DNA from: Alphaproteobacteria bacterium
Lineage (GTDB): Bacteria; Pseudomonadota; Alphaproteobacteria; SHVP01
Length of the DNA stretch: 64,000 bases
Assembly (NCBI GenBank): GCA_038148335.1
Contig: JAYQVF010000001.1
Span: forward strand, 6,476 to 70,475
Reading direction: 5' to 3'
In this document: one piece after another, positions 1 to 64,000 of the stretch
How the letters are laid out: the number at the start of each line of letters is the position of its first letter
Numbering within the stretch: position 1 is the stretch's first letter
Notes under the pieces: model-generated
The model's database searches: none
What the model saw: only the letters and a program-made list of their open reading frames with translations
Told to the model about the DNA's origin: nothing
Program-made: the position numbers and the translations under genes

Positions 1-504
1 ACGGGCAACGTGCCTGACCCGCGTGACGCCAAGGACGAGGCCAAGCGCGCGGCCATGACCCGGGCGCTGGAATACATGGGCCTCGAGCCAGGCACCCCGA
101 TGACGCAGGTCAAGGTCGACCGCGTGTTCATCGGGTCGTGCACCAATGCGCGGATCGAGGATTTGCGCAGCGCCGCCGCAATCACCAAGGGGCGCAAGGT
201 CGCCGACGGCGTTATCGCGCTCGTGGTGCCCGGTTCCGGCCTGGTGAAGAAGCAGGCCGAGGAAGAAGGCCTGGACGAGATCTTCATCGAGGCCGGCTGG
301 GAATGGCGCGAGCCGGGCTGCTCGATGTGCCTCGGCATGAACCCGGACAAGGTCGGCGCCGGCGAACGGTGTGCCTCGACCTCGAACCGCAACTTCGAAG
401 GCCGCCAGGGCACGGGCGCGCGCACCCACCTGGTAAGCCCGGCCATGGCCGCGGCGGCGGCCGTCAGCGGGCACCTCGCCGACGTCCGCGAATTCAGCAA
501 ATAG
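1..504 (+). CDS. leuC: 3-isopropylmalate dehydratase large subunit, C-terminal part (5' end outside window)
   Basis: Aconitase-family C-terminal motifs ([20 protein letters not shown]) in a frame open from position 1; followed by leuD and leuB. Confidence 0.9.
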
Positions 505-515
505 GGGAACGCGAC

Positions 516-1115
516 ATGGAAAAGTTTGGCGTGTTGACCGGCACCGCCGCGCCGATGCCGCTCAAGAACATCGACACCGACATGATCATCCCGGCGCAGT
601 TCCTCAAGACGATCGAGCGCACCGGGCTGGGCAAGGTCGCGTTCTTCCGCATGCGCTTCGACAACAAGGGCAACGAGAAGCCGGATTTCATTCTCAACCA
701 GGAACCGTTCCGCGACGCGAAGATCATCGTCGCCGGCGACAATTTCGGCTGCGGTTCCAGCCGCGAACATGCGCCGTGGGCGCTGGCCGACTTCGGCATC
801 CGCTGTGTGATCTCGACCAGCTTCGCCGACATCTTTTTCAACAACTCGGCGAAGAACGGCATCCTGCTCATCACCGTCCCGGCAGCCGACCGTGACGTGC
901 TGATGCGCGACGCGCAGCAGGGCGCAACGCTTACCGTCGATCTGGCCAAACAGGTCGTGCGGCGGCCGGACGGTTCGGAAGTGGCGTTCGAGATCGAAGG
1001 CAACCGCAAGCACAATCTGCTCAACGGTCTCGACGACATCGGGCTGACGCTCGAGCACGAGGGCGACATCGCCGCCTACGAGAACGACCTGAACGCCGAA
1101 CGCCCCTGGCTCTAG
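516..1115 (+). CDS. leuD: 3-isopropylmalate dehydratase small subunit
   Basis: ATG at 516 inside the longer 138..1115 ORF. Product [31 protein letters not shown] is typical LeuD; 12 nt after the leuC stop. Confidence 0.9.
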
Positions 1116-1125
1116 GGAGAGCACC

Positions 1126-2232
1126 ATGAAGAACAAGAAGATGCTGGTCCTCGCGGGCGACGGGATCGGCCCCGAGGTTATGGGCCAGACGCTGCGCGTC
1201 GTCGAGTGGTTTGCCGACAAGCGTTCGGTCGCCTTCGATATCGAGGAAAATCTCGTCGGCGGCGCCGCCTACGACGCTTACGGCACGCCGCTCGCGGACA
1301 AGACCCTCGACAAGGCGACCAACACCGATGCGATCCTGTTCGGCTCGGTCGGCGGCCCCAAGTGGGACGGCGTGGCGCGCGACAAGCGGCCCGAAGTCGG
1401 CATCCTGATGCTGCGCAAGAAACTCGATCTGTTCGCCAATCTACGGCCGGCAACGGTGTTTCCGGCGCTTGCCGAGGCGTCGAGCCTCAAGACCGACCTG
1501 GTGTCGGGGCTCGACATCATGATCGTGCGCGAATCGACGGGCGGCGTCTATTTCGGCGAGCCCAAGGAAATCACGACGCTGCCCGACGGCACCAAGCGCG
1601 CGGTCGACACGCAGGTCTATACCAGCACCGAGATCGATCGCGTTGCCCGTGTCGCCTTCGAGCTTGCGCGCAAGCGCAACAACCGCCTCTGCTCGGTCGA
1701 AAAAGCCAACGTGATGGAAACCGGCGTCCTGTGGCGCGAAGTCGTGACAAAGACGCACAAGGACGGGTTCGAGGATGTCGAACTGAGCCACATGTATGCG
1801 GACGCCTGCTCGATGCAGCTGGTGCGCAATCCGAAGCAGTTCGACGTCATCGTTACCGACAACCTGTTCGGCGACATGCTGTCGGACCAGGCTTCGATGC
1901 TGACCGGTTCGATCGGCATGCTGCCGTCGGCGACGCTGGGCGCTGCCGACGCGACCGGCCGGCGGCGCGCGCTCTATGAGCCGATTCACGGCAGCGCGCC
2001 GGATATCGCCGGCCAGGGGCTGGCCAATCCGCTGGCCCAGGTCCTCAGCTTCGCGATGCTGCTGCGCTACTCGTTCGACCTCGGCGCGGAAGCCGATCTG
2101 GTCGAGAAAGCCGTGGCCAGCGTGCTCGACAGCGGCCTGCGGACGGCCGACATCATGCAGCCAGGCAAGACCAAGGTCTCGACCAGCGCCATGGGCGACG
2201 CCGTCATCGAACACCTCGGCAAGCTCGCCTAA
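1126..2232 (+). CDS. leuB: 3-isopropylmalate dehydrogenase
   Basis: 368 aa isocitrate/isopropylmalate dehydrogenase family protein in the leuCD-leuB context. Confidence 0.93.
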
Positions 2233-2255
2233 AAACTCAAACCGGAGCCAACGCC

Positions 2256-3281
2256 ATGAGCTATCGCGTGGCCGTCGTCGGTGCGACGGGCAATGTCGGC
2301 CGAGAAATGCTGAACATTCTCGAGGAGCGGCAGTTTCCCGCGAGCGAGGTCATTCCCCTCGCCTCCAACCGCTCGAAGGGCAAGGAAGTCGGCTACGGCG
2401 AGCGGACGCTCAAGGTGAAGGCGCTCGAGGACTTCGACTTCGCCGGTACCGACATCGCGCTGTTCTCGGCCGGATCGACGGTCTCCGAAGCCTTTGCGCC
2501 GGCCGCTGCAAAGGCCGGGTGCGTCGTCATCGACAACTCGTCGAAGTACCGGATGGACCCGGACGTGCCGCTGGTCGTCCCGGAAGTGAATGCCGATGCG
2601 CTTGCCGGCTATTCGCGCAAGAACATCGTCGCCAACCCGAACTGTTCGACGGCGCAACTGGTCGTCGCGCTGAAGCCGATTCACGACGTAGCGAAGATCA
2701 AGCGCGTCGTCGTCGCGACCTACCAGTCGACGTCGGGCGCCGGCAAGGACGCCATGGACGAGTTGTTCAGCCAGACCAAGGCGATCTACGTCAACGACCC
2801 GGTCGAGCCTGTCGAGTTCACCAAGCAGATTGCATTCAACGTCATCCCCCACATCGACGTCTTCATGGAAGACGGCAACACCAAGGAAGAGTGGAAGATG
2901 ATGGTCGAGACGAAGAAAATTCTCGACCCCAAGATCAAGCTGACGGCGACGTGCGTGCGGGTACCGACCTTCGTCGGCCACGCCGAGGCCGTGAACATCG
3001 AACTCGAGAAGCCGTTGTCCGCCGACGAGGCGCGTAGCATCCTGCGCGAAGCGCCGGGCCTTATGGTCGTCGACAAGCGCGAGGACGGTGGCTACATCAC
3101 GCCGATCGATTGCGTCGGCGACTACGCCACCTTCGTGAGCCGCATTCGCGAGGACGCGACGGTCGAGAACGGTCTCAACCTCTGGGTTGTTTCCGACAAC
3201 CTGCGCAAGGGCGCGGCCCTCAACGCCGTTCAGATCGCCGAGTCGCTGGTCAACCGCCACCTCGGGAAGCGGGCGGCCTAG
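2256..3281 (+). CDS. asd: aspartate-semialdehyde dehydrogenase
   Basis: 341 aa with an N-terminal NAD(P)-binding VAVVGATGNVGREML motif and the Asd-typical NPNCSTAQLVVAL motif. Confidence 0.93.
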   Translation: MSYRVAVVGATGNVGREMLNILEERQFPASEVIPLASNRSKGKEVGYGERTLKVKALEDFDFAGTDIALFSAGSTVSEAFAPAAAKAGCVVIDNSSKYRMDPDVPLVVPEVNADALAGYSRKNIVANPNCSTAQLVVALKPIHDVAKIKRVVVATYQSTSGAGKDAMDELFSQTKAIYVNDPVEPVEFTKQIAFNVIPHIDVFMEDGNTKEEWKMMVETKKILDPKIKLTATCVRVPTFVGHAEAVNIELEKPLSADEARSILREAPGLMVVDKREDGGYITPIDCVGDYATFVSRIREDATVENGLNLWVVSDNLRKGAALNAVQIAESLVNRHLGKRAA

Positions 3282-4122
3282 ACATCGCCGCGAACGTCTG
3301 CGACGGCGCGACGATCTCGGACGCGGCGGCCAGCACTTGCAGATCTGGGTTGCGACCGGTCGCCCGGAGAACGCCGTAGACTCCCGACACCGCCAGCGAC
3401 AAAGCTTCGGGTGGCGATGTCCCATCCGCCAGGCGTGCGGCGAGGATCGCGGCAAGCAGGTCACCTGCACCATGCGCCGGGCTGTTCACCAACGGAGTCG
3501 TCACGTGCCACGCGTTTTCGCCGGCAAGCATGAACGTGCGCGCGCGGTCGTCGGGCGCGTCCCCGGTGCAAACCGATGTGACAACGACGACTTGGGGCCC
3601 GGAAGCCTGCAGGCGCGCCGCCGCCGACCAGACCGCCGCGTCATCCGCCGCCGGAGCACCGGTCAGATACTCGAGCTCGAAGTGGTTCGGGGTGAGCACG
3701 TCGGCAAGAGGAACCAGGGTTTCCGCCACGGACCTGGCCACCGCCGCCGGCACGTAGAGGCCCTGCGCACGGTCGCCGAGAACCGGATCGCAAACATAGC
3801 GAGCCCCTCGGCCGGACTGCGCGCGGACCGTCGGCACCACACCGGCGATGATCCCGACGTGGTCGGGGTCGCGAAGGTAGCCGCTGAGAACCGCATCGAC
3901 CGACGCCAGCAGACCGTTCTCCCGCAACGCTGCCAGCATGCGCGCCATCGTAGCCGACGCCAGCGTCTCGCCGGCGAAGGACCGGCCGGCCGGATGGTTG
4001 GAGAAAACGACCGTCGGCACCTCCCACAGCTCGCGTCCCAAGAGCGTGAAGACATGGCGTGCGACGGCATTGCCGACGTGTCCGGCAACGACATGAGAGT
4101 GAAACGAGAGCGTTACATTCAT
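3250..4122 (-). CDS. pdxY: pyridoxal/pyridoxamine kinase (PdxY/PdxK family)
   Basis: Motifs SHVVAGHVGN, DAVLSGYL, CDPVLGD and GAGDL match the ribokinase-fold PdxY. Start taken at the internal ATG (MNVTLSF); the 3' end is convergent with asd and overlaps it. Confidence 0.8.
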   Translation of the reverse strand: MNVTLSFHSHVVAGHVGNAVARHVFTLLGRELWEVPTVVFSNHPAGRSFAGETLASATMARMLAALRENGLLASVDAVLSGYLRDPDHVGIIAGVVPTVRAQSGRGARYVCDPVLGDRAQGLYVPAAVARSVAETLVPLADVLTPNHFELEYLTGAPAADDAAVWSAAARLQASGPQVVVVTSVCTGDAPDDRARTFMLAGENAWHVTTPLVNSPAHGAGDLLAAILAARLADGTSPPEALSLAVSGVYGVLRATGRNPDLQVLAAASEIVAPSQTFAAMSRPPASRGGG

Positions 4123-4274
4123 GGCAATGCCGATGACGGAAATGGGCGGTCTGTAGCGCCCCGTTTGATTGACTTGCCTGAGGGCGCGGTTTCTAATCGC
4201 CTCCACACTCTGGCAAATATCCCGCTAGTCACCACGACAAAACCGTTACTTTCGCGAGTCCAAAGGTTTTCACG

Positions 4275-4670
4275 ATGAGCGCGCAGGAACGCCCTCTTTC
4301 CCCACATCTACAAGTCTACCGCTGGCAGATCACGATGACGCTGTCGATCCTACACCGGATCACCGGCGTCGGCCTTGGGCTGGGCACCTTGCTCATGACC
4401 TACTGGCTCATAGCCGCGGCTGCCGGACCGGGCTGGTTTGCCGATGCCCAGGAATTCGTCGGCAGCATCATCGGCCGCATTATTCTATTCGGCTTCACGG
4501 TGTCGCTGATGCTGCACCTGTGCAACGGCATCCGTCACCTGTTCTGGGACGCAGGCAAGGGTTTCGACCTGAAGAATGCCCGCGCCAGCAGCGTTGCCGT
4601 CCTGATCGGCACCATCGTCCTCAGCGTGGGCGCTTGGGCCATCGCCTATGCCGTGCGGGGTGACCTATGA
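4275..4670 (+). CDS. sdhC: succinate dehydrogenase cytochrome b556 subunit
   Basis: 131 aa membrane protein with the SdhC signature (RPLSPHLQVYRW); first gene of sdhCDAB. Confidence 0.88.
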   Translation: MSAQERPLSPHLQVYRWQITMTLSILHRITGVGLGLGTLLMTYWLIAAAAGPGWFADAQEFVGSIIGRIILFGFTVSLMLHLCNGIRHLFWDAGKGFDLKNARASSVAVLIGTIVLSVGAWAIAYAVRGDL

Positions 4671-5047
4671 GCCTGAGAACACCCATCGGCCGCGTCCGCG
4701 GTCTCGGATCGGCCAAGGAAGGCACCCATCACTGGTGGTACCAGCGCGTGACCGCGCTGGCCCTGGTCTTCCTGCTGATCTGGTTTGCGATCTCGCTGAT
4801 CGTCCTGGCCGACGCGTCGTACCAGGACGTGCGCGCGTGGATCGGCCATCCGGTGGTCACCGGCCTCCTGCTGCTGACCATCGTGTTCACCTTTTATCAC
4901 CTCAAGCTCGGCCTGCAGGTCGTGATCGAGGACTACGTGCATACGGAAATCGTGAAGCTGGGAACGCTTCTGGCGATATCTGCCGCATGCATCGTTGCCG
5001 GCCTGGCCTGTGTCCTGTCGGTCCTGTACGTCGCATTCGGAGGCTAG
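4667..5047 (+). CDS. sdhD: succinate dehydrogenase hydrophobic membrane anchor
   Basis: 126 aa polytopic membrane protein overlapping the sdhC stop (ATGA), between sdhC and sdhA. Confidence 0.85.
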   Translation: MSLRTPIGRVRGLGSAKEGTHHWWYQRVTALALVFLLIWFAISLIVLADASYQDVRAWIGHPVVTGLLLLTIVFTFYHLKLGLQVVIEDYVHTEIVKLGTLLAISAACIVAGLACVLSVLYVAFGG

Positions 5048-5053
5048 GGCGGA

Positions 5054-6844
5054 ATGAGCGAAGCCTATCCCATCACAGAGCACCTTTATGACGTCGTGGT
5101 GGTCGGCGCCGGTGGCGCGGGCCTGCGCGCCGTTGTCGGCATGGCCGAAAAGGGCCTGAAGACGGCCTGCATCACCAAGGTGTTCCCGACCCGCTCGCAC
5201 ACGGTTGCCGCCCAGGGCGGCATCTCGGCCGCGCTCGGCAACATGGGGCCGGACGATTGGCGCTGGCATATGTACGACACGGTCAAGGGTTCCGACTGGC
5301 TCGGCGACCAGGACGCGATCGAGTACATGTGCAAGGAAGGCCCGGACGCTATCGTCGAGCTGGAACACTACGGCGTGCCGTTCTCGCGCACCGAAAGCGG
5401 CAAGATTTATCAGCGTGCCTTCGGCGGCATGACCACCAACTTCGGCGAAGGAACCGCCCAGCGAACCTGCGCCGCGGCCGACCGCACAGGCCATGCCATC
5501 CTGCACACGCTGTACCAGCAGAGCCTGCGCCGCCGCGCCGAGTTCTTCGTCGAGTATTTCGCGCTCGACCTTATCATGGACGACGACGGGACCTGCGTCG
5601 GCGTCCTGGCCTGGAACCTGGACGACGGCAGCCTGCATCTGTTCCGGTCGCACATGACGGTTCTGGCGACCGGCGGCTACGGTCGCGCCTATTTCTCGTG
5701 CACCTCGGCGCACACCTGCACCGGCGACGGCAACGCCATGGTGCTGCGCGCCGGTCTGCCGCTGCAGGACATGGAGTTCGTCCAGTTCCACCCCACCGGC
5801 ATCTATGGTGCCGGCGTGCTCATCACCGAAGGCGTGCGCGGCGAAGGCGGCTATCTCGTCAATTCGCAAGGCGAGCGCTTCATGGAACGCTATGCGCCGC
5901 ACGCCAAGGACCTGGCGTCACGCGACGTGGTCAGCCGCTCGATGACCATCGAGATTCGTGAAGGCCGAGGCGTCGGCGCCAACAACGACCACATCTTCTT
6001 GCATCTCGACCACCTCGATCCGGCGATCATCAACGAGCGTCTGCCCGGGATTTCGGAAAGCGCGAAGGTTTTCGCCGGCGTCGATGTGACCCGCGAGCCG
6101 ATCCCGGTGCTGCCGACCGTCCACTACAACATGGGCGGCATCCCGACGAACTACCACGGCGAGGTAATCAAGGGATCGGAAGACGATCCCGATGCGCTGG
6201 TCCCGGGCCTGATGGCCGCGGGCGAAGCCGCGTGCGTTTCCGTGCACGGGGCCAACCGCCTGGGCTCTAACTCGCTGCTCGACCTCGTGGTATTCGGCCG
6301 CGCCGTCGCCAATCGCGCCGGCGAGGTGGTGGACGCGGGCGCGGCCCACCGCACGACGCCGAAGGCCAGCGTCGATAAGGCGCTTGCCCGGCTCGACCAC
6401 TTCCGCAACGCCAGCGGCGGGACGCCGACGGCGGACATTCGCCTCAGCATGCAGCGCACCATGCAGAACAACTGCGCGGTGTTCCGCACGGGTGAGGTTC
6501 TCGAAGAAGGCAAGAAACTGATCGAGGACGTGCGCAGGACGATGAGCGACATCCGCGTCACCGACCGATCGATGGTATGGAACTCCGATCTGGTCGAGAC
6601 GCTCGAACTCGACAACCTCATGGGACAGGCGATCGTCACGATGCACGGTGCGGCAAACCGCCAGGAAAGCCGCGGCGCCCACGCGCGCGAGGACTTTCCC
6701 GAGCGCGACGACGAGAAATGGATGAAACATTCCATGGAGCGTTACGACGGGGAAGGCAACGTGAAGATCTCGTATCGCCCCGTGCACGAGTACACCCTTA
6801 CCAACGACGTTTCGTATATCCCGCCGAAGGCGCGGGTCTACTGA
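5054..6844 (+). CDS. sdhA: succinate dehydrogenase flavoprotein subunit
   Basis: 596 aa; FAD-binding [11 protein letters not shown] and the covalent-FAD His region ([10 protein letters not shown]), with the SdhA-specific C-terminus. Confidence 0.96.
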
Positions 6845-6862
6845 GGACCGGCAGGTATCCCG

Positions 6863-7639
6863 ATGGTTGAATTCTCGCTTCCCCGTAATTCCAAGGTCGG
6901 CAAGGGCAAGACGGTCAAGGCCAAGGACGGCGCCAAGAACGTCAAGCGCTTCAAGGTCTATCGCTGGAATCCGGACGACGGCAACAACCCGGTCGTCGAT
7001 ACCTACGAGGTCGACCTGGACACCTGCGGGCCGATGGTTCTCGACGCGCTGATCAAGATCAAGAACGAGCTCGACTCGACCCTGACGTTCCGCCGGTCGT
7101 GCCGCGAGGGCGTGTGCGGTTCATGCGCGATGAACATCGACGGCACCAATACGCTCGCTTGCACCAAGGCGATCGAGGACGTGAAAGGCGACGTGTCGGT
7201 CTATCCGCTGCCCCACATGAAGGTCGTCAAGGACCTGGTGCCGGACATGACCAACCTCTATGCCCAATACGCGTCGGTGCAGCCTTGGCTGCAGGCCGAA
7301 TCGGAACCGCCGACGCGCGAGCGCCTGCAGTCCCGCGACGAACGCGCCGAGCTGGACGGCCTGTGGGAGTGCATCCTGTGCGCCTGCTGCTCGACGAGCT
7401 GCCCCAGCTACTGGTGGAACAGCGATCGCTATCTCGGGCCGGCCGTCCTGTTGCAGGCCTATCGCTGGATCGCGGACAGCCGCGACGAGCACACCGGCGA
7501 ACGCCTCGACAACCTCGAGGATCCGTTCCGGCTCTATCGCTGCCACACGATCATGAACTGCACCTCGGCCTGTCCCAAGGGGCTCAACCCGGCCAAGGCC
7601 ATCGCCGAAACCAAGAAGCTGATGCAGGAGCGCCGCTAG
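6863..7639 (+). CDS. sdhB: succinate dehydrogenase iron-sulfur subunit
   Basis: 258 aa carrying the 2Fe-2S and 4Fe-4S/3Fe-4S cysteine clusters ([33 protein letters not shown]). Confidence 0.96.
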
Positions 7640-7679
7640 GCCTTGGGCTGTTTCGCCTCCGGCGCCGGGAATCGCTGGG

Positions 7680-9170
7680 TTGCCTGACGACCATTCGCTG
7701 CGCCAGAGCTACGACGACCTGCCCTACGAAACCCGGGCGCGGCGCAAGACGCACCCCGACACGCTCGCCACGATTGCGACGCTGTTCGGCCTCGATCCGC
7801 CGGCGGTGAACGCGGCGCGGGTTCTCGAAATCGGCTGCGGCACCGGAGAGAATCTCGTGGCGATCGCGGGCGCCCTTCCGGACGCCGCCTGTACCGGCAT
7901 CGACCTGTCGGCGAGCCAGATCGCGATGGCCCGTAACCTCGCGGCGGCGGCCGGCATCAAGAACGCCGACTTCCATGTTCGCGACTTCGGCGATCTGGTA
8001 CGGACGGAAGAGCCTTTCGACTACGTCATCGCCCACGGCGTGCTGTCGTGGATTCCGCTTGACCGACACCGTGACCTGCTCGATCGCTGTTCGCACCCCC
8101 TGGCACCCGGCGGTCTTCTCTACCTGAGCTACAACGCACTGCCCGGCTGGCATCAACGCCGCATTGTCCGCGACCACCTGCTGAGGGCGGTCGACGGAAT
8201 CCGGGATGCGGACGCCCGCGTTCGCACGGCGCGCGACAGCCTGGCGCAGCTAGCCGACATCGTCGGCGAGTCGGAGTCGAGCTACGGCAAGCTCGTCCGG
8301 GAGGAGCGGGACAACGCACTCAAACTTGGCGACTCCTACCTCGCGCACGATCTACTGGAGACCTACAACACCGCCTTCTATTTCGATGACGCAGTATCGA
8401 TGGCACGAGACCACGATCTGCACTTCGTCGGCGAGGCCGCCTTCGAGGCGATGGTGCCGGACACATATCCGGGCGCGATCGCCGATGCACTCAAGACAAT
8501 CCCCGCGCTGTACGACCGCGAACAGGCGCTCGACTTCCTGATCAACCGGACGTTCCGCGAATCGATCTTTTGCAAGAGCCGGCAGGCGGCCATGACCCCC
8601 CAACTGCCGCGCCTGGCGCGATTGCTCTACGCGGCCCGGCTGCAACGCAAGCCGGGACCATCGGACGCCGAGAGCGTCGTCTACCAGGACGTCGGCGGGC
8701 GCGAGATTGCGATGGCCCCCGGCGCCGCACAGCAAGCCATCGACACCCTGTCGCAGCGCTTTCCCGAAGCGCTCACCTTCGAAGAGATCGTCGCCGGCCT
8801 CGCCGTGCCCGCGCCGGCGGACCAGCAGGGGATCGTCGGCCTGATCAACGCGTTGTTCGTCCTGTACTCGCGGGGATTCGTCAGCCTGCACAGCGTGCGC
8901 CCCGGGGTCGTTGCGCTACCCGGCAAGCTGCCGAGGGCGCCGGGACTGGCCCGGGCGCAATGCGCCCGCGGCACCCGGGTCACGACAGCGCTACTGGAGA
9001 ACCTCGAAATCGACGATCCGGATTGTCGCGTCCTCCTTCCCCTGCTCGACGGCACGCGCGACATCCCGACGCTCGCGGCGGCACTACCACCGGACAGCGA
9101 GATCAAGCCGACCTACCGCGTGACCACGGCCCTGAGCAAGCTGGCGCGCGTCGGGCTGATCGTGGAATAA
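7680..9170 (+). CDS. class I SAM-dependent methyltransferase with C-terminal methyltransferase-regulatory-like domain
   Basis: N-terminal Rossmann MTase motif (VLEIGCGTGENL). The C-terminal ~300 aa resembles the 'methyltransferase regulatory domain' seen in alphaproteobacterial proteins downstream of sdhB. Possible TTG start at 7680, so the start is uncertain. Confidence 0.7.
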   Translation: MPDDHSLRQSYDDLPYETRARRKTHPDTLATIATLFGLDPPAVNAARVLEIGCGTGENLVAIAGALPDAACTGIDLSASQIAMARNLAAAAGIKNADFHVRDFGDLVRTEEPFDYVIAHGVLSWIPLDRHRDLLDRCSHPLAPGGLLYLSYNALPGWHQRRIVRDHLLRAVDGIRDADARVRTARDSLAQLADIVGESESSYGKLVREERDNALKLGDSYLAHDLLETYNTAFYFDDAVSMARDHDLHFVGEAAFEAMVPDTYPGAIADALKTIPALYDREQALDFLINRTFRESIFCKSRQAAMTPQLPRLARLLYAARLQRKPGPSDAESVVYQDVGGREIAMAPGAAQQAIDTLSQRFPEALTFEEIVAGLAVPAPADQQGIVGLINALFVLYSRGFVSLHSVRPGVVALPGKLPRAPGLARAQCARGTRVTTALLENLEIDDPDCRVLLPLLDGTRDIPTLAAALPPDSEIKPTYRVTTALSKLARVGLIVE

Positions 9171-9178
9171 GACCGGCC

Positions 9179-10303
9179 ATGAACTCGCTTCGTACCGCGT
9201 ACGAGCGGCTGTTGCGCGACGAAGGCTGGCAAGCCGATCCCGCCCAGCAGACCGCCGTCGATCGGCTCGAGAAGCTGACGCAGGACCTCGGCGCCTGGGC
9301 CGGGGGCCGGAAACCCCTGCTGGCGCGCCTCGCCGGGCGGCGAACGGCCGAGATGCCCCGGGGCCTCTATCTGTGGGGCGGCGTCGGGCGTGGCAAGTCG
9401 GCGCTGATGGATCTCTTCTTTGGCCATGTCGCGGGGGTCAGGAAGCGGCGGGTGCACTTTCACGCCTTCATGCTGGACGTGCATGCGCGGGTCTATGCCG
9501 AGCGGCGCAACCCGGCGAACAAGGGCGACCCGCTCAAAGAGGTGGCCAAGCAGATCGCCGGCGAGGCGACGCTGCTGTGCTTCGACGAGTTCCAGGTCAC
9601 CGACACCGCGGATGCGATGATCCTGTCGCGGCTGTTCAAGAAGATGTTCGAGCGCGACGTGATCGTCGTTGCCACGTCGAACCGGCCGCCCGACGATCTC
9701 TACCTCGGCGGGCTCAACCGCGAGCTTTTCCTGCCATTCATCGACATTCTGAAGCAGCGCTGCGATGTCCTTCATCTCGACGGCGGCAAGGACTATCGCC
9801 TCGAGCAGCTGCGCGAGATTGGCGTGTTTCATACTCCGCTCGGCCCGCAGAGCGAGGCGGAACTGGCCGCCGCCTTCCGCCGGCTATCGGGTGTCGATCA
9901 GGGGGCGCCGTTGACCCTCAGCGTACAGGGACGGACGGTTACCGTACCCAACGCCGCCGGCGGCGTCGGGCACGCGTCCTTTGCCGATCTGTGCGGGAAG
10001 CCGCTCGGCAGCGCCGACTATTTGGCCATCGCCGAAACGCTCCACACGCTTCTGATCTCGGGCATTCCGGCCATGGGCCCCGAAAAGCGCAACGAGGCCA
10101 AGCGATTCACGACGCTGATCGACGCGCTCTACGAGCACAAGGTCAACCTGATCTGCAGCGCCGCCGCCGAACCGAACGGCCTTTACCCCGAGGGGCACGG
10201 TGCGTTCGAGTTCGCCCGCACGGTATCGCGCCTCATCGAAATGCAGTCGCCAGACTACATGGCGCTGGCGCATGTCGTCGGCGAGGGTAAGACCGCGGGC
10301 TGA
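9179..10303 (+). CDS. zapE: AFG1/ZapE-family ATPase
   Basis: ATG at 9179 inside the 8570..10303 ORF. Walker A (GGVGRGKSALMD), Walker B (LLCFDEF) and overall AFG1-like organisation. Confidence 0.85.
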   Translation: MNSLRTAYERLLRDEGWQADPAQQTAVDRLEKLTQDLGAWAGGRKPLLARLAGRRTAEMPRGLYLWGGVGRGKSALMDLFFGHVAGVRKRRVHFHAFMLDVHARVYAERRNPANKGDPLKEVAKQIAGEATLLCFDEFQVTDTADAMILSRLFKKMFERDVIVVATSNRPPDDLYLGGLNRELFLPFIDILKQRCDVLHLDGGKDYRLEQLREIGVFHTPLGPQSEAELAAAFRRLSGVDQGAPLTLSVQGRTVTVPNAAGGVGHASFADLCGKPLGSADYLAIAETLHTLLISGIPAMGPEKRNEAKRFTTLIDALYEHKVNLICSAAAEPNGLYPEGHGAFEFARTVSRLIEMQSPDYMALAHVVGEGKTAG

Positions 10304-11161
10304 CTACCAGGTCAGGCCGCGCAGCACGGCAAAGGGATCGACGTTCGAGTCGGCAAGAAAGCGCGACAGCCGCGCCGGCTCGATCGGATCGCCGACATCG
10401 GCGCGGTGCAGGCCACCGGCCACGAAAATCGCATCGATCCCGAAGTTCATGGCGCCGCGCAGGTCGGTGCGCGGCGAATCGCCGATCGCCACGACATGCC
10501 GGCGCTCGACGCCACGATCGCCCAGGCACGCTTCATAGGCCGTGCGATAGGGCTTGCCGAACTGGACGACCGTTCCACCGAGTTCTTCGTAGCGCGCCGC
10601 GAGCGCGCCGGCGCATTGGAGGATCCGGTCGCCGCGCATGACGCGGAGATCGGGATTGGCGCACAGCAGCGGCACACCGGCCTGTCGGGCCGCCGTCAGT
10701 TCGGCTTCGTAGTCCGCGACGGTTTCGCGTTCGTCGTGACGCAGACCCGTGACCAACAGAAAAGCAGCGTTCGCCGGCGACGCCGTCCGCGCGTAGCCAA
10801 GACCGGCGAGCAGATGTTCGTCTTTCGTGGGGCCGAGATAGTAGTAGGGCGCGTCTCGCACGAGCCCGTCGATCCCAGCCTCCAGCGCGCGGTAGGCGAT
10901 CTCGCCCGAACTGACCACCGCGTCGTAGGCGTCGGGCGGCACACCGATCCCGGCGATCTGCTTGCGGACCGCGTCGGTGCGGCGTGGGGCGTTCGACAGG
11001 AAGATGCGCTCGATCCCGGTCTCGCGCATACGTGCGAGACAATCGAGAACGCCGGGATAGGGCCGCGTGCCGTCATGCACGACGCCCCACAGGTCGACAA
11101 TCGCGGTGCGATAGTGCGCCGCGACTTCGCCGAAACCGCTCAGGATCCTGGGTGATGCCAT
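10304..11161 (-). CDS. HAD-superfamily class IIA hydrolase (TIGR01459-like)
   Basis: DLWGVVHDG motif (the HAD catalytic DxD lies within it) and the later LSNAPRR motif; 285 aa. Sits immediately downstream of pyrD on the minus strand. Confidence 0.75.
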   Translation of the reverse strand: MASPRILSGFGEVAAHYRTAIVDLWGVVHDGTRPYPGVLDCLARMRETGIERIFLSNAPRRTDAVRKQIAGIGVPPDAYDAVVSSGEIAYRALEAGIDGLVRDAPYYYLGPTKDEHLLAGLGYARTASPANAAFLLVTGLRHDERETVADYEAELTAARQAGVPLLCANPDLRVMRGDRILQCAGALAARYEELGGTVVQFGKPYRTAYEACLGDRGVERRHVVAIGDSPRTDLRGAMNFGIDAIFVAGGLHRADVGDPIEPARLSRFLADSNVDPFAVLRGLTW

Positions 11162-11176
11162 GCCGAGCCTCGGACG

Positions 11177-12232
11177 CTAGCGTACATCGGCGCCGACGAC
11201 GTCGGCGATCCGGCTCAGGCCGTCGCGCGCCAACAGCTCTTCCAGCCGCGCGCCGATGCGGGTGATCAGGGCCGGCCCCTGGTAGACCAACGCCGTGTAG
11301 AGCTGGACCAATGTCGCGCCGGCCCTGATCTTCGCGTAGGCGTCGTCGCCCGACGAAATGCCGCCGACGCCGACCAGCGGCAGCTTGCCGCCGCTCAGGC
11401 GGTAGGCCGCGCGCAGCATCGCCGTCGATTTCTCGAACAGCGGCCGTCCCGACAGGCCGCCGGTTTCGCCGGCCTGGGCGGCGCGCAGCGATGAGGGACG
11501 ATCGATGGTGGTATTCGAGACGATGAGGCCGTCCATGCCGGTCTCGCAGGCAGTGTCGACGATGGCCCCCAGTTCGGACTCGTCGAGATCGGGCGCGATC
11601 TTCACGAGGAGCGGCGGGCGGCGCCTTGCCGCCTGGCGGGCGTCCTGCACCCGGCCCAAGAGCTTCGCGAAATGTTCCTTGCGCTGCAGGTCGCGCAGGC
11701 CCGGTGTGTTGGGGGATGAGATATTGACGACCAGGTAGTCGGCCATGTCGGCAAATCGCGAAATGCCGGCGACGTAGTCCTCGATCGGATCGCCGCTATC
11801 CTTGTTGGCGCCGATGTTGACGCCGACGATGCCCCGGCACGCGCGGCGTTGCCGCGACAGGTTCGCGGCAAACCGGTCGTGTCCGACGCTGTTGAAGCCG
11901 AAGCGATTGATGACGGCTTCGTCCTCGCGCAGACGGAAGATCCGGGGTCGCGGATTGCCCGGCTGGGGACGCGGCGTCACGGTGCCGGCCTCCACGAACC
12001 CGAGCCCCAGTCCCAGCATCGCGCACGGCACCTCGGCATGCTTGTCGAAGCCTGCGGCGAGCCCGACCGGGTTGGGGAATTCCAGGCCGAAGGCCTGAGT
12101 CGCCAGGCGATTCGAAACGTAGGTTCGTGGGGCGCGGAGCAGTCCGGTGCGGAGCGCCGCGATGGTGAGGGCGTGAGCCTTTTCGGGCTCTAGGGCAAAC
12201 AGGACCGGGCGGGCCAGATCAAAAAGAGACAT
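11177..12232 (-). CDS. pyrD: dihydroorotate dehydrogenase (quinone), class 2
   Basis: Start taken at the internal ATG (MSLFDLARP). FMN/TIM-barrel PyrD motifs (GFNSVG, GVNIGANKD, IVSNTT). Confidence 0.9.
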   Translation of the reverse strand: MSLFDLARPVLFALEPEKAHALTIAALRTGLLRAPRTYVSNRLATQAFGLEFPNPVGLAAGFDKHAEVPCAMLGLGLGFVEAGTVTPRPQPGNPRPRIFRLREDEAVINRFGFNSVGHDRFAANLSRQRRACRGIVGVNIGANKDSGDPIEDYVAGISRFADMADYLVVNISSPNTPGLRDLQRKEHFAKLLGRVQDARQAARRRPPLLVKIAPDLDESELGAIVDTACETGMDGLIVSNTTIDRPSSLRAAQAGETGGLSGRPLFEKSTAMLRAAYRLSGGKLPLVGVGGISSGDDAYAKIRAGATLVQLYTALVYQGPALITRIGARLEELLARDGLSRIADVVGADVR

Positions 12233-12237
12233 GGGCG

Positions 12238-12969
12238 TCAGAACAGGCTTGCTTGCCGGGGCCCCGGTTCCACCGGGTCGAGGCAATGAGGGTCGTCGTT
12301 CTTCACACTGTTCACGCGCGGCCCCACGGGCGTGACGGTCACCTCGACGTGGTCCGGATTCAAGAAGTCGTCGAGTGCAGCCGCCGGCGTCTCGGGCGCA
12401 AGCCAGGGATCGAAGGCGGGCGGCGCCAGGACGACCGGCATGCGGTCGTGGGTATTGGCAACCGACGGCAGCGCCGGGCCAGTGATGATGGAAAAGGTCT
12501 CGACGATCTCGCCGGCGGGCCCGATATCGCGCGGACTACCCTGGCTGACCTCCTTGGGGCGGACCCAGGACTCCCAGACACCGGCAAAAGAGAAAAGTTC
12601 ACCCTCTGGGGGGCGGATCACGTAGGCCTGACGCACGCCGTCGATGTCCTTCCATTCGTAGTAGCCGTCCGCCGGGACGATGCAGCGTCGCCGCTGGAAG
12701 CTGTCGCGAAAGGCCGGCTTAGTTGCCACGGATTCGCGGCGGGCGTTGATCGTGCGCGCGCCAATCGAGAGATCGCCTGCCCAGGACGGCACCAGGCCCC
12801 AACGCAACATCACCATCTCCAGGTGGCCGGCGTCGGCGCGCCGGACCACGGGCATGATGTCCGTCGGGGCGACATTGAACCGCGCCGGGAAATTGGGCAC
12901 CGGTCCAACAAGTCCGAACAACCGCCGCATGGCTTCGGCCGGAGACAACAAGAGATAGCGCCCGCACAT
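12238..12969 (-). CDS. SOS-response-associated peptidase (SRAP/YedK/HMCES family), abasic-site processing protein
   Basis: N-terminal MCGRY with the catalytic Cys2, the WKD motif and ~240 aa length are diagnostic of SRAP. Confidence 0.85.
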   Translation of the reverse strand: MCGRYLLLSPAEAMRRLFGLVGPVPNFPARFNVAPTDIMPVVRRADAGHLEMVMLRWGLVPSWAGDLSIGARTINARRESVATKPAFRDSFQRRRCIVPADGYYEWKDIDGVRQAYVIRPPEGELFSFAGVWESWVRPKEVSQGSPRDIGPAGEIVETFSIITGPALPSVANTHDRMPVVLAPPAFDPWLAPETPAAALDDFLNPDHVEVTVTPVGPRVNSVKNDDPHCLDPVEPGPRQASLF

Positions 12970-13068
12970 GGCGGCATCCTATCCATTCGCCCCGGCACCG
13001 CAACGCGCCCGGTTTGACCCTGCCCGGCCGGAATCCGACAATGTCGGCACACAGACAACGAGGCGGCG

Positions 13069-13932
13069 ATGGCGTCGAATATCGCGGACGAGGGACTCTT
13101 CTATTTCGATGGCACGTGGAGCGAATCGAACCCGAAGATCGTCGGGCCCGCGACGCACGCGTTCTGGATGTCGTCTGTCGTGTTCGACGGCGCCCGGGCG
13201 TTCGACGGCCTGGCCCCCGACCTCGACCTCCATTGCCAGCGCCTGATCCGGTCAGCCCGCGCGATCGGCCTGACGCCGCCGGTCCAATGGCAGGAGGTGT
13301 TCGACCTGTGCGTCGAGGGGGTTCGGCGAATGCCGAAGAACGCCCAGCTCTACATCCGGCCGGCGATCTTCGCCGAGAACGGTTTCGTCAATCCGGACGC
13401 CGACAGCGCCCGGTTCGTGCTGGCCATCCTGAACTCGCCCATGCCCGGCTTCCGGGGCTTCACCGCCTGCCTGTCGCCGTTCCGCCGGCCGGCGCGCGAC
13501 ATGGCTCCCACCGACGCCAAGGCATCGGCCCTCTATCCGAACAGCGGAAGGGCTCTTCGCGACGCGGCGGCGCGCGGTTTCGACAACGCGGTCATTCTCG
13601 ACCCGAACGGCAACGTCGCCGAGTTTGCGACCGCGAACCTGTGGATCGCGAAGAACGGCACGGCCATCACCCCGGCCGCCAACGGCACCTTCCTGAGCGG
13701 GATCACGCAGGCCCGGGTGATCGACCTGTTGCGCAGCGATGGCTTGGCCGTCGAGGAGCGCGCCATGACGTTCGCCGACGTCCTGGATGCGGACGAGGTG
13801 TTCAATACGGGCAACTACGGCAAGGTCATGCCGGTAACGCGGATCGAGGAGAGAGAACTGCAGCCCGGCCCCGTCGCCCGGCGCGCCTACGACCTGTACA
13901 TGGAATACGCCAAGGGCAGCAGCGTTTTCTAG
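13069..13932 (+). CDS. class IV (fold-type IV) PLP aminotransferase, branched-chain/D-amino-acid aminotransferase-like
   Basis: 287 aa with a BCAT/DAAT-like fold and length. The exact specificity cannot be assigned from sequence. Confidence 0.75.
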
Positions 13933-15491
13933 CCGGCGGGCTGCAACCTGGAACGCATCAGCTCGAGGAAGTTGTCGAGGCCGTAGAGAGCAACGAAGGA
14001 GCCCATGCGCGGTCCTTCGCTCTGGCCGAACAGCACCTCGTACAGGGTGCCGAACCAGTCGCGCAGGTTGGGGAAATTGTGGCGCTTTCCCACCTCGTAA
14101 ATCTTGTTCTGGATGGCTTCGGCGTCCGAAGTCGCCGCCAGGCCTTCGAGCTCGCGCTGGAGGTCTTCCAGAGCCGCCCGTTCGCTGGGCGTCGGACCGC
14201 GGAACGACTTGGTCGGCTCGACGAAGTCCCGGTAGTAGGCAATGGCGTAGTGCACCAGTCGATCGAGCAACGGGTGATTGGCCGGATTCGCATCGTGGAT
14301 GTAGCGGCCAACGAAACCCCACAGCACCGCCGGATCGTCCGTGTTGCAGGCGCTGACCAGGTTCAACAGGATTCCGAACCCCAGCGGCAGATCCTCTGCC
14401 GGGACGTGTTCTCCGTGGATGTGCCACACGGGATTATCGAGGCGGGCATTGCGGTCGTCAGACTCGTGGTAGCGCTTCAGGAACGATGCATATTCATCGA
14501 CCGCCTTGGGGATGACGTCGAAGTAGAGGCGCTTGGCCTTGCGCGGTGACTGGAACATGTAGAGCGCGAGGCTCTCGGGCGAGGCGTAGCGCAGCCAGTC
14601 CTCGAGCGCGAGACCGTTGCCGCGCGACTTGGATATCTTCTCGCCGTTCTCGTCAAGGAAGAGTTCGTAGTTGAAGCCTTCCGGCGGCCGGCCACCGAGA
14701 ATGCTGCAAATCCGGCTTGAAAGCCGGACCGAGTCGATCAGGTCCTTGCCGGACATCTCGTAGTCGACTTCCAGGGCTCGCCAGCGCATCGCCCAGTCCG
14801 CCTTCCACTGGAGCTTGACGCGGCCGCCCGTTACCGGGAGTTCGACCTTCTCGCCGTCGGGCTCTTGGTAAACGATGGTCCCGGCATCGGGATCGCGATG
14901 GACGAGCGGCACCTGCAGGACCTCGCCCGACTTCGGCGACACCGGCAGGAACGGGCTGTAGGTCGCCCGACGATCCGCGCCGAGAGTCGGCAGGATGACC
15001 TCGGTGACTTCGTCGTAGTGCTTCAGCACCTCGAGCAGCACCGCGTCGAACATTCCGCTGCGATAGCATTCCGTGGCGCTCTTGAACTCGTACTCAAAAC
15101 CGAACTGGTCGAGAAACGTGCGCAGCCGCGCATTGTTGTGGTGACCGAAACTCTCGTGCGTCCCGAACGGATCGGGCACCGAGGTCAGCGGCTTGCCCAG
15201 GTGCTTTGCCAGTTCCTCCTGGTTCGGGACGTTGTCCGGCACCTTGCGTAACCCGTCCATATCGTCGGAGAAGGCAAAAAGACGGGTGGGCAAGTCGGAC
15301 AACTCGGCAAAAGCGCGGCGTACCATTGTCGTGCGCGCGACCTCGCCGAATGTGCCGATATGCGGCAGGCCGGAGGGGCCATAGCCGGTCTCGAACAGCA
15401 CATATCCCTTGCTGGGCGGCTGCTCCTTGTAGCGCTCAACGAGCGCCTGAGCCTCCTGAAAAGGCCAGGATTTTTGCTGATTCTGGGACAT
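13929..15491 (-). CDS. lysK: lysine--tRNA ligase, class I (archaeal-type LysRS)
   Basis: 520 aa with an HIGH-like motif (PSGLPHIGT) and a KMSKS-like motif (KISKSRGNG); N-terminus typical of class I LysRS. Confidence 0.85.
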
Positions 15492-15613
15492 GATCCTCTC
15501 GCGGCCGGCAACCTAGGCGCAGCCCACCGGTGCGGTCAATAGCCGCGCGGCAAGGGTTGCTGCTACGGACGGCAGTCCCTAAATTGCCGCCACCTCAAAC
15601 CGGGAAGCGATCG

Positions 15614-16024
15614 ATGTCCGTTAAGGAAGAACACCAGGCCCTGATCTACGTAATGGTTCTCATGTCGGCTGCCGACAGCGACATGACAGACAGGGAACTG
15701 TTCACCATCGGCGAAATCGTCAAGACCCTTCCGATCTTTGCGGGCATGGATCTCGAGAAACTCCCCGAGACGGCGGAGCATTGCGCCGACATGCTGTCCA
15801 AGGAGAAGGGGCTCGACGACGTTCTGGCATTCATCTCCAAGGCCCTGCCGGCCCGGCTTCACGAAACCGCCTACGCTCTCGCTTGCGATATCGCGGCGGT
15901 CGAAGGGCGCCTGCGCAGCGAGGAAATCAAGCTTCTTGAATTCCTGCGGCACCGCCTGGAAGTGGGGCGCTTGCCGGCCGCAGCGATCGAACGCGGCGCC
16001 AAGGCGCGCTACCAGAAGCTCTAG
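15614..16024 (+). CDS. TerB-like (tellurite-resistance TerB family) small protein
   Basis: 136 aa all-alpha protein; internal ATG with an upstream GAAGCGA. The LIYVMVLMSAADSDMTDRE...LACDIAAVEG pattern resembles TerB-family domains. Confidence 0.55.
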   Translation: MSVKEEHQALIYVMVLMSAADSDMTDRELFTIGEIVKTLPIFAGMDLEKLPETAEHCADMLSKEKGLDDVLAFISKALPARLHETAYALACDIAAVEGRLRSEEIKLLEFLRHRLEVGRLPAAAIERGAKARYQKL

Positions 16025-16641
16025 AGACCCTTCACGAACGAAGCCGCGGCGGCGATCGCGTCGTCGAGGTTTTGATCGTGCGTGCGGCCCGATGCCTTGC
16101 GCGGCTTCAGGTCATGATCGCCGTCTTCCAACCAGAAGACCCGAATCGACGAACTGAGGTCATAGCTTTCAACCTCTGCCCGATTGCCGAGCGCGTCGCG
16201 CGTTCCCTGCAGGACGATCGACGGGGTACGCAATGCCTGCAGGTGCTGGGTGCGCGTCTGTTGCGGACGGCCGGCGGGATGAAACGGGTAGGAAAAACAC
16301 AACCAGCCCGCGACACCCTCGGCATCGGCGATCATCGATGCGATCCTGCCGCCCATGCTTTTGCCGCCGACGACCAGCCTTGCCGGATCCCCCAGGTCGG
16401 CAATCACCGCCGACCAGGTTTCCTGCAGCACCCTGGCGCGGTCGGGCCCGCGCCGCGTGCCCTCGGTCCGCCGTTTCGCCATATAGGGAAATTCAAAGCG
16501 CACCACGCGCAGGCCCGACGCGGCCAGTCCCTGGGCAACCCGCGCCATGAAGGGCGAATCCATGGGTGCACCGGCGCCGTGCGCCAGAACGACAGTCCTC
16601 GCGGCCTTAGGCCCATCGATCAGGTAGTCGGTCATCGCCAT
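16021..16641 (-). CDS. alpha/beta-fold hydrolase (COG3571/KANL3-like)
   Basis: 206 aa with VVLAHGAGAPMDS and the nucleophile elbow GGKSMGG; starts 12 nt downstream of tRNA-Gly on the same strand. Confidence 0.7.
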   Translation of the reverse strand: MAMTDYLIDGPKAARTVVLAHGAGAPMDSPFMARVAQGLAASGLRVVRFEFPYMAKRRTEGTRRGPDRARVLQETWSAVIADLGDPARLVVGGKSMGGRIASMIADAEGVAGWLCFSYPFHPAGRPQQTRTQHLQALRTPSIVLQGTRDALGNRAEVESYDLSSSIRVFWLEDGDHDLKPRKASGRTHDQNLDDAIAAAASFVKGL

Positions 16642-16652
16642 GGCAGAGAGAT

Positions 16653-16726
16653 TGGAGCGGGTGAAGGGAATCGAACCCTCGTCGTAAGCTTGGGAAGCTT
16701 CTGCTCTACCATTGAGCTACACCCGC
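16653..16726 (-). tRNA. tRNA-Gly (anticodon CCC)
   Basis: The reverse complement gives GCGGGTGTAGCTCAATGGTAGAGCAGAAGCTTCCCAAGCTTACGACGAGGGTTCGATTCCCTTCACCCGCTCCA. This is a cloverleaf with a TTCCCAA anticodon loop, a GGTTCGATTCC T-arm and encoded CCA; it is nearly identical to E. coli tRNA-Gly(CCC). Confidence 0.92.
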
Positions 16727-16871
16727 GCTGGCCGGATTCTCTGGAGAGATTTCAGGAAAATCAAGCCGTCACGGCGGTCATTCACGGGGTTCCCAATTGA
16801 CAGGGGCGGCCGGTAACGAAATCGTCGCCCCTGGCATCGAATCAGCGCAGACCCCATCCGCCGAAGGACCC

Positions 16872-17822
16872 ATGGCGACCATCGAACGCGACCTACCGGC
16901 TACCATGCCACACTTTGCCGATCCTCATGTTACGGCGGATGGTAGCGAACGCGCGTACGTTCGCCTCACGGCGCTCGAAACGCTTTGGTTCAATACCGGG
17001 ACGCTGTGCAACCTGACATGCACTCACTGCTACATCGAATCGAGCCCGACCAACGACCGTTTGGCCTACATCACGGCAGACGAAGTCGCCGCCTTCCTCG
17101 ACGAGATTCGGAGCCGAGACCTGCCGACAAGGGAGATCGGCCTGACAGGCGGCGAGCCGTTCATGAATCCCGATATCGCGATCATTCTCGACGAAGCCCT
17201 GTCGCGAGGGTTTGATGTTCTCGTGCTGACGAACGCGATGACGCCCATGCGCCATCATCGCCGTACCTTGACGCGACTGCAGGAAAACTATGGGCGAGCG
17301 CTCGCCCTGCGGGTTTCTCTGGATCACTACACCCGGGAGCGGCATGAGAGCGAACGCGGATCGCCGACGTGGGATCGCACCCTTGACGGCTTGAAGTGGC
17401 TTGCGCAAAGCGGCTTCAACGTCGCCGTCGCGACGAGGACGCTTTGGGGCGACCAAGAACCCGTCCTGAGACAGGGTTTCGCCGACCTGTTCCGCGCGCA
17501 CGGAATCGAGATCGAGGCGCAGGACCCGACACGCCTCGTCGTCTTTCCCGAGATGGACGCAACGACGCCGGTTCCGGAAATCACAACCGCGTGCTGGTCG
17601 ATCCTCGACGTCAATCCCGACGCGATGATGTGCGCGACCTCGCGCATGGTCGTGAAGCGGAAAGGTGCCACCGCCCCCGCCGTCGTTGCCTGCACCCTCC
17701 TGCCCTACGATCAGCAATTCGAGCTTGGCGGCACGCTCGCCGAAAGCGCTGACGAGGTTCGCCTCAATCACCCGCACTGCGCCAAGTTCTGCGTCCTCGG
17801 CGGCGGCTCCTGCGGGGCCTGA
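16872..17822 (+). CDS. radical SAM protein with C-terminal Cys-rich domain (rSAM/Cys-rich, ArsS-like family)
   Basis: CNLTCTHC matches CxxxCxxC, followed by the GGEPF glycine-rich SAM motif and a Cys-rich tail (CAKFCVLGGGSCGA). The ORF opens at 16797; start assigned to the ATG at 16872 (MATIERD) and is uncertain. Confidence 0.7.
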   Translation: MATIERDLPATMPHFADPHVTADGSERAYVRLTALETLWFNTGTLCNLTCTHCYIESSPTNDRLAYITADEVAAFLDEIRSRDLPTREIGLTGGEPFMNPDIAIILDEALSRGFDVLVLTNAMTPMRHHRRTLTRLQENYGRALALRVSLDHYTRERHESERGSPTWDRTLDGLKWLAQSGFNVAVATRTLWGDQEPVLRQGFADLFRAHGIEIEAQDPTRLVVFPEMDATTPVPEITTACWSILDVNPDAMMCATSRMVVKRKGATAPAVVACTLLPYDQQFELGGTLAESADEVRLNHPHCAKFCVLGGGSCGA

Positions 17823-17871
17823 AACCGGCATTCGCCCTTGACGCAACCGGGCGTAAAGCGTAGTTAGCCCG

Positions 17872-17960
17872 CGTGGTGATTTGAGCCGACCGGCTTGCGG
17901 CCACGTAAAAGAAGCAGCTTAAAAGGTCGGAGCGACAACCCGGCTCCTGCCGGGTTTTTT
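17872..17960 (+). ncRNA. candidate SAM-II-type riboswitch (metA/metZ leader) with intrinsic-terminator expression platform
   Basis: GUGAUUUGAGCCGACCGGCUUGCGGCCACGUAAAAGAAGCAGCUUAAAAGG shows a GCUUGC-loop hairpin and an A-rich AAAAG...GCU.AAAAGG tail characteristic of SAM-II. It is followed by the hairpin CCCGGC-UCCU-GCCGGG (17939..17954) and a U6 tract at 17955..17960, 15 nt before the metZ ATG. Confidence 0.5.
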
Positions 17961-17975
17961 GTTGGGAGCTGGACA

Positions 17976-19178
17976 ATGGCCGACACAGGGAAACGCAAGG
18001 ACTCGACACGCTGGCGGCGGCAGACGCTCGCGGTGCGCGGCGGGCAATCACGCTCGAATTTCGGCGAAACGAGCGAGCCGATCTATCTGACCTCCGGTTA
18101 CGTCTACGACGCTGCCGAGCAGGCGGAGGCGCGGTTCAAGGGACAGGACGACGGGTTCATCTATTCACGGTTCTCCAATCCGACCGTCGCCACCTTCGAG
18201 GAACGTATCGCAGCCATCGAGGGCGCCGAACGCGCAATGGCGACCGCAACCGGGATGGCCGCGGTGAATGCCGCGCTGATGTGCCAGCTGAAAGCCGGCG
18301 ATCACGTCGTCTCGGCGCGGGCACTCTTCGGGTCTTGCCGCTACATCGTCGACGAAATCTTGCCGCGCTTCGGCGTCGAGGTGACCCTGGTCGACGGCGG
18401 CGACCTCGATCAATGGAAAGCGGCGCTGCGTTCCACGACAGTGTGCGGCTTTCTCGAGACGCCTTCCAACCCGATGCTCGACATCGTCGACCTGCAGGGG
18501 GTTGCCAATATCCTCCACGCCGCAGGCGCGCGCCTTGTCGTCGACAACGCCTTCGCCACGCCGGCGCTGCAGCGGCCCGGCGAGTTCGGCGCCGACATCG
18601 TCGTCTACTCCGCAACCAAGCATATCGACGGCCAGGGCCGTTGCCTGGGCGGCGTCGTTCTCGCCAGCGATTCGTTCATCGAGGACACGCTGAAGCCCTA
18701 TCTCAGACATACCGGACCGGCGTTGAGCCCATTCAACGCCTGGGTCATGCTGAAGGGGCTCGAGACGCTGAACCTACGTGTGGAGCGGCACTGCGCCTCG
18801 GCCGCGGCGATTACCGACTATCTTGCCAAACACGGCAAGGTGTCGCGCGTGATCTATCCGTTTCTCGCCAGTCACCCCGGCAATACGCTGGCGCGCAAGC
18901 AGATGAGCGCCGGCGGTGGCATCATCACCTTCGATATCGAAGGGGGAAAGGAAGCAGCGTTCCGCTTTCTCAATGCCCTGAAGATCGTCGATATTTCCAA
19001 CAACCTCGGCGATTCGAAGAGCCTGATTACGCATCCGGCTACCACAACCCATCAACGGGTCGACGAGGCGGAGCGGCTGGCCCTAGGAATTCTGCCGACG
19101 ACCGTGCGCCTTTCGGTCGGACTTGAGGATGTGGATGATCTGATGGACGATATCGACCAGGCGCTGGCGGCCTGCTAG
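17976..19178 (+). CDS. metZ: O-succinylhomoserine sulfhydrylase
   Basis: ATG at 17976 preceded by GGGAG. Cys/Met-metabolism PLP enzyme with SNP...FE motifs and the PLP-Lys region ([10 protein letters not shown]). Confidence 0.88.
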
Positions 19179-19216
19179 CCGTCGGTGCCGCAGCGTTCAT
19201 TTCGTGGGCCGGTAAC

Positions 19217-19609
19217 ATGTACGACCGTACGACGCGCGGTATCCGCATCCGGGTCGAACCGTTCTATCTCGAGGATCAGTCGACGCCGGATCAGGACCAC
19301 TACGTCTGGGCCTATCGCGTCAAGATCGAGAACACCGGGATGGAGCGGGTCCAGTTGCTGAACCGCTATTGGAAGATCACGGACGCCGCCGGACGGATCA
19401 AGGAAGTGCGCGGACCCGGCGTCGTCGGCGAGCAGCCCGTACTGGACCCTGGTGAATCGTTCGAGTACACCAGCGGCACGCCGTTGACGACACCGTCGGG
19501 GATCATGGTCGGAAGCTACGAGATGACCACCGACCGGGGCGACACGTTTCCGGTCGATATTCCCGCGTTCTCTCTCGACAGCCCTCACGAGCAATCGACG
19601 CTCAACTAG
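19217..19609 (+). CDS. apaG: ApaG domain protein
   Basis: 130 aa with the GIRIRVEP...[11 protein letters not shown] pattern typical of ApaG/DUF525. Confidence 0.85.
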
Positions 19610-19635
19610 CGCGAACCGCCGCAAAGGAAGCCATC

Positions 19636-20259
19636 GTGGACAAGCCAATGAAGGAAGGAGTCGGTTCGTCGCAAGGTCGGCCGAGTCGGGAAGAAGCCGA
19701 AGAGGCCGTCCGTACGCTGCTGCGCTATGCCGGCGACGACGTCGAACGCGAAGGATTGATCGACACGCCCGCCCGGGTTGTCCGGTCGTACGACGAGTTT
19801 TTCGCCGGCTACCAGGACGACGCCATCGAATACCTGCAGCGGACCTTCGAGGAAACCGATGGCTACGACGAAATGGTCGTGCTGCGCGACATCCGCGTCG
19901 AATCGCATTGCGAGCATCACATGCTGCCCATCATTGGCCGCGCGCATGTCGGCTATATGCCCAACAACCGCGTTGTCGGCATCAGCAAGCTTGCCCGCGT
20001 CGTCGATGCCTATGCCAAGCGCCTGCAGGTGCAGGAAAAGATGACCGCGCAGATTGCGACCTGCATCGACAGCGTGCTGCGTCCCAAGGGAGTGGCCGTG
20101 GTCATCGACGCCGCACACCAATGCATGACCATGCGCGGCGTGCACAAGCCGGGCGTCAGCATGGTCACCAGCCACATGATCGGTGCCTTTCGCGACGATG
20201 CCACGACGCGGCGCGAATTCCTGAATATCATCAGTAGCCCGTCGAACCAGTCCGGTTAG
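19636..20259 (+). CDS. folE: GTP cyclohydrolase I
   Basis: 207 aa with the CEHHMLP and VGYMPN motifs; GTG start with AGGAAG upstream. Confidence 0.93.
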
Positions 20260-20287
20260 GGACGGTCCGGCGCGCGAGGCTCGTGCG

Positions 20288-21736
20288 GTGATCGAAGCCC
20301 GACCCATCCTCTTCTTTCTCGGGCTGCTGCTGATCGCGCTGGCCGCGGCGATGCTCGTGCCTGCCGCCGTCGATGCGGCCAACGCGCATCCGGACTGGCA
20401 GGCGTTCCTCGGCGGCGCGGCGGTGTGTCTGTTCTTCGGCGGCAGCTGCGTCCTGACCACGCGCGGCGCCTGGAAGACGCTTTCCGTCCGGCAGAGCTTC
20501 GTCCTCACCGTCGTCAGTTGGGTCCTGCTGACGGCCTTCGCCGCCCTGCCGTTCCGCTTTGCGGGCCTCGACCTCAACTACGCCAGCGCCTTCTTCGAGG
20601 CGATGTCGGGCATCACGACCACGGGATCGACGACGCTGGTCGGTCTCGACAACGCGCCACCCGGGGTGCTGCTGTGGCGGGCAATGCTCCAGTGGCTCGG
20701 CGGCATCGGCTTCGTAGTACTCGCGATTGCGGTTCTGCCGATGCTGCAGGTCGGCGGCAACCAGCTTTTTCGCACTGAGTTCAGCGATCCCTCGGGCAAG
20801 ACGACCCCTCGGATCGCCTCCCTGGCGGCCGGCATCGGTTTGGTCTACGCGGGCGCGACGTTTGCCTGTTTCGTCGCCTACTGGGCCGCCGGCATGGGGT
20901 CCTTCGAGGCGATCGCCCATGCGATGACCACGATCGCCACCGGCGGATTTTCGACCGCGGACGCGTCGATCGGGCATTTCGCCAGCCCGCCGATCGAGAT
21001 GATCGCAACACTCTTCATGATCGTCGGCAGCCTGCCCTTCACCATGCTGCTGATCGCAGCGCGCGGCGATCCCTTGCGGATGATCCGCAGCAGCCAGGTC
21101 CAGTGGTTCATCGGTTTCCTTGCCATCGGCACCCTGACGATGGCGGCGTGGCAAATTGCGGTGAACGACGTTCAGATCCTTCGCGCACTGCGCACGGCGG
21201 CCTTCAACGTCACCTCGATCATCACCGGCACTGGCTATGCGAGCGAAGACTACTGGCGCTGGGGCACATTCCCCGGGGTCGCCTTCCTATTCTTCATGTT
21301 CGTCGGCGGCTGCGCCGGGTCGACCTCGTGCAGCGTGAAGATATTCCGCTATCAGGTTCTCTTTCTCGCGCTCAAGACCCAGCTTGAGCGTTTGCTGCGA
21401 CCGCACCGCGTCTATGTGCCGCACTACGACGGCAAGCCGCTTCCCGATTCGGTGACCGATTCGGTCTTTGCCTTCTTCTTTCTGTTCCTTCTGGTCTTTG
21501 CTCTGCTGGCCTTTGCCCTGTCTCTCCTGGGCCTCGATTTCGTGACCAGCGTTTCGAGCGCAGCGACCGCCATCACCAATGTCGGCCCCGGCCTGGGGTC
21601 GATCGTCGGCCCGGCGGGCACCTTCGCCGAGCTGTCAGACGGTGCAAAATGGCTGCTTTCACTGGGGATGCTGCTTGGACGGCTGGAGGTGTTTACAGTA
21701 GTCGTCCTGTTTACCAGCAAATTCTGGCGCGTCTGA
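20288..21736 (+). CDS. trkH: TrkH-family potassium uptake protein
   Basis: 482 aa polytopic membrane protein with repeated TTGS/TGxG selectivity-filter-like motifs (GITTTGSTT, TGTGYAS, ATGGFS). Confidence 0.9.
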   Translation: MIEARPILFFLGLLLIALAAAMLVPAAVDAANAHPDWQAFLGGAAVCLFFGGSCVLTTRGAWKTLSVRQSFVLTVVSWVLLTAFAALPFRFAGLDLNYASAFFEAMSGITTTGSTTLVGLDNAPPGVLLWRAMLQWLGGIGFVVLAIAVLPMLQVGGNQLFRTEFSDPSGKTTPRIASLAAGIGLVYAGATFACFVAYWAAGMGSFEAIAHAMTTIATGGFSTADASIGHFASPPIEMIATLFMIVGSLPFTMLLIAARGDPLRMIRSSQVQWFIGFLAIGTLTMAAWQIAVNDVQILRALRTAAFNVTSIITGTGYASEDYWRWGTFPGVAFLFFMFVGGCAGSTSCSVKIFRYQVLFLALKTQLERLLRPHRVYVPHYDGKPLPDSVTDSVFAFFFLFLLVFALLAFALSLLGLDFVTSVSSAATAITNVGPGLGSIVGPAGTFAELSDGAKWLLSLGMLLGRLEVFTVVVLFTSKFWRV

Positions 21737-21737
21737 C

Positions 21738-22904
21738 ATGCCGCAACCTTCTTCTCTCGATATGGCGAAAAAGCTCGTCAGCTTCGACACGACGAGCCGC
21801 AATTCGAACCTCGAGCTGATCTCGTTCGTCGCCGACTACCTCCGCGAAATCGGCGTCGACTCGACGGTGATCCACAACGACGAAGGCACCAAGGCGAACC
21901 TTTGGGCGACGATCGGCCCGGCTCACGTCCCGGGTGTCGTGTTGTCCGGCCACACCGACGTGGTTCCCGTCGACGGTCAGGAGTGGCGGACGCCGCCCTT
22001 CGAGGCCGCCGTCGACGGCGATCGTCTCTATGGCCGGGGGACGAGCGACATGAAGAGCTTCATCGCCGTCGCCCTGGCGCATGCCCCAGCCATGGCAAAG
22101 ACCGACCTGAAGATGCCGATCCACTTCGCGTTTTCCTACGACGAGGAGATCGGCTGCCTGGGCGTCCACGGGATCGTCAAACACGTCGGCGGCATCTCGC
22201 CACGGCCGCGGGCCGTCATCGTGGGCGAACCGACCGAGATGCGCGTCGTGAACGCCCACAAGGGCGTCTTCTCCTTCCGCACGACCGTGCGCGGCCTCGA
22301 AGCGCATTCGAGCGCGACCCATGTCGGCGTGAACGCGATCATGTACGCGGCGGAGCTCATCGGGTTCCTGTCCGAACTGGCGCGGGAGCGGCGCGAGGAG
22401 CGGCCGCACAACCATCACTTCGACCCGCCCTACACCTCCGTCCACGTCGGCACGATCCGCGGCGGGACGGCGCTGAATATCATCCCCAAGGAATGTTCGT
22501 TCGTCTGGGAATACCGCCTGCTACCGGGCGAAGACGACCGCGAGATCATTACGCGTTTCGAGGAGTTCGCCGACTCGGTGGTCCTGCCGAAAATGCAGGC
22601 GGTATCGGCGCAGGCGGCGATCCTGACCGAAGCGAGGAGCCGGGTTGCTCCGCTGGTCGCCGAGGCCGGCTCTCCGGCGGAAACGCTAGCCATGCTGCTG
22701 GCGGGGACCAACAAGACCAGCGTCGTGAGTTTCGGAACCGAAGGCGGCATCTTCCAGGAAGCCGGCATCCCGACCGTCGTTTGCGGGCCGGGCAGCATCC
22801 TGCAGGCGCACAAGCCCGACGAATTCATCGAGCTTTCGCAGATCAGGGCCTGCGAGGAATTCGTCGCGCGACTGACGGAATACGCCGCCGGTCAGCGAAT
22901 ATAG
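21738..22904 (+). CDS. argE: acetylornithine deacetylase / M20-family metallopeptidase
   Basis: 388 aa with SGHTDVVPV, a dimerisation-domain insertion, and start 2 nt after the trkH stop. ArgE versus another M20 hydrolase cannot be fully resolved. Confidence 0.75.
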   Translation: MPQPSSLDMAKKLVSFDTTSRNSNLELISFVADYLREIGVDSTVIHNDEGTKANLWATIGPAHVPGVVLSGHTDVVPVDGQEWRTPPFEAAVDGDRLYGRGTSDMKSFIAVALAHAPAMAKTDLKMPIHFAFSYDEEIGCLGVHGIVKHVGGISPRPRAVIVGEPTEMRVVNAHKGVFSFRTTVRGLEAHSSATHVGVNAIMYAAELIGFLSELARERREERPHNHHFDPPYTSVHVGTIRGGTALNIIPKECSFVWEYRLLPGEDDREIITRFEEFADSVVLPKMQAVSAQAAILTEARSRVAPLVAEAGSPAETLAMLLAGTNKTSVVSFGTEGGIFQEAGIPTVVCGPGSILQAHKPDEFIELSQIRACEEFVARLTEYAAGQRI

Positions 22905-23506
22905 GACCCCAGGTGGGTCTGGACCTGCTGTTCGAGTTCGCGGTTCAGATCGGCCATCAGGTTCTCCACCAGCTTGAACAGCAGAAGATCCCGTTCGCGC
23001 AGGGTCAGGTTTTCCGAGACCGTTTCACTGCGAACCGCCTTGGCGGCGGCAAAGGCGATGCGGAAGCCGCGGTCGTCGCGGACTTCCAGGGTGACGCCGA
23101 TCGTCGCATCGTAGCGCTCGGACTGATCAACGGCGACGGCGCCGCGGAGGCCGCGCTCGACGGGGAGCTTGGCCTCGATGACTTCGGCGGTGTCGATCAC
23201 GAACTGGGCACGACGTTCCGTGCCACTCGCGCGCAGCCGGTCTTCCGCCCACCGGCGCGCCGCCTGGGCCGGCGGCGCGGGCATCAGGTGTTCGACATTC
23301 GGCGACCTCAGGGGCGGCACGTAGTTTTCCACGATCTCGATGCTGCCGACATCGAGGCTGATCGGATCGAGATGCGTGAACGTCAGTTCGAGCTTGGGGG
23401 CTGGCGGCAAGGGCTGCGCACAGGCCGCGACGATCATGGCGACCGCCGCAAACAGCCAGGGCTTCAGGCGCCGCGGTGAGCCCAGGTCACGCCTGGCCGG
23501 TCGCAA
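22892..23506 (-). CDS. hypothetical lipoprotein
   Basis: ORF 22892..23551. The predicted signal peptide and lipobox (RRLKPWLFAAVAMIVAAC) favour the TTG start at 23506, which overlaps the hslO 3' end by ~20 nt. No recognisable family. Confidence 0.45.
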   Translation of the reverse strand: MRPARRDLGSPRRLKPWLFAAVAMIVAACAQPLPPAPKLELTFTHLDPISLDVGSIEIVENYVPPLRSPNVEHLMPAPPAQAARRWAEDRLRASGTERRAQFVIDTAEVIEAKLPVERGLRGAVAVDQSERYDATIGVTLEVRDDRGFRIAFAAAKAVRSETVSENLTLRERDLLLFKLVENLMADLNRELEQQVQTHLGSYIR

Positions 23507-24434
23507 GGCGGCTTTCGCCGTCGAAGTGATAGAGCTTGCTGCAGAATTCACATCGCACCTCGATATTCCCTGACTCGGTGATCATCTCGGCGATTTCGTC
23601 CGCGGAGAATTGGCGCAAGACCGAATCGATGCGCTCACGGGAACAGCGGCACCGAGCCTCGACCATCGTCGGATCGTACATCCAGACGCCGTCCTCGTGA
23701 AACAGGCGGCGCAGGAGTCCCTCGGGCAACAATGCGGGATCGCACAATTCGAGCGGCGTTGTAGACCCGACCAGTGCGCTGGCGTGCTGCCAATCCGCTT
23801 CGTCGACGACGTTGGCCGGCGCCTGGCCGCCGCGGCCGCCCTGTGCCGCGATGTTCTGCGCCATGATGGCGCCACCGCGCCAGCGCACCTCTCCGCCGGG
23901 ACGTTCTTCCCTTGCAACGCCGACGCGCACCACCGCGCGGAGCTGCTCGGAACGTCTGAAGTAGGCTTCCAGACAAGCGGCCAACGAAGCCCCTTCGAGC
24001 GGCACGATGCCCTGATAGCGCTGCGTGTCACCGCCCTGATCGACGGTCCAGGTGAGATATCCCTGACCAAAGAGCGCGGTTACGTCTTCCGCTCCGCCTG
24101 CGCCGGCTGCCAATGCCGTGTCGTCATAGCTGGCATAGCCGCGGATTGCGCCGGGCGTTTCGAAGTCGGCGACAATCGCCCTGACGGCGCCGTTGCCACG
24201 CACCTGGAGTGAAAACAGACCCTCGAACTTGAGCGTGCTCGACAGCGCAACGCACAAAGCAATCGCTTCGCCGAGGAGTTCGGAAACCTGCAGCGGATAG
24301 TCGTGTGTCGAGAGAATCTCGTCGAGCGCGCCGCCGAGGCGCACCAAACGGCCGCGGACGCCAATCTTGTCTACCTGAAACGGGTAAACGCGATCATCAA
24401 GATCGTCGGTCGCTGCCTCGTTTAGCCCAGACAC
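23487..24434 (-). CDS. hslO: Hsp33 redox-regulated chaperone
   Basis: 315 aa with the C-terminal zinc centre CxC...CxxC (CRCSRE...CEFCSK) and an N-terminus typical of Hsp33. Confidence 0.9.
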
Positions 24435-25357
24435 CAGGTCAGGATCCCTTTCTGGGCATGGAGCCTGTTCTCGGCCTCGTCCCAGACGACGGACTGCGGC
24501 CCGTCGATGACGTCGGCGGTCACTTCCTCACCGCGATGCGCCGGAAGGCAGTGCATGAAGACTGCGCCCGGCGCTGCCATCGACATGACCTCGGCATTCA
24601 CCTGGTAGGGCCGCAGGACGTTGTGACGCATGGCTGACTTCTGTTCGGCGCCATCGGTTTCGTCGCTCATGGAGACCCAGACGTCCGTGACGATGCAGTC
24701 GGCGCCGCGGGCGGCCGCCGCGACATCGGTCGTGACGCCGACATCCGCGCCCTCGGCGCGCGCCCATTCAACGACGTCCGGTCGCAGCGACAGTTCGGCG
24801 GGGCATGCGAGATCCAGCCTGAAGCCGAAACGCGCGGCCGCGTGAACCCAGCTTGCTGCCACGTTGTTGCCGTCGCCGACCCAAGCCACCTTTCGGCCGG
24901 CGATCGCGCCTTTGGTTTCTTCGAACGTCATGATGTCGGCCATGACCTGGCTGGGATGAGTCAGGTTCGTCAGCCCGTTGATCACCGGCACGCTCGCGTT
25001 CGCCGCCAGTTCCTCGATCACCTTGTGGCTGGTGGTCCGGATCATGATTCCGTCGACGTATCGGGAGAGGACGCGCGCGGTATCCGCCACCGTCTCGCCG
25101 CGCCCGAGTTGCATTTCGACGCCGTTCATCTCGATCGTCTGGCCGCCGAGCTGGCGCATGGCGACATCAAACGACACGCGGGTGCGCGTCGACGGCTTCT
25201 CGAAGATCATCGCCAGGATACGCCCGGCCAAGGGCCCGTCGGGATCGACGGCCGCCTTGGGCAGACCGTGGCGCAGCCGCTTACGCGTCACGGCGTCATC
25301 GAGAATGCCGCGCAGTGCCGCGCCTTCCAGCGCGGCGATATCGACGAAATGGCGCAC
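24422..25357 (-). CDS. argF: ornithine carbamoyltransferase
   Basis: STRTRVSF carbamoyl-phosphate motif, HCLP motif and 311 aa length. Confidence 0.95.
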
Positions 25358-25360
25358 GGT

Positions 25361-26533
25361 CTAGAAGCTTGTCGCGCTCAACGCGTCGTCGAGCTTCGAC
25401 AAGGCCTCCTCGATCTGCTGGTCCTCGATGATCAGCGGCGGCAAGAGACGGACGACGTTGTCGCCAGCCGGCACGCTGAGCATGCCCCGCTTGCGCAACT
25501 CCGCAATGACGACATTCGGATCGCCCGTGCAGCGCAAGCCGATAAAGAGCCCCTTGCCGCGCACGTCGGTCACCTTGTTGCCGTGCTTTTCGCGCAGCTT
25601 CGCCAGGCCGGCCATGAGCTTATCGCCGCGCGCCAGCACGTTGTCCAACAGGCCGGGCTTGAGAACTTCCTGGAGGACGGCGAGACCGACCGCAGTCGCA
25701 ATCGGATTGCCGCCGAACGTCGAGCCATGAGAACCCGCGACCATGCCCTGGGCCGCGCGTTCGGTGGCGAGGCAAGCCCCGATCGGAATGCCACCACCGA
25801 GCGCCTTGGCCACGGACAGAACATCGGGTGTGACGCCCCAATGCTCATGGGCAAAAAGCTTGCCGGTTCTGCCGATGCCCGACTGGACCTCGTCGAAGAT
25901 CAGCAACAGGCCATTCTGGTCCGCGATGTCCCGCAGGGCCTTGAGGAAACCGTCGGCGGGAACCCGCACGCCACTCTCACCCTGGATCGGCTCGACCAGC
26001 AGCGCCGCCGTCTCCGGCGTGATCGCCGCCTTCAGGGCGTCGAGGTCGCCCAGCGGCACCTGATCGAAGCCGTCGACCTTGGGGCCGAACCCATCGAGGT
26101 GCTTTTTCTGATTGCCGGCCGCGAGCGTCGCCAGCGTGCGGCCATGGAAGGCGCCCTCGAAAGTAATGATCCTAAACCGTTCAGGATGTCCGGTCGCCGA
26201 CTGGTATTTTCGCGCAACCTTCAGGCTGCACTCGACGGCCTCCGCGCCCGAGTTCGCGAAAAACACGGTATCGGCGAACGAGTTGGCGACCAGCAGGTCG
26301 GCCAGCGCTTCCTGCGTGGGAATGCGAAACAGGTTGGAGGTATGCCAGACGCCGTCGGCCGCTTTCTTCAGCGCTGCGACCAGGCTGGGATGGTTATGAC
26401 CGAGATTCGTGACCGCGATCCCCGATGCGAAATCGAGATACTTGCGGCCTTCGGAATCGAAAACGTAGGACCCTTCGCCGCGCACGAACGCGACATCGGC
26501 CCGCGCGTAGGTTGGCATCACTGCGGAAATCAC
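25361..26533 (-). CDS. argD: acetylornithine aminotransferase (class III PLP aminotransferase)
   Basis: 390 aa with the DEVQSGIGRTG PLP motif and the LMPTY N-terminus; adjacent to argF. Confidence 0.9.
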   Translation of the reverse strand: MISAVMPTYARADVAFVRGEGSYVFDSEGRKYLDFASGIAVTNLGHNHPSLVAALKKAADGVWHTSNLFRIPTQEALADLLVANSFADTVFFANSGAEAVECSLKVARKYQSATGHPERFRIITFEGAFHGRTLATLAAGNQKKHLDGFGPKVDGFDQVPLGDLDALKAAITPETAALLVEPIQGESGVRVPADGFLKALRDIADQNGLLLIFDEVQSGIGRTGKLFAHEHWGVTPDVLSVAKALGGGIPIGACLATERAAQGMVAGSHGSTFGGNPIATAVGLAVLQEVLKPGLLDNVLARGDKLMAGLAKLREKHGNKVTDVRGKGLFIGLRCTGDPNVVIAELRKRGMLSVPAGDNVVRLLPPLIIEDQQIEEALSKLDDALSATSF

Positions 26534-26690
26534 AACGCCCTCCTGCCTGACGGCAGCCCTGATAAGGCTTTGGGAAAGCGGCAGAATATGAGGCGGCGGC
26601 GATGGCCTGTCAATCGCGGCGCGGCTTCGGAATCACCCGGAACCCGCACAAAACTGCCGTTAGCAAAGGATTAACCGGCATCCGCGCACT

Positions 26691-28916
26691 GTGGCAGATC
26701 AGCCAGAGGTGGCCAGCCGCCGGATTCGACCGTTGAGCGACGTCCTAACCGATTCACCCACCGACGCCCTCGCTCTTGCCCGCACCGATGCAGCCAGCGG
26801 GCGGCTCGGGCAAGCCATTGCGCGCCTGGCCGACGTCGTGCGGCGCACCCCCGACGCCGAGGCCGCTTTCACGCTTGGCGTCTATCTCCTCGGCGACGGC
26901 CGCGCGGAAGAGGCGTTAGCGCCCCTGCGGCAGGCTGCGACCTGGGCGCCGCGGGTCGCCGCAGTGTTCGTCAATCTGTCTACAGCGGCGATCCGCTGCG
27001 GCTACCATGACGAAGCTGTGGAAGCCGCACGGCGCGCCGTTAGCCTCGATCACGACCTGCCCGACGCGCACGGCGTTCTCGGGAACGCTCTTTCTGCAAA
27101 GAAGGACCATCCGGCTGCGGAAACAGCGTATCGCGCCGCCGCGATGCGGGCGCCCCAATCCCCGATCTGGCTGATCAACCTTGGGCATTGCCTCCTGGAC
27201 CTGCACGACGCAGGCGCTGCTCACGACGCTTTCCGCCGGGCGCTCGCCCTTGCTCCCAAGAACCATGTCGCCCTGAATGGCGAGGGTCTGGCCTACCAGC
27301 AGGAAGACCGCCACTCGGATGCCATTGCATCGTTCGAAGCTGCGCTGTCCAGCGTTGCCGAACACGCCGAGGCCTGGGGCAATCTCGCCGTCTCGCTGCA
27401 GTGCCTCGGACGCCATGAAGAAGCCCTCGGTGCAGCGAGGCGGGCGCTCGATCTGAGGGGCTCCAGCGAAGCCGCACAGAACGTCGGCCATATCTTCCAA
27501 TCGCTAGGTCGGCATGGTGAAGCGATTGCCGCCTACGAACGGGCCCTCGAACGAGATCCACAAACGCGAGGCATCCACGCCTACCTACTGCATTCGCGGC
27601 GCCACGAGTGCATCTGGACGAACGACGACAATTTTGTCCGCGCCGTGCGCGCGGCAATCGACAGTGGCGAGGTGGTGCCGCCGTTCGCCCTCGCCAGCAC
27701 GGACATCGGCCCGGCCTTGCGTCTCCGCGCGGCGCGGCGTTCGGCGCAGACCCACGAGCCTCGCGATGGCTCGCCGCAGGCGCCTCGGGCGGAACCAAAA
27801 GATCGGCTGCGGATCGGCTTCGTGTCGCCCGACTTCAAGACGCACAGCCTTGGCATGTCATTCGCTGCACTCCTGGAAGCGCCGCGCGACTTCGAATGGA
27901 TCGGCTATTCGACGCGGCGCGAAAACGGCGACTCCATAACCGCGGCGATCGCGCACGGCTTCGACGCGCTGCATGAAATCGGCGGCCTGGGCACCGACGA
28001 GGCCGCCGCCCGCATCCGCGAAGACGGCATCGACGTTCTGGTCGATCTTGCCGGCCACACCCGGGGCGGGGCGCTGGACCTCTTCGCCCGCGTGCCGGCG
28101 CCGGTGCAGGCGCACTATCTGGGCTACAGCAGCACGCTCGGGGCGCGCTACATCCCGTGGCTGATCACCGACCGGGTTCACACGCCACCCGGACTCGCGC
28201 ACTCTTGTTCGGAGGCGATCGCCTATCTGCCACGTTCGTTCATGGCGGCCGCCTGGACAGAGACCGGCAACGCCCCCCGCCGAAGCGACGAAGGACTGCC
28301 CGACACGGGCACCGTCTTCGCCTGCTTCAACGCCCACTACAAGATCGAACCGACCGCCTTCGCCAACTGGATGCATGTTCTCGCCGCAGTACCGGACAGC
28401 GTTCTGTGGCTGCGTCAGACAAACGAACGAGTCGCGGGCCGTCTGCGCGAAACAGCGCGAGCGTGCGGCATTGACCCACAGCGGCTGATCTTTGCGCCGC
28501 GGCGCGACCGACAGGTCCATCTGGCACGCCACCAGCTTGCCGACCTGTGTCTCGACACTTTCAACCACGGCGGCGGCGTGACGACGATCGATGCGATTCT
28601 CGCCGGCACCCCTGTTGTCACCTGGGCCGGTACGACGCAAACCGCACGCACCGGCGTGTCGATCCTGCAGCCGCTTGGCCTGCCGGAACTCGTCTGCGCA
28701 ACGCCCGCAGATTATGTCGCGACAGCCATTCGACTCGGGTCGGATCCCGCGGCATTGAGCCGGTTACGCAATGCCCTTCGGACGCGGGCACCGGCATCGC
28801 CCCTGTTCGATTCGGCGGCACTTGCCAATGCCCTGAACCAGGCCTTCCGGGTGATGCACGATCGCGCGGCGGCGGGCCTGGCGCCGGAGACGTTCGACGT
28901 ATCACCGCTGCATTGA
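26691..28916 (+). CDS. TPR-repeat protein with C-terminal O-GlcNAc-transferase-like (GT41/SPINDLY-type) glycosyltransferase domain
   Basis: 741 aa (GTG start) with multiple N-terminal TPR units. The C-terminal ~350 aa has OGT catalytic-domain features (FNHGGGVTTIDAILAGTPVVT). Confidence 0.8.
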   Translation: MADQPEVASRRIRPLSDVLTDSPTDALALARTDAASGRLGQAIARLADVVRRTPDAEAAFTLGVYLLGDGRAEEALAPLRQAATWAPRVAAVFVNLSTAAIRCGYHDEAVEAARRAVSLDHDLPDAHGVLGNALSAKKDHPAAETAYRAAAMRAPQSPIWLINLGHCLLDLHDAGAAHDAFRRALALAPKNHVALNGEGLAYQQEDRHSDAIASFEAALSSVAEHAEAWGNLAVSLQCLGRHEEALGAARRALDLRGSSEAAQNVGHIFQSLGRHGEAIAAYERALERDPQTRGIHAYLLHSRRHECIWTNDDNFVRAVRAAIDSGEVVPPFALASTDIGPALRLRAARRSAQTHEPRDGSPQAPRAEPKDRLRIGFVSPDFKTHSLGMSFAALLEAPRDFEWIGYSTRRENGDSITAAIAHGFDALHEIGGLGTDEAAARIREDGIDVLVDLAGHTRGGALDLFARVPAPVQAHYLGYSSTLGARYIPWLITDRVHTPPGLAHSCSEAIAYLPRSFMAAAWTETGNAPRRSDEGLPDTGTVFACFNAHYKIEPTAFANWMHVLAAVPDSVLWLRQTNERVAGRLRETARACGIDPQRLIFAPRRDRQVHLARHQLADLCLDTFNHGGGVTTIDAILAGTPVVTWAGTTQTARTGVSILQPLGLPELVCATPADYVATAIRLGSDPAALSRLRNALRTRAPASPLFDSAALANALNQAFRVMHDRAAAGLAPETFDVSPLH

Positions 28917-29570
28917 CGCCAGGAACGCCTCCATGTGGAAGCGCATGTGGGGCGGCGCATATTGGAATTCGCGTCCCACAGGGCACGCGCGGCGCGCCGC
29001 GCAGCCTTGGGCCAGACACGGCGAGGTTTCCTGGGCCGTGCAGTCGGCAACGTGGCTGTCAACGAGAGCGACCTCAGGGAAAGGGCACGCCACGCGGCAC
29101 GGCTGATCCACGCACGTCGCGCAGGGCGGAGGCTCCGGCGCCCGCAGGGGCAGAGCCAGCACTTCGTCGAACAGGAACGCCGCCCGATAGGCATGCCACA
29201 GGCCATAGCGCGGGTGAATGAAGATGCCCAGGGGAGACGGATGGACCGGCTCGCTGCGCGCCGCCCAGCTGAGAAACGGGTGAAACGGCGGACCATGATG
29301 AGTAAACACGACACTTGCGTTCGCACGTTCGGCGATCGCCCCCACGGTGCGCTCGATCCACCAATTCATGGGATCGCGCTCGTCCGGCGGGATCGTCTTC
29401 CGCGCGGCGGAAAAAGGCCCCCAGACTTCAGACCCTACATTTCCGACAAGAAGAACCGTGCGCACCGATCGCCCGAGGGTATCGACCAGTTCGCCCGTAC
29501 CGGGACAGAAGCCGCCGCGCAGCCGCAAGCCCGCCGCGCGCAGATCCACTTCGATCTCGTCGGGCGCCAT
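28902..29570 (-). CDS. ferredoxin-like protein with two atypical 4Fe-4S cysteine clusters
   Basis: 222 aa with a Cys-free N-terminal ~150 aa. The C-terminus has CxxCx4Cx3CP (CATCVDQPCRVACP) and Cx7Cx4Cx5CP. Starts 17 nt after the ALDH stop on the same strand. Confidence 0.5.
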   Translation of the reverse strand: MAPDEIEVDLRAAGLRLRGGFCPGTGELVDTLGRSVRTVLLVGNVGSEVWGPFSAARKTIPPDERDPMNWWIERTVGAIAERANASVVFTHHGPPFHPFLSWAARSEPVHPSPLGIFIHPRYGLWHAYRAAFLFDEVLALPLRAPEPPPCATCVDQPCRVACPFPEVALVDSHVADCTAQETSPCLAQGCAARRACPVGREFQYAPPHMRFHMEAFLASMQR

Positions 29571-29587
29571 GATCCGGGTCCGTCGGT

Positions 29588-31036
29588 TCAGATCTCCGGC
29601 GACTTCAGCACCATCATCTTGCGAATTTGCATGTCGTGCATCGTGTGCGGGATGCCACCGACGCCCAGACCGGATTGGCGTAGCCCTGCGAACGGCATCC
29701 AGTCGACGCGGAAGGCCGTGTGATCGTTGATCATGACCGCAGACGCGTCGAGGCGGGTGTAGGCGCGCATCGCCCGGTCGATGTCTTTGGTGAAGACTGC
29801 CGCCTGGAATGCAAACGGCAACGCATTCGCGCGATCGATCGCCTCATCCATATCGTCATAGGGATAGACGCAGATCACCGGGCCGAAGACCTCAAGCTGA
29901 GAGACTTTGACATCGTCGGGCGGGTCATAGATCACCGTCGGGCCGTAGCAGTTGTGTTCCAGCGCATCACCGCCCGAAAGGACCTCGGCGCCGCGATCGC
30001 CTGCCTCGGTGACCCAGGCGTGGATACGCTCGACCTCGCGCGGGCGGATCAGCGGCCCCACTTCGGTGTCGGCACGCGTCGGATCGCCGACGATGAGTTT
30101 GTCGGCGCCGTCGGCCAGCGCCTCCGCCAGGACGCGGGCGATGCTCTCGTGCGCGTAGATTCGCTGCACGGATACGCAAACCTGGCCGGCGTGATACATC
30201 CCGCCCTTGAGAAGCGGCGAGACGATCTCGTTCAGATCGGCATCCGGACCGACGATGACGGGCGCCGCCCCGCCATGTTCCAGGGCGCAACGTGTCCCAG
30301 GAGCCAGTTGCGAGCGCAGCGACCAGCCCACGCCCGGACTGCCGATGAAACTGAAGAAGCCGACACGGGGGTCGGTCACGAGCGCGGTGGCGACATCGCG
30401 ATTCTCGGTCACGGTGACCTGGCACCATTCCTCGGGCAGACCCGCCGCGCGCAGGATCTCGACAAAACGGATGCAGGAAAGAGGCGTGTCTTCCGACGGC
30501 TTCACGACCACCGGACAGCCCGACGCGATGGCCGGGGCGACCTGATGGGCGATCAGGTTGAGCGGATGGTTGAAGGCGCTGACCGCGACGACGACGCCGA
30601 TCGGCTCGACGGTGGTCGCGGCAAAGCGATTGGCAGAACCGGCGTTGAGGTTCATCGGAATGACCTCGCCGGCGTCGTGCTTGATGGCGTCGACGCAAAC
30701 CTCGACGCTGCTGACCGCCCGCGCCGCTTCGATCCGGGAGTCAATTAGCGGCTTGCCACCCTCGCGCGCCGCTTCCAGCGCGAGTTCGTCGGCCCGATCC
30801 CGCATGATGTCGGCAGCACGCGACAGGATTTCGATGCGCTCGGCCTTGCCCAGCCATCCGTCGCGGTTTCGGAACAGCCGGTACGCCGTGCCCAGTGCGG
30901 CTTCGACGGCGTCGTGGCCGGCGGCGTCGACCGTGGCGATGACGCTCCGGTCGAAAGGCGCGTAGACCTGCTTCTGGGCGCCGGAACGCCGGGCGTCCGG
31001 GACCATGAGAGAAAAATGAGGGGTGTTTTCAGCCAT
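29588..31036 (-). CDS. NAD(P)-dependent aldehyde dehydrogenase
   Basis: ALDH family with the catalytic-Cys region (FQAGQVCVSVQRIY, reading FNAGSANRFAATT...) and Glu motif (LEHGG). ATG at 31036 with GGGAGG 5 nt upstream; the ORF extends to 31051. Confidence 0.88.
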   Translation of the reverse strand: MAENTPHFSLMVPDARRSGAQKQVYAPFDRSVIATVDAAGHDAVEAALGTAYRLFRNRDGWLGKAERIEILSRAADIMRDRADELALEAAREGGKPLIDSRIEAARAVSSVEVCVDAIKHDAGEVIPMNLNAGSANRFAATTVEPIGVVVAVSAFNHPLNLIAHQVAPAIASGCPVVVKPSEDTPLSCIRFVEILRAAGLPEEWCQVTVTENRDVATALVTDPRVGFFSFIGSPGVGWSLRSQLAPGTRCALEHGGAAPVIVGPDADLNEIVSPLLKGGMYHAGQVCVSVQRIYAHESIARVLAEALADGADKLIVGDPTRADTEVGPLIRPREVERIHAWVTEAGDRGAEVLSGGDALEHNCYGPTVIYDPPDDVKVSQLEVFGPVICVYPYDDMDEAIDRANALPFAFQAAVFTKDIDRAMRAYTRLDASAVMINDHTAFRVDWMPFAGLRQSGLGVGGIPHTMHDMQIRKMMVLKSPEI

Positions 31037-31113
31037 GACGCCTCCCAGCAAATACCAGGCACACCTTAAAGGCCGCAGGTTTGCCGGGCCAGCAATGTCG
31101 CGGGAGGAGGGGG

Positions 31114-31190
31114 TGGCGCGCCTGGGAAGATTCGAACTCCCGACCCCTAGATTCGTAGTCTAGTGCTCTATCCAGCTGAGCTACAGGCGC
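31114..31190 (-). tRNA. tRNA-Arg (anticodon ACG)
   Basis: The reverse complement gives GCGCCTGTAGCTCAGCTGGATAGAGCACTAGACTACGAATCTAGGGGTCGGGAGTTCGAATCTTCCCAGGCGCGCCA. Anticodon loop CTACGAA; close to E. coli tRNA-Arg(ACG). Confidence 0.92.
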
Positions 31191-31535
31191 ATATCCCGCC
31201 GGGCCGATGAGCCAGCCAGCAGGGAGGCAGGAACCTAATCAATATGAGGTTCCCAGGCAAGAAGGCGACTCGGGATGCAACCGGACCAGCCTACCGGTCC
31301 CCGGACTGGTGCCGAGGCCAGCTAAATGCTAGGTATCCCGGGCAAAATTGCTTGTGGGCACCATGCCCATTTGGTTAAGATCGCCAGCGTCTAATAAACT
31401 TCAAGTTAGCTGCCCCGTATTACCTGTATATTGTTGGATAATCTCAAGAAATGATTGCCCTGCGTTGGACGAAGACCGGTCGCAATCTTTCCGGATTGTT
31501 CCCTTTCGACATGCATATCTAAGGTGTTGCCTGGC

Positions 31536-32720
31536 ATGGTAGGGAAATACTCTTCGGTCGTCTTTGCCCTGGCGCTTGCGCTGGGCGGATGTTCGTTCGT
31601 TTCGGATGCCGTCTTCCCGGGACGAAGCAGCGACAACGAAGCCATCAGTTCTCCGGCCCCATCGACCAACGACGGCGTGCAGGTCGCCCAGGCCAACACA
31701 GGTCCGGCGCCGGCGATCAGCCCGGCCCCGCCGCCGCCGCTCGGCAGCTCGAACTTCAACCCGCCGCCGGTGACGCCCGGCGTCAACACCGGCACGTTCG
31801 TGGGGCAAAAGGTCGCGCAGTTGCGCGGCGAGCTGAGCCAGCTCCAGTCCAACATCGTGACCCAGAATCAGCGCCTGCAGCAGATTCGCGAGCAGCTCTC
31901 GGCAACGTCGCAGCGCTACCACGGCACGATTGCGGCGATCTCGTCGCGCCTGCAGGTCGGCACGACCCCTGGCAACCCTGTTCTGGTGAACCAGTGGAAC
32001 CTCGCCCAGGCCGAACTCGACCGGCTCGGCAGCGACATCAACCAGCTCAATAGTCTGGCCAATTCGGTAGCCTCCGACTCGGCCTTCGCCTCGTTCCTGT
32101 TGGAGAGCACCCGTGCGACCTTCGGGCTGTCGGGTGCGATCGACGAGGACCACCGGCAGCTCGTGATCCTCGAGGACGAGACGAACCGGACGGTCGTTCT
32201 GATCGACCGGCTGCTCAACGAACTCAGCGAGGACGTAAGCCGCCAGACGGCCTATGTCGGGAACGAACGCTCGAACCTGACGACGCTGTCGCTGGCGATC
32301 AAGAACGGCGAATTGCTCGGCCCGAGCCTGGCCAGCCGCGCCTTCACCTCGGCGGCCCCGATCGCAAGTTCAGCACCGCAGGCGTCAGCCACGGCGGCCC
32401 GCGGCAACCAGTTCGCCAGCCGTCGCCCGCTGGTCGTCATCCGTTTCGACCGTCCCGACGTGCCCTATGAACAGGCCTTGTTCTCGGCCATCAGCCGCAC
32501 CCTGGAACAACGGCCGCAGTCGCAGTTCGACCTGGTCGCGGTGGCGCCGAACCGCGGCACGCCGGCCGAGGTGGCGCTCAACACGTCACGCTCGAAGGAC
32601 AATGCCGAAAAGGTCCTGCGGTCGCTGACCGACATGGGGCTTCCGGCCAACCGGGTGCAACTCTCGTCGTCGTCGAGCGCCGACGCCTTCACCAACGAAG
32701 TCCACATCTACGTCCGCTAA
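31536..32720 (+). CDS. hypothetical lipoprotein with Pro/Ala-rich linker and coiled-coil segment
   Basis: ATG at 31536 inside ORF 31455..32720. Lipobox LALGGCS, low-complexity PAPAISPAPPPPLG, heptad-like Q/L-rich stretch, no recognisable enzymatic motif. Confidence 0.55.
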   Translation: MVGKYSSVVFALALALGGCSFVSDAVFPGRSSDNEAISSPAPSTNDGVQVAQANTGPAPAISPAPPPPLGSSNFNPPPVTPGVNTGTFVGQKVAQLRGELSQLQSNIVTQNQRLQQIREQLSATSQRYHGTIAAISSRLQVGTTPGNPVLVNQWNLAQAELDRLGSDINQLNSLANSVASDSAFASFLLESTRATFGLSGAIDEDHRQLVILEDETNRTVVLIDRLLNELSEDVSRQTAYVGNERSNLTTLSLAIKNGELLGPSLASRAFTSAAPIASSAPQASATAARGNQFASRRPLVVIRFDRPDVPYEQALFSAISRTLEQRPQSQFDLVAVAPNRGTPAEVALNTSRSKDNAEKVLRSLTDMGLPANRVQLSSSSSADAFTNEVHIYVR

Positions 32721-32729
32721 GCGGCGCGG

Positions 32730-33728
32730 CTAGCGTCGATACTTTTCCCGGTAGGAGGGGAACGCGCCGAGGCTCTCGGCGTGGTAGACGCCCTTGGCAA
32801 TCGCGCGAGCCGCAACGTCGGCCGCCATCATCCCCACCGTAGCGAGCAGCGGCGCATCGACCGAGACCGAGGTGTGGGTTCCCGTTGCCAAAACGAATAC
32901 GCTGTCGCCGTCGAAGGGCGTATGCACCGGCCGGATCGCCCGGGCAAAGCCGTCCTGCGCCATGATCGCGACGCGACGGGCCTGAACCTTCGTAAGCGGC
33001 AGGTTCGTCGCCACGACGACCAGCGTGGTATTGCCAGCCGCATCGCCTGGAACCTGGTAGGGCAGATCGTCGACGGCAATGCGGCCGATGTCTGACTGCC
33101 CACCGAGTTCGTCCGACAATTCCAGCGGCGCTGCCCAGAACGTGTCCGACCCGGGCACCACGGTTGATCCGAAAGGATTGGCGATCGCCAGCGCACCAAC
33201 CTCGATCCCGTCACGGCGCAAGAGCGAGGCCGTACCAAGGCCGCCTTTCAGCGGCCCTGCCGTGGCCCCCATGCCGGCACCGACGTTGCCTTGCTCGACT
33301 TCAAGGCCCGCTGCGTCGCAAGCGGCATCGGCCATCGCGCGATGGGGCGGCGACTGATGCCAGTCCTGGCGCCCCCCGGCCGGCGGATCGAAGATGATCG
33401 CCGCCGGCACGATCGGGACCCGCACGCCCCGCACCTCGATGCCGCGCCCGTGGCGGGCGAGCCACGAGACCGCGCCAGCGGCCGCGTCCAGACCGAAAGC
33501 GGTGCCGCCCGAAAACACAAGCGCATCGATCGTCTCGACGCTGTTGGCCGGATCCAACAGGTCGGTCTCCCGGGTACCCGGCGCGCCGCCGCGTATGTCG
33601 GCGGACGCTACGCAGGAGCGGTCCGGGAGGATCACGGTCACCCCGCTACGAATCGACGAGTCGGCACGGCTGCCAACTTTGATACCATCGACATCCGTGA
33701 TGGCATTCCGTCGTCCGACCGAGAACAT
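32730..33728 (-). CDS. P1/S58-family peptidase (DmpA/L-aminopeptidase D-Ala-esterase-like, Ntn hydrolase)
   Basis: N-terminal NAITDVDGIKVG motif and GGTAFG motif; start assigned to the ATG at MFSVGRR. Confidence 0.78.
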   Translation of the reverse strand: MFSVGRRNAITDVDGIKVGSRADSSIRSGVTVILPDRSCVASADIRGGAPGTRETDLLDPANSVETIDALVFSGGTAFGLDAAAGAVSWLARHGRGIEVRGVRVPIVPAAIIFDPPAGGRQDWHQSPPHRAMADAACDAAGLEVEQGNVGAGMGATAGPLKGGLGTASLLRRDGIEVGALAIANPFGSTVVPGSDTFWAAPLELSDELGGQSDIGRIAVDDLPYQVPGDAAGNTTLVVVATNLPLTKVQARRVAIMAQDGFARAIRPVHTPFDGDSVFVLATGTHTSVSVDAPLLATVGMMAADVAARAIAKGVYHAESLGAFPSYREKYRR

Positions 33729-33752
33729 GCTAGCGCTCACCGGGCTACGGTA

Positions 33753-35474
33753 GTGAGGGCCACACAATTGATCAATCGCGCACTCGTTAGCATCGCCCTG
33801 GCTGCGACCGCCATCTCATTTCCCGCCGCGGCACAGCAGCCGCCATCCGCCTTCGCCGAACGACAGATGGTCGCGGCGGCGAACCCGTTTGCGGCGCACG
33901 CGGGCCTGACGATCCTGCGTCGAGGCGGTTCGGCGGTCGATGCCGCAATCGCGATCCAGATGGTTCTGAATGTCGTCGAACCGCAGTCCTCGGGAATCGG
34001 CGGCGGCGCCTTCATGCTCCACTTCGATTCCGAGACGCGCAAGATCACTGCGTTCGACGGCCGCGAGACCGCGCCGGCCCGCGCAACCCCGGAAATGTTC
34101 CTCGATGACGCCGGCGACCGCCTGACCTTCTACACCGCGGTCGTGGGTGGGCGCGCCGTTGGCGTACCCGGTACGTTGCGCCTTCTGGAAGAGGCACACC
34201 GACGCTTCGGCCGGCTGCCTTGGCAGGACTTGTTCGGCGAGGCGATCGCGATTGCGGAAAGCGGTTTCCCGGTGTCGCCGCGCCTGCACGCGCTCATCGC
34301 CGGAGACGCCTATCTGGCAACCTATCCCGATGCCCGACGGCACTTCTTCGACAATACGGGCGCCGCCCTTGCAGTCGGCCACGTTCTCAGGAACCCGGCG
34401 CTTGCCGAGACTTTTCGACGCGTTGCCACCCAGGGCGCCGACAGCTTCTACGAAGGCGCCATTGCGCGGTCGATCGTCTTTGCGGTCCAAACCGCGGCGG
34501 ACAACCCCGGCCTGCTCCAAATGGCGGACCTCAGTCGCTACGAGGCGAAGGTCCGCGAACCGGTGTGCGCCTACTACCGTCGTCTTGAGGTGTGCGGCAT
34601 GCCACCGCCGACTTCGGGGGGAGTAGCGACGCTGCAGATACTCGGTATCCTGCAGAACGCCACCCTCGCGGCGGAACCAGCGTGGTCGGCGCGGGCGGCC
34701 CATCTGTTCGCCGAGGCGAACCGGCTGGCGTTTGCCGACCGCAATCGCTATCTCGCCGATCCGGACTTCGTATCCATCCCGGTCGACCGCATGCTGGACC
34801 GCAGCTACCTGCGCCAGCGCTACAAGCTGATTCGAACCGACGCGGTCGTCCCGACTGCTGAGCCAGGCACGTTCCGGCAGGGCAGCCTCCATCCACCGCG
34901 TGCCGATACGGCGCTCGAACTGCCGTCGACAAGCCACTTCTCTGTCGTCGATGCCGAGGGCAACGCAGTCTCGATGACGTCGAGCATCGAGAACGTCTTC
35001 GGCTCGCGGCTGATGGTCAGCGGTTTTCTTCTCAACAACCAATTGACGGACTTTTCCTTCCGGCCCGAAGCCGACGGCCAGCCCGTGGCGAATCGCGTCG
35101 AAGGCGGCAAGCGGCCACGCAGTTCCATGTCGCCGGTGATCGTGCTGGATTCCCGAAAACGGCTCCGCATGGCCGTTGGTTCGCCCGGCGGCAGCCGGAT
35201 CATCGGCTACGTCGCGAAAACCATCGTCGGGGTCATCGACTGGAAGTTGGATCCCCAGACCGCCATCGATCTGCCCAACGTCGTCAACCGTGGCGGGCGT
35301 ACCGAACTCGAAACCGGCGCGTGGGCCACTGCCGTCGGCCCGACGCTGGAAGAGCTCGGTCACGACATCGCCGTCGTGGAAATGACGAGCGGATTGCACG
35401 CCATCGTGAGAGATTCGAGGGGCCTGTGGGGCGGCGCCGACTCACGCCGCGAGGGAATAGCGATCGGCGACTAG
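33753..35474 (+). CDS. ggt: gamma-glutamyltransferase
   Basis: GTG at 33753 gives the signal peptide (MRATQLINRALVSIALAATAISFPAAA). Conserved GGT motifs follow: GGSAVDAAIA, the autoprocessing Thr region (PTSGGVAT-like TSHFSVVD) and GSPGGSRII. Confidence 0.9.
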   Translation: MRATQLINRALVSIALAATAISFPAAAQQPPSAFAERQMVAAANPFAAHAGLTILRRGGSAVDAAIAIQMVLNVVEPQSSGIGGGAFMLHFDSETRKITAFDGRETAPARATPEMFLDDAGDRLTFYTAVVGGRAVGVPGTLRLLEEAHRRFGRLPWQDLFGEAIAIAESGFPVSPRLHALIAGDAYLATYPDARRHFFDNTGAALAVGHVLRNPALAETFRRVATQGADSFYEGAIARSIVFAVQTAADNPGLLQMADLSRYEAKVREPVCAYYRRLEVCGMPPPTSGGVATLQILGILQNATLAAEPAWSARAAHLFAEANRLAFADRNRYLADPDFVSIPVDRMLDRSYLRQRYKLIRTDAVVPTAEPGTFRQGSLHPPRADTALELPSTSHFSVVDAEGNAVSMTSSIENVFGSRLMVSGFLLNNQLTDFSFRPEADGQPVANRVEGGKRPRSSMSPVIVLDSRKRLRMAVGSPGGSRIIGYVAKTIVGVIDWKLDPQTAIDLPNVVNRGGRTELETGAWATAVGPTLEELGHDIAVVEMTSGLHAIVRDSRGLWGGADSRREGIAIGD

Positions 35475-36232
35475 CGGCGCGCCAGAACGAAGAGACGCTG
35501 CATGGGAAACAAGGTGTTGCCATCGGGCCTAGGTGGATAGGCGGCCCGGTAGCGTTGCCGCATCTGATCCAGGAACACCCCTCGCTCGGGCTCTTCCAAC
35601 GCGCCGGCGATGGGGCGCAGTGCCGTGCCCATGATCCATTGCAGGACCGGATCGTCGCCCGACAGCGTGTGGATGTAGTTGGTCTCCCAGATCTCAAGAT
35701 CGGTCGCCACTGGCGCCAGCAGGTCATAGTAGAATTCGGGCGGCTGAACGTGCATGAACGTCAGGTGCGGCCGCAACCGGTCGCGCCAAGGACTGCCTTC
35801 GATACAAGCCACGATCTCGGCATGGGATGGCTGTTCGTAGTTGCGCGGCATCTGGATGGCCAGGACGCCGCCGGGGCGAAGGCATTCGAACAGTCTGGCA
35901 ACGACCCTGCCATGATCCGCCACCCAATTCAGTGCTGCATTGGTGAAGACGACGTCGGCGTCATCCGCGTCGAAGGCGCTAATGTCTTCGCGCTTCCAGG
36001 CCAGCTTCGGCGCCCGCTGCCGCGCCTCGCCCAGCATCTCCTGGGAGGTGTCGACGCCGGTGACCTTTGCCCGCGGCCATTGTTCGGCAAGAAGCATGGT
36101 CACGTTGCCCGGGCCGCAACCAAGGTCGAAGACCACCTCCGGCGAGGCATGATCGATGCGCGCCAACAGGTCCAACGCCGGCTGCTTGCGATACCTCTCG
36201 TAGCGAAGGTAGAGAGCGGGATCCCAAGGCAT
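35471..36232 (-). CDS. tam: trans-aconitate 2-methyltransferase
   Basis: 253 aa with the N-terminal ALYLRYERYR and MTase motif I (VFDLGCGPGN); typical Tam length. Confidence 0.85.
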   Translation of the reverse strand: MPWDPALYLRYERYRKQPALDLLARIDHASPEVVFDLGCGPGNVTMLLAEQWPRAKVTGVDTSQEMLGEARQRAPKLAWKREDISAFDADDADVVFTNAALNWVADHGRVVARLFECLRPGGVLAIQMPRNYEQPSHAEIVACIEGSPWRDRLRPHLTFMHVQPPEFYYDLLAPVATDLEIWETNYIHTLSGDDPVLQWIMGTALRPIAGALEEPERGVFLDQMRQRYRAAYPPRPDGNTLFPMQRLFVLARR

Positions 36233-37692
36233 CAGCCGGTTTGCTGCCGATCAATCCGATCAACGGCAATACCGATCACCTTTGCCGGAAGATCCATGCG
36301 AAACGTCGTTCCGGTGGCGTCGCTGCGGTGCAGGGTCAACGATCCGCCATGACCCTCAAGGAGGTCTTTGGCAATGGCCAGACCGAGCCCGGTGCCCGAC
36401 GACTTTGTCGTTCCGGCAAACGGCCTGAAGAGCGTTTCATGCGCGTCCTCGGGGATGCCGGGGCCATTGTCGGCGAACTCGATGACCACGCTTTCGCCCA
36501 ATGTGGCTGCCGTGATCGCAATGACCGCGTCGCTCCGGCCACTGAGCGCTTCCATGGCGTTGCGCCCGAGATTCATAAACACGCGGAACAGCTGTTCGCG
36601 ATCCGCGCTGACCAAGAGATTGGACGGAATCTGGTTGAGCCATAGCGGCGGACGCCGGTCATCGAGACCGAGCGCAACACCCACGTCGTCGACGATCTCG
36701 CGGAGGGGAAAGGCAGTGCGCTGAGGTTTCTGTTCGCGAATACGACCGACCTGCAGCGTCTGGGTACATAGCCAGATCGCGCGATCGATCGCCTGAAGAA
36801 GGACTGGCGTCGTGCGGCGCACCTCCGGATCGGCGCTTTCGGAAAGGCGGTCGGAGACCAGTTGCGCCGTGGCGAGGATGTTGCGCAGGTCGTGACTGAT
36901 CTTGCTGACGGCCGTACCGAGCTCGGCAAGCCGGCCCTTCTGACGCAGGGCGTTTCGCAGATCGTCTTGCATCGCCGCGAATTCGCGCTGGGCGATCCCG
37001 ATCTCGTCCCCGCGTCCACCCGGCGGCGCTGCCATCGGCGCGCCTTCGGGGTCCTTGCGGAAATCCGTCATGTCCTGCGTCAGATGGCGCAACGGCCGCA
37101 CGATGAGCACGTGCAGGGCGAGGAATACCAATGCACCGGTAAAGACCGAGATGAGGAGCGAGAGGCCGAGGACCCGCCTGGAAAAAGTAAACATCTCGGT
37201 CCGCAGGGGCTGCTCGGCAATCACGACGTCGATCAACGTTGCCGGATCGTCGATGGCCTGTCCGATGACACGGATGGTCCGGTTCGGGCTAACCATCGTT
37301 ACGAAGGCATCCGCGACGGATCCAACGACGGAGCGGTCACGCAGATCGAATGTCGCACTCACGCCATCGGGAACCAGCACGTTCTCACCAAGAATGAGCA
37401 CGCGCGACTCGGCTCGCTTGAGAACGATCGCAAAGATTTCGGCCTGGTCCAGAAGATCCTGTTCGAGCTTGGGCGTCAGCGGCCCATCAGCATTGGCAGT
37501 AAGTGCGAGAGAGGCCAGTTGCGCGGTAGCGATGCGGTCTTCGAGGTAGGTGACGCGAAAACGCGCAATCGACGGCACATAGATGAGAATCTCGGCGACC
37601 ATGACGAAGAACAACGTCAGGACCAGCAACCGGCTAGAGAGGCTGCCTATCCATCGTCGAACCCGCGAGGCGGCTGTGGACGTCTGACGCAT
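36232..37692 (-). CDS. sensor histidine kinase (two TM segments, HAMP, HisKA, HATPase_c)
   Basis: H-box (SHDLRNILATA), N/G boxes (NLGRNAMEA, GTGLGLAIAK) and an N-terminal TM sensor region. The stop overlaps the tam start (ATGA). Confidence 0.85.
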   Translation of the reverse strand: MRQTSTAASRVRRWIGSLSSRLLVLTLFFVMVAEILIYVPSIARFRVTYLEDRIATAQLASLALTANADGPLTPKLEQDLLDQAEIFAIVLKRAESRVLILGENVLVPDGVSATFDLRDRSVVGSVADAFVTMVSPNRTIRVIGQAIDDPATLIDVVIAEQPLRTEMFTFSRRVLGLSLLISVFTGALVFLALHVLIVRPLRHLTQDMTDFRKDPEGAPMAAPPGGRGDEIGIAQREFAAMQDDLRNALRQKGRLAELGTAVSKISHDLRNILATAQLVSDRLSESADPEVRRTTPVLLQAIDRAIWLCTQTLQVGRIREQKPQRTAFPLREIVDDVGVALGLDDRRPPLWLNQIPSNLLVSADREQLFRVFMNLGRNAMEALSGRSDAVIAITAATLGESVVIEFADNGPGIPEDAHETLFRPFAGTTKSSGTGLGLAIAKDLLEGHGGSLTLHRSDATGTTFRMDLPAKVIGIAVDRIDRQQTG

Positions 37693-37729
37693 GGCCTTGA
37701 TTTATCACAATATTCGAGCGTGAGCCACG

Positions 37730-39151
37730 TCAGCCCAGGCGGCCAAGGATGCGCACCAGAGCGCGCACGCCCGGTCTGCTCATGGCGGGCAGAAAGAAGC
37801 TGCCCGCCGCGCGTTTGCCGATCTCCCCGTAGATCGGATAGGGCGTGACCAACCCAGCCCAGGTGCTCAGCCTTTCGCGTCTGGCGACGGCTCGAATCCA
37901 GGGAACGATCAACTCACCCGCATGGCGCGCCACGATCTGCGCGCCCAAGATCCGCCCTCGTAAGGTCGCGACGACCTTGATCAACCCGTCGACATCGCCT
38001 TGGGTCCTTGCACGGTCATTGTCGGCCACCGGCCACCGTGCGACCGACACCCTGCCGAATTGACGTCGCGCCTCAGCTTCGCTCAGTCCAACCTGGGCAA
38101 GCTCGGGATCGGTATAGGTGACACGCGGAACCGACCGATACGAAACGCGCGCGGGAATCCGGAAAAGGATGTTTCGCAGCGCGATACCAGCATGGTACGA
38201 CGCGACGTGCGTGAACTGCGGAGCGCCTGTCACGTCGCCAATGGCAAAGATACGTCGATTGGTAGTGCGCAGACGCGAATCAACCTTGATTCCGACGTTG
38301 TCATAGTCCACGCCCGCACGATCAAGACCAACATCCGTTTGTGGCCGACGGCCCGAAGCGACCAGCAGATGTGAACCCAGGAGTGTCTCGGCGGCGCCGT
38401 TGCGTTCGATGCAAATCGAGACGCCACTCTGACCACCGGTGACCGAAGCGACGGTCGTCCGTTCGAGGAGCGTGACACCCTCCTTGCGCAGGCGTCGATT
38501 GATCAGGGCCGCGACCTCAGGATCTTCGCGGCCCAGACACGAGGCCGCCTCGACAACGGTGACCGTCGCCCCCAGTCGCCTGTGCGCCTGTGCGAGTTCC
38601 AGCCCCACCGGACCACCGCCGATCACGATGAGGTGCTGCGGAAGCTCCGTATTGCCGAACACGGTTTCGTTGGTGAGGTAGGGAACCGACTCGATCCCGG
38701 CGATCGGCGGCACAACCGGTGCGGAACCCGTGGCCACGACAAAGCGGCGGGCGGCAACGATGCGGCCGGCAACGTCCAGTTCCCGTTCGTTGCGAAAGAC
38801 CGCGTTGCCCTTGATGACCTCAACGCCCATGGCCAGGAACCGTGCTTCGGCATCCATCGGCGCGATCGAATCGACGGTTTCCCGAACCCGCAACATCACC
38901 GCGGTGAAGTCGATCGCCGGTGAACCAAACCGGACGCCCAGCGCTGCTGCCTCGCGACCGGCATGGGCTGCTTCACCGGCGGCGAGGAGCGCCTTGGAGG
39001 GTACACATCCGTAGTTCAGGCAATCACCGCCCATGGCCCCACGCTCGACGAGGATGACTTTGGCGCCGAGCATCGCTGCACCGGCCGCGACGACCAGGCC
39101 ACCGGCCCCGGCACCAATGACGCAGATGTCGGGATGCAATCTGTTTTCCAA
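37730..39151 (-). CDS. FAD-dependent pyridine nucleotide-disulfide oxidoreductase (mercuric reductase/dihydrolipoamide dehydrogenase-like, class I)
   Basis: GAGAGG FAD motif, redox-active GGDCLNYGCVPSK, NAD motif (VIGGGPVGLE) and a C-terminal dimerisation domain. Confidence 0.85.
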   Translation of the reverse strand: MENRLHPDICVIGAGAGGLVVAAGAAMLGAKVILVERGAMGGDCLNYGCVPSKALLAAGEAAHAGREAAALGVRFGSPAIDFTAVMLRVRETVDSIAPMDAEARFLAMGVEVIKGNAVFRNERELDVAGRIVAARRFVVATGSAPVVPPIAGIESVPYLTNETVFGNTELPQHLIVIGGGPVGLELAQAHRRLGATVTVVEAASCLGREDPEVAALINRRLRKEGVTLLERTTVASVTGGQSGVSICIERNGAAETLLGSHLLVASGRRPQTDVGLDRAGVDYDNVGIKVDSRLRTTNRRIFAIGDVTGAPQFTHVASYHAGIALRNILFRIPARVSYRSVPRVTYTDPELAQVGLSEAEARRQFGRVSVARWPVADNDRARTQGDVDGLIKVVATLRGRILGAQIVARHAGELIVPWIRAVARRERLSTWAGLVTPYPIYGEIGKRAAGSFFLPAMSRPGVRALVRILGRLG

Positions 39152-39167
39152 GAGGTTGAATCTCCGG

Positions 39168-39878
39168 TCAGGTACCGCGCAGGCGTCGGAAGACGATGGG
39201 AACGAAAGCCAGCAGGGTCAGGCCGGCAACAGGCAGAAGAACCGCCGGCTGCAGGAATACACCGAGCCCTAGCGCCCCCTGCTCCTCGATCAGCGTTCCG
39301 GCACCGGCACCGATCCCGACATACACCACCACACCCGGAATGATGCCAACCGCCGTCGCCACCACGAAATTGCGCAGCCTAACGCCCAGCAAGGCCGGAA
39401 CAATGTTGACCAAAAAGAAAGGGAAGACCGGGACGAGCCGCAGAATGAGCAGGTAGCTCAGTTCGTTCTTGCGGATGCCGGTTTCCATACGGCCAAGCCA
39501 CGGGCCAGCTCGTTCGCGCAGAAACACGCCGAGCGTCGAACGCGCAATCAGGAAGAGCAACGTTGCCCCGGCCGTTGCCGCCACGACGACGAGCGGCACG
39601 CCGACTTCTACCCCGAAGAGAAAGCCGCCGAGCACCGAGAGCAAGGTCGCGACCGGCAGGGAAAACACGACGACGACGACATAGGCCGCGAGGAAGGAAA
39701 GGGCCGCCAGAACGCCATGTCGGGTCACGAATTCCGTCAGCTCCAGGCGGTTCCGATGCAGGCTGTCGAGCGAAATGAAGCGGCCAAGGTCGAGGGCAAA
39801 AAACAAGACGACGCCGAGTACGAGCACGCCCAGCGGGGCCAGACGGACGAGCGGCGACCTCCGCCTTTCCGGCGTCAT
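39168..39878 (-). CDS. DedA/TVP38/TMEM64-family membrane protein
   Basis: ATG at 39878 (MTPERRRS) inside ORF 39168..40559; 236 aa polytopic protein with a SNARE-associated-like core (GFLFGVEVG...[11 protein letters not shown]). Confidence 0.78.
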
Positions 39879-40054
39879 CGGCCACCCGGGCCAAGCCGCC
39901 GCGAGGACAAGGATCCTCGGAACCGCGCTCTTTCGTTCGAGATTGCCATGGGGCCGGAACTCTAGACCAATTCGGCAGACAGGAATGTCACATTTCCGGA
40001 GGATGCGACCACTGCGAACCGCAGAAATCCGCCCAAAATCCCCGCGTCGGGTCG

Positions 40055-40083
40055 TTGACACCGTGTCTCGGAGCCCGTATACA
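40055..40083 (+). promoter_or_regulatory. candidate sigma-70 promoter of rpmH-rnpA-yidD-yidC
   Basis: TTGACA (40055..40060), a 17 nt spacer, then TATACA (40078..40083), ~50 nt upstream of the rpmH GTG. Confidence 0.4.
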
Positions 40084-40132
40084 CCGGGCCTTGTTTCGGG
40101 GGGCATGGGCCCAGAACCCGAGGAGTACAGCC

Positions 40133-40267
40133 GTGAAAAGAACTTTTCAGCCCAGCGTCGTGGTACGCAAGCGGCGTCATGGCTTCCGAGCGAGAATGAA
40201 AACGGCCAACGGCCGTAAGGTTCTGTCTCGGCGCCGGGCAAAGGGTCGCAAGCGCCTTTCGGCCTAA
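40133..40267 (+). CDS. rpmH: 50S ribosomal protein L34
   Basis: GTG start with AGGAG 8 nt upstream; product [43 protein letters not shown] is near-identical to the L34 consensus. Confidence 0.92.
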
Positions 40268-40277
40268 GCGTGCGCGC

Positions 40278-40640
40278 ATGCCAGCGCGCCTCCTGAGTCT
40301 TACGCGAAGAGCGGATTTTCAGCGCCTGACGCGCCACGGAAAGAAGCGGGTCATGCCGGGTCTCATTCTTCAAGCGATGCCATCGTCCGTGACCGACGCC
40401 GAAACGCTGCGGATCGGTTTTACCGTGTCGCGAAAAGTCGGGGGCGCCGTCGTCCGCAACAGGGCCAAGCGTCGCCTGCGGGCCGCAGCCCGGACCGTCC
40501 TTGCAAATGCACAGGCAGGCCACGATGTTGTCATCGTCGGCCGCAAGGACTCCGTGCATCGCCCGTTCGATCTGCTGGTGGCAGACCTGCGGCGCGCGAG
40601 TACCGACCTCGGCCTCGTCAAGGAAGAGAGCGGAGCCTAA
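40278..40640 (+). CDS. rnpA: ribonuclease P protein component
   Basis: 120 aa basic protein immediately after rpmH, with an RNR-like motif (VRNRAKRRLR). Confidence 0.9.
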   Translation: MPARLLSLTRRADFQRLTRHGKKRVMPGLILQAMPSSVTDAETLRIGFTVSRKVGGAVVRNRAKRRLRAAARTVLANAQAGHDVVIVGRKDSVHRPFDLLVADLRRASTDLGLVKEESGA

Positions 40641-40641
40641 C

Positions 40642-40908
40642 GTGGAAGCCGACCGGCAGCAGACTGTCTCGTTTCCCGCTGTGCTGTTGCGCGGGTTGAT
40701 CCGCGGCTATCAGCTCTTCCTGTCTCCCGTTCTCGGCAACAACTGCAGATTCGATCCGACGTGCTCGGCCTATGCCATGGAGGCCATTGCACTCCACGGC
40801 GCCGTTCGCGGCACCTGGCTCGGCGCGCGTCGCGTCCTTCGTTGCCACCCCTGGGGTGGCCACGGCCACGATCCCGTCCCCGACCACCTCCCACGCCGGA
40901 ATAGCTAG
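40642..40908 (+). CDS. yidD: membrane protein insertion efficiency factor YidD
   Basis: GTG at 40642 directly after the rnpA stop, in frame with ORF 40501..40908; motif YQLFLSPVLGNNCRFDPTCSAYAMEAI is diagnostic. Confidence 0.8.
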   Translation: MEADRQQTVSFPAVLLRGLIRGYQLFLSPVLGNNCRFDPTCSAYAMEAIALHGAVRGTWLGARRVLRCHPWGGHGHDPVPDHLPRRNS

Positions 40909-40910
40909 CG

Positions 40911-42665
40911 ATGATGGAGCAACGAAACCTAATCATCGCGATCGTCTTTTCGGTCGCCATCCTGGTGATCTGGCAGTTTACGTTCCTGCCCGATCCGCCG
41001 CCCGCAGAACAGCCGACGACGACGGACGCTGCAACGCCGCAGGCACAGTCCGGATCCCTTGTTCCCGCAGCGCCCGGCCAACCGGGCCAGACGGCGTCGC
41101 CGGCGGCGCCGACGATTCGCGATCGGGGACTCGTCCTGGGCGAGTCTCCGCGCATCCCGATCGATACCGCTGCGGTGACGGGATCCGTCTCATTGCGCGG
41201 CGCCCTTCTCGACGACCTTACCCTCAAGAGCTACCGCCAGGAGGTCGACGCCGATAGCCCGCCCGTAACGCTGCTGTCTCCCTCGCAGACGCCGGAGCCC
41301 TACTTCGCCAAGTTCGGCTGGACCGCCGTGTCTCCGGGCATAACGCTTCCCGACGATACCACCGTCTGGCAGAGCGACGACCGCATGCTCACGGTCGAAC
41401 GGCCCGTTACCTTGCGTTGGGACAATGGCGAAGGGCTGCGTTTCTCGCGGACGATTTCCGTCGACGCGAACTACATGTTCACCGTCGCCGACAGCGTCGA
41501 AAACTACGGCGCGCCCGAGGCGACCCTCTTTCCCTACGGCGCCATCGTCCGCAAGTACCGGCCGATAACCGAGAATTTCTTCATCCTGCACGAAGGGGCG
41601 CTTGGCGTGTTCGACGAGGTCCTGGACCAGCAGGACTACGACGACCTGATCGACGCGCCCGGCGGGCGGATCGAACAGGATCCATCAACGCCCGGCGGCT
41701 GGATCGGCATCACCGACAAGTACTGGCTGATGGCCCTCGTGCCGGATCAGAAGCAGCCGACGTCATTCCGCTACAACCACATCCTCGAGGGCGACCGCGA
41801 CATCTTTCAGGTCGACTTTCTGCGCAAGAATGGCCAGACGATCGCGCAAGGCCAGACGGCAACCGCCGACGCACGAATTTTCGCCGGGGCCAAGGTCGTC
41901 CGCCTTCTCGACGATTACAAGGACGAGTTGGGAATTCCGGGATTCGACCGCGCGGTCGACTTCGGACTTCTGTTCTTCCTGACCAAGCCGATGTTCCTCC
42001 TGCTTCGCTACCTGAGCGAGACGATCGGCAACTTCGGTATCGCGATCTTGCTGATCACCGTGATGGTAAAGGCGATCTTCTTCCCGCTCGCCAACCGCTC
42101 CTATCGGGCGATGAGCAAGATGAAGAAGCTCGGCCCCGAGATGACCAAGATCCGGGAGCGCTTCAAGGACGACCGCCAGCGCCAGCAGCAGGAAATGATG
42201 GCTCTGTACAAGAAGGAAGGCGCCAACCCGGTGTCGGGCTGCTTGCCGATCCTGGTCCAGATTCCCGTCTTCTTTGCGCTCTACAAGGTGCTCTTCGTCA
42301 CCATTGAAATGCGCCATACGCCGTTCTTCGGATGGATTCAGGATCTTTCCGCACCCGACCCGCTAAATCTTTTTACGGGTTTTGGCCTGCTGCCCATCAC
42401 ATTGCCGGAGATCATCCCGGTGATCGGTATCTGGCCGATCCTGATGGGCCTCAGCATGTGGCTGCAGCAGCGCCTGAACCCCCAGCCGATGGACAAGATG
42501 CAGGCACGCATCTTTATGCTGCTGCCGATCGTGTTCACCTTCATCCTGGCGCCGTTCCCGGCGGGCCTCGTGATCTACTGGACGTGGAACAACATCCTGT
42601 CGATCGCCCAGCAATGGGTCATCATGCGCCAGGCTGGCATCCGGAACCCGGCCGCAGTGGAATAG
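40911..42665 (+). CDS. yidC: membrane protein insertase YidC
   Basis: 584 aa with a large periplasmic domain and a C-terminal 5-TM core (GCLPILVQIPVFFALY). Confidence 0.95.
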   Translation: MMEQRNLIIAIVFSVAILVIWQFTFLPDPPPAEQPTTTDAATPQAQSGSLVPAAPGQPGQTASPAAPTIRDRGLVLGESPRIPIDTAAVTGSVSLRGALLDDLTLKSYRQEVDADSPPVTLLSPSQTPEPYFAKFGWTAVSPGITLPDDTTVWQSDDRMLTVERPVTLRWDNGEGLRFSRTISVDANYMFTVADSVENYGAPEATLFPYGAIVRKYRPITENFFILHEGALGVFDEVLDQQDYDDLIDAPGGRIEQDPSTPGGWIGITDKYWLMALVPDQKQPTSFRYNHILEGDRDIFQVDFLRKNGQTIAQGQTATADARIFAGAKVVRLLDDYKDELGIPGFDRAVDFGLLFFLTKPMFLLLRYLSETIGNFGIAILLITVMVKAIFFPLANRSYRAMSKMKKLGPEMTKIRERFKDDRQRQQQEMMALYKKEGANPVSGCLPILVQIPVFFALYKVLFVTIEMRHTPFFGWIQDLSAPDPLNLFTGFGLLPITLPEIIPVIGIWPILMGLSMWLQQRLNPQPMDKMQARIFMLLPIVFTFILAPFPAGLVIYWTWNNILSIAQQWVIMRQAGIRNPAAVE

Positions 42666-42677
42666 GCCGCTTTCGCC

Positions 42678-43322
42678 GTGTCGGATTCAGACGCCACGGC
42701 AGAACGGCTTGAGCGCGGCCGCCGGCTTTTTGCAGGCACTGCCGAGTTCCTGCTCTCGGCGACCTCGCCGCGTCAGTTCACCGACGAGAGCCTGCCCGAA
42801 GTTGCCCTGGCCGGACGCTCCAACGTCGGCAAGTCGAGCCTGATCAACGCCCTTACCGGCAGGCGCAGCCTCGCACGCACCTCGCGCCAGCCCGGACGGA
42901 CGCAGGCCATCAACTTCTTCCGGATTGCCGAACGACTCTCTCTGGTCGATCTGCCGGGTTATGGGTTTGCCCAAGCGCCCCGAAAGGAGGTCGATGCCTG
43001 GATGCGATTGATCTCTCACTATCTCGGATCGCGCGCCAACCTGCGCCGCGTCCTGCTCCTCATCGACGCGCGACGCGGCGTAATGACCGCCGACCGCGAC
43101 GTCATGGAGGAGTTCAGCCGCAGCGGAGTGGCATTTCAGGTCGTCCTCACCAAGGCGGACGCCGTCAGCCGAACCGAATGCGACACGATCCTGGCCGCCA
43201 CCGCAACGGAAGTCCGGCGGCACCCGTCGGCGGTCGAAGCCATCGTGACGGTCAGCGCCCGTAAGCGGACCGGCATCGACGAGCTCCGCGCCCAGTTGGC
43301 CGATCTAGCTGCCTCTCTGTGA
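42678..43322 (+). CDS. yihA: ribosome-biogenesis GTPase YihA/EngB
   Basis: G1 motif GRSNVGKSSLINAL, G3 motif DLPGYG and G4 motif TKAD. Confidence 0.9.
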   Translation: MSDSDATAERLERGRRLFAGTAEFLLSATSPRQFTDESLPEVALAGRSNVGKSSLINALTGRRSLARTSRQPGRTQAINFFRIAERLSLVDLPGYGFAQAPRKEVDAWMRLISHYLGSRANLRRVLLLIDARRGVMTADRDVMEEFSRSGVAFQVVLTKADAVSRTECDTILAATATEVRRHPSAVEAIVTVSARKRTGIDELRAQLADLAASL

Positions 43323-44243
43323 TTGGGATATAAGCGCCCCATGCCTGCACCGAAGCAATCTCCGAAACTCGCCGAGACCGCGCGCACCCTTGCCGAAGCG
43401 CTCCCGTATATGCGCGAGTTCAACGACCAGACCTTCGTCGTAAAATTCGGCGGCCATGCCATGGGGGACGAGGACCTCGCGATCTCGTTCGCCCAGGACA
43501 TCGTGATGATGAAGCAGGTCGGCATCCATCCGGTGGTTGTGCATGGCGGCGGTCCGCAGATCGGCGCCATGCTCGAACGGCTGCAGATCGAGAGCAAGTT
43601 CGTCGACGGCCTCAGGATTACCGATCAGGCGACCGTCGACATCGTCGAAATGGTCCTTGCCGGATCGATCAACAAGCAGATCGTCGACAGCATCCATCGC
43701 GTCGGCGGCACGGCAATTGGACTATCGGGGAAGGACGGCCGGCTCATCGAAGCGCGCCAGCTGCGGCGGACGACCCGCGATCCCGAATCGAACATCGAGA
43801 AGGTGCTGGACCTGGGTTTCGTCGGTGAGCCGGCGCACATCAATACAAAGGCCCTCGACGTCCTGCGGCAATCCGACATCATCCCGATCATCGCACCGAT
43901 CGGCGTCGGCAAGGCCGGCGAGACCTACAACATCAATGCCGACACCGCCGCCGGGGCGATCGCGGGTGCGCTTGGGGCGTCCAAGCTATTGATGCTGACC
44001 GACGTCGCCGGCGTTCTCGACAAGAACGGCGAACTCGTTCCGTCGCTGACGGAGAGCCAGGCGCAGGAACTGATGCGGGACGGCACTATCTCTGGCGGCA
44101 TGATCCCAAAGGTCGAGACCTGCCTCGAGGCCGTCCGCTGCGGCACCGAGGCGGTCCATATCCTGGATGGCCGAATCAAGCATGTCCTGCTGCTGGAGGT
44201 CTTCACCGCACACGGCGTCGGAACGATGATCCGCGCCGACTAG
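43323..44243 (+). CDS. argB: acetylglutamate kinase
   Basis: AAK family with [19 protein letters not shown] and the typical ArgB C-terminus. Confidence 0.93.
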
Positions 44244-45523
44244 GCGAGCGGCGCCGGCCTGTCGGTACCGGTGGCGAAATAGGCCAGGTACCACACCATC
44301 TCTTCGTCCGTCATTGGATAGTCCGACCCGCCGCGCGGATTGAGCACGTCGCCCGGCCGCAGACCGAAGACGCTACGCTGCAGGCTGACCGCCGTTCTCA
44401 TCGTGAGGTGCGCCTTCCAGCACAGGGCGGCGAGCGGCCGCGGCGCACGAGCGCGCAGAATGGCCCGTACATGACCGGGCGTCAGGTCCGCCTTCAGCGC
44501 CAGCGCGTGCTCGACGAATCCGCTTTCAGACGCTTCGGCCGCCGCAGAAATGGCATTGTCGTCGAGTTGGCCCGAGAGGTGGGCCATCCTGGCGCGGGCA
44601 GCCGCAGCGTCCTCGGCTTCTCGTGTCGAGGCATCTTCCTCTTTGAGACGTTCCTTCACCTTGTGCCGGACAAAACGTTCCGTTTCCGGATCGAGGTCGC
44701 CCCGCTCTGCCAGTTCGTCGAGCAGCGCCGCGGCAACAAAGCCGGCTATGCGCCGAACCGCAGCCGCCGACAGCTTCGGGCGTCGGACGAGCGGGCGGTG
44801 CCAGATCGGGTGTTTGGGCGCCGCCGCGATGATGCTGTCCAGGGTGTCCTCACGAATTTGAGCTCCGTGGTTCGACAGCAAGGTGGCGATCGCGCCCTCT
44901 TGTCCGGTGGCGACGATAGCGTCGCAAACCGCGGGGTTAAGCCTTTCGCGCAGCGAGACCGACGTGACGACTTCGGGATCGCGTGCATTCGCAACGACCT
45001 CGAGGAGGTCATCGTCCGTCAGCAGGACCGAGTATTGAAGAACCGGCGCGCAGACCATCGTCTCTGCGTCGCGGGCGAGGCGCGCGACCAGTTCCGGCGG
45101 GATGTTTGTAGCCGACTTGATTTCCTCGGCAACGATCCGCCGCACCTTCGGCAGTTGATCGTCGGCAAGCGTCGACAGGATGTTCAGGGTCATCTCCTGA
45201 AGCCGCTCGCTCCCGGCTTGGTCAAGGCCGGGCACGAGTCGCCCGATCTTGCGGGCCAGCACCATACGGACTTCCTCGTCCGAATCCGACGCCAGAAGCT
45301 GGTCGGCACGGCGGGGCGACGATGGATTCCGGGCAACGGCGCGCCGCACTTCGGCAACCGAGTCGGCTGCGAGAAAGTAGAGAATCTCCGGACGGGCGTC
45401 GGACCTCCGGGCGAGATCCTCACGCACGGCGGGCTCCGGGTGGCGGGCGAGTTCTCTCTCCTGCTCATAGGAGATGGCCGGCTTTTCCTTCCCCTCGGCC
45501 CAACCGAAGAGGCGGTCTAGCAT
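44240..45523 (-). CDS. DUF2336-like alpha-helical repeat protein, function unknown
   Basis: Start at the internal ATG 45523 (MLDRLFGW). It overlaps the upstream GGDEF gene stop as ATGCTAG, and the preceding 69 codons of the ORF are not used. HEAT/ARM-like repeats are recurrent in alphaproteobacteria. Confidence 0.55.
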
Positions 45524-46641
45524 GCCTCTCCCGCCGCTTGGGCCTGCCCGGGAAGCGCCGATATGGCGAACCGTCCCTTCCCGGCCCGCTTGGCCCGATA
45601 CATTGCCTCGTCGGCGCGCGTGACCAAGCCGTCGAGCGGCTCTTCGGAACTCGGGTCCGTTACCGCCACGCCGATCGAAACCCCCAGCGGATGATCCTCG
45701 TCGCCGGAGAACTGTTTCAGCGCCTGGCATTCCGCGAGTAGCGACTCAGCCTTGGATGCGGCGCCATCCTCGTCGGTGTCCTCGAGCCACATCGCGAACT
45801 CATCTCCGCCGAGGCGTGCGACGGTGTCGCCGACACGGCTGGTCGAGGTCAGGAGTTGGGCAAGGAAGATGAGAGCGTCGTCGCCGCGTTTGTGGCCGTG
45901 AACGTCGTTGACCCGCTTGAAGTTGTCGAGATCGATAAACAGTAGAGAAGCCTTGCGCGATGTCCGGCGCAGCGCGCGCAGACGCAAGCCGACTTCCTCG
46001 GAAAAAGCGCGGCGATTGAACAACTGAGTGAGCTCGTCCGTCCGCGACAGTTCCTCAAGAAGTTCGCCATTCTCGATCTGGGCAAATGCAATGCCCAGAT
46101 GATTCGCTACGCCGGCGAGCAGGCTGCGGTCGGTTTCGTCCCAATAGGAATCGTCGTCGCGAGCCACGCAGATCGCGCCGTTGATCCGGTCGCGGTAACG
46201 CGCGACGTTGACCAGGACGTGAAGCGTGGAATCCTCGGTCTTGACGAATAGCTCCTCGTCGCCGTCGCGCAACTGCAGGCGGACAGCCTCGACGATCGGG
46301 CGCGGCGGCGGGCCCTCCGGACCGGCAAACTGGACGGCGCCGGTAAACGAGCCATCGCGCCGCGCCCGCACGATCCAGCAAAACCGGGCACCCAAGACAT
46401 GGGCGGTGGCGCGTGCCGCAGCGCCGAGCATGTGCTGCGGTTCAGCCTCGTTGCGCATGGCGTCGACGATATCGTCGAGCAACTGTTGACGCAGTTCGGC
46501 GACTTCGAGGGCGTGCTCCTGGCGCTTTTCGGCCGTGACATCCTTGCAGACGCCGCGGTTGCCGACCCAGCGCCGCTCGTCGTCGAAGACCGGCTTCGAC
46601 GACACCAGGAGGCACGCCGGGTTTCCCTCCGCGTCCCGCAC
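45517..46641 (-). CDS. C-terminal fragment of a PAS-GAF-GGDEF diguanylate cyclase (second half of PAS, then GAF-like, then GGDEF)
   Basis: GGDEF motif (RLGGDEFAM) and the RxxD I-site region, with a GTG start at 46641. It is in the same frame as ORF 46669..47217 and separated from it only by a TAG at 46669..46671 plus 9 sense codons. Confidence 0.75.
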   Translation of the reverse strand: MRDAEGNPACLLVSSKPVFDDERRWVGNRGVCKDVTAEKRQEHALEVAELRQQLLDDIVDAMRNEAEPQHMLGAAARATAHVLGARFCWIVRARRDGSFTGAVQFAGPEGPPPRPIVEAVRLQLRDGDEELFVKTEDSTLHVLVNVARYRDRINGAICVARDDDSYWDETDRSLLAGVANHLGIAFAQIENGELLEELSRTDELTQLFNRRAFSEEVGLRLRALRRTSRKASLLFIDLDNFKRVNDVHGHKRGDDALIFLAQLLTSTSRVGDTVARLGGDEFAMWLEDTDEDGAASKAESLLAECQALKQFSGDEDHPLGVSIGVAVTDPSSEEPLDGLVTRADEAMYRAKRAGKGRFAISALPGQAQAAGEAC

Positions 46642-46668
46642 CCAGGTTTCAGCATCGTCGTAACGCGA

Positions 46669-47217
46669 CTATCCCCAGAACGGTGCAACCAGGTCTGCAT
46701 CGTCTCCTGCAATCAGGTCTTGCACATCCATGCCGACCAGTTCGCTTGCGGCGTAGCCTAGGGCGCCGCGACTGGAGACATAGGAAAAGGTCCTGTCGGT
46801 CTTCGTTTCCCAGGAGAAATCCGAGGAGCACTCGACCAGATCCTTGAACATCTGCCGCGAAGCGACAAGCGCCGTCATCAGGCTCTGTTCGAGTTCGGCA
46901 TGCTTGCCCAGTGCCAGCACATGGCTTGTCCCGCCCCCATCCCGATTCAGCGGAACCAAGAGGAACTCGACTGCATCGTCCTGCACCAACAGCGAGGCAC
47001 TCCGCACCGTTCCGTCGCGCGCCGCGTTGAGCACGCCGGCGAGCATCACCTCGTCACCGGCCTGGGCCAGGAGATCGGCGGCATTGCTGCCCGCGCTGTT
47101 CGCGGCGACGACATGACCGGCAGCCGAAAAAAGGAGCGCTGGGCCCGGGAAAGCGCCGAGAATCACCCTGGCGTCCACGCCCAAGTTTGCCGGTAATCTT
47201 TCGCTGTCGGAGGTCAT
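46669..47217 (-). CDS. N-terminal fragment of the same sensor diguanylate cyclase (sensory/PAS N-half), terminated by in-frame TAG
   Basis: 182 aa ending ...DLIAGDDADLVAPFWG*. The PAS fold continues after the stop (SRYDDAENWVRDAEGNPACLLVSSKPVFDDERRWVGNRGVCKDVTAEKR). Confidence 0.65.
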   Translation of the reverse strand: MTSDSERLPANLGVDARVILGAFPGPALLFSAAGHVVAANSAGSNAADLLAQAGDEVMLAGVLNAARDGTVRSASLLVQDDAVEFLLVPLNRDGGGTSHVLALGKHAELEQSLMTALVASRQMFKDLVECSSDFSWETKTDRTFSYVSSRGALGYAASELVGMDVQDLIAGDDADLVAPFWG

Positions 47218-47445
47218 CGGAATACGCGCACGTTGCCCCGAAACCGCTCCCTCAGCAAGATGATTCGCCCTGCGTCGCGCGGCGCAATTTGCCCCGTATT
47301 TGTAGGGTTTTCCGGCCTTTTACGGCGTCTGGCGCAAGCGCCCGAAACGGCATCGGAAGACCGACGCGACGCGCACGACCTCGGGCCCGGACGTTGACAC
47401 CCCCCAAGCGACCGGTATTTTCCTCGCGGACAAATGTGAGGGAAG

Positions 47446-48291
47446 GTGATGACTGACGCGTTGGAAAAGACCATCGACGAAGCCTGGGAAGCGCGGGACG
47501 GAATCGGCCCCGCAACCACGGGCGCAGTACGGGAGGCCGTCGAGGCGGCACTCGATGCGCTTGACCGCGGCGAACGTCGGGTCGCCGAGAAGCGCGCTGA
47601 CGGTTGGCACGTCAACCAGTGGCTCAAGAAAGCCGTCCTTCTGTCGTTCCGCCTCAACGACATGGAGGCCATTCCCGGCGGGCCTGGCCGCGACACAACG
47701 TGGTTCGACAAAGTCCCGTCAAAGTTCGCCGGCTGGGATGCGCAGCGCTTCGCCCAAGCCGGACTGCGCGCGGTGCCAAATTGCGTCGTCCGTCGCTCCG
47801 CCTACATTGGCAAGGGTGTTGTGCTGATGCCTTCCTTCGTCAATCTCGGCGCCTATGTCGGCGACGGCACCATGGTGGATACCTGGGCGACAGTCGGAAG
47901 CTGCGCCCAGATCGGCAAGAACTGTCACATTTCCGGCGGCGCCGGGATCGGCGGCGTCCTTGAGCCGCTGCAGGCGAACCCGGTCATCATCGAGGACAAC
48001 TGCTTCATCGGCGCGCGTTCGGAAGTCGCCGAGGGCGTGGTCATCGAGGAAGGCTCCGTGCTGTCGATGGGCGTCTTCATCGGCGCCAGCACCAAGATCG
48101 TCGATCGCTCGTCGGGTGAGGTCACACGGGGACGCGTACCGGCCTACTCGGTCGTCGTCCCGGGCGCGCTGCCTGGAAGACCGCTCGCCAACGGCGAGGC
48201 AGGGCCGTCGCTGGCTTGCGCGGTGATCGTCAAGCGGGTCGACGAGCAGACCCGCTCGAAGACCTCGGTCAACGAACTCCTGCGCGACTGA
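47446..48291 (+). CDS. dapD: 2,3,4,5-tetrahydropyridine-2,6-dicarboxylate N-succinyltransferase
   Basis: 281 aa with left-handed beta-helix hexapeptide repeats and a DapD N-terminal domain. Confidence 0.93.
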
Positions 48292-48310
48292 CAACCAACC
48301 GGAGCCCCCA

Positions 48311-49471
48311 ATGGCAGCGCCCGTCAATCCCGTCGAACTCGCGCAGGCAATGATTCGTTGCAACAGCGTTACGCCCGCCGACGGCGGCACGCTGGACGTC
48401 CTGCAACAGCACCTGGAGGCGCTCGGCTTTGCCTGCGCGCGCATGACCTTCGGCGAAGGCGCGGCAGCCGTGCCGAATCTCTATGCCCGAATCGGAGCGG
48501 ACGCTCCGAACTTCTGCTTCGCGGGACATACCGATGTCGTTCCCGTGGGCGACCGGGCTGCTTGGACGACGGATCCTTTTGGCGGCGAGATTCGGGACGG
48601 AAAACTTTTCGGACGCGGCGCATCGGATATGAAGAGCGCCATCGCTGCGTTCGTGGTCGCATGTTCGCGCTACCTGGCGGCCAATGACGCGCCGCACGGG
48701 TCGATCAGCCTCATGATCACGGGCGACGAAGAGGGGCCGGCGGTCAATGGTACCGCCAGGATCCTCGAATGGCTCAAGGAGCGCGGGGAGATTATCGACG
48801 CCTGCCTCGTCGGCGAACCGACCAATCCGGACACCCTGGGCGAGATGATCAAGATCGGGCGCCGCGGATCGCTGAACGCCGAACTTGTGGTGCGCGGCGT
48901 GCAGGGACACGTCGCCTATCCTCATCTGGCGGATAACCCGGTGACGCCGCTCGTGCGAATGCTGGCTGCGCTCAAGGCCGAGCCGCTTGACGAGGGCACG
49001 ATGCACTTCCAGCCGTCGAACCTCGAGGTCACGACGGTCGACGTCGACAATGCCGCCAGTAACGTCATCCCGGGGGTGGCGCGGGCGCGCCTCAATGTCC
49101 GGTTCAACGACCTTCATACCTCGAAGAACATCGAGGCCTGGATGCGCGAGAAGCTGGATGCGATCGGCAAGCCCTACGAATTGACCATTCAAGTCACCGG
49201 CGAAGCGTTTCTGACACCGCCCGGTCCGCTCAGCGAAACGATTCGCGCGGCGGTCGTCGACCGCCTTGGCCGCGAACCGACGCTGTCGACGACAGGAGGA
49301 ACGTCGGATGCCCGTTTCATCAAGGAGATCGCACCGGTCGCGGAATTTGGCCTTATCGGCAGCACGATGCACAAAGTGGACGAGCACGTGTCGGTCGCCG
49401 ATATCGAGGCGTTGACCGATATTTATGAAACAATCCTGGTGCGCTATTTCGCAGAATCGGCGGCGTCGTAG
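48311..49471 (+). CDS. dapE: succinyl-diaminopimelate desuccinylase
   Basis: M20 peptidase with GHTDVVP and the DapE-typical N-terminus ([14 protein letters not shown]); adjacent to dapD. Confidence 0.9.
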
Positions 49472-50202
49472 CGAACCGCCTGAAGGTACAGGCCATGGGG
49501 CGGGGCATTCGGCCCCGCGGCCGCGCGATCCTTCGCCGCCAGCGCGCCAGCAAGGTCGTTGCCGGACCAGCGCCCCTCGCCGACGAGCTTCAGCGAACCC
49601 ACCATCGTTCGAACCTGGCTGTGGAGGAACGAGCGCGCCCTTGCCGTCACCGTGATATCTTCGCCGACGGCCTCGACCGTTAGTTGGTCGAGGGTCTTCA
49701 CGGGCGACTTCGCCTGGCATTGCGCCGCGCGGAACGACGTGAAGTCGTGGCGGCCGACCAATTGCTGTGCTGCACGATGCATCGCGGCTGCATCGAGGGC
49801 GACCGGAACATGCCACGCGCGCTGGCGGTCGAGCGCCAATGGCGATCGGCGGGCAACAATCCGATACACGTAGACGCGCTCCGTTGCGGAGAACCGTGCG
49901 TGAAACGCCTCGTCCACGGCCGTCGCGGCCAAAACGCTCACGGGGTGCGCCTTGAGGTAGTAGTTCAGCGCGTCCCGAACCGTGTCGTTCTCGTGCGCCT
50001 TGCCGATGTCGACATGCGCAACCTGGCCGCGGGCATGGACTCCCGCGTCGGTGCGACCAGCCCCGAATACGGTTGCCGCCGCGCCGGAAAAGGAGGCCGC
50101 TGCCGCCTCCAGAACTTCCTGGACCGAGAGTCCGTTTTCCTGGCGCTGCCAGCCGACGAAAGGCGTGCCATCGTATTCCAGCGTGAGCTTGTAGCGCGGC
50201 AT
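49444..50202 (-). CDS. truA: tRNA pseudouridine(38-40) synthase
   Basis: 252 aa with N-terminal [21 protein letters not shown] and the catalytic Asp region. Confidence 0.92.
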
Positions 50203-51116
50203 CAGCGGAAGAACGTACCGGCCGGCATCCGGTGTCCGAGCAGGAGTTGCGCGGCCGCGAGCGGTTGGCGCCCCGCCATTTGAATCGTCTCGACTCTGAT
50301 GGCGTCCTCGCCGCAGGCGATGACAAGTTCATCGTTCAAGATCTGCCCCGGCGCTCCGCTGCCCGGCACGGCTTCGGCTGCGAGAATCTTGAAACGCGTC
50401 CCTTCATGCTCTGACCAGGCGCCGGGATATGGCGAAAAGCCGTTGATGTGGCGAATAACGCGTCCGGCCGGCCGATCCCAGTCGATCCGCGCCTCGCTCT
50501 TGGCGATCTTGTCGGCATAGGTGATGCCATCGCTTGGCTGCGGCGCCGCAGCGATCTCGCCGCCAAGGATCTTCGGCAGGTACTGCCGAACCATCTCGCT
50601 GCCAAGCCCGGCCAGGCGGTCGTGGAGCGCGCCGGCAGTCGTACTCTCGTCGATCGCAGTCCGTTTGCAGGCGTAGACGGGACCGGTATCGAGCCCTTCG
50701 TCCATCTGCATCAGGCAAACACCGGTCTGGGTGTCGCCGGCAAGAATGGCACGCTGAATCGGCGCAGCCCCACGCCACCTCGGCAGCAGCGATGCATGAA
50801 CGTTGACGCAGCCATGGCGCGGCACACGCAGGACCGGCGACGGCAAGATAAGGCCATAGGCCGCGACGACAGCGATGTCGGCGTTGCGGTCAGCGAACTC
50901 CACCTGCGCGGCGTCCGATTTCAGACTACGGGGAAAACTTACCGGGACACCGGCTGCCTCTGCCGCCCGTTGAACGGGCGAGGCCTGCTCGCGATGGCCG
51001 CGGCCCGCTGGCCGCGGCGGCTGGGTATAGGCCGCGACGACGTCATAGGCCTCATCAATCAAGGTCTGCAGGATCGGAACGGCGAAATCCGGCGTTCCCA
51101 TGAAGACGACCCGCAA
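50202..51116 (-). CDS. fmt: methionyl-tRNA formyltransferase
   Basis: 304 aa with [14 protein letters not shown] and the [12 protein letters not shown] motif. Confidence 0.95.
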
Positions 51117-51133
51117 GGCCGGTTCTCCCGAGG

Positions 51134-51658
51134 CTATTCCGCCGCCTGCAGCCGGCGAGCCTTCTTCATGCGTCGCATGATGATGCTTCGTTTCATCTTC
51201 GAGACGTGATCGACGAGCAGGACGCCGTCGAGATGGTCGAGTTCATGCTGTAGGGCAATCGCCAGGAGGCCATCCGCCTCCAATTTGCGAATCTCGCCGC
51301 TTTCATCGACGTAGCGAACCCGGACCTTGGACGCCCGCTCCACTTCCTCGTACTGCTCGGGAAAGGAGAGACAGCCTTCTTCATGGGGCACGATTGCCTC
51401 CGAGCGCCACACGATTTCGGGATTCACGAGGCGCAAGGGGCTCGGTGGGTCGGGGTCCTTGGCCGCATCGATGACGACGATACGCTTCGCAATGCCGACC
51501 TGAATGGCGGACAGACCGACACCCGGCGCGGCGTACATGGTCTCCAGCATGTCGTCCATCAGACGACGGACCATGTCGTCGACCTTTTCGACAGGCTGTG
51601 ACACCTGGCGCAAGCGCGGATCGGGCGCGGTGATGATGGGCAATAGGGCCATTCGCAA
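51134..51658 (-). CDS. def: peptide deformylase
   Basis: GVGLSAIQ, EGCLSFP and HELDHLDG metal-binding motifs. Confidence 0.95.
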   Translation of the reverse strand: MRMALLPIITAPDPRLRQVSQPVEKVDDMVRRLMDDMLETMYAAPGVGLSAIQVGIAKRIVVIDAAKDPDPPSPLRLVNPEIVWRSEAIVPHEEGCLSFPEQYEEVERASKVRVRYVDESGEIRKLEADGLLAIALQHELDHLDGVLLVDHVSKMKRSIIMRRMKKARRLQAAE

Positions 51659-51740
51659 CTCCAGACGCCCTACCTAGGCACCTGCCGGGCCAGGGTCAAG
51701 GCAAACCCCCTGGACCCTCATTGGTGCTATTCTTGTCGCC

Positions 51741-52955
51741 ATGCAGTTCATCGAGCTTCTTCAGACATTGCCCTGGCTACCGGCCGTCGGCGTCGGGGTC
51801 GTCTTCATTATCGTGGTCTGGATTCTCATGTCGCGGCGCGGCGACCGCGAACGAGTCAACGACCGGAAGCTGGCGGAACTGGCGATGACCACGGCGGGCC
51901 TGACCCAGGCCCAAGGCGAGGTTCTGGGCCAGATCAAGGCCATGTCGGAAACGACCGCAACCCTGCAGGAGGCGATGACGCGCGCACTGAACGAGCGACT
52001 GGATTCCGTCTCAATCCAGATGCGCCAGTCGCTCGAGGCGACGTCGTTGCGCACCGCGGAAAGTCTCGGCGAACTCCGCAAGCACCTGAACAAGATCGAC
52101 GAAGCCCAGCGCAACATCACCGAACTGTCGAGCCAGGTGGTGAACCTGCAGGACCTGCTGGCCAACAAGCAGGCCCGCGGAGCGTTCGGCGAAATACAGC
52201 TGACCGATATCGTACGCAACATCCTGCCACCGTCGGCCTACGACCTGCAGAAGACGCTCGGCAACGGCACGCGACCCGACTGCCTCATCCGGCTGCCGCA
52301 TCCGCCGGGCCCGATCGCCGTCGACGCCAAGTTCCCGCTCGAAAGCTTTCAGGCCTTGCGTAATGCCAGTAGCGACCCAGAGCGACTCATGGCGACGCGC
52401 CGGTTCAAGGCGGACATGCAGAAGCACCTGCGCGATATCGCCAGCCGCTACATCTTGCGGGGCGAGACTGCGGAGTCGGCGATCATGTTTGTGCCGTCCG
52501 AAGCGGTCTATGCGGAGATCCACGGCTCACTGGCCGACGTTGTCGACGAATCGTACAAGCTGCGAGTCTGGATCGTGTCGCCGACGACGATGTGGGCCCT
52601 TCTGAACACGGTCCGGGCGGTCCTTAAGGACGTCAAAATGCGTGAACAGGCTGACGTGATCCAGGCCGAGGTCGGCATGTTGCTCGAGGACGCCGGCCGG
52701 CTCGATGACCGGGTTGCCGCCCTCGAACGGCACTTCGGGCAGACGGTCGATGACGTGCGCAAGATTCGCATTTCGACCGACAAAGTGATGCGACGGGGCG
52801 AGCGGATCGGCGAACTGCAGCTTGAGAGCGACGATGGCGCCGCGGACAAGGGCAATGAACTGCCGCTCAGCCAGCCGCAGTCCGCCGACCAAAAGCCTGC
52901 CGGTGCGCCCGCAGTGACGGGCCGCCTGACCGGATCCCTGAGGGGCAGCGACTAG
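51741..52955 (+). CDS. rmuC: DNA recombination protein RmuC
   Basis: 404 aa with an N-terminal TM segment, coiled-coil region and the RmuC C-terminal nuclease-like domain (DCLIRLP...AVDAKFPLE). Confidence 0.85.
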   Translation: MQFIELLQTLPWLPAVGVGVVFIIVVWILMSRRGDRERVNDRKLAELAMTTAGLTQAQGEVLGQIKAMSETTATLQEAMTRALNERLDSVSIQMRQSLEATSLRTAESLGELRKHLNKIDEAQRNITELSSQVVNLQDLLANKQARGAFGEIQLTDIVRNILPPSAYDLQKTLGNGTRPDCLIRLPHPPGPIAVDAKFPLESFQALRNASSDPERLMATRRFKADMQKHLRDIASRYILRGETAESAIMFVPSEAVYAEIHGSLADVVDESYKLRVWIVSPTTMWALLNTVRAVLKDVKMREQADVIQAEVGMLLEDAGRLDDRVAALERHFGQTVDDVRKIRISTDKVMRRGERIGELQLESDDGAADKGNELPLSQPQSADQKPAGAPAVTGRLTGSLRGSD

Positions 52956-53617
52956 GCGAGCAGGACGTCGGTGAAGACGAAGCCGTCGCGCTCGACGGTT
53001 TCGCCCCGCACAATGTCGACCGGTTGCGAAAACATCGGGCCGTCGAAGACCAGCGTGTGGAATTCGCCGTTCTCGCCGCAAGGGTCGACCTCGGGCGACA
53101 GATCGGCGAGGAACGCCGCATCGAAGAAGCGGCCCGAGAAGGACGGGTCGAGCTGTCGCGGGTCGACGCAGGTGACAATGGCGCGCAAGCCCGCGGCGAT
53201 CATCTCATCGGCGAGCGCGCCCGTCGGCGCCTTCCACAGCGGGAAGACTGCGCGCATACCGACGCGCTCAAGATTCACCTCGCGATACCGGCGAATGTCC
53301 TCCAGAAAAAGATCGCCGAAGGCAACGGTCGCGACCCCTGCACGGCGCGCGTCGGCCATGGCGGCGGTCATACGCGCTTCGTAGACTTCGTTCGGACACG
53401 GTGAGGGGATCTCGACCTCGAACAGCGGCAAACCGGCCGCGGCCGCTTGCGCATGAAGAATCTTCCGGCGGACGGCGTGCATGGAAACGCGATCGTAGGT
53501 CTCGGTGACCGTCGTCAGCAGCCCGGCAATCTCGATGTCACGTTGCTGCCGCAGCCGATGGAGCGTCCATGCGCTGTCCTTGCCGGTACTCCAGCTCAGG
53601 AGCACACGCGTGCTCAT
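52952..53617 (-). CDS. PP-loop ATP pyrophosphatase, Dph6/MJ0570-like (COG2102)
   Basis: N-terminal [10 protein letters not shown] matches the SGGKDS PP-loop; ~220 aa alpha/beta adenine-nucleotide hydrolase-like protein. Confidence 0.7.
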
Positions 53618-54216
53618 GCCGGGTCGACGGGGCGGCGGGCCTTGAGCGCCGTATTGAGCGTTCCTTCGTCGAGGTAATCGAGTTCGCCGCCGACCGGGAC
53701 GCCGTGAGCCAGCCGCGACACGGTGACACCGCTGGCGGCGAGGCGGTCGGCGACGTAGTGAGCGGTCGTCTGGCCATCGACCGTCGCGCCCATGGCCAGG
53801 ATGACCTCCCGAACCGTACCCTGCCGAACACGCGACAACAGGACGCCGATACGGAGATCCTCGGGCCCGACACCGTCCAGGGCGGACAGGACGCCGCCCA
53901 ACACGTGGAATCGGCCGCGGTAGTCGATCACCCGCTCAAGCGCCCAAAGGTCCGCGACATCCTCGACCACGCAAATGATGGTGTCGTCGCGCTTGGGATC
54001 GGTACAGAAATGACAGGGTTGTTGCGAATCGAGATTGCCGCAGACGCTGCATTCGTGAACCGCGTTGGCGGCCCTCAGCAACGCATCGGCCAACGGCCGC
54101 AACAAGGTCTCCTTCTTCTTCAGCAGTTGCAGTACCGCGCGGCGCGCAGAGCGCGGGCCAAGACCGGGCAATTTGGCAAGAAGCTGAACCAGGCCTTCGA
54201 TCTCGGGACCTTGCAT
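53614..54216 (-). CDS. recR: recombination protein RecR
   Basis: C4 zinc finger (CSVCGN...CHFC), Toprim domain, 200 aa. Confidence 0.95.
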
Positions 54217-54226
54217 GTGGCAAGCC

Positions 54227-54547
54227 TCAGAAAGGGAGCTTGATTCCGGCCGGCAGTTCGATGCCGCCGGTCACCTTCTTCATCTCCTCGGCAACGTATT
54301 CTTCAACTTTGGCCTTGGCATCGTTGTGCGCCGCGACGACGAGATCCTCGATGATGCCGACATCGCCCGTGAGCAACGAAGGGTCGATTCGCACCCGACG
54401 CATCTCGCCCTTGCCGTTGAGTGTCACTTCGACGACCCCACCTCCCGACCTTCCGGTCACTTCGGCAGTCGCAAGCTGCTCCTGCATCTCGGCCATGCGC
54501 GCCTGCATCTGCTGTGCCTGCTTCATCATCTGAGCAATATTCTTCAA
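54227..54547 (-). CDS. ybaB: nucleoid-associated protein YbaB/EbfC
   Basis: 106 aa with [15 protein letters not shown] and the conserved position between dnaX and recR. Confidence 0.92.
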
Positions 54548-56286
54548 GTTTCCTGCTCCATCGATTCGGGCTCGACTTCGTCGGCCGCAACCGGTTCTTC
54601 CGTTGCGACCGCGCCCGGTACGAGATCGCGCACTTCGCGGATCTCGGCTCCAGGGAATTGTTCCAGAGTGGCGCGCACCAACGGATGGCGCTCCGCTTCG
54701 TCGCGGCGTCGCGCGGCGGCCGTCTCATGCTGTTCATGAAGACTGGGCTCGCCCGGCTCGTGCGACGGCGAGACCAGCCAGGTCGTTCCCGTCGCATCGC
54801 TGAGCATCTTGCTGAGCTGCTGCGGAAGGCGCGGCGGCGCGCGGTCCGTGAGCCGAATGTCGATGCGGCCGGGTTCGAAACGCACGAGATGGACATTCGT
54901 CACGAGGTGGCTACGCAACAGGTATTCGTTCTTCGCCTCGGCCAGATGCACGATATCGATAAAGCTCGTGATCGCCGGCGCGCTGTCCGGCGTTGTTTCC
55001 GGTTCCGCCTGCTGACGGGCTACCGCCGTCGTACCGGACACGGCACCCGCGCCATGCCCAGCCTTCGCCGGTTTGGGTGCGGGCCTCGACGGAGGGGGCT
55101 GCGGCGCGGTCTCGGCGTCGGATTCCAGGGTTCGGATCAGCTCGGCCGGTGGCGGCAACGAAGACGCATAGCCGACGCGGACCAGCACCATCTCGCACGC
55201 TGCATACGGCGTCGGCGCGACCTGAATTTCCTGCAGGCCCTTGAGGAGCAATTGCCAGGTGCGCGTCAGCTCACCCATCGACAACCGCTCGGCAATGTCC
55301 TGGCCGCGCACGCGTTCGACCTCGCTTGCCGCCAGATCGTCCGCCGCGGCCCGGGTAACCTTGAGCCGCGTCAGCCAGTGAACGAATTCGAGGAGATCCT
55401 GCACCATCGTCAGGGGATCCGTTCCCAACTCGTAGAGCTGCCGCGAGATCGCCAGCGCCTCTCCAACCTCACCGCCGAGCAGTTTCTCGAACACGTCGAT
55501 CAGCCGCCCTCGGTCGGCCAGCCCCAGCATGCTCTGAACGCCAGCCTCGGTGACTTCGCCGTCGCTGAACGCGAGCGCCTGGTCGAGCAGCGACAGGGCA
55601 TCGCGCACCGATCCTTCGGCCGCACGTGCAATCATGGCAAGAGCGCCGACTTCGGCCTTTACCTCTTCGCGCTCAAGAATATTCTCCAGGTGCCCGATCA
55701 GTTCCTCCGCCTCGAGTCGGCGGAGGTCGAAGCGTTGGCATCGCGAGAGCACGGTCACGGGGACCTTGCGGATCTCGGTGGTCGCGAAGACGAATTTCAC
55801 ATGCGGCGGCGGCTCTTCGAGAGTCTTGAGCAACGCGTTGAAGGCCTGCTTCGACAGCATGTGCACTTCGTCGATGATGTAGATCTTGTAGCGCGCCGAC
55901 GCCGGCAGATAACGCACGTTGTCGATGATGTCGCGTATGTTGTCGACGCCTGTATGACTGGCGGCGTCAATCTCGATGACGTCGACGTGACGGTCCTCGC
56001 TGATGGCCTTGCAGTGCTCGCAGACACCACACGGATTGATCGTCGGCCCGCCCGTGCCGTCGGGGCCAACACAGTTGAGGGACCGCGCGATGATGCGCGC
56101 GGTCGTGGTCTTGCCGATGCCGCGCACGCCGGTCAGCACGAACGCCTGCGCGATGCGGCCGGTCTGAAATGCGTTGGCCAGGGTCCGGACCATGGCGCTC
56201 TGGCCCACGAACATGTCCGAGAACGTCGTCGGACGGTATTTGCGGGCTAGGACCCGATAGGCCTGTTCCTTGGCGTTCTGGGGCAT
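54544..56286 (-). CDS. dnaX: DNA polymerase III subunits gamma/tau
   Basis: Walker A (GVRGIGKTT), zinc module (CGVCEHC), Walker B (IDEVHML) and a Pro-rich tau linker. Confidence 0.95.
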   Translation of the reverse strand: MPQNAKEQAYRVLARKYRPTTFSDMFVGQSAMVRTLANAFQTGRIAQAFVLTGVRGIGKTTTARIIARSLNCVGPDGTGGPTINPCGVCEHCKAISEDRHVDVIEIDAASHTGVDNIRDIIDNVRYLPASARYKIYIIDEVHMLSKQAFNALLKTLEEPPPHVKFVFATTEIRKVPVTVLSRCQRFDLRRLEAEELIGHLENILEREEVKAEVGALAMIARAAEGSVRDALSLLDQALAFSDGEVTEAGVQSMLGLADRGRLIDVFEKLLGGEVGEALAISRQLYELGTDPLTMVQDLLEFVHWLTRLKVTRAAADDLAASEVERVRGQDIAERLSMGELTRTWQLLLKGLQEIQVAPTPYAACEMVLVRVGYASSLPPPAELIRTLESDAETAPQPPPSRPAPKPAKAGHGAGAVSGTTAVARQQAEPETTPDSAPAITSFIDIVHLAEAKNEYLLRSHLVTNVHLVRFEPGRIDIRLTDRAPPRLPQQLSKMLSDATGTTWLVSPSHEPGEPSLHEQHETAAARRRDEAERHPLVRATLEQFPGAEIREVRDLVPGAVATEEPVAADEVEPESMEQET

Positions 56287-56326
56287 TGATCCTATGTCTG
56301 CTGAGGCGACCCGAGCCGAACCGGCC

Positions 56327-56432
56327 CAGGCGGGAGGTTGGTTAGGTGACCCGGCAGCATCCCGTTACGGCTGCTTCCTTCCGGACCTGACCGGGTTGGC
56401 GAGCGCTCCCGTCCACCGCCAACCTCCCGGGC
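56327..56432 (-). ncRNA. ffs: signal recognition particle RNA (4.5S RNA)
   Basis: Minus strand has GGUCAGGUCCGGAAGGAAGCAGC (the conserved domain IV motif) flanked by a long closing helix GGGAGGUUGG...CCAACCUCCC. Located directly upstream of dnaX. Confidence 0.8.
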
Positions 56433-56510
56433 GCACTATATCGCATAGAACCTGCGGGTCGAATGGCACGCTCGCGCTATCGGGCGCAATCGCGATATAA
56501 GTCGCCCCTC

Positions 56511-57488
56511 ATGGCTTTGTGGAAATCCTTCGAGGGCAACGTGTTTTCGGGCAGCCACCTGGACCGCGCCGGAAACAACCGGCGCGACCCCGATTGGCTG
56601 CGCGGCCGCCTTGCGGCACCCGAAGCACGGTTCTTGCCAATCTGGCAATTGAAGGCGCCGATCGCCGCCAGCGGGACGCCGCACCTTCTGTGGCTGTCCC
56701 GGCCGGAAGCCGAAGCCGTTTCGGCGCTGGAGACCCCGATCCTCCTCGGCGTCGACGACGGCGGCGTGCCCTATTTCGCTTTCGAAGCGTCAGCGGCCGG
56801 CGACCTTGCGCCACTGGACGGCGTCGCAAGGTTCGAGGAAGTCCGCACGGTGGCACCTGCGGTCGAACGCAGCGAGGCTGCCCTGCTCGCCCAGGCGCGC
56901 TCGCTCGTCGATTGGCACCGCAGGCATGGCTTCTGCGCCGTTTGCGGCGCCCCAACCAGAGCCCACGACGGTGGCTACGTACGGCGCTGTACCGACGAGG
57001 GTTGCGGCGCCCAGCACTTCCCTCGCACCGATCCCGTGGTGATCATGCTGATCCACCACGGCGAGCGCTGCCTTCTCGGGCGGCAAAAGTGGTTCCCGGA
57101 GGGTTTCTACTCGACCCTCGCCGGCTTCATGGAACCGGGCGAATCGATCGAGGAGGCCGTGCGTCGCGAAGTTTGGGAAGAGGCGGCGATTCCGGTCGGC
57201 GACGTGGGTTACCACTCTTCACAACCATGGCCGTATCCATCGTCCCTGATGATCGGCTGCATCGGCACCGCACTTCACGACAGGATCTCGGTCGACGATC
57301 TGGAACTTGAGGACGCGCGCTGGGTCGACCGCGCGACGGTGCGAGAGGCCGTAGAGCGGGTCACGGCGCGGCCGGTCGACCCGCTGTCGCAGGACACGAA
57401 GCTCGAAGGTGTCGGGACGATGGGACTGAAAGTTCCCGCGCCGATGGCCATTGCCCACCAGTTGATGCGGACCTGGGCCTACGAGTAG
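56511..57488 (+). CDS. nudC: NAD+ diphosphatase (NADH pyrophosphatase, Nudix)
   Basis: Zinc ribbon (CAVCGAP...CTDEGCG), Nudix box (GFMEPGESIEEAVRREVWEEAAI) and SQPWPFP-like motif; ATG at 56511. Confidence 0.8.
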   Translation: MALWKSFEGNVFSGSHLDRAGNNRRDPDWLRGRLAAPEARFLPIWQLKAPIAASGTPHLLWLSRPEAEAVSALETPILLGVDDGGVPYFAFEASAAGDLAPLDGVARFEEVRTVAPAVERSEAALLAQARSLVDWHRRHGFCAVCGAPTRAHDGGYVRRCTDEGCGAQHFPRTDPVVIMLIHHGERCLLGRQKWFPEGFYSTLAGFMEPGESIEEAVRREVWEEAAIPVGDVGYHSSQPWPYPSSLMIGCIGTALHDRISVDDLELEDARWVDRATVREAVERVTARPVDPLSQDTKLEGVGTMGLKVPAPMAIAHQLMRTWAYE

Positions 57489-57499
57489 AGATCGAAGCG

Positions 57500-58351
57500 C
57501 TAGCCCAGGCCGCGGAACGGATGGGCCGGGTAGACGCCAAGGATCTTCAATTTCGACGTGAAGAAGTGGAGTTCCTCAAGCGCGAGGCTCACGTTCTTGT
57601 CGTCGGCATGGCCTTCGACGTCGGCATAGAACTGGGTCGCGTTGAAGCTGCCGCCGACCTGATAGCTTTCCAGCTTGGTCATGTTGACGCCATTGGTTGC
57701 GAAGCCGCCCATGGCCTTGTAGAGCGCCGCCGGCACGTTGCGGACCTGGAAGACGAACGACGTCATGGCAGGCCCCTCGCCCGCTGCGGGTCGTTTGGCA
57801 GTCCGTGACAGAACGACGAAACGCGTTGTGTTGTGGTCGGCGTCCTCGATGTCGCGGCGCAGGATATCCAGACCGTAAATCTCGCCGGCCAGCTCCGAGG
57901 CGATCGCCGCATGGGCCTTGTCGCCGGTTTGCGCGATTGCCTCGGCCGAACCGGCGGTATCGGCTTCGACCTCCGCCTTGAGCCCGAGATCGCGGATGAG
58001 ATTGCGACACTGGCTCAACGCCTGGATATGACTGTGTACGAACTTCACGTCGCCTACCGTCGCGCCCTTGACGGCCAGGAGGCAGTGGTTCACGCGCTGA
58101 AAGTGCTCGGCGATGATGAACAAGCCGGAATCAGGCAGCAGTGTGTGAATATCGGCGACGCGGCCGGCAACGGAATTCTCGATCGGAATCATTGCAAGCC
58201 GCGCCTTGCCGGTCTTGACCGCATCGAACGCGTCTTCGAAGGAGCTGCAGGGCAACACTTCCATGTCAGGAAAGGCCTCGCGGCAGGCCAGGTGCGAATA
58301 GGCGCCGAGGTTGCCCTGGAACGCGATCTGGTTTTCCGGGTTTGCCGCCAT
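57500..58351 (-). CDS. pheA: prephenate dehydratase
   Basis: 283 aa with a PDT domain (FQGNLGAYSH, ESRP-like motif) and C-terminal ACT domain. Confidence 0.9.
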   Translation of the reverse strand: MAANPENQIAFQGNLGAYSHLACREAFPDMEVLPCSSFEDAFDAVKTGKARLAMIPIENSVAGRVADIHTLLPDSGLFIIAEHFQRVNHCLLAVKGATVGDVKFVHSHIQALSQCRNLIRDLGLKAEVEADTAGSAEAIAQTGDKAHAAIASELAGEIYGLDILRRDIEDADHNTTRFVVLSRTAKRPAAGEGPAMTSFVFQVRNVPAALYKAMGGFATNGVNMTKLESYQVGGSFNATQFYADVEGHADDKNVSLALEELHFFTSKLKILGVYPAHPFRGLG

Positions 58352-58357
58352 GTTGCT

Positions 58358-59107
58358 CTAAGATTCTGATTTTTCGGAGAAAATTCGCCGCGCCTCGGCG
58401 AGATGCGCCGGAGTATCGACACCGAGCGGTACGCTGTCAACGCGCCGCGCGAGAATGGTCATGCCAGCTTCGAGGGCGCGCAGTTGCTCGAGTTTTTCGC
58501 GCCTTTCGAGGGGGCTGGGCGGCAACGTCACGAAGCGTTCGAGCGCCTCACGCCGGTAGGCGTAGACGCCGATGTGATGGTAATGCGGCCCTTCGCCGTA
58601 AGGGACCGGAAGGCGCGAAAAGTACAGCGCCCGCGCCGTGTCGTGGCCCTTCTCGAACGCAACGACCGCCTTCGTGACGTTGGGGTCGTCGATTTCGTCC
58701 CGATTCCTGATTTCCGCGACCAGGGTTGCAATATCGACGCCGGCAGGCGCTCCGGCCATGGTTGCCACGAGATCGCGGATCGTCTGCGGCTCGATCGTCG
58801 GAACATCGCCCTGAAGGTTGACGACCAGGTCGCACGGCGCGGCATGGAGCCCCAGGGCTTCGTGCACGCGGTCGGAACCCGACGCATGGTCGGGGCGGGT
58901 CAGGACGGCGGTCCCGCCGGCCGCCACGACGGCGGCGGCGATTTCCTGCTCGGCGCAGGCCACGATGACGGGGCCGATGTCGGCCTCCAGCGCCCGTTCC
59001 AGGACCTGCACGATCATCGGTTTGCCGGCGATATCCGCGAGCGGCTTGCCGGGTAGGCGGGTCGACGCCATGCGGGCGGGGATGATGGTCAGGGGGTGGA
59101 GGCTCAT
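58358..59107 (-). CDS. kdsB: 3-deoxy-manno-octulosonate cytidylyltransferase
   Basis: 249 aa with IIPARMASTRLPGKPL at the N-terminus and an NQGDVP-like motif (VNLQGD). Confidence 0.9.
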   Translation of the reverse strand: MSLHPLTIIPARMASTRLPGKPLADIAGKPMIVQVLERALEADIGPVIVACAEQEIAAAVVAAGGTAVLTRPDHASGSDRVHEALGLHAAPCDLVVNLQGDVPTIEPQTIRDLVATMAGAPAGVDIATLVAEIRNRDEIDDPNVTKAVVAFEKGHDTARALYFSRLPVPYGEGPHYHHIGVYAYRREALERFVTLPPSPLERREKLEQLRALEAGMTILARRVDSVPLGVDTPAHLAEARRIFSEKSES

Positions 59108-59326
59108 GGGACGGGGCCTGCTGTCGCGATGCGCCGTGGGTCAAATCGCCGCGGGGGCACCGGCCGCCGGATCGTAGGACCTAAGCTAATGAAAATCATC
59201 CGTTTTTTGTCTCCAGGGGCTGGCAGACAAGGGCGATTTCGGGTACTCATGCCGCCGTCAATTCGTTGCACCTGGCACCGATATCGGGAATATTCGGCGC
59301 CGAAGGCAAGCCCGAGGTTGTGGTCG

Positions 59327-59866
59327 ATGAATAGCTTTGAAATCAACAAGTACGCTGGCGCGATGCTGGGGACCATTCTGGTCATTCTGGTGGTTGCGAA
59401 AATCAGCGACTCCGTCTTCAAGCCCCACGAAATGGAAGGCCAGGCCTTCGGCGAAATCGCCGTTGCCGAGGACAGCCACGGCGCCACGGCCGAGGCCGCG
59501 CCGGAGACCCCGTCGCTGCCGGTGCTGCTGGCCAATGCCACGGTCGAAGCCGGCGAGCGCGTGTCCAAGAAATGCGCCTCGTGCCACACCTTCGAGAAGG
59601 ACGGCGCCAACAAGGTCGGGCCGAACCTCTACAACGTTCTTGGCGCTGCCCCTGGCAGCAAGGATTTCGCCTATTCCGGCGCGATGGCCGAGAAGGGCGG
59701 CACCTGGACCTTCGCCGAGATGGACGCCTTCCTCACCTCGCCGAGAAATGCCGTTTCAGGCACCAAGATGAGCTTCGCCGGCCTTCGCAGTGCCGAGGAA
59801 CGCGCGGCGATCCTTCTTTACATGCGTCAGCAGAGCGACTCGCCGCTCCCGCTGCCCTCCAACTAG
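59327..59866 (+). CDS. membrane-anchored class I cytochrome c
   Basis: ATG at 59327 inside ORF 59096..59866. N-terminal TM helix, CASCH haem-binding motif and a C-terminal Met ligand region. Confidence 0.8.
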   Translation: MNSFEINKYAGAMLGTILVILVVAKISDSVFKPHEMEGQAFGEIAVAEDSHGATAEAAPETPSLPVLLANATVEAGERVSKKCASCHTFEKDGANKVGPNLYNVLGAAPGSKDFAYSGAMAEKGGTWTFAEMDAFLTSPRNAVSGTKMSFAGLRSAEERAAILLYMRQQSDSPLPLPSN

Positions 59867-59882
59867 AGCGGCCATCCAGGGT

Positions 59883-60654
59883 GGCCGAGCGCTGCCCCGA
59901 GGAATTCGTCGCCTTCGCACACCGTCTCGCCGATCGCTCGGGCGAGGTGATACGGCAGTATTTCCGTCAGCGGTTCGCCGTCGAGTCCAAGGCCGACGAA
60001 AGCCCGGTCACGATCGCCGATCGCGAAGCCGAACGGACGCTTCGCGCGATGATCGCCGACGCCTATCCCGATCATGGAGTCATTGGCGAGGAACTCGGCG
60101 CGCACAACGATGGCGCAGCGCTTACCTGGATCCTCGATCCGATCGACGGCACCGGTTCCTTTATCACCGGAAAACCGATCTTCGGCACGCTCATCGCCTT
60201 GTGGCGTGACGGGAAGCCGCTGCTCGGCGTGATCGACCAGCCCATCTCGGGAGAACGCTGGATCGGCGCCGTCGGCCACGGGACGACCCTCAACGGAACG
60301 GCCGTCCGTGTCCGCGCCTGTGGTGGCCTGGACGAGGCCTTTCTCGAGGCAACCGACCCGCACATGTTCGAGGATGCGCCCGCCTTCGAAACGCTGCGCC
60401 GCCAGGTCGCGCGCAACCGCTGGGGCAGCGACTGCTACGCCTATGCGATGCTCGCCTCCGGGCACCTCGACCTGGTGGTCGAACGGAAGCTCAAGCTGTG
60501 GGACTACGCGACACTCGTGCCGATCATCGAAGAGGCTGGCGGTATCATCAGCGACTGGCGCGGACGCCCCCTGCGACCCGGCGCCGCCGGTGACGTGCTG
60601 GCCGCAGGCGACGTGCGGGTGCACCAACAGGCAAGAGATATTCTCGGCAACTAG
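59883..60654 (+). CDS. inositol monophosphatase-family protein (possibly histidinol-phosphatase HisN)
   Basis: GTG at 59883; motifs PVTIADREAE, WILDPIDGT and a WDYAT-like region (LWDYATL). Confidence 0.75.
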
Positions 60655-60747
60655 CCTCACGTTCCCGTGGGAATCGCAGAGACAGAATCGCGACCGTCGG
60701 CGATGTTTCGCTATGATGGCTCAAGCCTGACAAAGGGAACTCCGAAG

Positions 60748-62580
60748 ATGCGCAAACTGATTGCAGCCGTCCTGCTGGTTGGCTCGATGACGGCAGGTCA
60801 CCCGGCCCTCGGCCAGCAGATCACCCAATCGCATGGCCAGACACTGTTCGGTCAACTGAAGTATCCCGAAGGGTTTGCCCACTTCGACTACGTCAATCCC
60901 GATGCGCCCAAGGGCGGGACTCTGGTCCTTTCGGCGATTGGAACGTTCGATTCGTTCAACCCCTATATCATCAAGGGCAACGCGGCGGCCGGCATCAGCT
61001 TTCTTTATGAGACCCTGATGTCCGGCTCGCTCGACGAGATCGATACCAGCGCCGAGTATGGCCTCCTCGCCGAAAGCGTCGAAACCCCCGATGATCTGTC
61101 ATGGGTCATCTACAATCTTCGGCCCGAGGCGCGTTGGCATGACGGCAAGCCGGTGACAGCCGACGACGTCGTCTTCAGCTTCGAAACGTTGACCACGAAA
61201 GCGCACCCGTTCTATCGCGCCTACTACCAGAACGTGACCAAGGCGGAGAAGCTCGATACTCACCGGGTCCGGTTTTCGTTCAATACGACGAACAACCGCG
61301 AACTGCCGCATATCATGGGGCAGATCCCGGTCTTGCCGAAACATTTCTTTGAGACCGCTCCGTTTGAGGAATCGAGCCTTGTGCCGCCCATTGGCAGCGG
61401 ACCCTATCGAATCAAGCAATTCGAGGCCGGTCGCACGATCACCTTCGAGCGGGTCGAGGACTACTGGGGCAAAGACCTTGCAGTAAACATCGGTCACAAC
61501 AACTTCGACGAGATTCGCTACGACTATTACCGTGACACAACGGTGTCGCTCGAGGCGTTCAAGGCGCACGAATACGACTATCGCGCAGAGAGCTCTGCCA
61601 AGAACTGGGCGACTGCGTACGACGCACCGGCGGTGACGGAAGGCCTGATCATCAAGGAGGAGCGCCCGGACCGAAGCTCGCAGGGCATGCAGGCCTTCGT
61701 GTTCAACGTTCGCCGGCCGATCTTCAGCGATGTACGCGTCCGACAAGCCATCAACCTGGCCTTCGACTTCGAGTGGGCCAACCGAAACCTGTTCTATGGC
61801 CAGTACACCCGAACGACGAGTTATTTCCAGGGGACCGGCATGGAAGCGCGCGGTCTGCCCGACGGCCTCGAGCTCACCTACCTCGAGCCGCACCGCGCTG
61901 CGCTGCCGAAAGAGCTCTTTACAGAAGAGTTCGTGGTGCCCTCGACGGACGGCGCCGGCGAAAACCGCAACAACCTGCGCCAGGCAACACGCATCCTGCG
62001 GGATGCCGGGTGGCGGATCGAGGGCGGCGCCCTGACAAAAGACGGGTTGAAACTGGAGTTCGAGGTGCTGTTGGTTCAGCCGGATTTCGAGCGCATCGTC
62101 CAGCCGTTCCGGGCCAACCTGGAGAAGCTGGGAATTGCCGTCCGGATCAGAACGATCGACACCTCCCAGTACATCAATCGCCTGCGCGACTTCGACTTCG
62201 ACATGGTGGTCGGCAGCTTCGGGCAGTCGTTCTCACCGGGCAACGAGCAGCGCGATTTCTGGGGCTCCGACCGTGCGGAAGAAAAAGGATCGCGCAACAT
62301 CATCGGCGTGAGCAACCCGGTGATCGACGATCTGATCGACAAAATCATTGAGGCGCCGGATAGAGAACACCTGGTCGCCGCGACCCGCGCGCTCGACCGG
62401 GTCTTGCTGTGGAACTATTACGTCGTGCCGCAATGGCACGTGGCCACCTACCGAATCGCCTACTGGGACAAGTTCGGACAACCGAAAACGAGACCGAAGT
62501 TCGGCATCCCGATCCTGACCTGGTGGGTCGACGCCGAGAAAGAGCGGCGTCTCGCGGAGCAGGGCACAGAGAGGCAATAA
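60748..62580 (+). CDS. ABC transporter substrate-binding protein, family 5 (peptide/YejA-like)
   Basis: ATG at 60748 with signal peptide (MRKLIAAVLLVGSMTAGHPALG); 610 aa, SBP_bac_5-like organisation. Confidence 0.85.
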   Translation: MRKLIAAVLLVGSMTAGHPALGQQITQSHGQTLFGQLKYPEGFAHFDYVNPDAPKGGTLVLSAIGTFDSFNPYIIKGNAAAGISFLYETLMSGSLDEIDTSAEYGLLAESVETPDDLSWVIYNLRPEARWHDGKPVTADDVVFSFETLTTKAHPFYRAYYQNVTKAEKLDTHRVRFSFNTTNNRELPHIMGQIPVLPKHFFETAPFEESSLVPPIGSGPYRIKQFEAGRTITFERVEDYWGKDLAVNIGHNNFDEIRYDYYRDTTVSLEAFKAHEYDYRAESSAKNWATAYDAPAVTEGLIIKEERPDRSSQGMQAFVFNVRRPIFSDVRVRQAINLAFDFEWANRNLFYGQYTRTTSYFQGTGMEARGLPDGLELTYLEPHRAALPKELFTEEFVVPSTDGAGENRNNLRQATRILRDAGWRIEGGALTKDGLKLEFEVLLVQPDFERIVQPFRANLEKLGIAVRIRTIDTSQYINRLRDFDFDMVVGSFGQSFSPGNEQRDFWGSDRAEEKGSRNIIGVSNPVIDDLIDKIIEAPDREHLVAATRALDRVLLWNYYVVPQWHVATYRIAYWDKFGQPKTRPKFGIPILTWWVDAEKERRLAEQGTERQ

Positions 62581-62582
62581 CC

Positions 62583-64000
62583 ATGGTCCGCCCGAGATAC
62601 CTGCGCGTTTGTTGGCGCGCGACGGCCATCGCGCTTGGCGCCACGTTGATGGCGGGCGCCGCCGCGGCCGAACCGCGGCACGGCATCTCGACCTTCGGCG
62701 ATCTCAAGTACGGCCCCGGCTTTTCGCACTTCGACTACGTCAACCCCGATGCGCCGAAAGGCGGCACCCTGCGCCTGGCCGGCGGCGAGGGCACGTTCGA
62801 TACGGTCAACCCGTTCACGCTCAAGGGAATCCGGTTTCGCGGCGATTCTGCCTCCGTCGTCGCGCTGCCTTACGAATCCCTGATGACAGGGGGTGGCGAC
62901 GAACCGGACTCGCTGTACGGCCTGGTCGCCGAGTCGGCCGAACTGGCACCGGATCGCCGCTCCATCGCTTTCACGCTGCGTCCCGAGGCGCGCTGGCACG
63001 ATGGCACGCCGATCACCGTCGCCGATGTCCTCTTCAGCTTCGAAACGCTCAAGAACGATCCGGGCGCCTTCCCCGGTTACCGCATTACCTTGCGCGACGT
63101 CCTTGGAGCCGAGGCCGTGGGCGAGCGGCAGGTCCGTTACATGTTCGATCCCGATGCGGTGGCCCTGCGTGATCTACCGCTGGCGGTGGCCGGTCTGCCG
63201 ATCCTGTCCAGGGCCCACTTCGCGGGTCGAACCTTCGGCGACACCACTTTCGATCCGCCCCTGGGCAGCGGTCCCTACCGGATCGCCGAGGTCAATCCGG
63301 GACGCTCGATTACCGTTGAGCGGGTTCCCGACTATTGGGCAGCGAACCTGCCGGTCAACGTGGGCCGGTTCAACTTCGGCAGGATCGTGCTCGAGTTCTA
63401 CCGCGACCGCGACGTGCAGCACGAAGCCTTCAAAGCCGGCGCGTTCGACTTCCACGAGGAGTTCACCTCGCGCATCTGGGCCACCGGCTACGACTTCCCG
63501 GCGGTGCAGGCCGGGCGCGTGATCAAGGAGGCCCTGCCGAACCGGGGCCCCGCATCGCGCCAATACTTCGTGATCAACCTGCGGCGCGACAAGTTCAAGG
63601 ATCGTCGCGTGCGGCGCGCCATCAACCTGGCGTTCGATTTCGAATGGACGAACAAGAACCTGTTCTATGACGTCTACGCACGGTCCGAGAGCATCTATCA
63701 GAACACCGACATGGCGGCCCGGGCCCTGCCGACGGCGCCGGAGATCGAATTGCTTGCCCCGTTCCGGGACCGGCTCCCGCCGGAAGTCTTTACTGAGGTA
63801 TACGAGCAGCCACAGAGCGACGGCAGCGGCAACAATCGGCGCAATCTGAGACGCGCCCAGGATCTGTTTGCCGAAGCGGGCTGGACCGTACAGGGCGGCC
63901 GCCTTGTCAACGCCGTGGGCCAACAAATGAGCTTAGAAATCCTGACGTTTTCGCCGTCGTTCGAGCGGGTCTTCGCGCCGATCGTCCAGAACCTGAAGCG
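62583..64000 (+). CDS. ABC transporter substrate-binding protein, family 5 (paralogue of the preceding gene; 3' end outside window)
   Basis: Manual translation from the ATG at 62583 stays open to the window end. It has a signal peptide and is ~45-50% identical by eye to the upstream SBP (HGISTFGDLKYGPGFSHFDYVNPDAPKGGTL...). It is absent from the supplied ORF track because it has no stop in the window. Confidence 0.8.
   Translation, partial: MVRPRYLRVCWRATAIALGATLMAGAAAAEPRHGISTFGDLKYGPGFSHFDYVNPDAPKGGTLRLAGGEGTFDTVNPFTLKGIRFRGDSASVVALPYESLMTGGGDEPDSLYGLVAESAELAPDRRSIAFTLRPEARWHDGTPITVADVLFSFETLKNDPGAFPGYRITLRDVLGAEAVGERQVRYMFDPDAVALRDLPLAVAGLPILSRAHFAGRTFGDTTFDPPLGSGPYRIAEVNPGRSITVERVPDYWAANLPVNVGRFNFGRIVLEFYRDRDVQHEAFKAGAFDFHEEFTSRIWATGYDFPAVQAGRVIKEALPNRGPASRQYFVINLRRDKFKDRRVRRAINLAFDFEWTNKNLFYDVYARSESIYQNTDMAARALPTAPEIELLAPFRDRLPPEVFTEVYEQPQSDGSGNNRRNLRRAQDLFAEAGWTVQGGRLVNAVGQQMSLEILTFSPSFERVFAPIVQNLK

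Follow-up and report, generated by a model that had tools for sequence, protein, structure and literature searches.

An ArsS-like radical SAM protein from an alphaproteobacterium belongs to an unnamed sister family that may replace ArsS

A gene in the 64-kb stretch of DNA analyzed here (the window) encodes a protein with a Cys-rich C terminus, identified by its motifs as a radical SAM enzyme and belonging to a large, unnamed, and uncurated sister family of ArsS. We tentatively propose, at a probability of roughly 45%, that this family, found mainly in Alphaproteobacteria, is a non-orthologous replacement of ArsS that adds a 5'-deoxyadenosyl group to a thiol-bound metalloid. The gene context of the family in other genomes supports a tie between the radical SAM gene and the accessory genes of ArsS, far more strongly than the initial annotation of the window could show.

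The open reading frame (ORF) first described for this gene, at positions 16797 to 17822 of the forward strand, begins with TTG and encodes 341 amino acids. It is a real ORF, with a start that most likely lies further downstream. The homologues are 311 to 323 amino acids long and their first residue aligns at the ATG at 16872 (MATIERDL...), while P0001, a relative with 93% identity, has exactly 316 amino acids. These lengths and starts therefore make 16872 to 17822 (forward strand, 316 amino acids) the most likely coding sequence, with ATG 16872 rather than TTG 16797 as its start. The in-frame, TTG-initiated extension (16797 to 16871, forward strand) has no counterpart in the 25 aligned homologues, and its 25 codons are probably untranslated. 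A Shine-Dalgarno-like GAAGGA was seen by eye directly 5' of ATG 16872. Judged by sequence comparison, the ORF is an intact gene under purifying selection and not a chance ORF: its dN/dS against the 93% identical relative (L001) is 0.18 (dS 0.17, dN 0.03), and all residues invariant in the 26-sequence family alignment are kept. A consensus promoter scan around the gene found no sigma-70-like site; between its stop codon and the riboswitch aptamer described below, TTGACG and TAGTTA separated by 17 nucleotides were noticed by eye only.

The CX3CX2C motif reported initially (CNLTCTHC; C46, C50, and C53; 17007 to 17030, forward strand) is read directly from the sequence, with its Cys codons at 17007 to 17009, 17019 to 17021, and 17028 to 17030. 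It is invariant both in the 26-sequence alignment and in the alignment with ArsS, and its cysteines are the predicted ligands of the [4Fe-4S] cluster for SAM cleavage. Pfam assigns the protein to Radical_SAM (PF04055, E 3.5e-21), and the superfamily features present are this motif, a partial TIM-barrel core, and a GGE-type SAM motif (G93-G94-E95 inside LTGGEPFMNPD; 17148 to 17156, forward strand). The GGE, which from general knowledge of radical SAM enzymes we take to be the canonical SAM-binding element, is invariant in the family, and G93 and G94 are common with ArsS. The Cys-rich C-terminal domain (17592 to 17813, forward strand) also bears out the first description: six invariant cysteines lie beyond the triad (C241, C254, C274, C303, C307, and C314), and those at 303, 307, and 314 make up the tail HCAKFCVLGGGSC. 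The C terminus of the ORF reads ...HPHCAKFCVLGGGSCGA.

AlphaFold2 (AF2) models of the window protein and of ArsS agree in how their secondary-structure elements follow one another; as a comparison of order only, this is a weak likeness. In both, C254 and C274 (C250 and C265 in ArsS) are placed around a β-hairpin, the first two tail cysteines lie in the terminal helix, and the tail forms an equivalent terminal helix and loop. A structure search returned generic resemblance of the radical SAM core (225 to 235 of 317 residues at 13 to 19% identity), in which SPASM/RiPP maturases matched as well as nucleotide/sugar-phosphate enzymes. A sequence search of the PDB gave weak core matches only (BlsE, E 1e-4) and no solved ArsS-type structure. 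On structural resemblance, a twitch-like auxiliary cluster is possible. The SPASM/twitch enzymes themselves (BlsE 7vob, SuiB 5v1q, SkfB 6efn, MoaA 1tv7, and anSME 4k36) share 13 to 19% identity with the window protein, and their peptide, nucleotide-sugar, and GTP substrates are unsupported by the gene context of the family.

The family comprises at least 8000 proteins with generic names only, mainly from Alphaproteobacteria, including the Roseobacter group, Reyranella, Acetobacteraceae, and many uncultured Rhodospirillales. Identity between orders is 62 to 72%, and an N-terminal extension, FxDPxxTAxGxxRA, is conserved. The window protein reaches no curated cut-off in NCBIfam. Against TIGR04167 (ArsS) it scores 75.5 bits for a cut-off of 300 (E 4e-21), over profile positions 4 to 150 of 303 only, and a Roseomonas orthologue, which PGAP names merely "radical SAM protein", scores 61.3 bits. 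PF12345/DUF3641, carried by all 120 ArsS homologues listed, was not found in the window protein by Pfam at E≤1, nor was SPASM (PF13186), and the twitch model NF033640 gave 41.1 bits for a cut-off of 170. The profile searches that had been suggested as a check thus lead to no family assignment, and the statement that the protein has no assigned substrate holds, the source names being generic and every NCBIfam cut-off missed. The top NCBIfam match is NF049973 (Rv1681/MoeX; 107.3 bits for a cut-off of 380, E 7.5e-31), where residues 62 to 242 align with profile positions 73 to 244 of 326; the likeness is one of the radical SAM core only. Since the Rv1681 family is uncharacterized, this match carries no functional information, and our literature search found no paper pairing Rv1681 with radical SAM. 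The same search found no biochemistry for any family member and nothing relevant on DUF2064 or metallophosphoesterase with radical SAM, on DUF3641, or on arsenosugar with glycosyltransferase.

The closest characterized relative is ArsS (TIGR04167; PF04055 plus PF12345/DUF3641), the radical SAM (seleno)protein of arsenosugar biosynthesis, which is of like length (∼320 amino acids) with 27% identity over 228 residues (BLASTP, E 7e-15). The relationship is recovered by hhalign at 98% probability (E 1e-13) across 180 columns, in the radical SAM core only. Both proteins have the N-terminal CX3CX2C, the SAM motif GG(E/A)P, and a YDxxF motif aligned by MAFFT. Their tails also resemble each other (HCxxxCxxGGGSC in the window family and HCxxCxxGxGSSC in ArsS, where the last Cys can be U and is followed by G); MAFFT aligned HCAKFCVLGGGSCGA of the window protein with HCYGCTAGQGSSCSG of ArsS, a match that is not statistically significant, and the cysteine spacing is C-x3-C-x6-C in the former versus C-x2-C-x7-C in the latter. 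Overall identity is, however, ∼25%, the cysteine pattern differs (C241/C254/C274/C303/C307/C314 versus C102/C250/C265/C304/C307/C315), and the FxDPxxTAxGxxRA extension belongs to the window family. When the C-terminal halves were compared by hhalign, no more than 5 residues matched (E 0.047, probability 1%); homology with ArsS is therefore not demonstrable for the domain that would hold the substrate. The ArsS-type architecture proposed in the initial annotation is retained for the homologous core and tentatively for the similar tail, but not for the C-terminal halves, the TIGR04167 score, or DUF3641, and by these measures the window protein falls outside the ArsS family.

The ArsS reaction and the subsequent removal of adenine have been described (bioRxiv 10.64898/2026.04.29.721666). 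Arsenic adenosylation, known for ArsS only, is the sole experimentally defined reaction in the wider clade. ArsL (NF040542, of arsinothricin biosynthesis) is also a CX3CX2C radical SAM enzyme and forms a C-As bond. Its three extreme C-terminal cysteines bind the As(III) substrate and not an Fe-S cluster, and its tail motif RCCLKC defines it (bioRxiv 10.1101/2024.02.01.577332). This tail may be a precedent for how HCxxxCxxGGGSC works. ArsL differs from the window protein in that its radical is 3-amino-3-carboxypropyl and not 5'-deoxyadenosyl, in the RCCLKC motif, which the window tail lacks, and in its gene clusters, which hold arsQML and not TIGR04282/TIGR04283; NF040542 is absent among the NCBIfam matches listed (25 of 65). 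The adenosyl-radical-adding enzymes HpnH (adenosyl-hopene transferase, TIGR03470) and MqnE (aminofutalosine synthase) are far more distant than ArsS, act on carbon-centered alkene substrates, and have neither a Cys-rich tail nor any gene context in common with the family.

The gene context of the family was explored in 89 loci. In 10 loci the radical SAM gene is fused or adjacent to TIGR04282, which lies at most 6.2 kb away, and 9 of these also have a TIGR04283-like GT2 gene; the order is radical SAM-GT2-TIGR04282, all co-directional, in L028, L049, and L073. TIGR04282 has a CofC-like nucleotidyltransferase fold (secondary matches to TIGR03552); its NCBI type is "hypoth_equivalog", and the names of TIGR04282 and TIGR04283 are guilt-by-association names. 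The commonest partner is a dedicated metallophosphoesterase, adjacent or fused in ∼20 of the 89 loci and belonging to no NCBIfam family; a suspected assignment to a radical SAM-associated TIGR0416x family was not borne out by NCBIfam. Gene fusions were found for TIGR04282::radical SAM (P0123 and P0202, the N-terminal part of P0123 scoring 163.6 bits for a cut-off of 134), for phosphoesterase::radical SAM (P0121, P0122, P0142, P0157, and ORFs in L021 and L063), and for radical SAM::HD_3/YfbR-like (P0126). Three further candidates were rejected as artefacts: the long P0002 is a duplicated radical SAM protein, and P0125_N and P0141_C have no BLAST match to the partner proteins and look non-coding by eye. 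ArsM-like genes lie near three loci (L012, with the hallmark cysteines present, L084, and L071), a gene resembling that of MTA phosphorylase (MTAP) is found in L080 (TIGR01694, 270 bits for a cut-off of 274.85), and a VTT gene, a MerA-like oxidoreductase gene, or both are present in L012, L055, L066, L084, and L088. Most GT2, ArsM-like, and MTAP-like neighbors score under their curated cut-offs. In L088, from Roseomonas, a single operon holds TIGR04282, DUF547, a second radical SAM gene that is Tes/TrsS-like, the family radical SAM gene, a PhnDEC-type transporter, and the phosphoesterase; the binding protein of the transporter scores 82.7 bits against a putative selenate-binding family as well.

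Five genuine ArsS loci, inspected as a control, contain GT2, DUF2064, VTT (fused to Pyr_redox_2 or to rhodanese), methyltransferase, DUF547, and HAD phosphatase genes, and FA_hydroxylase is found in ArsS loci too. The two families are thus alike in a context of TIGR04282, GT2/TIGR04283, VTT, Pyr_redox_2, DUF547, ArsM-like methyltransferase, and phosphatase, and differ in the dedicated metallophosphoesterase, which is present in none of the five. No genuine ArsS gene was found beside a family member among the loci. Approximately 60 of the 89 loci, the window included, have no accessory gene within the flanks fetched.

Within the 64-kb window, tblastn with ArsM-like, TIGR04282, TIGR04283-like, MTAP-like, and partner phosphoesterase queries detected none of these genes. 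The early remark that no arsM lies nearby agrees with this result, within the scope of these five queries. The sole match in the window was to a generic methyltransferase (35471 to 36232). Two genes on the reverse strand resemble partners of the family elsewhere. A MerA/Lpd-like pyridine-nucleotide-disulfide oxidoreductase (37730 to 39151; Pyr_redox_2, E 1.8e-56) shares 47 to 51% identity with those next to the family genes in L012, L066, and L088; its identity to the VTT::Pyr_redox_2 fusion that adjoins a genuine ArsS (L091) is 39%. Directly upstream of its gene lies that of a VTT/DedA-type membrane protein (39168 to 39878; VTT_dom, E 2.2e-19), ∼236 amino acids long from an internal Met, an estimated start. 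This protein is 43 to 46% identical to the VTT proteins of L012 and L088 and 33% to the L091 fusion. The pair, 20 kb away from the radical SAM gene, is a candidate for dispersed accessory genes of its system.

In the proposed mechanism, the [4Fe-4S] cluster of CX3CX2C would reductively cleave SAM to give the 5'-deoxyadenosyl radical, chemistry transferred from the superfamily on the strength of the motifs. Instead of abstracting hydrogen, the radical would add to a trivalent metalloid, most likely dimethylarsenite, bound through thiols in the Cys-rich C-terminal domain, to yield a nucleoside of the 5'-deoxy-5'-(dimethylarsinoyl)adenosine type. We infer this step from the ArsS reaction and from the substrate-binding tri-Cys tail of ArsL. 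The remaining conserved cysteines would probably hold an auxiliary twitch-like Fe-S cluster. Later steps are suggested by the partners that the gene has elsewhere: adenine would be split off phosphorolytically by an MTAP-type enzyme, the modified ribose would be activated and transferred by the CofC-like TIGR04282 protein and the GT2 transferase, and a phosphatase, either the dedicated metallophosphoesterase or an HD/HAD enzyme, would remove phosphate. In the clade of the window the adjacent phosphoesterase gene was deleted, and the other partners may be dispersed or lie beyond the window. Several observations count against a replacement of ArsS. The metallophosphoesterase, the PhnD-type transporter, and the Tes/TrsS-like radical SAM protein are absent from the published arsenosugar pathway, uncharacterized Rv1681 outscores ArsS (107 versus 75 bits), the TIGR04167 cut-off is missed and DUF3641 undetected, and accessory genes are missing from the fetched flanks of ∼60 of the 89 loci.

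The immediate neighborhood of the gene had been taken as a hint of function. On one side, tRNA-Gly(CCC) (16653 to 16726) and an Abhydrolase_11 protein (16021 to 16641, by Pfam), both on the reverse strand, were found as described; the "TerB-like" gene placed at 15530 to 16024 has no Pfam support at E≤1e-4. On the other side, metZ with a SAM-sensing leader was recovered as a SAM-II (SAM_alpha) aptamer at 17863 to 17942 of the forward strand (Rfam RF00521, 66.7 bits) and a metZ gene starting at ATG 17976, with 400 amino acids as in its relatives, which carry Cys_Met_Meta_PP. A role of the radical SAM protein in SAM, methionine, or sulfur-amino-acid metabolism with metZ, possibly under riboswitch control, would agree with the 40 nucleotides between its stop codon and the aptamer on the same strand, and with the radical SAM-metZ order in 16 of 88 loci. 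The aptamer is, however, downstream of the radical SAM gene and therefore does not control it. It lies immediately 5' of metZ in each of the seven related loci examined, including those in which a phosphoesterase gene intervenes between it and the radical SAM gene; the riboswitch belongs to metZ and not to the radical SAM unit. The 16 loci are apparently one synteny group, which also has apaG, folE, trkH, lysK, and tRNA-Gly, indicating clade-wide gene order rather than an operon, and the Rhodobacteraceae members adjoin zwf/pgl/pgi instead. Unbiased clustering of ORFs within 5 kb in 88 loci, in line with the neighborhood analysis once proposed, revealed no universal neighbor; many of the top clusters reflect housekeeping synteny or are shadow ORFs on the antisense strand of high-GC genes. 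The adjacency to metZ and SAM-II is clade-specific synteny with no bearing on function, and a metZ-linked role is largely refuted and very improbable. We suggest that the gene be annotated from 16872 as an ArsS-like radical SAM protein, not as ArsS, and with no link to metZ or the riboswitch.

A SPASM/twitch-type maturase acting on a small precursor peptide (RiPP) is hardly credible either. The maturase models match the core only and far under their cut-offs (e.g., StsB, 54.7 versus 625), the SPASM domain was not found by Pfam, neighbor clustering showed no conserved small ORF, protease, or exporter, and the level of identity between orders (62 to 72%) is atypical of RiPP enzymes. Phosphohydrolases as the most frequent partners, including the fused HD_3/YfbR-like 5'-deoxynucleotidase domain, and the CofC-like nucleotidyltransferase fold of TIGR04282 would suit a conventional hydrogen-abstracting enzyme with a nucleotide or a sugar phosphate as its substrate (cf. 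viperin, BlsE, DesII, and MoaA), whose product the phosphoesterase or HD partner dephosphorylates. We judge this unlikely, as it leaves unexplained the accessory set shared with ArsS, the ArsM- and MTAP-like neighbors, and the ArsS-like tail, and the structural likeness to such enzymes is limited to the generic core, which RiPP maturases match equally.

The same gene system and radical addition could also serve a substrate other than arsenic, such as Se, S, or P (phosphite/phosphonate), or could build a ribose lipid or sugar with an unusual 5' modification; in these cases the Cys tail would bind another heteroatom or a cluster. VTT/DedA proteins, MerA-like reductases, DUF547, FA_hydroxylase, and rhodanese fusions are unexplained by arsenosugar chemistry, the L088 operon combines a PhnD/PhnE/PhnC phosphite/phosphonate-type importer and a selenate-type binding match with the metallophosphoesterase, ArsM-like genes are near 3 of 89 loci only, and a C-terminal domain unlike DUF3641 would suit an altered substrate. 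Against these points stand the adjacent methyltransferases, which where present are ArsM-like and show the Cys pattern for As(III) binding, and the wider clade's one defined reaction, on arsenic. The arsenite sensor AioX is itself a PhnD-family binding protein, and a PhnD-type transporter does not, therefore, exclude arsenic. ArsL does not accept phosphorous acid, which argues weakly against phosphorus (bioRxiv 10.1101/2024.02.01.577332). On balance we regard a non-arsenic substrate as possible but rather doubtful. A bolder form, quite a long shot, is that the radical SAM protein and metallophosphoesterase, joined in Roseomonas by the PhnDEC importer and the Tes/TrsS-like enzyme, would constitute a widespread alphaproteobacterial non-arsenic pathway. 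In it a C-P, C-Se, or C-S bond would be forged by 5'-deoxyadenosyl radical addition to phosphite, selenium, or sulfur in thiol-bound form. The product would fall into a new class of nucleosides, sugars, or lipids modified at the 5' position, and arsenic adenosylation, as carried out by ArsS, would have branched off from this older chemistry.

In the food webs of seas and soils, arsenosugars and arsenolipids rank among the major arsenic species. To our knowledge, ArsS, defined in cyanobacteria, is the sole known committed arsenosugar enzyme. The family described here is a second, non-orthologous radical SAM family that appears to occupy an ArsS-type gene system in Alphaproteobacteria. It adds partners missing from the current pathway, namely the phosphoesterase, the VTT/DedA protein, and the MerA-like reductase, and with the same core, a different Cys-rich domain, and a similar tail it offers a natural experiment on substrate binding. 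If the family does the job of ArsS, surveys that rely only on TIGR04167 or arsS would underestimate the makers of adenosyl-arsenic compounds.

The radical SAM open reading frame spans 16797-17822 on the plus strand and encodes 341 residues from a TTG codon. Both the CNLTCTHC motif and the Cys-rich tail (ending in ...HPHCAKFCVLGGGSCGA) that the initial annotation had read in it are present, and the sole Pfam matches are PF04055 Radical_SAM (E 3.5e-21) and, below threshold, Fer4_12. Homologues are 311 to 323 residues long and their starts coincide with the ATG at 16872; the closest of them (P0001, 93% identical) has exactly 316 residues. The true gene is therefore most likely 16872-17822, judging from these sequences, and residues are numbered from this ATG. 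The radical SAM cluster is ligated by C46, C50 and C53, the GGE SAM-binding motif lies within LTGGEPFMNPD, and ahead of the core there is a conserved segment at the N terminus, FxDPxxTAxGxxRAxVxL. Six additional Cys are invariant (C241, C254, C274, C303, C307 and C314), the last three forming the tail. All invariant columns of a 26-sequence alignment are retained, and comparison with the 93% relative gives a dN/dS of 0.18. The gene is intact and under selection, with no decay.

An ArsS-like enzyme had been proposed, and the core of the protein indeed matches the ArsS model TIGR04167, but at 75.5 bits it falls below the cut-off of 300, and PF12345/DUF3641 was undetected in the Pfam search, which formally places the protein outside DUF3641. 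Because these two defining features are lacking, the protein is not a member of ArsS. The match to the Rv1681 family model is also confined to the core (107 bits, cut-off 380), and no curated family accepts the protein.

Its own family is large and tight. A word-indexed search gave at least 8000 matches, with generic names throughout, and an exhaustive search of 1.84 billion representatives, at E<=1e-30 and clustered at 50% identity, gave no more than 240 clusters, of which many are fragments. Literature and NCBIfam searches found no paper or curated model covering it. Members from named genomes are mostly alphaproteobacterial (Rhodospirillales, Stellaceae, Reyranella, Acetobacteraceae, Ruegeria and other Rhodobacteraceae, Caulobacteraceae, Sphingomonadales and Micavibrio), with a few from beta- or gammaproteobacterial MAGs. 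Three long relatives that appear to be fusions (P0002, P0125 and P0141) are artefacts, with duplicated radical SAM halves or extensions resembling out-of-frame or antisense translation; domain fusion should not be inferred from length alone.

For comparison with genuine ArsS, we used PGAP-named genes on two plasmids and a family alignment built for them. BLASTP against Thiodictyon ArsS gave 27% identity over 228 residues (E 7e-15), and the profile-profile match (98% probability, E 1e-13) was restricted to residues 31-216. The C-terminal halves alone matched only at G[GS]SCG (E 0.047, probability 1%). In a multiple alignment, the tails (HCAKFCVLGGGSC in the window protein, HCYGCTAGQGSSC in ArsS) and a YDxxF motif align. 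The order of structural elements is identical in the AF2 models of the two proteins: a beta-hairpin is flanked by one Cys on each side (C254/C274 in the window protein, C250/C265 in ArsS), followed by a terminal helix with two Cys and a Gly-rich loop carrying the last one. We infer that the C terminus is a remodelled twitch-like Cys-rich domain, probably homologous to that of ArsS.

Unbiased clustering of neighbours across the family revealed no universal partner. Targeted searches and fusions revealed two recurrent modules, a phosphoesterase and the "rSAM/selenodomain-associated" transferases. The Metallophos_2 phosphoesterase, which matched no NCBIfam family, is adjacent to, overlapping or fused with the radical SAM gene in ∼20 of 89 loci (∼16 of them independent), the fusions forming four separate 50%-identity clusters (P0121, P0122, P0142 and P0157). 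TIGR04282 (DUF2064) occurs no more than 6.2 kb away in 10 of the 89 loci, and 9 of these also have a TIGR04283-like GT2. Its cut-off is exceeded in L084, L028 and L049 and narrowly missed in L012 and L080. P0123 (163.6 bits, cut-off 134) and P0202 are fusions of TIGR04282 with the radical SAM core. L012 also encodes an ArsM-like methyltransferase with cysteines in TSACC, YGCG, SNCVINL and GECLGGA, which we take to be As(III)-binding positions. ArsM-like genes occur in L084 and L071 as well, and a gene resembling MTA phosphorylase (270 bits, cut-off 274.85) is present in L080. VTT/DedA membrane proteins and MerA-like oxidoreductases adjoin the family gene in L012, L055, L066, L084 and L088, and in the fusion protein P0126 the core is combined with an HD_3/YfbR-like 5'-deoxynucleotidase domain.

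Both modules stand in a single co-directional operon in L088, on the Roseomonas haemaphysalidis plasmid NZ_CP061178, in the order TIGR04282, DUF547, a Tes/TrsS-like 459-aa radical SAM protein, a family member 57% identical to the window protein, PhnD-like binding protein, PhnE, ABC ATPase and phosphoesterase. The opposite strand carries VTT, two FAD oxidoreductases, DUF547 and a TIGR04283-like GT2. The second radical SAM gene (7589-8968) overlaps the start of the family member and scores highest in NCBIfam against TrsS (100 bits) and Tes, the synthase of tetraether lipids (90 bits); together with the PhnD/PhnE/PhnC-type ABC importer it is an unexplained extension of the system.

Five genuine ArsS loci served as a control. 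They contain GT2, FA_hydroxylase, ArsS and TIGR04282 (L089); DUF547, then TIGR04283, epimerase, SDR and ArsS (L090); ArsS, a VTT::Pyr_redox_2 fusion, GT2, DUF2064 and HAD (L091); FA_hydroxylase, VTT::rhodanese, ArsS, methyltransferase, GT2 and DUF2064 (L092); and FA_hydroxylase, ArsS and DUF2064 (L093). ArsS and the window's family therefore have the same accessory gene set. In no locus does a genuine ArsS stand beside a family member. Most simply, the two families can be read as alternatives for the core position in a single gene system. Next to ArsS-type or ArsS-like radical SAM genes, VTT/DedA is fused to Pyr_redox_2 (L091, 8245-10392), rhodanese (L092, 6014-6991) and DUF547 (L012, 13409-14827), which suggests that the system includes a membrane module for redox or thiol handling; we found no published arsenosugar scheme that accounts for such a module.

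The window shares with ∼70%-identity relatives the gene order lysK, 136-aa ORF, Abhydrolase_11, tRNA-Gly, radical SAM gene, riboswitch-metZ, apaG, folE and trkH. The neighbours named initially, tRNA-Gly(CCC) (16653-16726, minus strand), the Abhydrolase_11 protein (16021-16641), the SAM-II (SAM_alpha) aptamer (17863-17942) and metZ, were recovered; the "TerB-like" label of the plus-strand ORF at 15530-16024 was not, there being no Pfam match at E<=1e-4. In relatives, the gene called here encodes a conserved 136-aa protein outside any Pfam family, and these calls make an internal Met (MSVKEEHQ...) the probable start of the ORF. The relatives have one additional gene, which encodes a Metallophos_2 phosphoesterase of 296-300 aa and overlaps the radical SAM stop with its start. 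It is absent from the window and the P0001 contig, where just 40 nt separate the radical SAM stop from the aptamer. In the related locus L008, ∼150 nt of the phosphoesterase C terminus (1223-1375; ...NLPEAYAATLSSGLWDSCEILPS) are left between the stop and the riboswitch. This remnant is direct evidence of gene decay, and the partner was therefore deleted within the window's clade.

The aptamer lies directly upstream of metZ in all 7 related loci tested, with or without an intervening gene, and adjacency of the radical SAM gene to metZ is limited to 16 of 88 loci. The suggested link to SAM/methionine metabolism, which the position beside metZ had prompted, is therefore not supported, and we regard it as very improbable. 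The window gene is an orphan that is deprived of its usual adjoining partner and unrelated to the metZ unit.

The aptamer merges into a terminator-like hairpin of 8 pairs (17937-17956, then TTTTTGTT), which is also conserved in L001 and L008. After it come a Shine-Dalgarno sequence, GGGAG, and, at 17976, the ATG of metZ. Since SAM-II riboswitches are as a rule considered translational, this terminator-like expression platform may merit attention. A possible riboswitch-metZ promoter (TTGACG, 17 nt, TAGTTA; 17836-17864) lies between the radical SAM stop and the aptamer; a similar TTGACG is seen by eye in L001 and L008, and a consensus promoter scan made no call at this position.

Elsewhere in the window, a minus-strand gene run (35471-40559) includes a VTT/DedA-type membrane protein (39168-39878) directly upstream of a MerA/Lpd-like oxidoreductase (37730-39151); its other genes encode a histidine kinase (36232-37692) and, at 35471-36232, a class I SAM methyltransferase. 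The membrane protein and the oxidoreductase are 43-51% identical to pairs beside family members and 33-39% to the ArsS-linked L091 fusion, and may be dispersed components of the radical SAM system. We hold this assignment loosely because such pairs are common in Proteobacteria.

ArsS joins the 5'-deoxyadenosyl radical to an organoarsenical, giving DDMAA, and adenine is removed afterwards (bioRxiv 10.64898/2026.04.29.721666); the tri-Cys tail at the C terminus of ArsL binds As(III), not a cluster (bioRxiv 10.1101/2024.02.01.577332). The present analysis shows the motifs of a radical SAM enzyme, the additional invariant Cys, the homology to the ArsS core and the shared partner genes, and the window protein most likely works like ArsS inside the same gene system. 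It would cleave SAM at the CX3CX2C cluster and add 5'-dA to a trivalent metalloid held on the C-terminal thiols, the other conserved Cys perhaps binding an auxiliary cluster. An MTAP-type enzyme would phosphorolyse the adduct, the CofC-like TIGR04282 protein and GT2 would activate and transfer the modified ribose, and a phosphatase (Metallophos_2, HD or HAD) would complete the pathway. To this mechanism as a whole we assign a probability of about 0.45.

Its main rival keeps the gene system and the chemistry and questions whether arsenic is what the enzyme acts on in the cell. In its favour are the importer of PhnD type, the presence of a VTT/DedA protein and a MerA-like reductase, the fusion to rhodanese, the small number of ArsM-like neighbours and the divergence of the substrate domain; we consider it rather unlikely. 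Less likely still is that the enzyme abstracts hydrogen in the conventional way, with a nucleotide or sugar phosphate as substrate, and a role in RiPP biosynthesis is hardly credible. At the level of the family, the result overturns nothing but is useful and directly testable for specialists in radical SAM or arsenic biochemistry.

Follow-up and report, generated by a model that had tools for sequence, protein, structure and literature searches.

Organization of the metZ locus

The stretch of DNA analyzed here (64,000 nucleotides; hereafter, the window) carries metZ, which encodes an O-succinylhomoserine sulfhydrylase and matched two MetZ family models above their cut-offs (Table 1). The ORF upstream of metZ contains a Radical_SAM domain, as revealed by a domain search, and the gap between its stop at 17822 and the metZ ATG at 17976 is 153 nt. 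The original prediction, made from the sequence alone, had described a radical-SAM gene followed by a gap of ca. 150 nt, and the sequence features that it located in this gap were all present: the string that it quoted begins at 17876, the hairpin lies at 17939–17954, and the U6 tract extends to 17960.

Table 1 Features of the metZ leader and metZ in the window.
Feature	Position	Strand	Evidence or description
Promoter-like element	17838..17866	+	−35 TTGACG 17838–43, 17-nt spacer, −10 TAGTTA 17861–66; read from sequence
RF00521 (SAM_alpha/SAM-II), full match	17863..17942	+	66.7 bits, gathering score 36, E 8.4e-13, model positions 1–79 of 79
P1 hairpin	17872..17905	+	CGUGGU 17872–77 with GCCACG 17900–05; cmscan structure line; pairs CG, GC, UA, GC, GC, UG
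P2 pseudoknot, 5′ strand	17886..17891	+	CCGACC, inside P1 loop; six Watson-Crick pairs with 17925–30; duplex ca. −12 kcal/mol
P2 pseudoknot, 3′ strand	17925..17930	+	GGUCGG; proposed switching segment; pairs with 17886–91 or with terminator sequences
Candidate antiterminator hairpin(s)	17925..17951	+	Three possible registers; energies computed, register used inferred
Family-like antiterminator register	17925–30 with 17940–45	+	GGUCGG/CCGGCU; −7.1 kcal/mol
Second antiterminator register	17929–33 with 17943–47	+	GGAGC/GCUCC; −8.6 kcal/mol
Second register with outer extension	adds 17925–27 with 17949–51	+	GGAGC/GCUCC plus extension; −13.2 kcal/mol
Intrinsic terminator	17937..17960	+	8-bp stem AACCCGGC/GCCGGGUU 17937–44/17949–56, loop UCCU, U6 17955–60; scan; −15.4 kcal/mol
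Shine-Dalgarno sequence and metZ start codon	17965..17978	+	GGGAG 17965–69, ATG 17976–78; sequence; both 3′ of the terminator and outside the aptamer
metZ (putative regulated gene)	17976..19178	+	O-succinylhomoserine sulfhydrylase, 400 aa; TIGR01325 586.8 bits (cut-off 510); NF006003 541 bits (cut-off 522)

The longest metZ ORF listed for the window (17895–19178, plus strand, 427 aa) begins with a TTG at 17895, which falls within the aptamer described below. The true start of metZ is almost certainly the ATG at 17976, which yields the 400-aa protein, because the Shine-Dalgarno (SD) sequence GGGAG is found 7 nt upstream of it and the MetZ family models align from residues 7–16 of the protein starting there. 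Automatic annotation of metZ by its longest ORF would absorb the riboswitch.

For comparison, a MetZ protein search with one genome per species returned 80 loci (numbered with the prefix L), all from alphaproteobacteria or from MAGs labelled only Pseudomonadota/Proteobacteria; Sinorhizobium was not among them. The closest metZ locus was that of an uncultured alphaproteobacterial MAG with 84% amino-acid identity. The other best matches (62–68% identity) included Parvibaculum, Tepidicaulis, and Rhodobiaceae bacteria. At the metZ start, the gttgggag...ATG arrangement of the window recurs in L001, the closest relative.

The radical-SAM gene (16797–17822, plus strand) belongs to an unassigned subfamily and gave its best NCBIfam match to the Rv1681 family with 107 bits, far under the cut-off of 380 bits. 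Judging from the homology with its relatives, which begins around residues 27–40 of the listed ORF, the gene probably starts later than the TTG at 16797. A radical-SAM gene is also located directly 5′ of the riboswitch in L001, L004, L005, L008, L014, L016, L034, L047, and L002. The terminator scan found no terminator-like site between the stop of the radical-SAM gene and the riboswitch. Transcripts of this gene would therefore run into the putative SAM-controlled terminator described below.

Further neighbors of metZ encode a class-I lysyl-tRNA synthetase (PF01921; 13929–15491, minus strand), an Abhydrolase_11 protein (16021–16641, minus strand), and a TrkH cation transporter (20288–21736, plus strand). 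Two minus-strand ORFs directly after metZ (19175–19648 and 19606–20577) showed no match to a Pfam or NCBIfam family and may be spurious, the DNA being GC-rich. When the whole window was scanned with the 4227 families of Rfam 15, four matches above the gathering scores were obtained. Besides the SAM-II element, the scan yielded tRNA genes at 16656–16726 (minus strand, 69.3 bits) and 31117–31190 (minus strand, 66.3 bits) and a bacterial small SRP RNA at 56330–56427 (minus strand, 58.3 bits). Local synteny is suggested by L004 and L010, where a tRNA gene also lies ca. 1–2.5 kb before metZ.

A SAM-II aptamer precedes metZ

The original prediction had placed a SAM-II-like element before metZ. The RF00521 model was matched from end to end, its score of 66.7 bits (gathering score, 36) being far above chance. 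In contrast, SAM-V (RF01826), which is typical of Pelagibacter-like marine bacteria, gave no match at E ≤ 1 in a sensitive Rfam rescan of 17700–18100. By its covariance-model match, the window element is thus a genuine SAM-II aptamer, not merely a SAM-II-like one. The same rescan returned a weak istR match (22.3 bits; gathering score, 45), which was rejected as a terminator-driven false positive.

P1 encloses a loop that contains GAUUUG, the P2 5′ strand, and GGCUUGC. The conserved core consists of the U-rich L1 GAUUU, GGCUUGC, and the A-rich GCU-AAAA tail. In the cmscan alignment, all upper-case consensus positions were matched except for an A-to-U change at 17920, and the three core segments formed invariant columns across 36 leaders. 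These nucleotides are those of the SAM pocket and the triplex of SAM-II, the individual SAM contacts being assigned from the literature. The metZ start is located on the same strand as the aptamer, 46 nt past the end of P2.

Around 17920, the aptamer of the window reads GCUUAAAA, whereas nearly all relatives and the Rfam consensus read GCUAAAA(A). The U is common only to L001; the change can be read as a single inserted or substituted base preceding the A-run and carries a small score cost. Additionally, a ViennaRNA fold without the pseudoknot contained a small hairpin within the P1 loop (UGAGCC/GGCUUG, 17882–17897), covering CC 17886–87 of the P2 5′ strand. This modelled hairpin would be a second competitor to P2 and may represent the 'hairpin state' that SAM-II is described to adopt without ligand.

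SAM-II aptamers were found in the same position at metZ in at least 54 distinct sequences among the 80 loci using a looser regular expression. The first expression for the aptamer core recognized 34 of the 80 loci, which is an undercount: of 20 loci missed by it, 15 contained the family according to Rfam. Over 36 distinct leaders, 96.8% of the P1 cells were paired, with compensatory changes at 2 pairs. The four in-register columns of P2 were 100% paired in 36 leaders, and one of these pairs was A-U in 20, G-C in 13, and G-U in 3 leaders with no broken cell; the count covers 4 of the 6 P2 pairs, since the MAFFT alignment used (A2, trimmed at the P2 3′ end) shifted the first two. P1 and the four P2 pairs were jointly 98.1% paired over 36 distinct aptamers compared with 17–45% in slid registers, and none of 500 shuffles reached the observed covariation score. 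A whole-leader MAFFT alignment (A1), in which the P2 3′ strand and the terminators were out of register, was not used for pair counts.

Promoter-like element of the metZ leader

A promoter-like element is present between the radical-SAM gene and the aptamer (Table 1). Its −10 box ends 5 nt before P1; therefore, the RNA is predicted to begin at the foot of P1, at about 17872–17874, with the first bases of this helix. A TTGAC box was found 34–43 nt 5′ of P1 in 29 of 32 related metZ leaders. A strict consensus promoter scan made no call on TTGACG-N17-TAGTTA because the −10 box ends in A. In the paper that described the class, the promoter is usually located a few nt before P1 (Corbino 2005, PMC1273637). 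As read from its sequence, the leader is a self-contained unit of promoter, aptamer, terminator, SD sequence, and gene.

Terminator and candidate antiterminator

The terminator has a CCCGGC/GCCGGG core at 17939–17944/17949–17954, and its U6 tract ends 15 nt before the ATG at 17976. As the original prediction had reasoned, a promoter could not be accommodated in these 15 nt, and metZ must therefore be transcribed through the hairpin. A generic terminator scan of a 3-kb region found 3 terminators versus 2.3 expected, which is not above chance. The significance of the hairpin thus rests on its position and its conservation in relatives. An automatic rule recognized a hairpin directly followed by a U-run in the region from P2 to the start codon for 36 of 48 leaders; the number rises to ca. 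38 when L047 and L061, whose terminators have a 2-nt spacer rejected by the rule, are added by eye.

In the window, the candidate antiterminator was the minimum free energy (MFE) structure of nascent RNAs ending at 17948–17952, and the terminator took over from 17954 on. All three antiterminator registers are weaker than the terminator (−7.1, −8.6, or −13.2 versus −15.4 kcal/mol), and the strongest one, GGAGC/GCUCC, is unlike the register of most relatives. When the full leader was modelled at equilibrium with no ligand, the terminator was ca. 100% formed whether or not P2 was blocked. Since the terminator dominates at equilibrium, any SAM dependence in the window must be kinetic. According to these folding models, default read-through into metZ may be low. 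The weak antiterminator is the main uncertainty about the performance of the switch; the identity of the element is unaffected by it.

The complementarity of the P2 3′ strand to the terminator arm was also compared with shuffled sequences, in which the 12 nt after the A-run were shuffled and the duplex with the terminator 5′ arm was recomputed. The window gave p = 0.35, p ≤ 0.05 was obtained in only 9 of 30 leaders, and the median z was −0.9. This test is uninformative because any G-rich 12-mer pairs with the C-rich arm.

When nascent RNAs of the relatives were folded over the segment that begins with the P2 3′ strand and ends with the terminator loop, a hairpin resulted that pairs GGYCGG with the terminator 5′ arm CCGRYC. 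Its inner helices vary yet remain complementary (GGC/GCC, GGU/ACC, GUC/GAC, GGUU/AACC, GGG/CCC, GGUUC/GAACC, GGUUUU/AAAACC, and CUGAG/CUCAG). The energies of this hairpin range from −9 to −20 kcal/mol versus −10 to −31 kcal/mol for the terminators, and in L005, L019, L033, and L080, it was still the MFE structure with the whole terminator present. In terms of these folds, the hairpin is the expected antiterminator of a classical OFF switch. Support for the antiterminator therefore comes from the compensatory inner helices of the relatives, not from the window itself.

About 10 of the 48 leaders, mostly of Ancylobacter, Xanthobacter, Bosea, and Labrys types, have no U-run. A SAM-II aptamer before metZ with no U-run was seen in L015, L018, L024, L029, L038, and L040 (at about 2900–3000 in each) and also in L020, L032, and L036. 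In these relatives (Ancylobacter, Bosea, Labrys, and similar), a long hairpin is followed by ...CCCCGGU...ACCGGAGCCGCC-AUG, and the CCCCGGU could pair with the P2 3′ strand or the SD sequence. From their sequences, these leaders look like SD-sequestering, translational platforms. Thus, both platform types apparently occur behind one aptamer and one gene among orthologous metZ leaders.

Proposed mechanism and alternative explanations

The element is very probably a standard SAM-II (RF00521) riboswitch that works as a transcriptional OFF switch on metZ. Transcription would start right at P1 from the sigma-70-type promoter at 17838–17866. When SAM is abundant, it would bind the H-type pseudoknot aptamer and lock GGUCGG (17925–30) onto CCGACC (17886–91). 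With P2 locked, the terminator hairpin (17937–56) would be free to form ahead of U6, and the polymerase would stop at about 17958–17961, 15 nt short of the metZ start, releasing a leader RNA of ca. 89 nt. When SAM is scarce, P2 would be open, and GGUCGG with the adjacent AGC would pair with the emerging terminator sequences (17940–51); this antiterminator pairing would delay terminator formation and permit read-through into metZ.

The sequences themselves display the aptamer identity, the complementarity and covariation of P1 and P2, the conservation of promoter and terminator, and the mutually exclusive pairings. For the window, we infer that SAM binds, where transcription begins, that termination responds to SAM, and which antiterminator register is used. 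Among the points in favor of an OFF switch is that the downstream gene encodes a methionine-biosynthesis enzyme, the canonical target of SAM-II. A conditional attenuator, deduced in the original prediction from an aptamer followed by a hairpin and U6 through which metZ is read, remains the best reading of this arrangement.

The position of the hairpin behind the radical-SAM gene raises another explanation, in which the hairpin and U6 are a constitutive terminator that mainly ends the radical-SAM transcript, while the aptamer acts otherwise (e.g., on mRNA stability) or is merely adjacent. Read-through from the radical-SAM gene would indeed meet this hairpin, no other terminator-like site being found after 17822, and the terminator forms at equilibrium whatever the state of P2. 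Moreover, SAM-II pseudoknots also stabilize RNA (Scheuer 2022, PMC9373788). However, a conserved promoter separates the radical-SAM gene from the aptamer, and the relatives keep a terminator-competing helix with compensatory changes. A purely constitutive terminator, with its U-tract only 15 nt from the ATG, would silence metZ. In addition, a radical-SAM gene is directly upstream in only ca. 9 of the 80 loci, and the aptamer–terminator–metZ module occurs in ca. 70 loci without this gene directly upstream, indicating that the hairpin belongs to the metZ leader. A constitutive terminator is therefore very unlikely. Termination of the radical-SAM transcript was rejected as the main role of the hairpin on two of these grounds, the conserved promoter and the lacking synteny.

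Control could instead be partly or wholly translational. GCUCCU at 17943–48 can pair with the SD region GGGAGC (ca. 17964–70), and this pairing could mask the ribosome-binding site in read-through transcripts depending on the aptamer state. The complementarity of GCUCC and GGAGC is present in the sequence, GGAGC occurring twice (17929–33 and, in the SD region, 17966–70). About 10 related metZ leaders without a U-run look SD-sequestering, and the metA SAM-II riboswitch of Sinorhizobium meliloti combines a terminator with translational control (PMC9373788). Against this, the SD sequence is 35 nt past the P2 3′ strand and not in the pseudoknot. Because it lies 3′ of the terminator and outside the aptamer, direct occlusion by the pseudoknot is impossible here. 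The bases that would pair with the SD region also sit within the far more stable terminator stem, and the pairing is degraded in L001 (GCUCUU versus GGGAGA). Translational control of this kind is very unlikely; the double complementarity of GGAGC to GCUCC(U) could be chance or a secondary SD-masking interaction. A further helix in the full-leader MFE structure, CAGCUU/GAGCUG (17915–20 with 17966–71), would mask the SD sequence in the ligand-free state. It was rejected as chance, having the wrong regulatory sign and being absent from L001.

A two-part reading was also considered, given that the terminator forms at equilibrium regardless of the aptamer and that no separate terminator follows the radical-SAM gene. 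Here, the leader would produce a stable, SAM-bound RNA of ca. 89 nt with a trans function, as speculated for the leader RNA RZ of S. meliloti, and would also provide a shared, SAM-tuned end for the radical-SAM transcript. We give this combination very little credence; if true, the shared transcript end would couple the gene of a SAM-consuming enzyme to methionine synthesis. That the terminated leader RNA of ca. 89 nt is the main product, acting in trans as a small RNA with metZ control secondary, is hardly probable at all: in S. meliloti, the leader RNAs RZ and RA2 accumulate under high SAM, which also stabilizes them, a possible trans function was raised by the authors (PMC9373788), and a terminator dominant at equilibrium would end most transcripts short, but no SAM-II leader RNA is known to have a target or to act in trans, no MetK interaction was seen in S. 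meliloti (PMC9373788), and the window offers no hint of a target, its conserved parts being exactly the aptamer and the expression platform.

Taking the transcriptional OFF switch as the preferred reading, the element marks metZ as SAM-repressed in an uncultured alphaproteobacterium, a finding of little importance other than for correct annotation; the element would be labelled as SAM-II in any Rfam-based annotation. Of mild residual interest are the weak antiterminator, the radical-SAM gene with no separate terminator, and the coexistence of two platform types. The ca. 50 orthologous metZ leaders, mostly with a terminator and in a minority SD-sequestering, are a resource on platform exchange behind one aptamer.

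Comparison with known SAM riboswitches

Terminators after the SAM-II aptamer were already reported when the class was described (Corbino 2005, PMC1273637), and they are the commonest SAM-II expression platform (Barrick and Breaker 2007, PMC2258182). The original prediction had regarded a terminating SAM-II element as a notable variant of a translational class. This view does not hold, given the literature and the ca. 38 of 48 metZ leaders with a terminator here. By its sequence, the window riboswitch is of an already known type, shows the most frequent architecture of a family known since 2005, and is not a variant. The useful outcome is accordingly a correction, namely that terminator-coupled SAM-II is the majority form.

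The window element agrees with the RF00521 'metA motif' (Corbino 2005, PMC1273637) in its full-length match, in P1 and P2, and in the conserved GAUUUG, GGCUUGC, and GCU-A-rich segments. It further shares with this family a promoter just before P1, a terminator between P2 and the ORF, a methionine-biosynthesis gene, and an alphaproteobacterial host. Nothing substantial differs; the window has U at 17920 and an antiterminator weaker than that of most relatives.

The metZ riboswitch of S. meliloti, in which SAM binding is predicted to lead to a Rho-independent terminator (Scheuer 2022, PMC9373788), has the same gene, aptamer class, and predicted expression platform. Its predicted terminated product is ca. 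100 nt compared with ca. 89 nt in the window, and the organism is different. The S. meliloti metZ leader RNA, RZ (ca. 100 nt), was seen on Northern blots; in rich medium, its abundance and stability were higher (PMC9373788). The evidence in S. meliloti is at the level of Northern blots and reporters; the literature cited here contained no direct in vitro demonstration that a SAM-II element terminates transcription in a SAM-dependent manner.

SAM-V (RF01826) has a related SAM-binding architecture of a pseudoknot and a triplex, but its covariance model has no match at E ≤ 1 in 17700–18100 of the window; it is described as translational (PMC6061858).

Reviews class SAM-II under direct occlusion, following the metX case from the Sargasso Sea (PMC10907184). 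This metX element, a single structurally studied example from which the translational picture derives, is the best-studied SAM-II case, not the commonest, and the original prediction had taken its translational mode as the norm. The window element and the Sargasso Sea metX SAM-II (crystal structure 2QWY; PMC10907184) share the aptamer class and the H-type pseudoknot stabilized by SAM. In metX, the ribosome-binding site is inside the P2 3′ strand and is directly occluded, whereas the SD sequence of the window is 35 nt past P2 and beyond the terminator; therefore, the predicted read-out in the window is termination.

Follow-up and report, generated by a model that had tools for sequence, protein, structure and literature searches.

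A single-base nonsense mutation as the probable cause of an interrupted PAS-PAS-GAF-GGDEF diguanylate cyclase gene in one alphaproteobacterial strain

Taken as a whole, the data point to a recent nonsense mutation in a diguanylate cyclase gene, in which a single C-to-T transition converted the CAG (Gln) codon 183 to TAG in the lineage of this strain, and we put the probability of this reading at roughly 0.8. The gene lies on the minus strand of the 64,000-nucleotide stretch of DNA that was analysed (the window), and it should enter the annotation as a single, disrupted diguanylate cyclase gene (Q183*) instead of two. Its layout, with the downstream gene that overlaps it, is as follows.

46672..47217, minus strand: upstream fragment, codons 1-182 (182 aa), from the ATG at 47217 (ORF list and translation)
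46669..46671, minus strand: premature amber TAG, codon 183 (sequence and ORF list)
46642..46668, minus strand: nine sense codons, 184-192 (SRYDDAETW), preceding the first in-frame start codon
45517..46641, minus strand: downstream ORF of 374 aa, from GTG (codon 193) to the natural TAG at 45519..45517
46507..46863, minus strand: PAS domain 2, residues 119-237, interrupted by the stop (TIGR00229, PAS_9 and structural model)
46084..46440, minus strand: GAF domain, residues about 260-378 (PF01590 and structural model)
45574..46041, minus strand: GGDEF catalytic domain, residues 393-548 (PF00990)
45796..45810, minus strand: GGDEF motif, residues 470-474, within the GGDEF domain
45826..45837, minus strand: RxxD inhibitory site (RVGD), residues 461-464, within the GGDEF domain
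44240..45523, minus strand: DUF2336 gene, 427 aa, downstream of the cyclase gene (PF10098, E 2e-47)
45517..45523, minus strand: ATGCTAG, the 7-nt overlap of the cyclase stop with the ATG of the DUF2336 gene

As an earlier note on this DNA had read from the letters, and as the sequence and ORF list bear out, the 182-codon and 374-codon ORFs share one frame and are parted by the TAG and nine sense codons only; the peptide that the note typed after the stop, AENW, actually reads AETW. Frame adjacency alone could be due to chance, because a scan of the whole window (64.6% GC) returned about 100 pairs of long stretches that share a frame and lack stops. Adjacency itself is given no weight, and the case therefore rests on homology across the stop, by which chance adjacency of the two ORFs is ruled out.

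Conceptual translation across the stop gives a diguanylate cyclase of PAS-PAS-GAF-GGDEF architecture, and more than 100 homologues, each a single chain, are colinear with it. Pfam PAS_9 (PF13426) matches residues 152-229 of the read-through protein at 36.5 bits against a cut-off of 27, while in either half alone it stays below the cut-off; TIGR00229 covers residues 119-237 of P0001, an intact 98%-identical orthologue, with 42 bits (cut-off 22.9). Profile and five-stranded fold thus coincide only in the read-through or orthologous protein, and these matches, with a gapless alignment of homologues, confirm the view that one continuous PAS domain spans the stop. The GAF-like region and GGDEF domain expected behind it were likewise both matched by profile, the former marginally (PF01590, 24.8 bits against 22.4, with GAF_2 and GAF_3 just under their cut-offs) and the latter strongly (PF00990, 143.7 bits against 23.8, E about 5e-42 to 1e-41; TIGR00254 on P0001, 140.1 bits against 37.4). 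Both the GGDEF motif and the RxxD site five residues upstream of it are intact in the window's gene, and R461, D464 and G470-F474 are invariant among 105 homologues. The enzyme class is that of a GGDEF diguanylate cyclase by profile and intact active-site motif, its activity being predicted, and in the window the frame for the full sensor-cyclase is broken by the TAG at codon 183.

The AlphaFold2 model of P0001 (mean pLDDT 87.7), on which all structural statements here are based, adds a further, divergent PAS-like domain at residues 16-106. The architecture is for this reason PAS-PAS-GAF-GGDEF, so that the order PAS-GAF-GGDEF proposed earlier named three domains that are indeed present and missed the divergent PAS-like one. 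In the model the strands of PAS2 (134-139, 143-147, 186-194, 200-211 and 217-226) have helices between them, and Q183 sits mid-domain in the loop between helix 178-181 and strand 186-194. The break would part the N-terminal half of the PAS2 fold from its three-stranded C-terminal sheet, leaving PAS-like domain 1, a linker helix and the first half of PAS2 (two strands and short helices) in the upstream fragment, and the last two PAS2 strands, a linker helix, GAF (a compact alpha/beta domain, 260-392) and GGDEF in the downstream ORF. Codons 184-192, between the two, account for most of strand 186-194, the first of the C-terminal sheet. Column 183 is variable among the 105 homologues (R, D, T, Q, H, E, N and A).

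Comparison with relatives identifies the ancestral codon. The base that differs is at plus-strand position 46671, A in the window and G in the relatives, and CAG stands at codon 183 in all ten related contigs. Six of these are of the same species (L087-L092, from six JGI metagenomes, with 98.8-99.0% nucleotide identity and no indels over up to 13.7 kb) and four belong to a sister species (L001-L004, 93.5% nucleotide identity); Q occupies position 183 in P0001 and in P0123-P0125. Because all ten carry CAG, the TAG appears to be a derived C-to-T change private to the strain. The earlier note had listed CAG, GAG, TGG and TAC as codons one step from TAG, and this check settles on the first of them. 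The homologues, more than 100 in number, are each one protein of 545-616 aa; 22 aligned homologues cross the stop position without a gap, and none of the 105 aligned is split at codon 183. Orthologues naturally split at the same point, which would contradict the note, were sought among the 105 homologues and the 20 orthologous loci (GTDB species) and none was found. The cyclase gene is contiguous in 19 of these 20 loci, and the exception (L022) has a different, independent frame break about 20 residues downstream. The window's own species was not among the matches of the GTDB species scan (best 73%). In JGI metagenomes, where allele frequencies were sought, a 35-mer carrying Y at the variable base had no exact match, and a protein-based scan returned no relative closer than 71%. 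Of the options that the note had held open, a recent nonsense mutation is thus the one supported, by CAG in the ten related contigs and by the single-chain homologues. In relatives the interrupted region is a single ORF, the ancestral codon is known and TAG is a real stop, as expected of a pseudogene.

The mutation would also seem to be very recent, since both halves are under strong purifying selection, as judged from substitution patterns, and show no excess of amino-acid changes. Against the sister species, the gene as a whole has a dN/dS of 0.035, with 0.051 in codons 1-182 and 0.026 in codons 184-566, and neighbouring genes range from 0.006 to 0.147; against conspecifics, 6 of the differences in the cyclase gene are non-synonymous and 16 synonymous, its neighbours having 38 and 64 (Fisher p = 0.47). 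The regional dN/dS and the comparison with neighbours rule out an old pseudogene under relaxed selection. The missing decay fits a very young pseudogene; it fits equally well a gene that works by read-through or restart.

It could be that the TAG is a sequencing, assembly or consensus error, the DNA being truly CAG and the gene intact. Support for the TAG consists of assembled consensus, for which a systematic error or a mixed population could also be responsible, and the cyclase gene is without other decay. Moreover, another suspicious nonsense call is seen in the metagenome contigs of the same species, where def, an essential-type gene, reads TAA for GAA in contig L090 only, which shows that such single-base nonsense calls do occur in assemblies of this species. 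However, two Logan assemblies from different runs (SRR26337534 and SRR26337535) are 100% identical to the window, TAG included, over stretches of 3.9 and 1.8 kb, and the exact 182-aa product was also called in both; a random sequencing error is unlikely, given that assemblies made separately from two runs agree on the TAG, although common samples may underlie these assemblies and the NCBI contig, which limits their independence. Products of the window are recorded for a 94-kb NCBI contig as well. In addition, the surrounding 13.7 kb, compared with conspecifics, are free of indels and of other broken genes, and 135 further positions set the window apart from the conspecific contigs, as would be expected of a distinct strain and not of a mis-called copy. 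The 12 neighbouring genes are without exception intact and colinear, by which a locally error-ridden assembly is ruled out. An error, which the earlier note had offered as an option, is therefore considered improbable.

Two other scenarios would leave a working product despite a genuine TAG. In one, a functional split, translation restarts at the GTG at 46641 or the ATG at 46431 and yields a sensor-less GAF-GGDEF protein freed from PAS control, with DUF2336 still coupled. The downstream frame, GGDEF motif and RxxD site are intact, the GTG lies 27 nt past the premature stop, near enough in principle for termination-reinitiation, and a GAGG (-6.4 kcal/mol) precedes the ATG of codon 263 at the start of GAF; a strong Shine-Dalgarno sequence may not be obligatory at this locus, because the native gene start also has a weak one (-1.9 kcal/mol). 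However, anti-Shine-Dalgarno pairing upstream of the GTG amounts to only -0.3 kcal/mol, that is, to no Shine-Dalgarno sequence, and the GAGG is 12 nt from its ATG, beyond the usual spacing. The GTG (codon 193) falls within PAS2 strand 186-194 of the model, at its end, and its product would for that reason carry two orphan PAS strands. None of the aligned homologues is split at codon 183, the species loci are contiguous but for the one independently broken exception, and the conspecific genes are intact. The arrangement also appears too young to have been shaped by selection, and the split gene starting at this GTG that the note had entertained is accordingly thought unlikely. In the other scenario, the amber is decoded by a suppressor tRNA or by programmed read-through and synthesis of the full-length protein continues. 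Gln is commonly inserted at UAG by near-cognate read-through, and here it would give back the wild-type sequence; position 183 is variable, lies in a loop and, because it tolerates many residues, any low-level read-through would yield an essentially wild-type protein; and the gene shows no decay. Yet TAG is an ordinary stop in this genome and the commonest in the window, ending 30 of 51 high-GC3 ORFs and nine of 13 orthology-validated genes, among them the DUF2336 gene and the cyclase gene itself. The premature stop is conserved in no relative (all have CAG), the only tRNAs in the window are tRNA-Gly(CCC) and tRNA-Arg(ACG), neither of them a suppressor, and the stop is followed by U, a context in which bacterial termination is generally strong. 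Amber recoding was rejected on stop-codon usage and the lack of conservation of the stop, and continued read-through is regarded as very unlikely indeed.

The nonsense mutation allows the following model. Translation would end at codon 183 with the release of a fragment of 182 residues, comprising PAS1 and half of PAS2, that should be unable to form the second PAS fold, and full-length cyclase would therefore be lost or strongly reduced. About 1.15 kb of mRNA would then go untranslated, removing translational coupling to the overlapping DUF2336 gene, and polarity may lower DUF2336 expression. On the best reading of the sequence, the allele would be null or hypomorphic for one c-di-GMP input, and it may reflect neutral drift or selected loss in the local population. 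A far-reaching form of the latter, that the allele dominates the local population by removing PAS-dependent control, with a low-level restart at GTG193 or ATG263 giving a sensor-less GAF-GGDEF protein and the SpbR-like DUF2336 protein uncoupled, is judged distinctly unlikely; if true, it would represent a natural experiment on a cyclase-DUF2336 module conserved across Rhodospirillales-type bacteria.

The downstream partner is kept with the cyclase gene in 20 of 20 orthologous loci, and the ATGCTAG overlap that the note had pointed out, confirmed by sequence at 45523..45517, is kept in close relatives. The DUF2336 gene and the cyclase gene probably share a transcript and are coupled in translation, and the constant succession of the two across distant relatives suggests a functional pair; a promoter and terminator scan of 44000-47700 gave nothing above shuffle expectation on the minus strand. 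The DUF2336 protein weakly matches the NCBIfam model of Caulobacter SpbR (CC2323), but it is not an SpbR equivalog, since its 127 bits are far below the SpbR cut-off of 400. In the literature, DUF2336 yielded incidental mentions only; SpbR together with PopZ gave no hit, and SpbR alone led to one relevant Caulobacter preprint. As for the cyclase, its sequence similarity to solved chains is confined to the GGDEF domain, which matches WspR, PleD, GcbC and others. The top Foldseek matches (E 1e-28 to 7e-16) are DosP (PAS-PAS-GGDEF-EAL), an Idiomarina bacteriophytochrome diguanylate cyclase (PAS-GAF-PHY-GGDEF) and a LOV-activated diguanylate cyclase, all of which share the modular order of sensor domains, helical linker and GGDEF, whereas the sensor part here is PAS-PAS-GAF, with its second PAS interrupted in the strain.

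The interruption is most probably an ordinary, very recent knock-out and no new kind of gene arrangement. It resembles the strain-specific nonsense pseudogenes of bacteria, GGDEF/EAL loss alleles included, in its single-base stop, its intact conspecific copies and the lack of other decay, and also resembles those loss alleles in that one of many c-di-GMP inputs is hit; nothing essential differs, the present case being known from a metagenome-derived contig. Strain variation in GGDEF gene content is common, and the finding has little significance beyond annotation. The strain probably lacks one PAS/GAF-controlled c-di-GMP input that is still present in its conspecifics, and the TAG strain and the CAG strains together constitute a natural mutant and wild-type pair with which the link between the cyclase and DUF2336 could be tested.

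The minus-strand diguanylate cyclase gene at 45517..47217 is one gene in all relatives, and in the window it has been interrupted by a recent, derived change of CAG to TAG, a codon that is decoded as a stop. Its frame is a single one of 567 codons with one internal stop on translation, and comprises:

from ATG 47217, minus strand: upstream ORF of 182 sense codons (translation, ORF list)
46671..46669, minus strand: premature stop TAG (sequence)
directly after the TAG, minus strand: nine sense codons, SRYDDAETW (translation)
GTG 46641 to TAG 45519..45517, minus strand: downstream ORF of 374 codons (ORF list)

The earlier note placed both ORFs and the stop exactly where the sequence and ORF list have them, its sole slip being one residue of the peptide, quoted as AENW where the translation gives AETW. 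At 64.6% G+C, the window contains, by a window-wide scan, about 100 same-frame pairs of long stop-free stretches; frame adjacency is therefore by itself uninformative, and the evidence that counts is homology spanning the stop. Pfam PAS_9 passes its cut-off of 27 bits only on the joined halves, scoring 36.5 bits over residues 152-229; either half of the gene alone falls below it. Over 100 full-length relatives, 545-616 residues long and every one a single protein, came from a search of a large protein collection, and the alignment of 105 homologues is gap-free across the stop position. In the read-through protein, Pfam also places GAF (about 260-378) followed by GGDEF (393-548, E about 1e-41). 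The AlphaFold2 model of P0001, an intact orthologue with 98% identity (mean pLDDT 87.7 for the model), contains:

residues 16-106: PAS-like domain 1, divergent
residues 110-131: linker helix
residues 134-226: PAS domain 2
residues 228-256: long helix
residues 260-392: GAF domain
residues 402-552: GGDEF domain

The PAS, GAF and GGDEF domains previously named are all present, but one PAS domain had been missed, as the architecture in the model is PAS-PAS-GAF-GGDEF and a TIGR00229 match over residues 119-237 corroborates the second PAS domain. Residue 183 lies in the modelled loop between a short helix (178-181) and a strand (186-194), such that the stop divides PAS domain 2 into two N-terminal strands with helices and three C-terminal strands; the first in-frame start past the stop, GTG at codon 193, falls at the end of strand 186-194. 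Family members differ at column 183, which takes R, D, T, Q, H, E, N or A. Neither the GGDEF motif (470-474) nor the RxxD inhibitory site (461-464) varies among the 105 homologues, and the ancestral protein thus bears the typical marks of a cyclase that is active and subject to product inhibition. The best fold matches of the modelled protein are DosP, the Idiomarina bacteriophytochrome cyclase and a LOV-activated cyclase, and a sequence match to any solved chain is confined to the GGDEF domain. The family also has a natural variant with PAS and GGDEF only, seen in two orthologous loci, L025 and L026, in which the GAF segment is missing (about 3400-3700; query residues about 245-385) with PAS and GGDEF still in one frame.

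An exact look-up of P0001 led to four sister-species contigs, two from ENA and two from Logan, which share 93.5% identity with the window across as much as 13.7 kb and have CAG at codon 183 in every case. The 90% cluster of P0001 includes three closer proteins of 566 residues from JGI metagenomes, whose six conspecific contigs come from six metagenomes and match the window at 98.8-99.0% identity across as much as 13.7 kb, in five cases without indels; CAG is again present in 6/6. As alignment to these four and six contigs, the check that had been proposed for the ancestral codon, returns CAG throughout, the TAG is derived and private to the window's strain, from one C-to-T transition (plus-strand 46671, A in place of G). 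Values of dN/dS against the sister species are 0.035 for the whole gene, 0.051 for codons 1-182 and 0.026 for codons 184-566, with 0.006-0.147 in seven neighbouring genes; against conspecifics, non-synonymous to synonymous changes number 6 : 16 in the cyclase gene and 38 : 64 in 12 neighbours (Fisher p = 0.47). Neither comparison gives a sign of relaxed constraint on the gene, so the stop is very young, even against the ~1% within-species divergence. The window's protein has three private amino-acid changes: V250I and E557G each shift to the family's commonest residue, and I465T (45823-45825, minus strand) falls directly after the RxxD site, within the strand that runs up to GGDEF, where the homologues have Thr in 0/105 and V, I or L in 96. 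As a single observation, I465T is given no weight.

That TAG is decoded as a stop here follows from its termination of 9/13 orthology-validated genes of the syntenic block, including the cyclase gene and the downstream DUF2336 gene. Across the whole window, 51 high-GC3 ORFs, a heuristic set with at least one spurious antisense member (44408..45520), end in 30 TAG (59%), 16 TGA and 5 TAA. Distant relatives have the usual TGA majority (57 TGA, 25 TAG (26%), 16 TAA). Since bacteria normally use TAG least of the three stops, its dominance in the window's lineage looks unusual. The only tRNAs in the window are tRNA-Gly(CCC) and tRNA-Arg(ACG); it also holds a SAM_alpha riboswitch (alphaproteobacterial SAM; 17863-17942, plus strand, 66.7 bits) upstream of ORF 17895..19178, and a bacterial small SRP RNA (56330-56427, minus strand, 58.3 bits). 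The observation of the earlier note is thus confirmed, and the first of its options, a recent nonsense mutation, is the one supported.

A random sequencing or assembly error is unlikely: assemblies, neighbouring genes and strain differences argue strongly against one, short of proof. Two Logan contigs (runs SRR26337534 and SRR26337535) encode an identical 182-residue product and match the window, TAG included, at 100% identity along 3.9 and 1.8 kb, and a 94-kb NCBI contig with both of the window's products is on record, although the three TAG-bearing assemblies may have samples in common. The other genes of the 13.7-kb syntenic block are intact (12/12) and colinear with relatives, and comparison with the conspecific contigs shows 135 scattered differences, so the window represents a distinct strain. 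However, lone nonsense calls do occur in this species' assemblies: in conspecific contig L090 (1566-2084), a single G-to-T turns GAA to TAA in the peptide deformylase gene (def), splitting it into 116 + 49 residues. The gene is unbroken in the window and in conspecific contig L087; the L090 stop is probably an error or minor variant, and serves as a baseline for trust in single-contig nonsense calls. A split gene, or translation restarting after the stop to yield a downstream product, is unlikely, with nothing in its support. No orthologue among the aligned homologues and 20 GTDB-species loci is split at codon 183, and the frame is continuous in 19/20 loci. The exception, L022 (Rhodospirillaceae MAG RH-23may17-353), has another break about 20 residues further on, a frame change in the same PAS domain (3240-3400, near query residues 202-209), the original frame meeting a TGA; either the gene was disrupted independently or the assembly is wrong there. 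No Shine-Dalgarno-like pairing precedes GTG 46641 (-0.3 kcal/mol), the GAGG before ATG codon 263 lies 12 nt upstream, and a promoter scan returned no promoter-like site inside the gene on the minus strand.

The DUF2336 gene follows the cyclase gene on the same strand in 20/20 orthologous loci, down to 34% cyclase identity and in genera including Thalassobaculum, Roseospirillum, Dongia, Pacificispira and Denitrobaculum, and overlaps it by 7 nt in the window and close relatives; in L025 the DUF2336 gene switches frame. Its protein (44240-45523, minus strand) matches the Caulobacter SpbR family only weakly, with a score below threshold, and the pair is conserved and apparently unstudied. Under the nonsense mutation, termination at codon 183 would leave a 182-residue fragment unable to complete PAS domain 2, and full-length cyclase would be scarce or absent. 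Loss of translation over the long stretch that follows would abolish translational coupling to DUF2336 at the ATGCTAG overlap, and DUF2336 expression may fall. GGDEF gene content is well known to differ between strains, and the stop amounts to an ordinary nonsense allele of one such gene, specific to this strain and not a new arrangement, by which the strain would be without one sensor-controlled source of c-di-GMP that its conspecifics keep.
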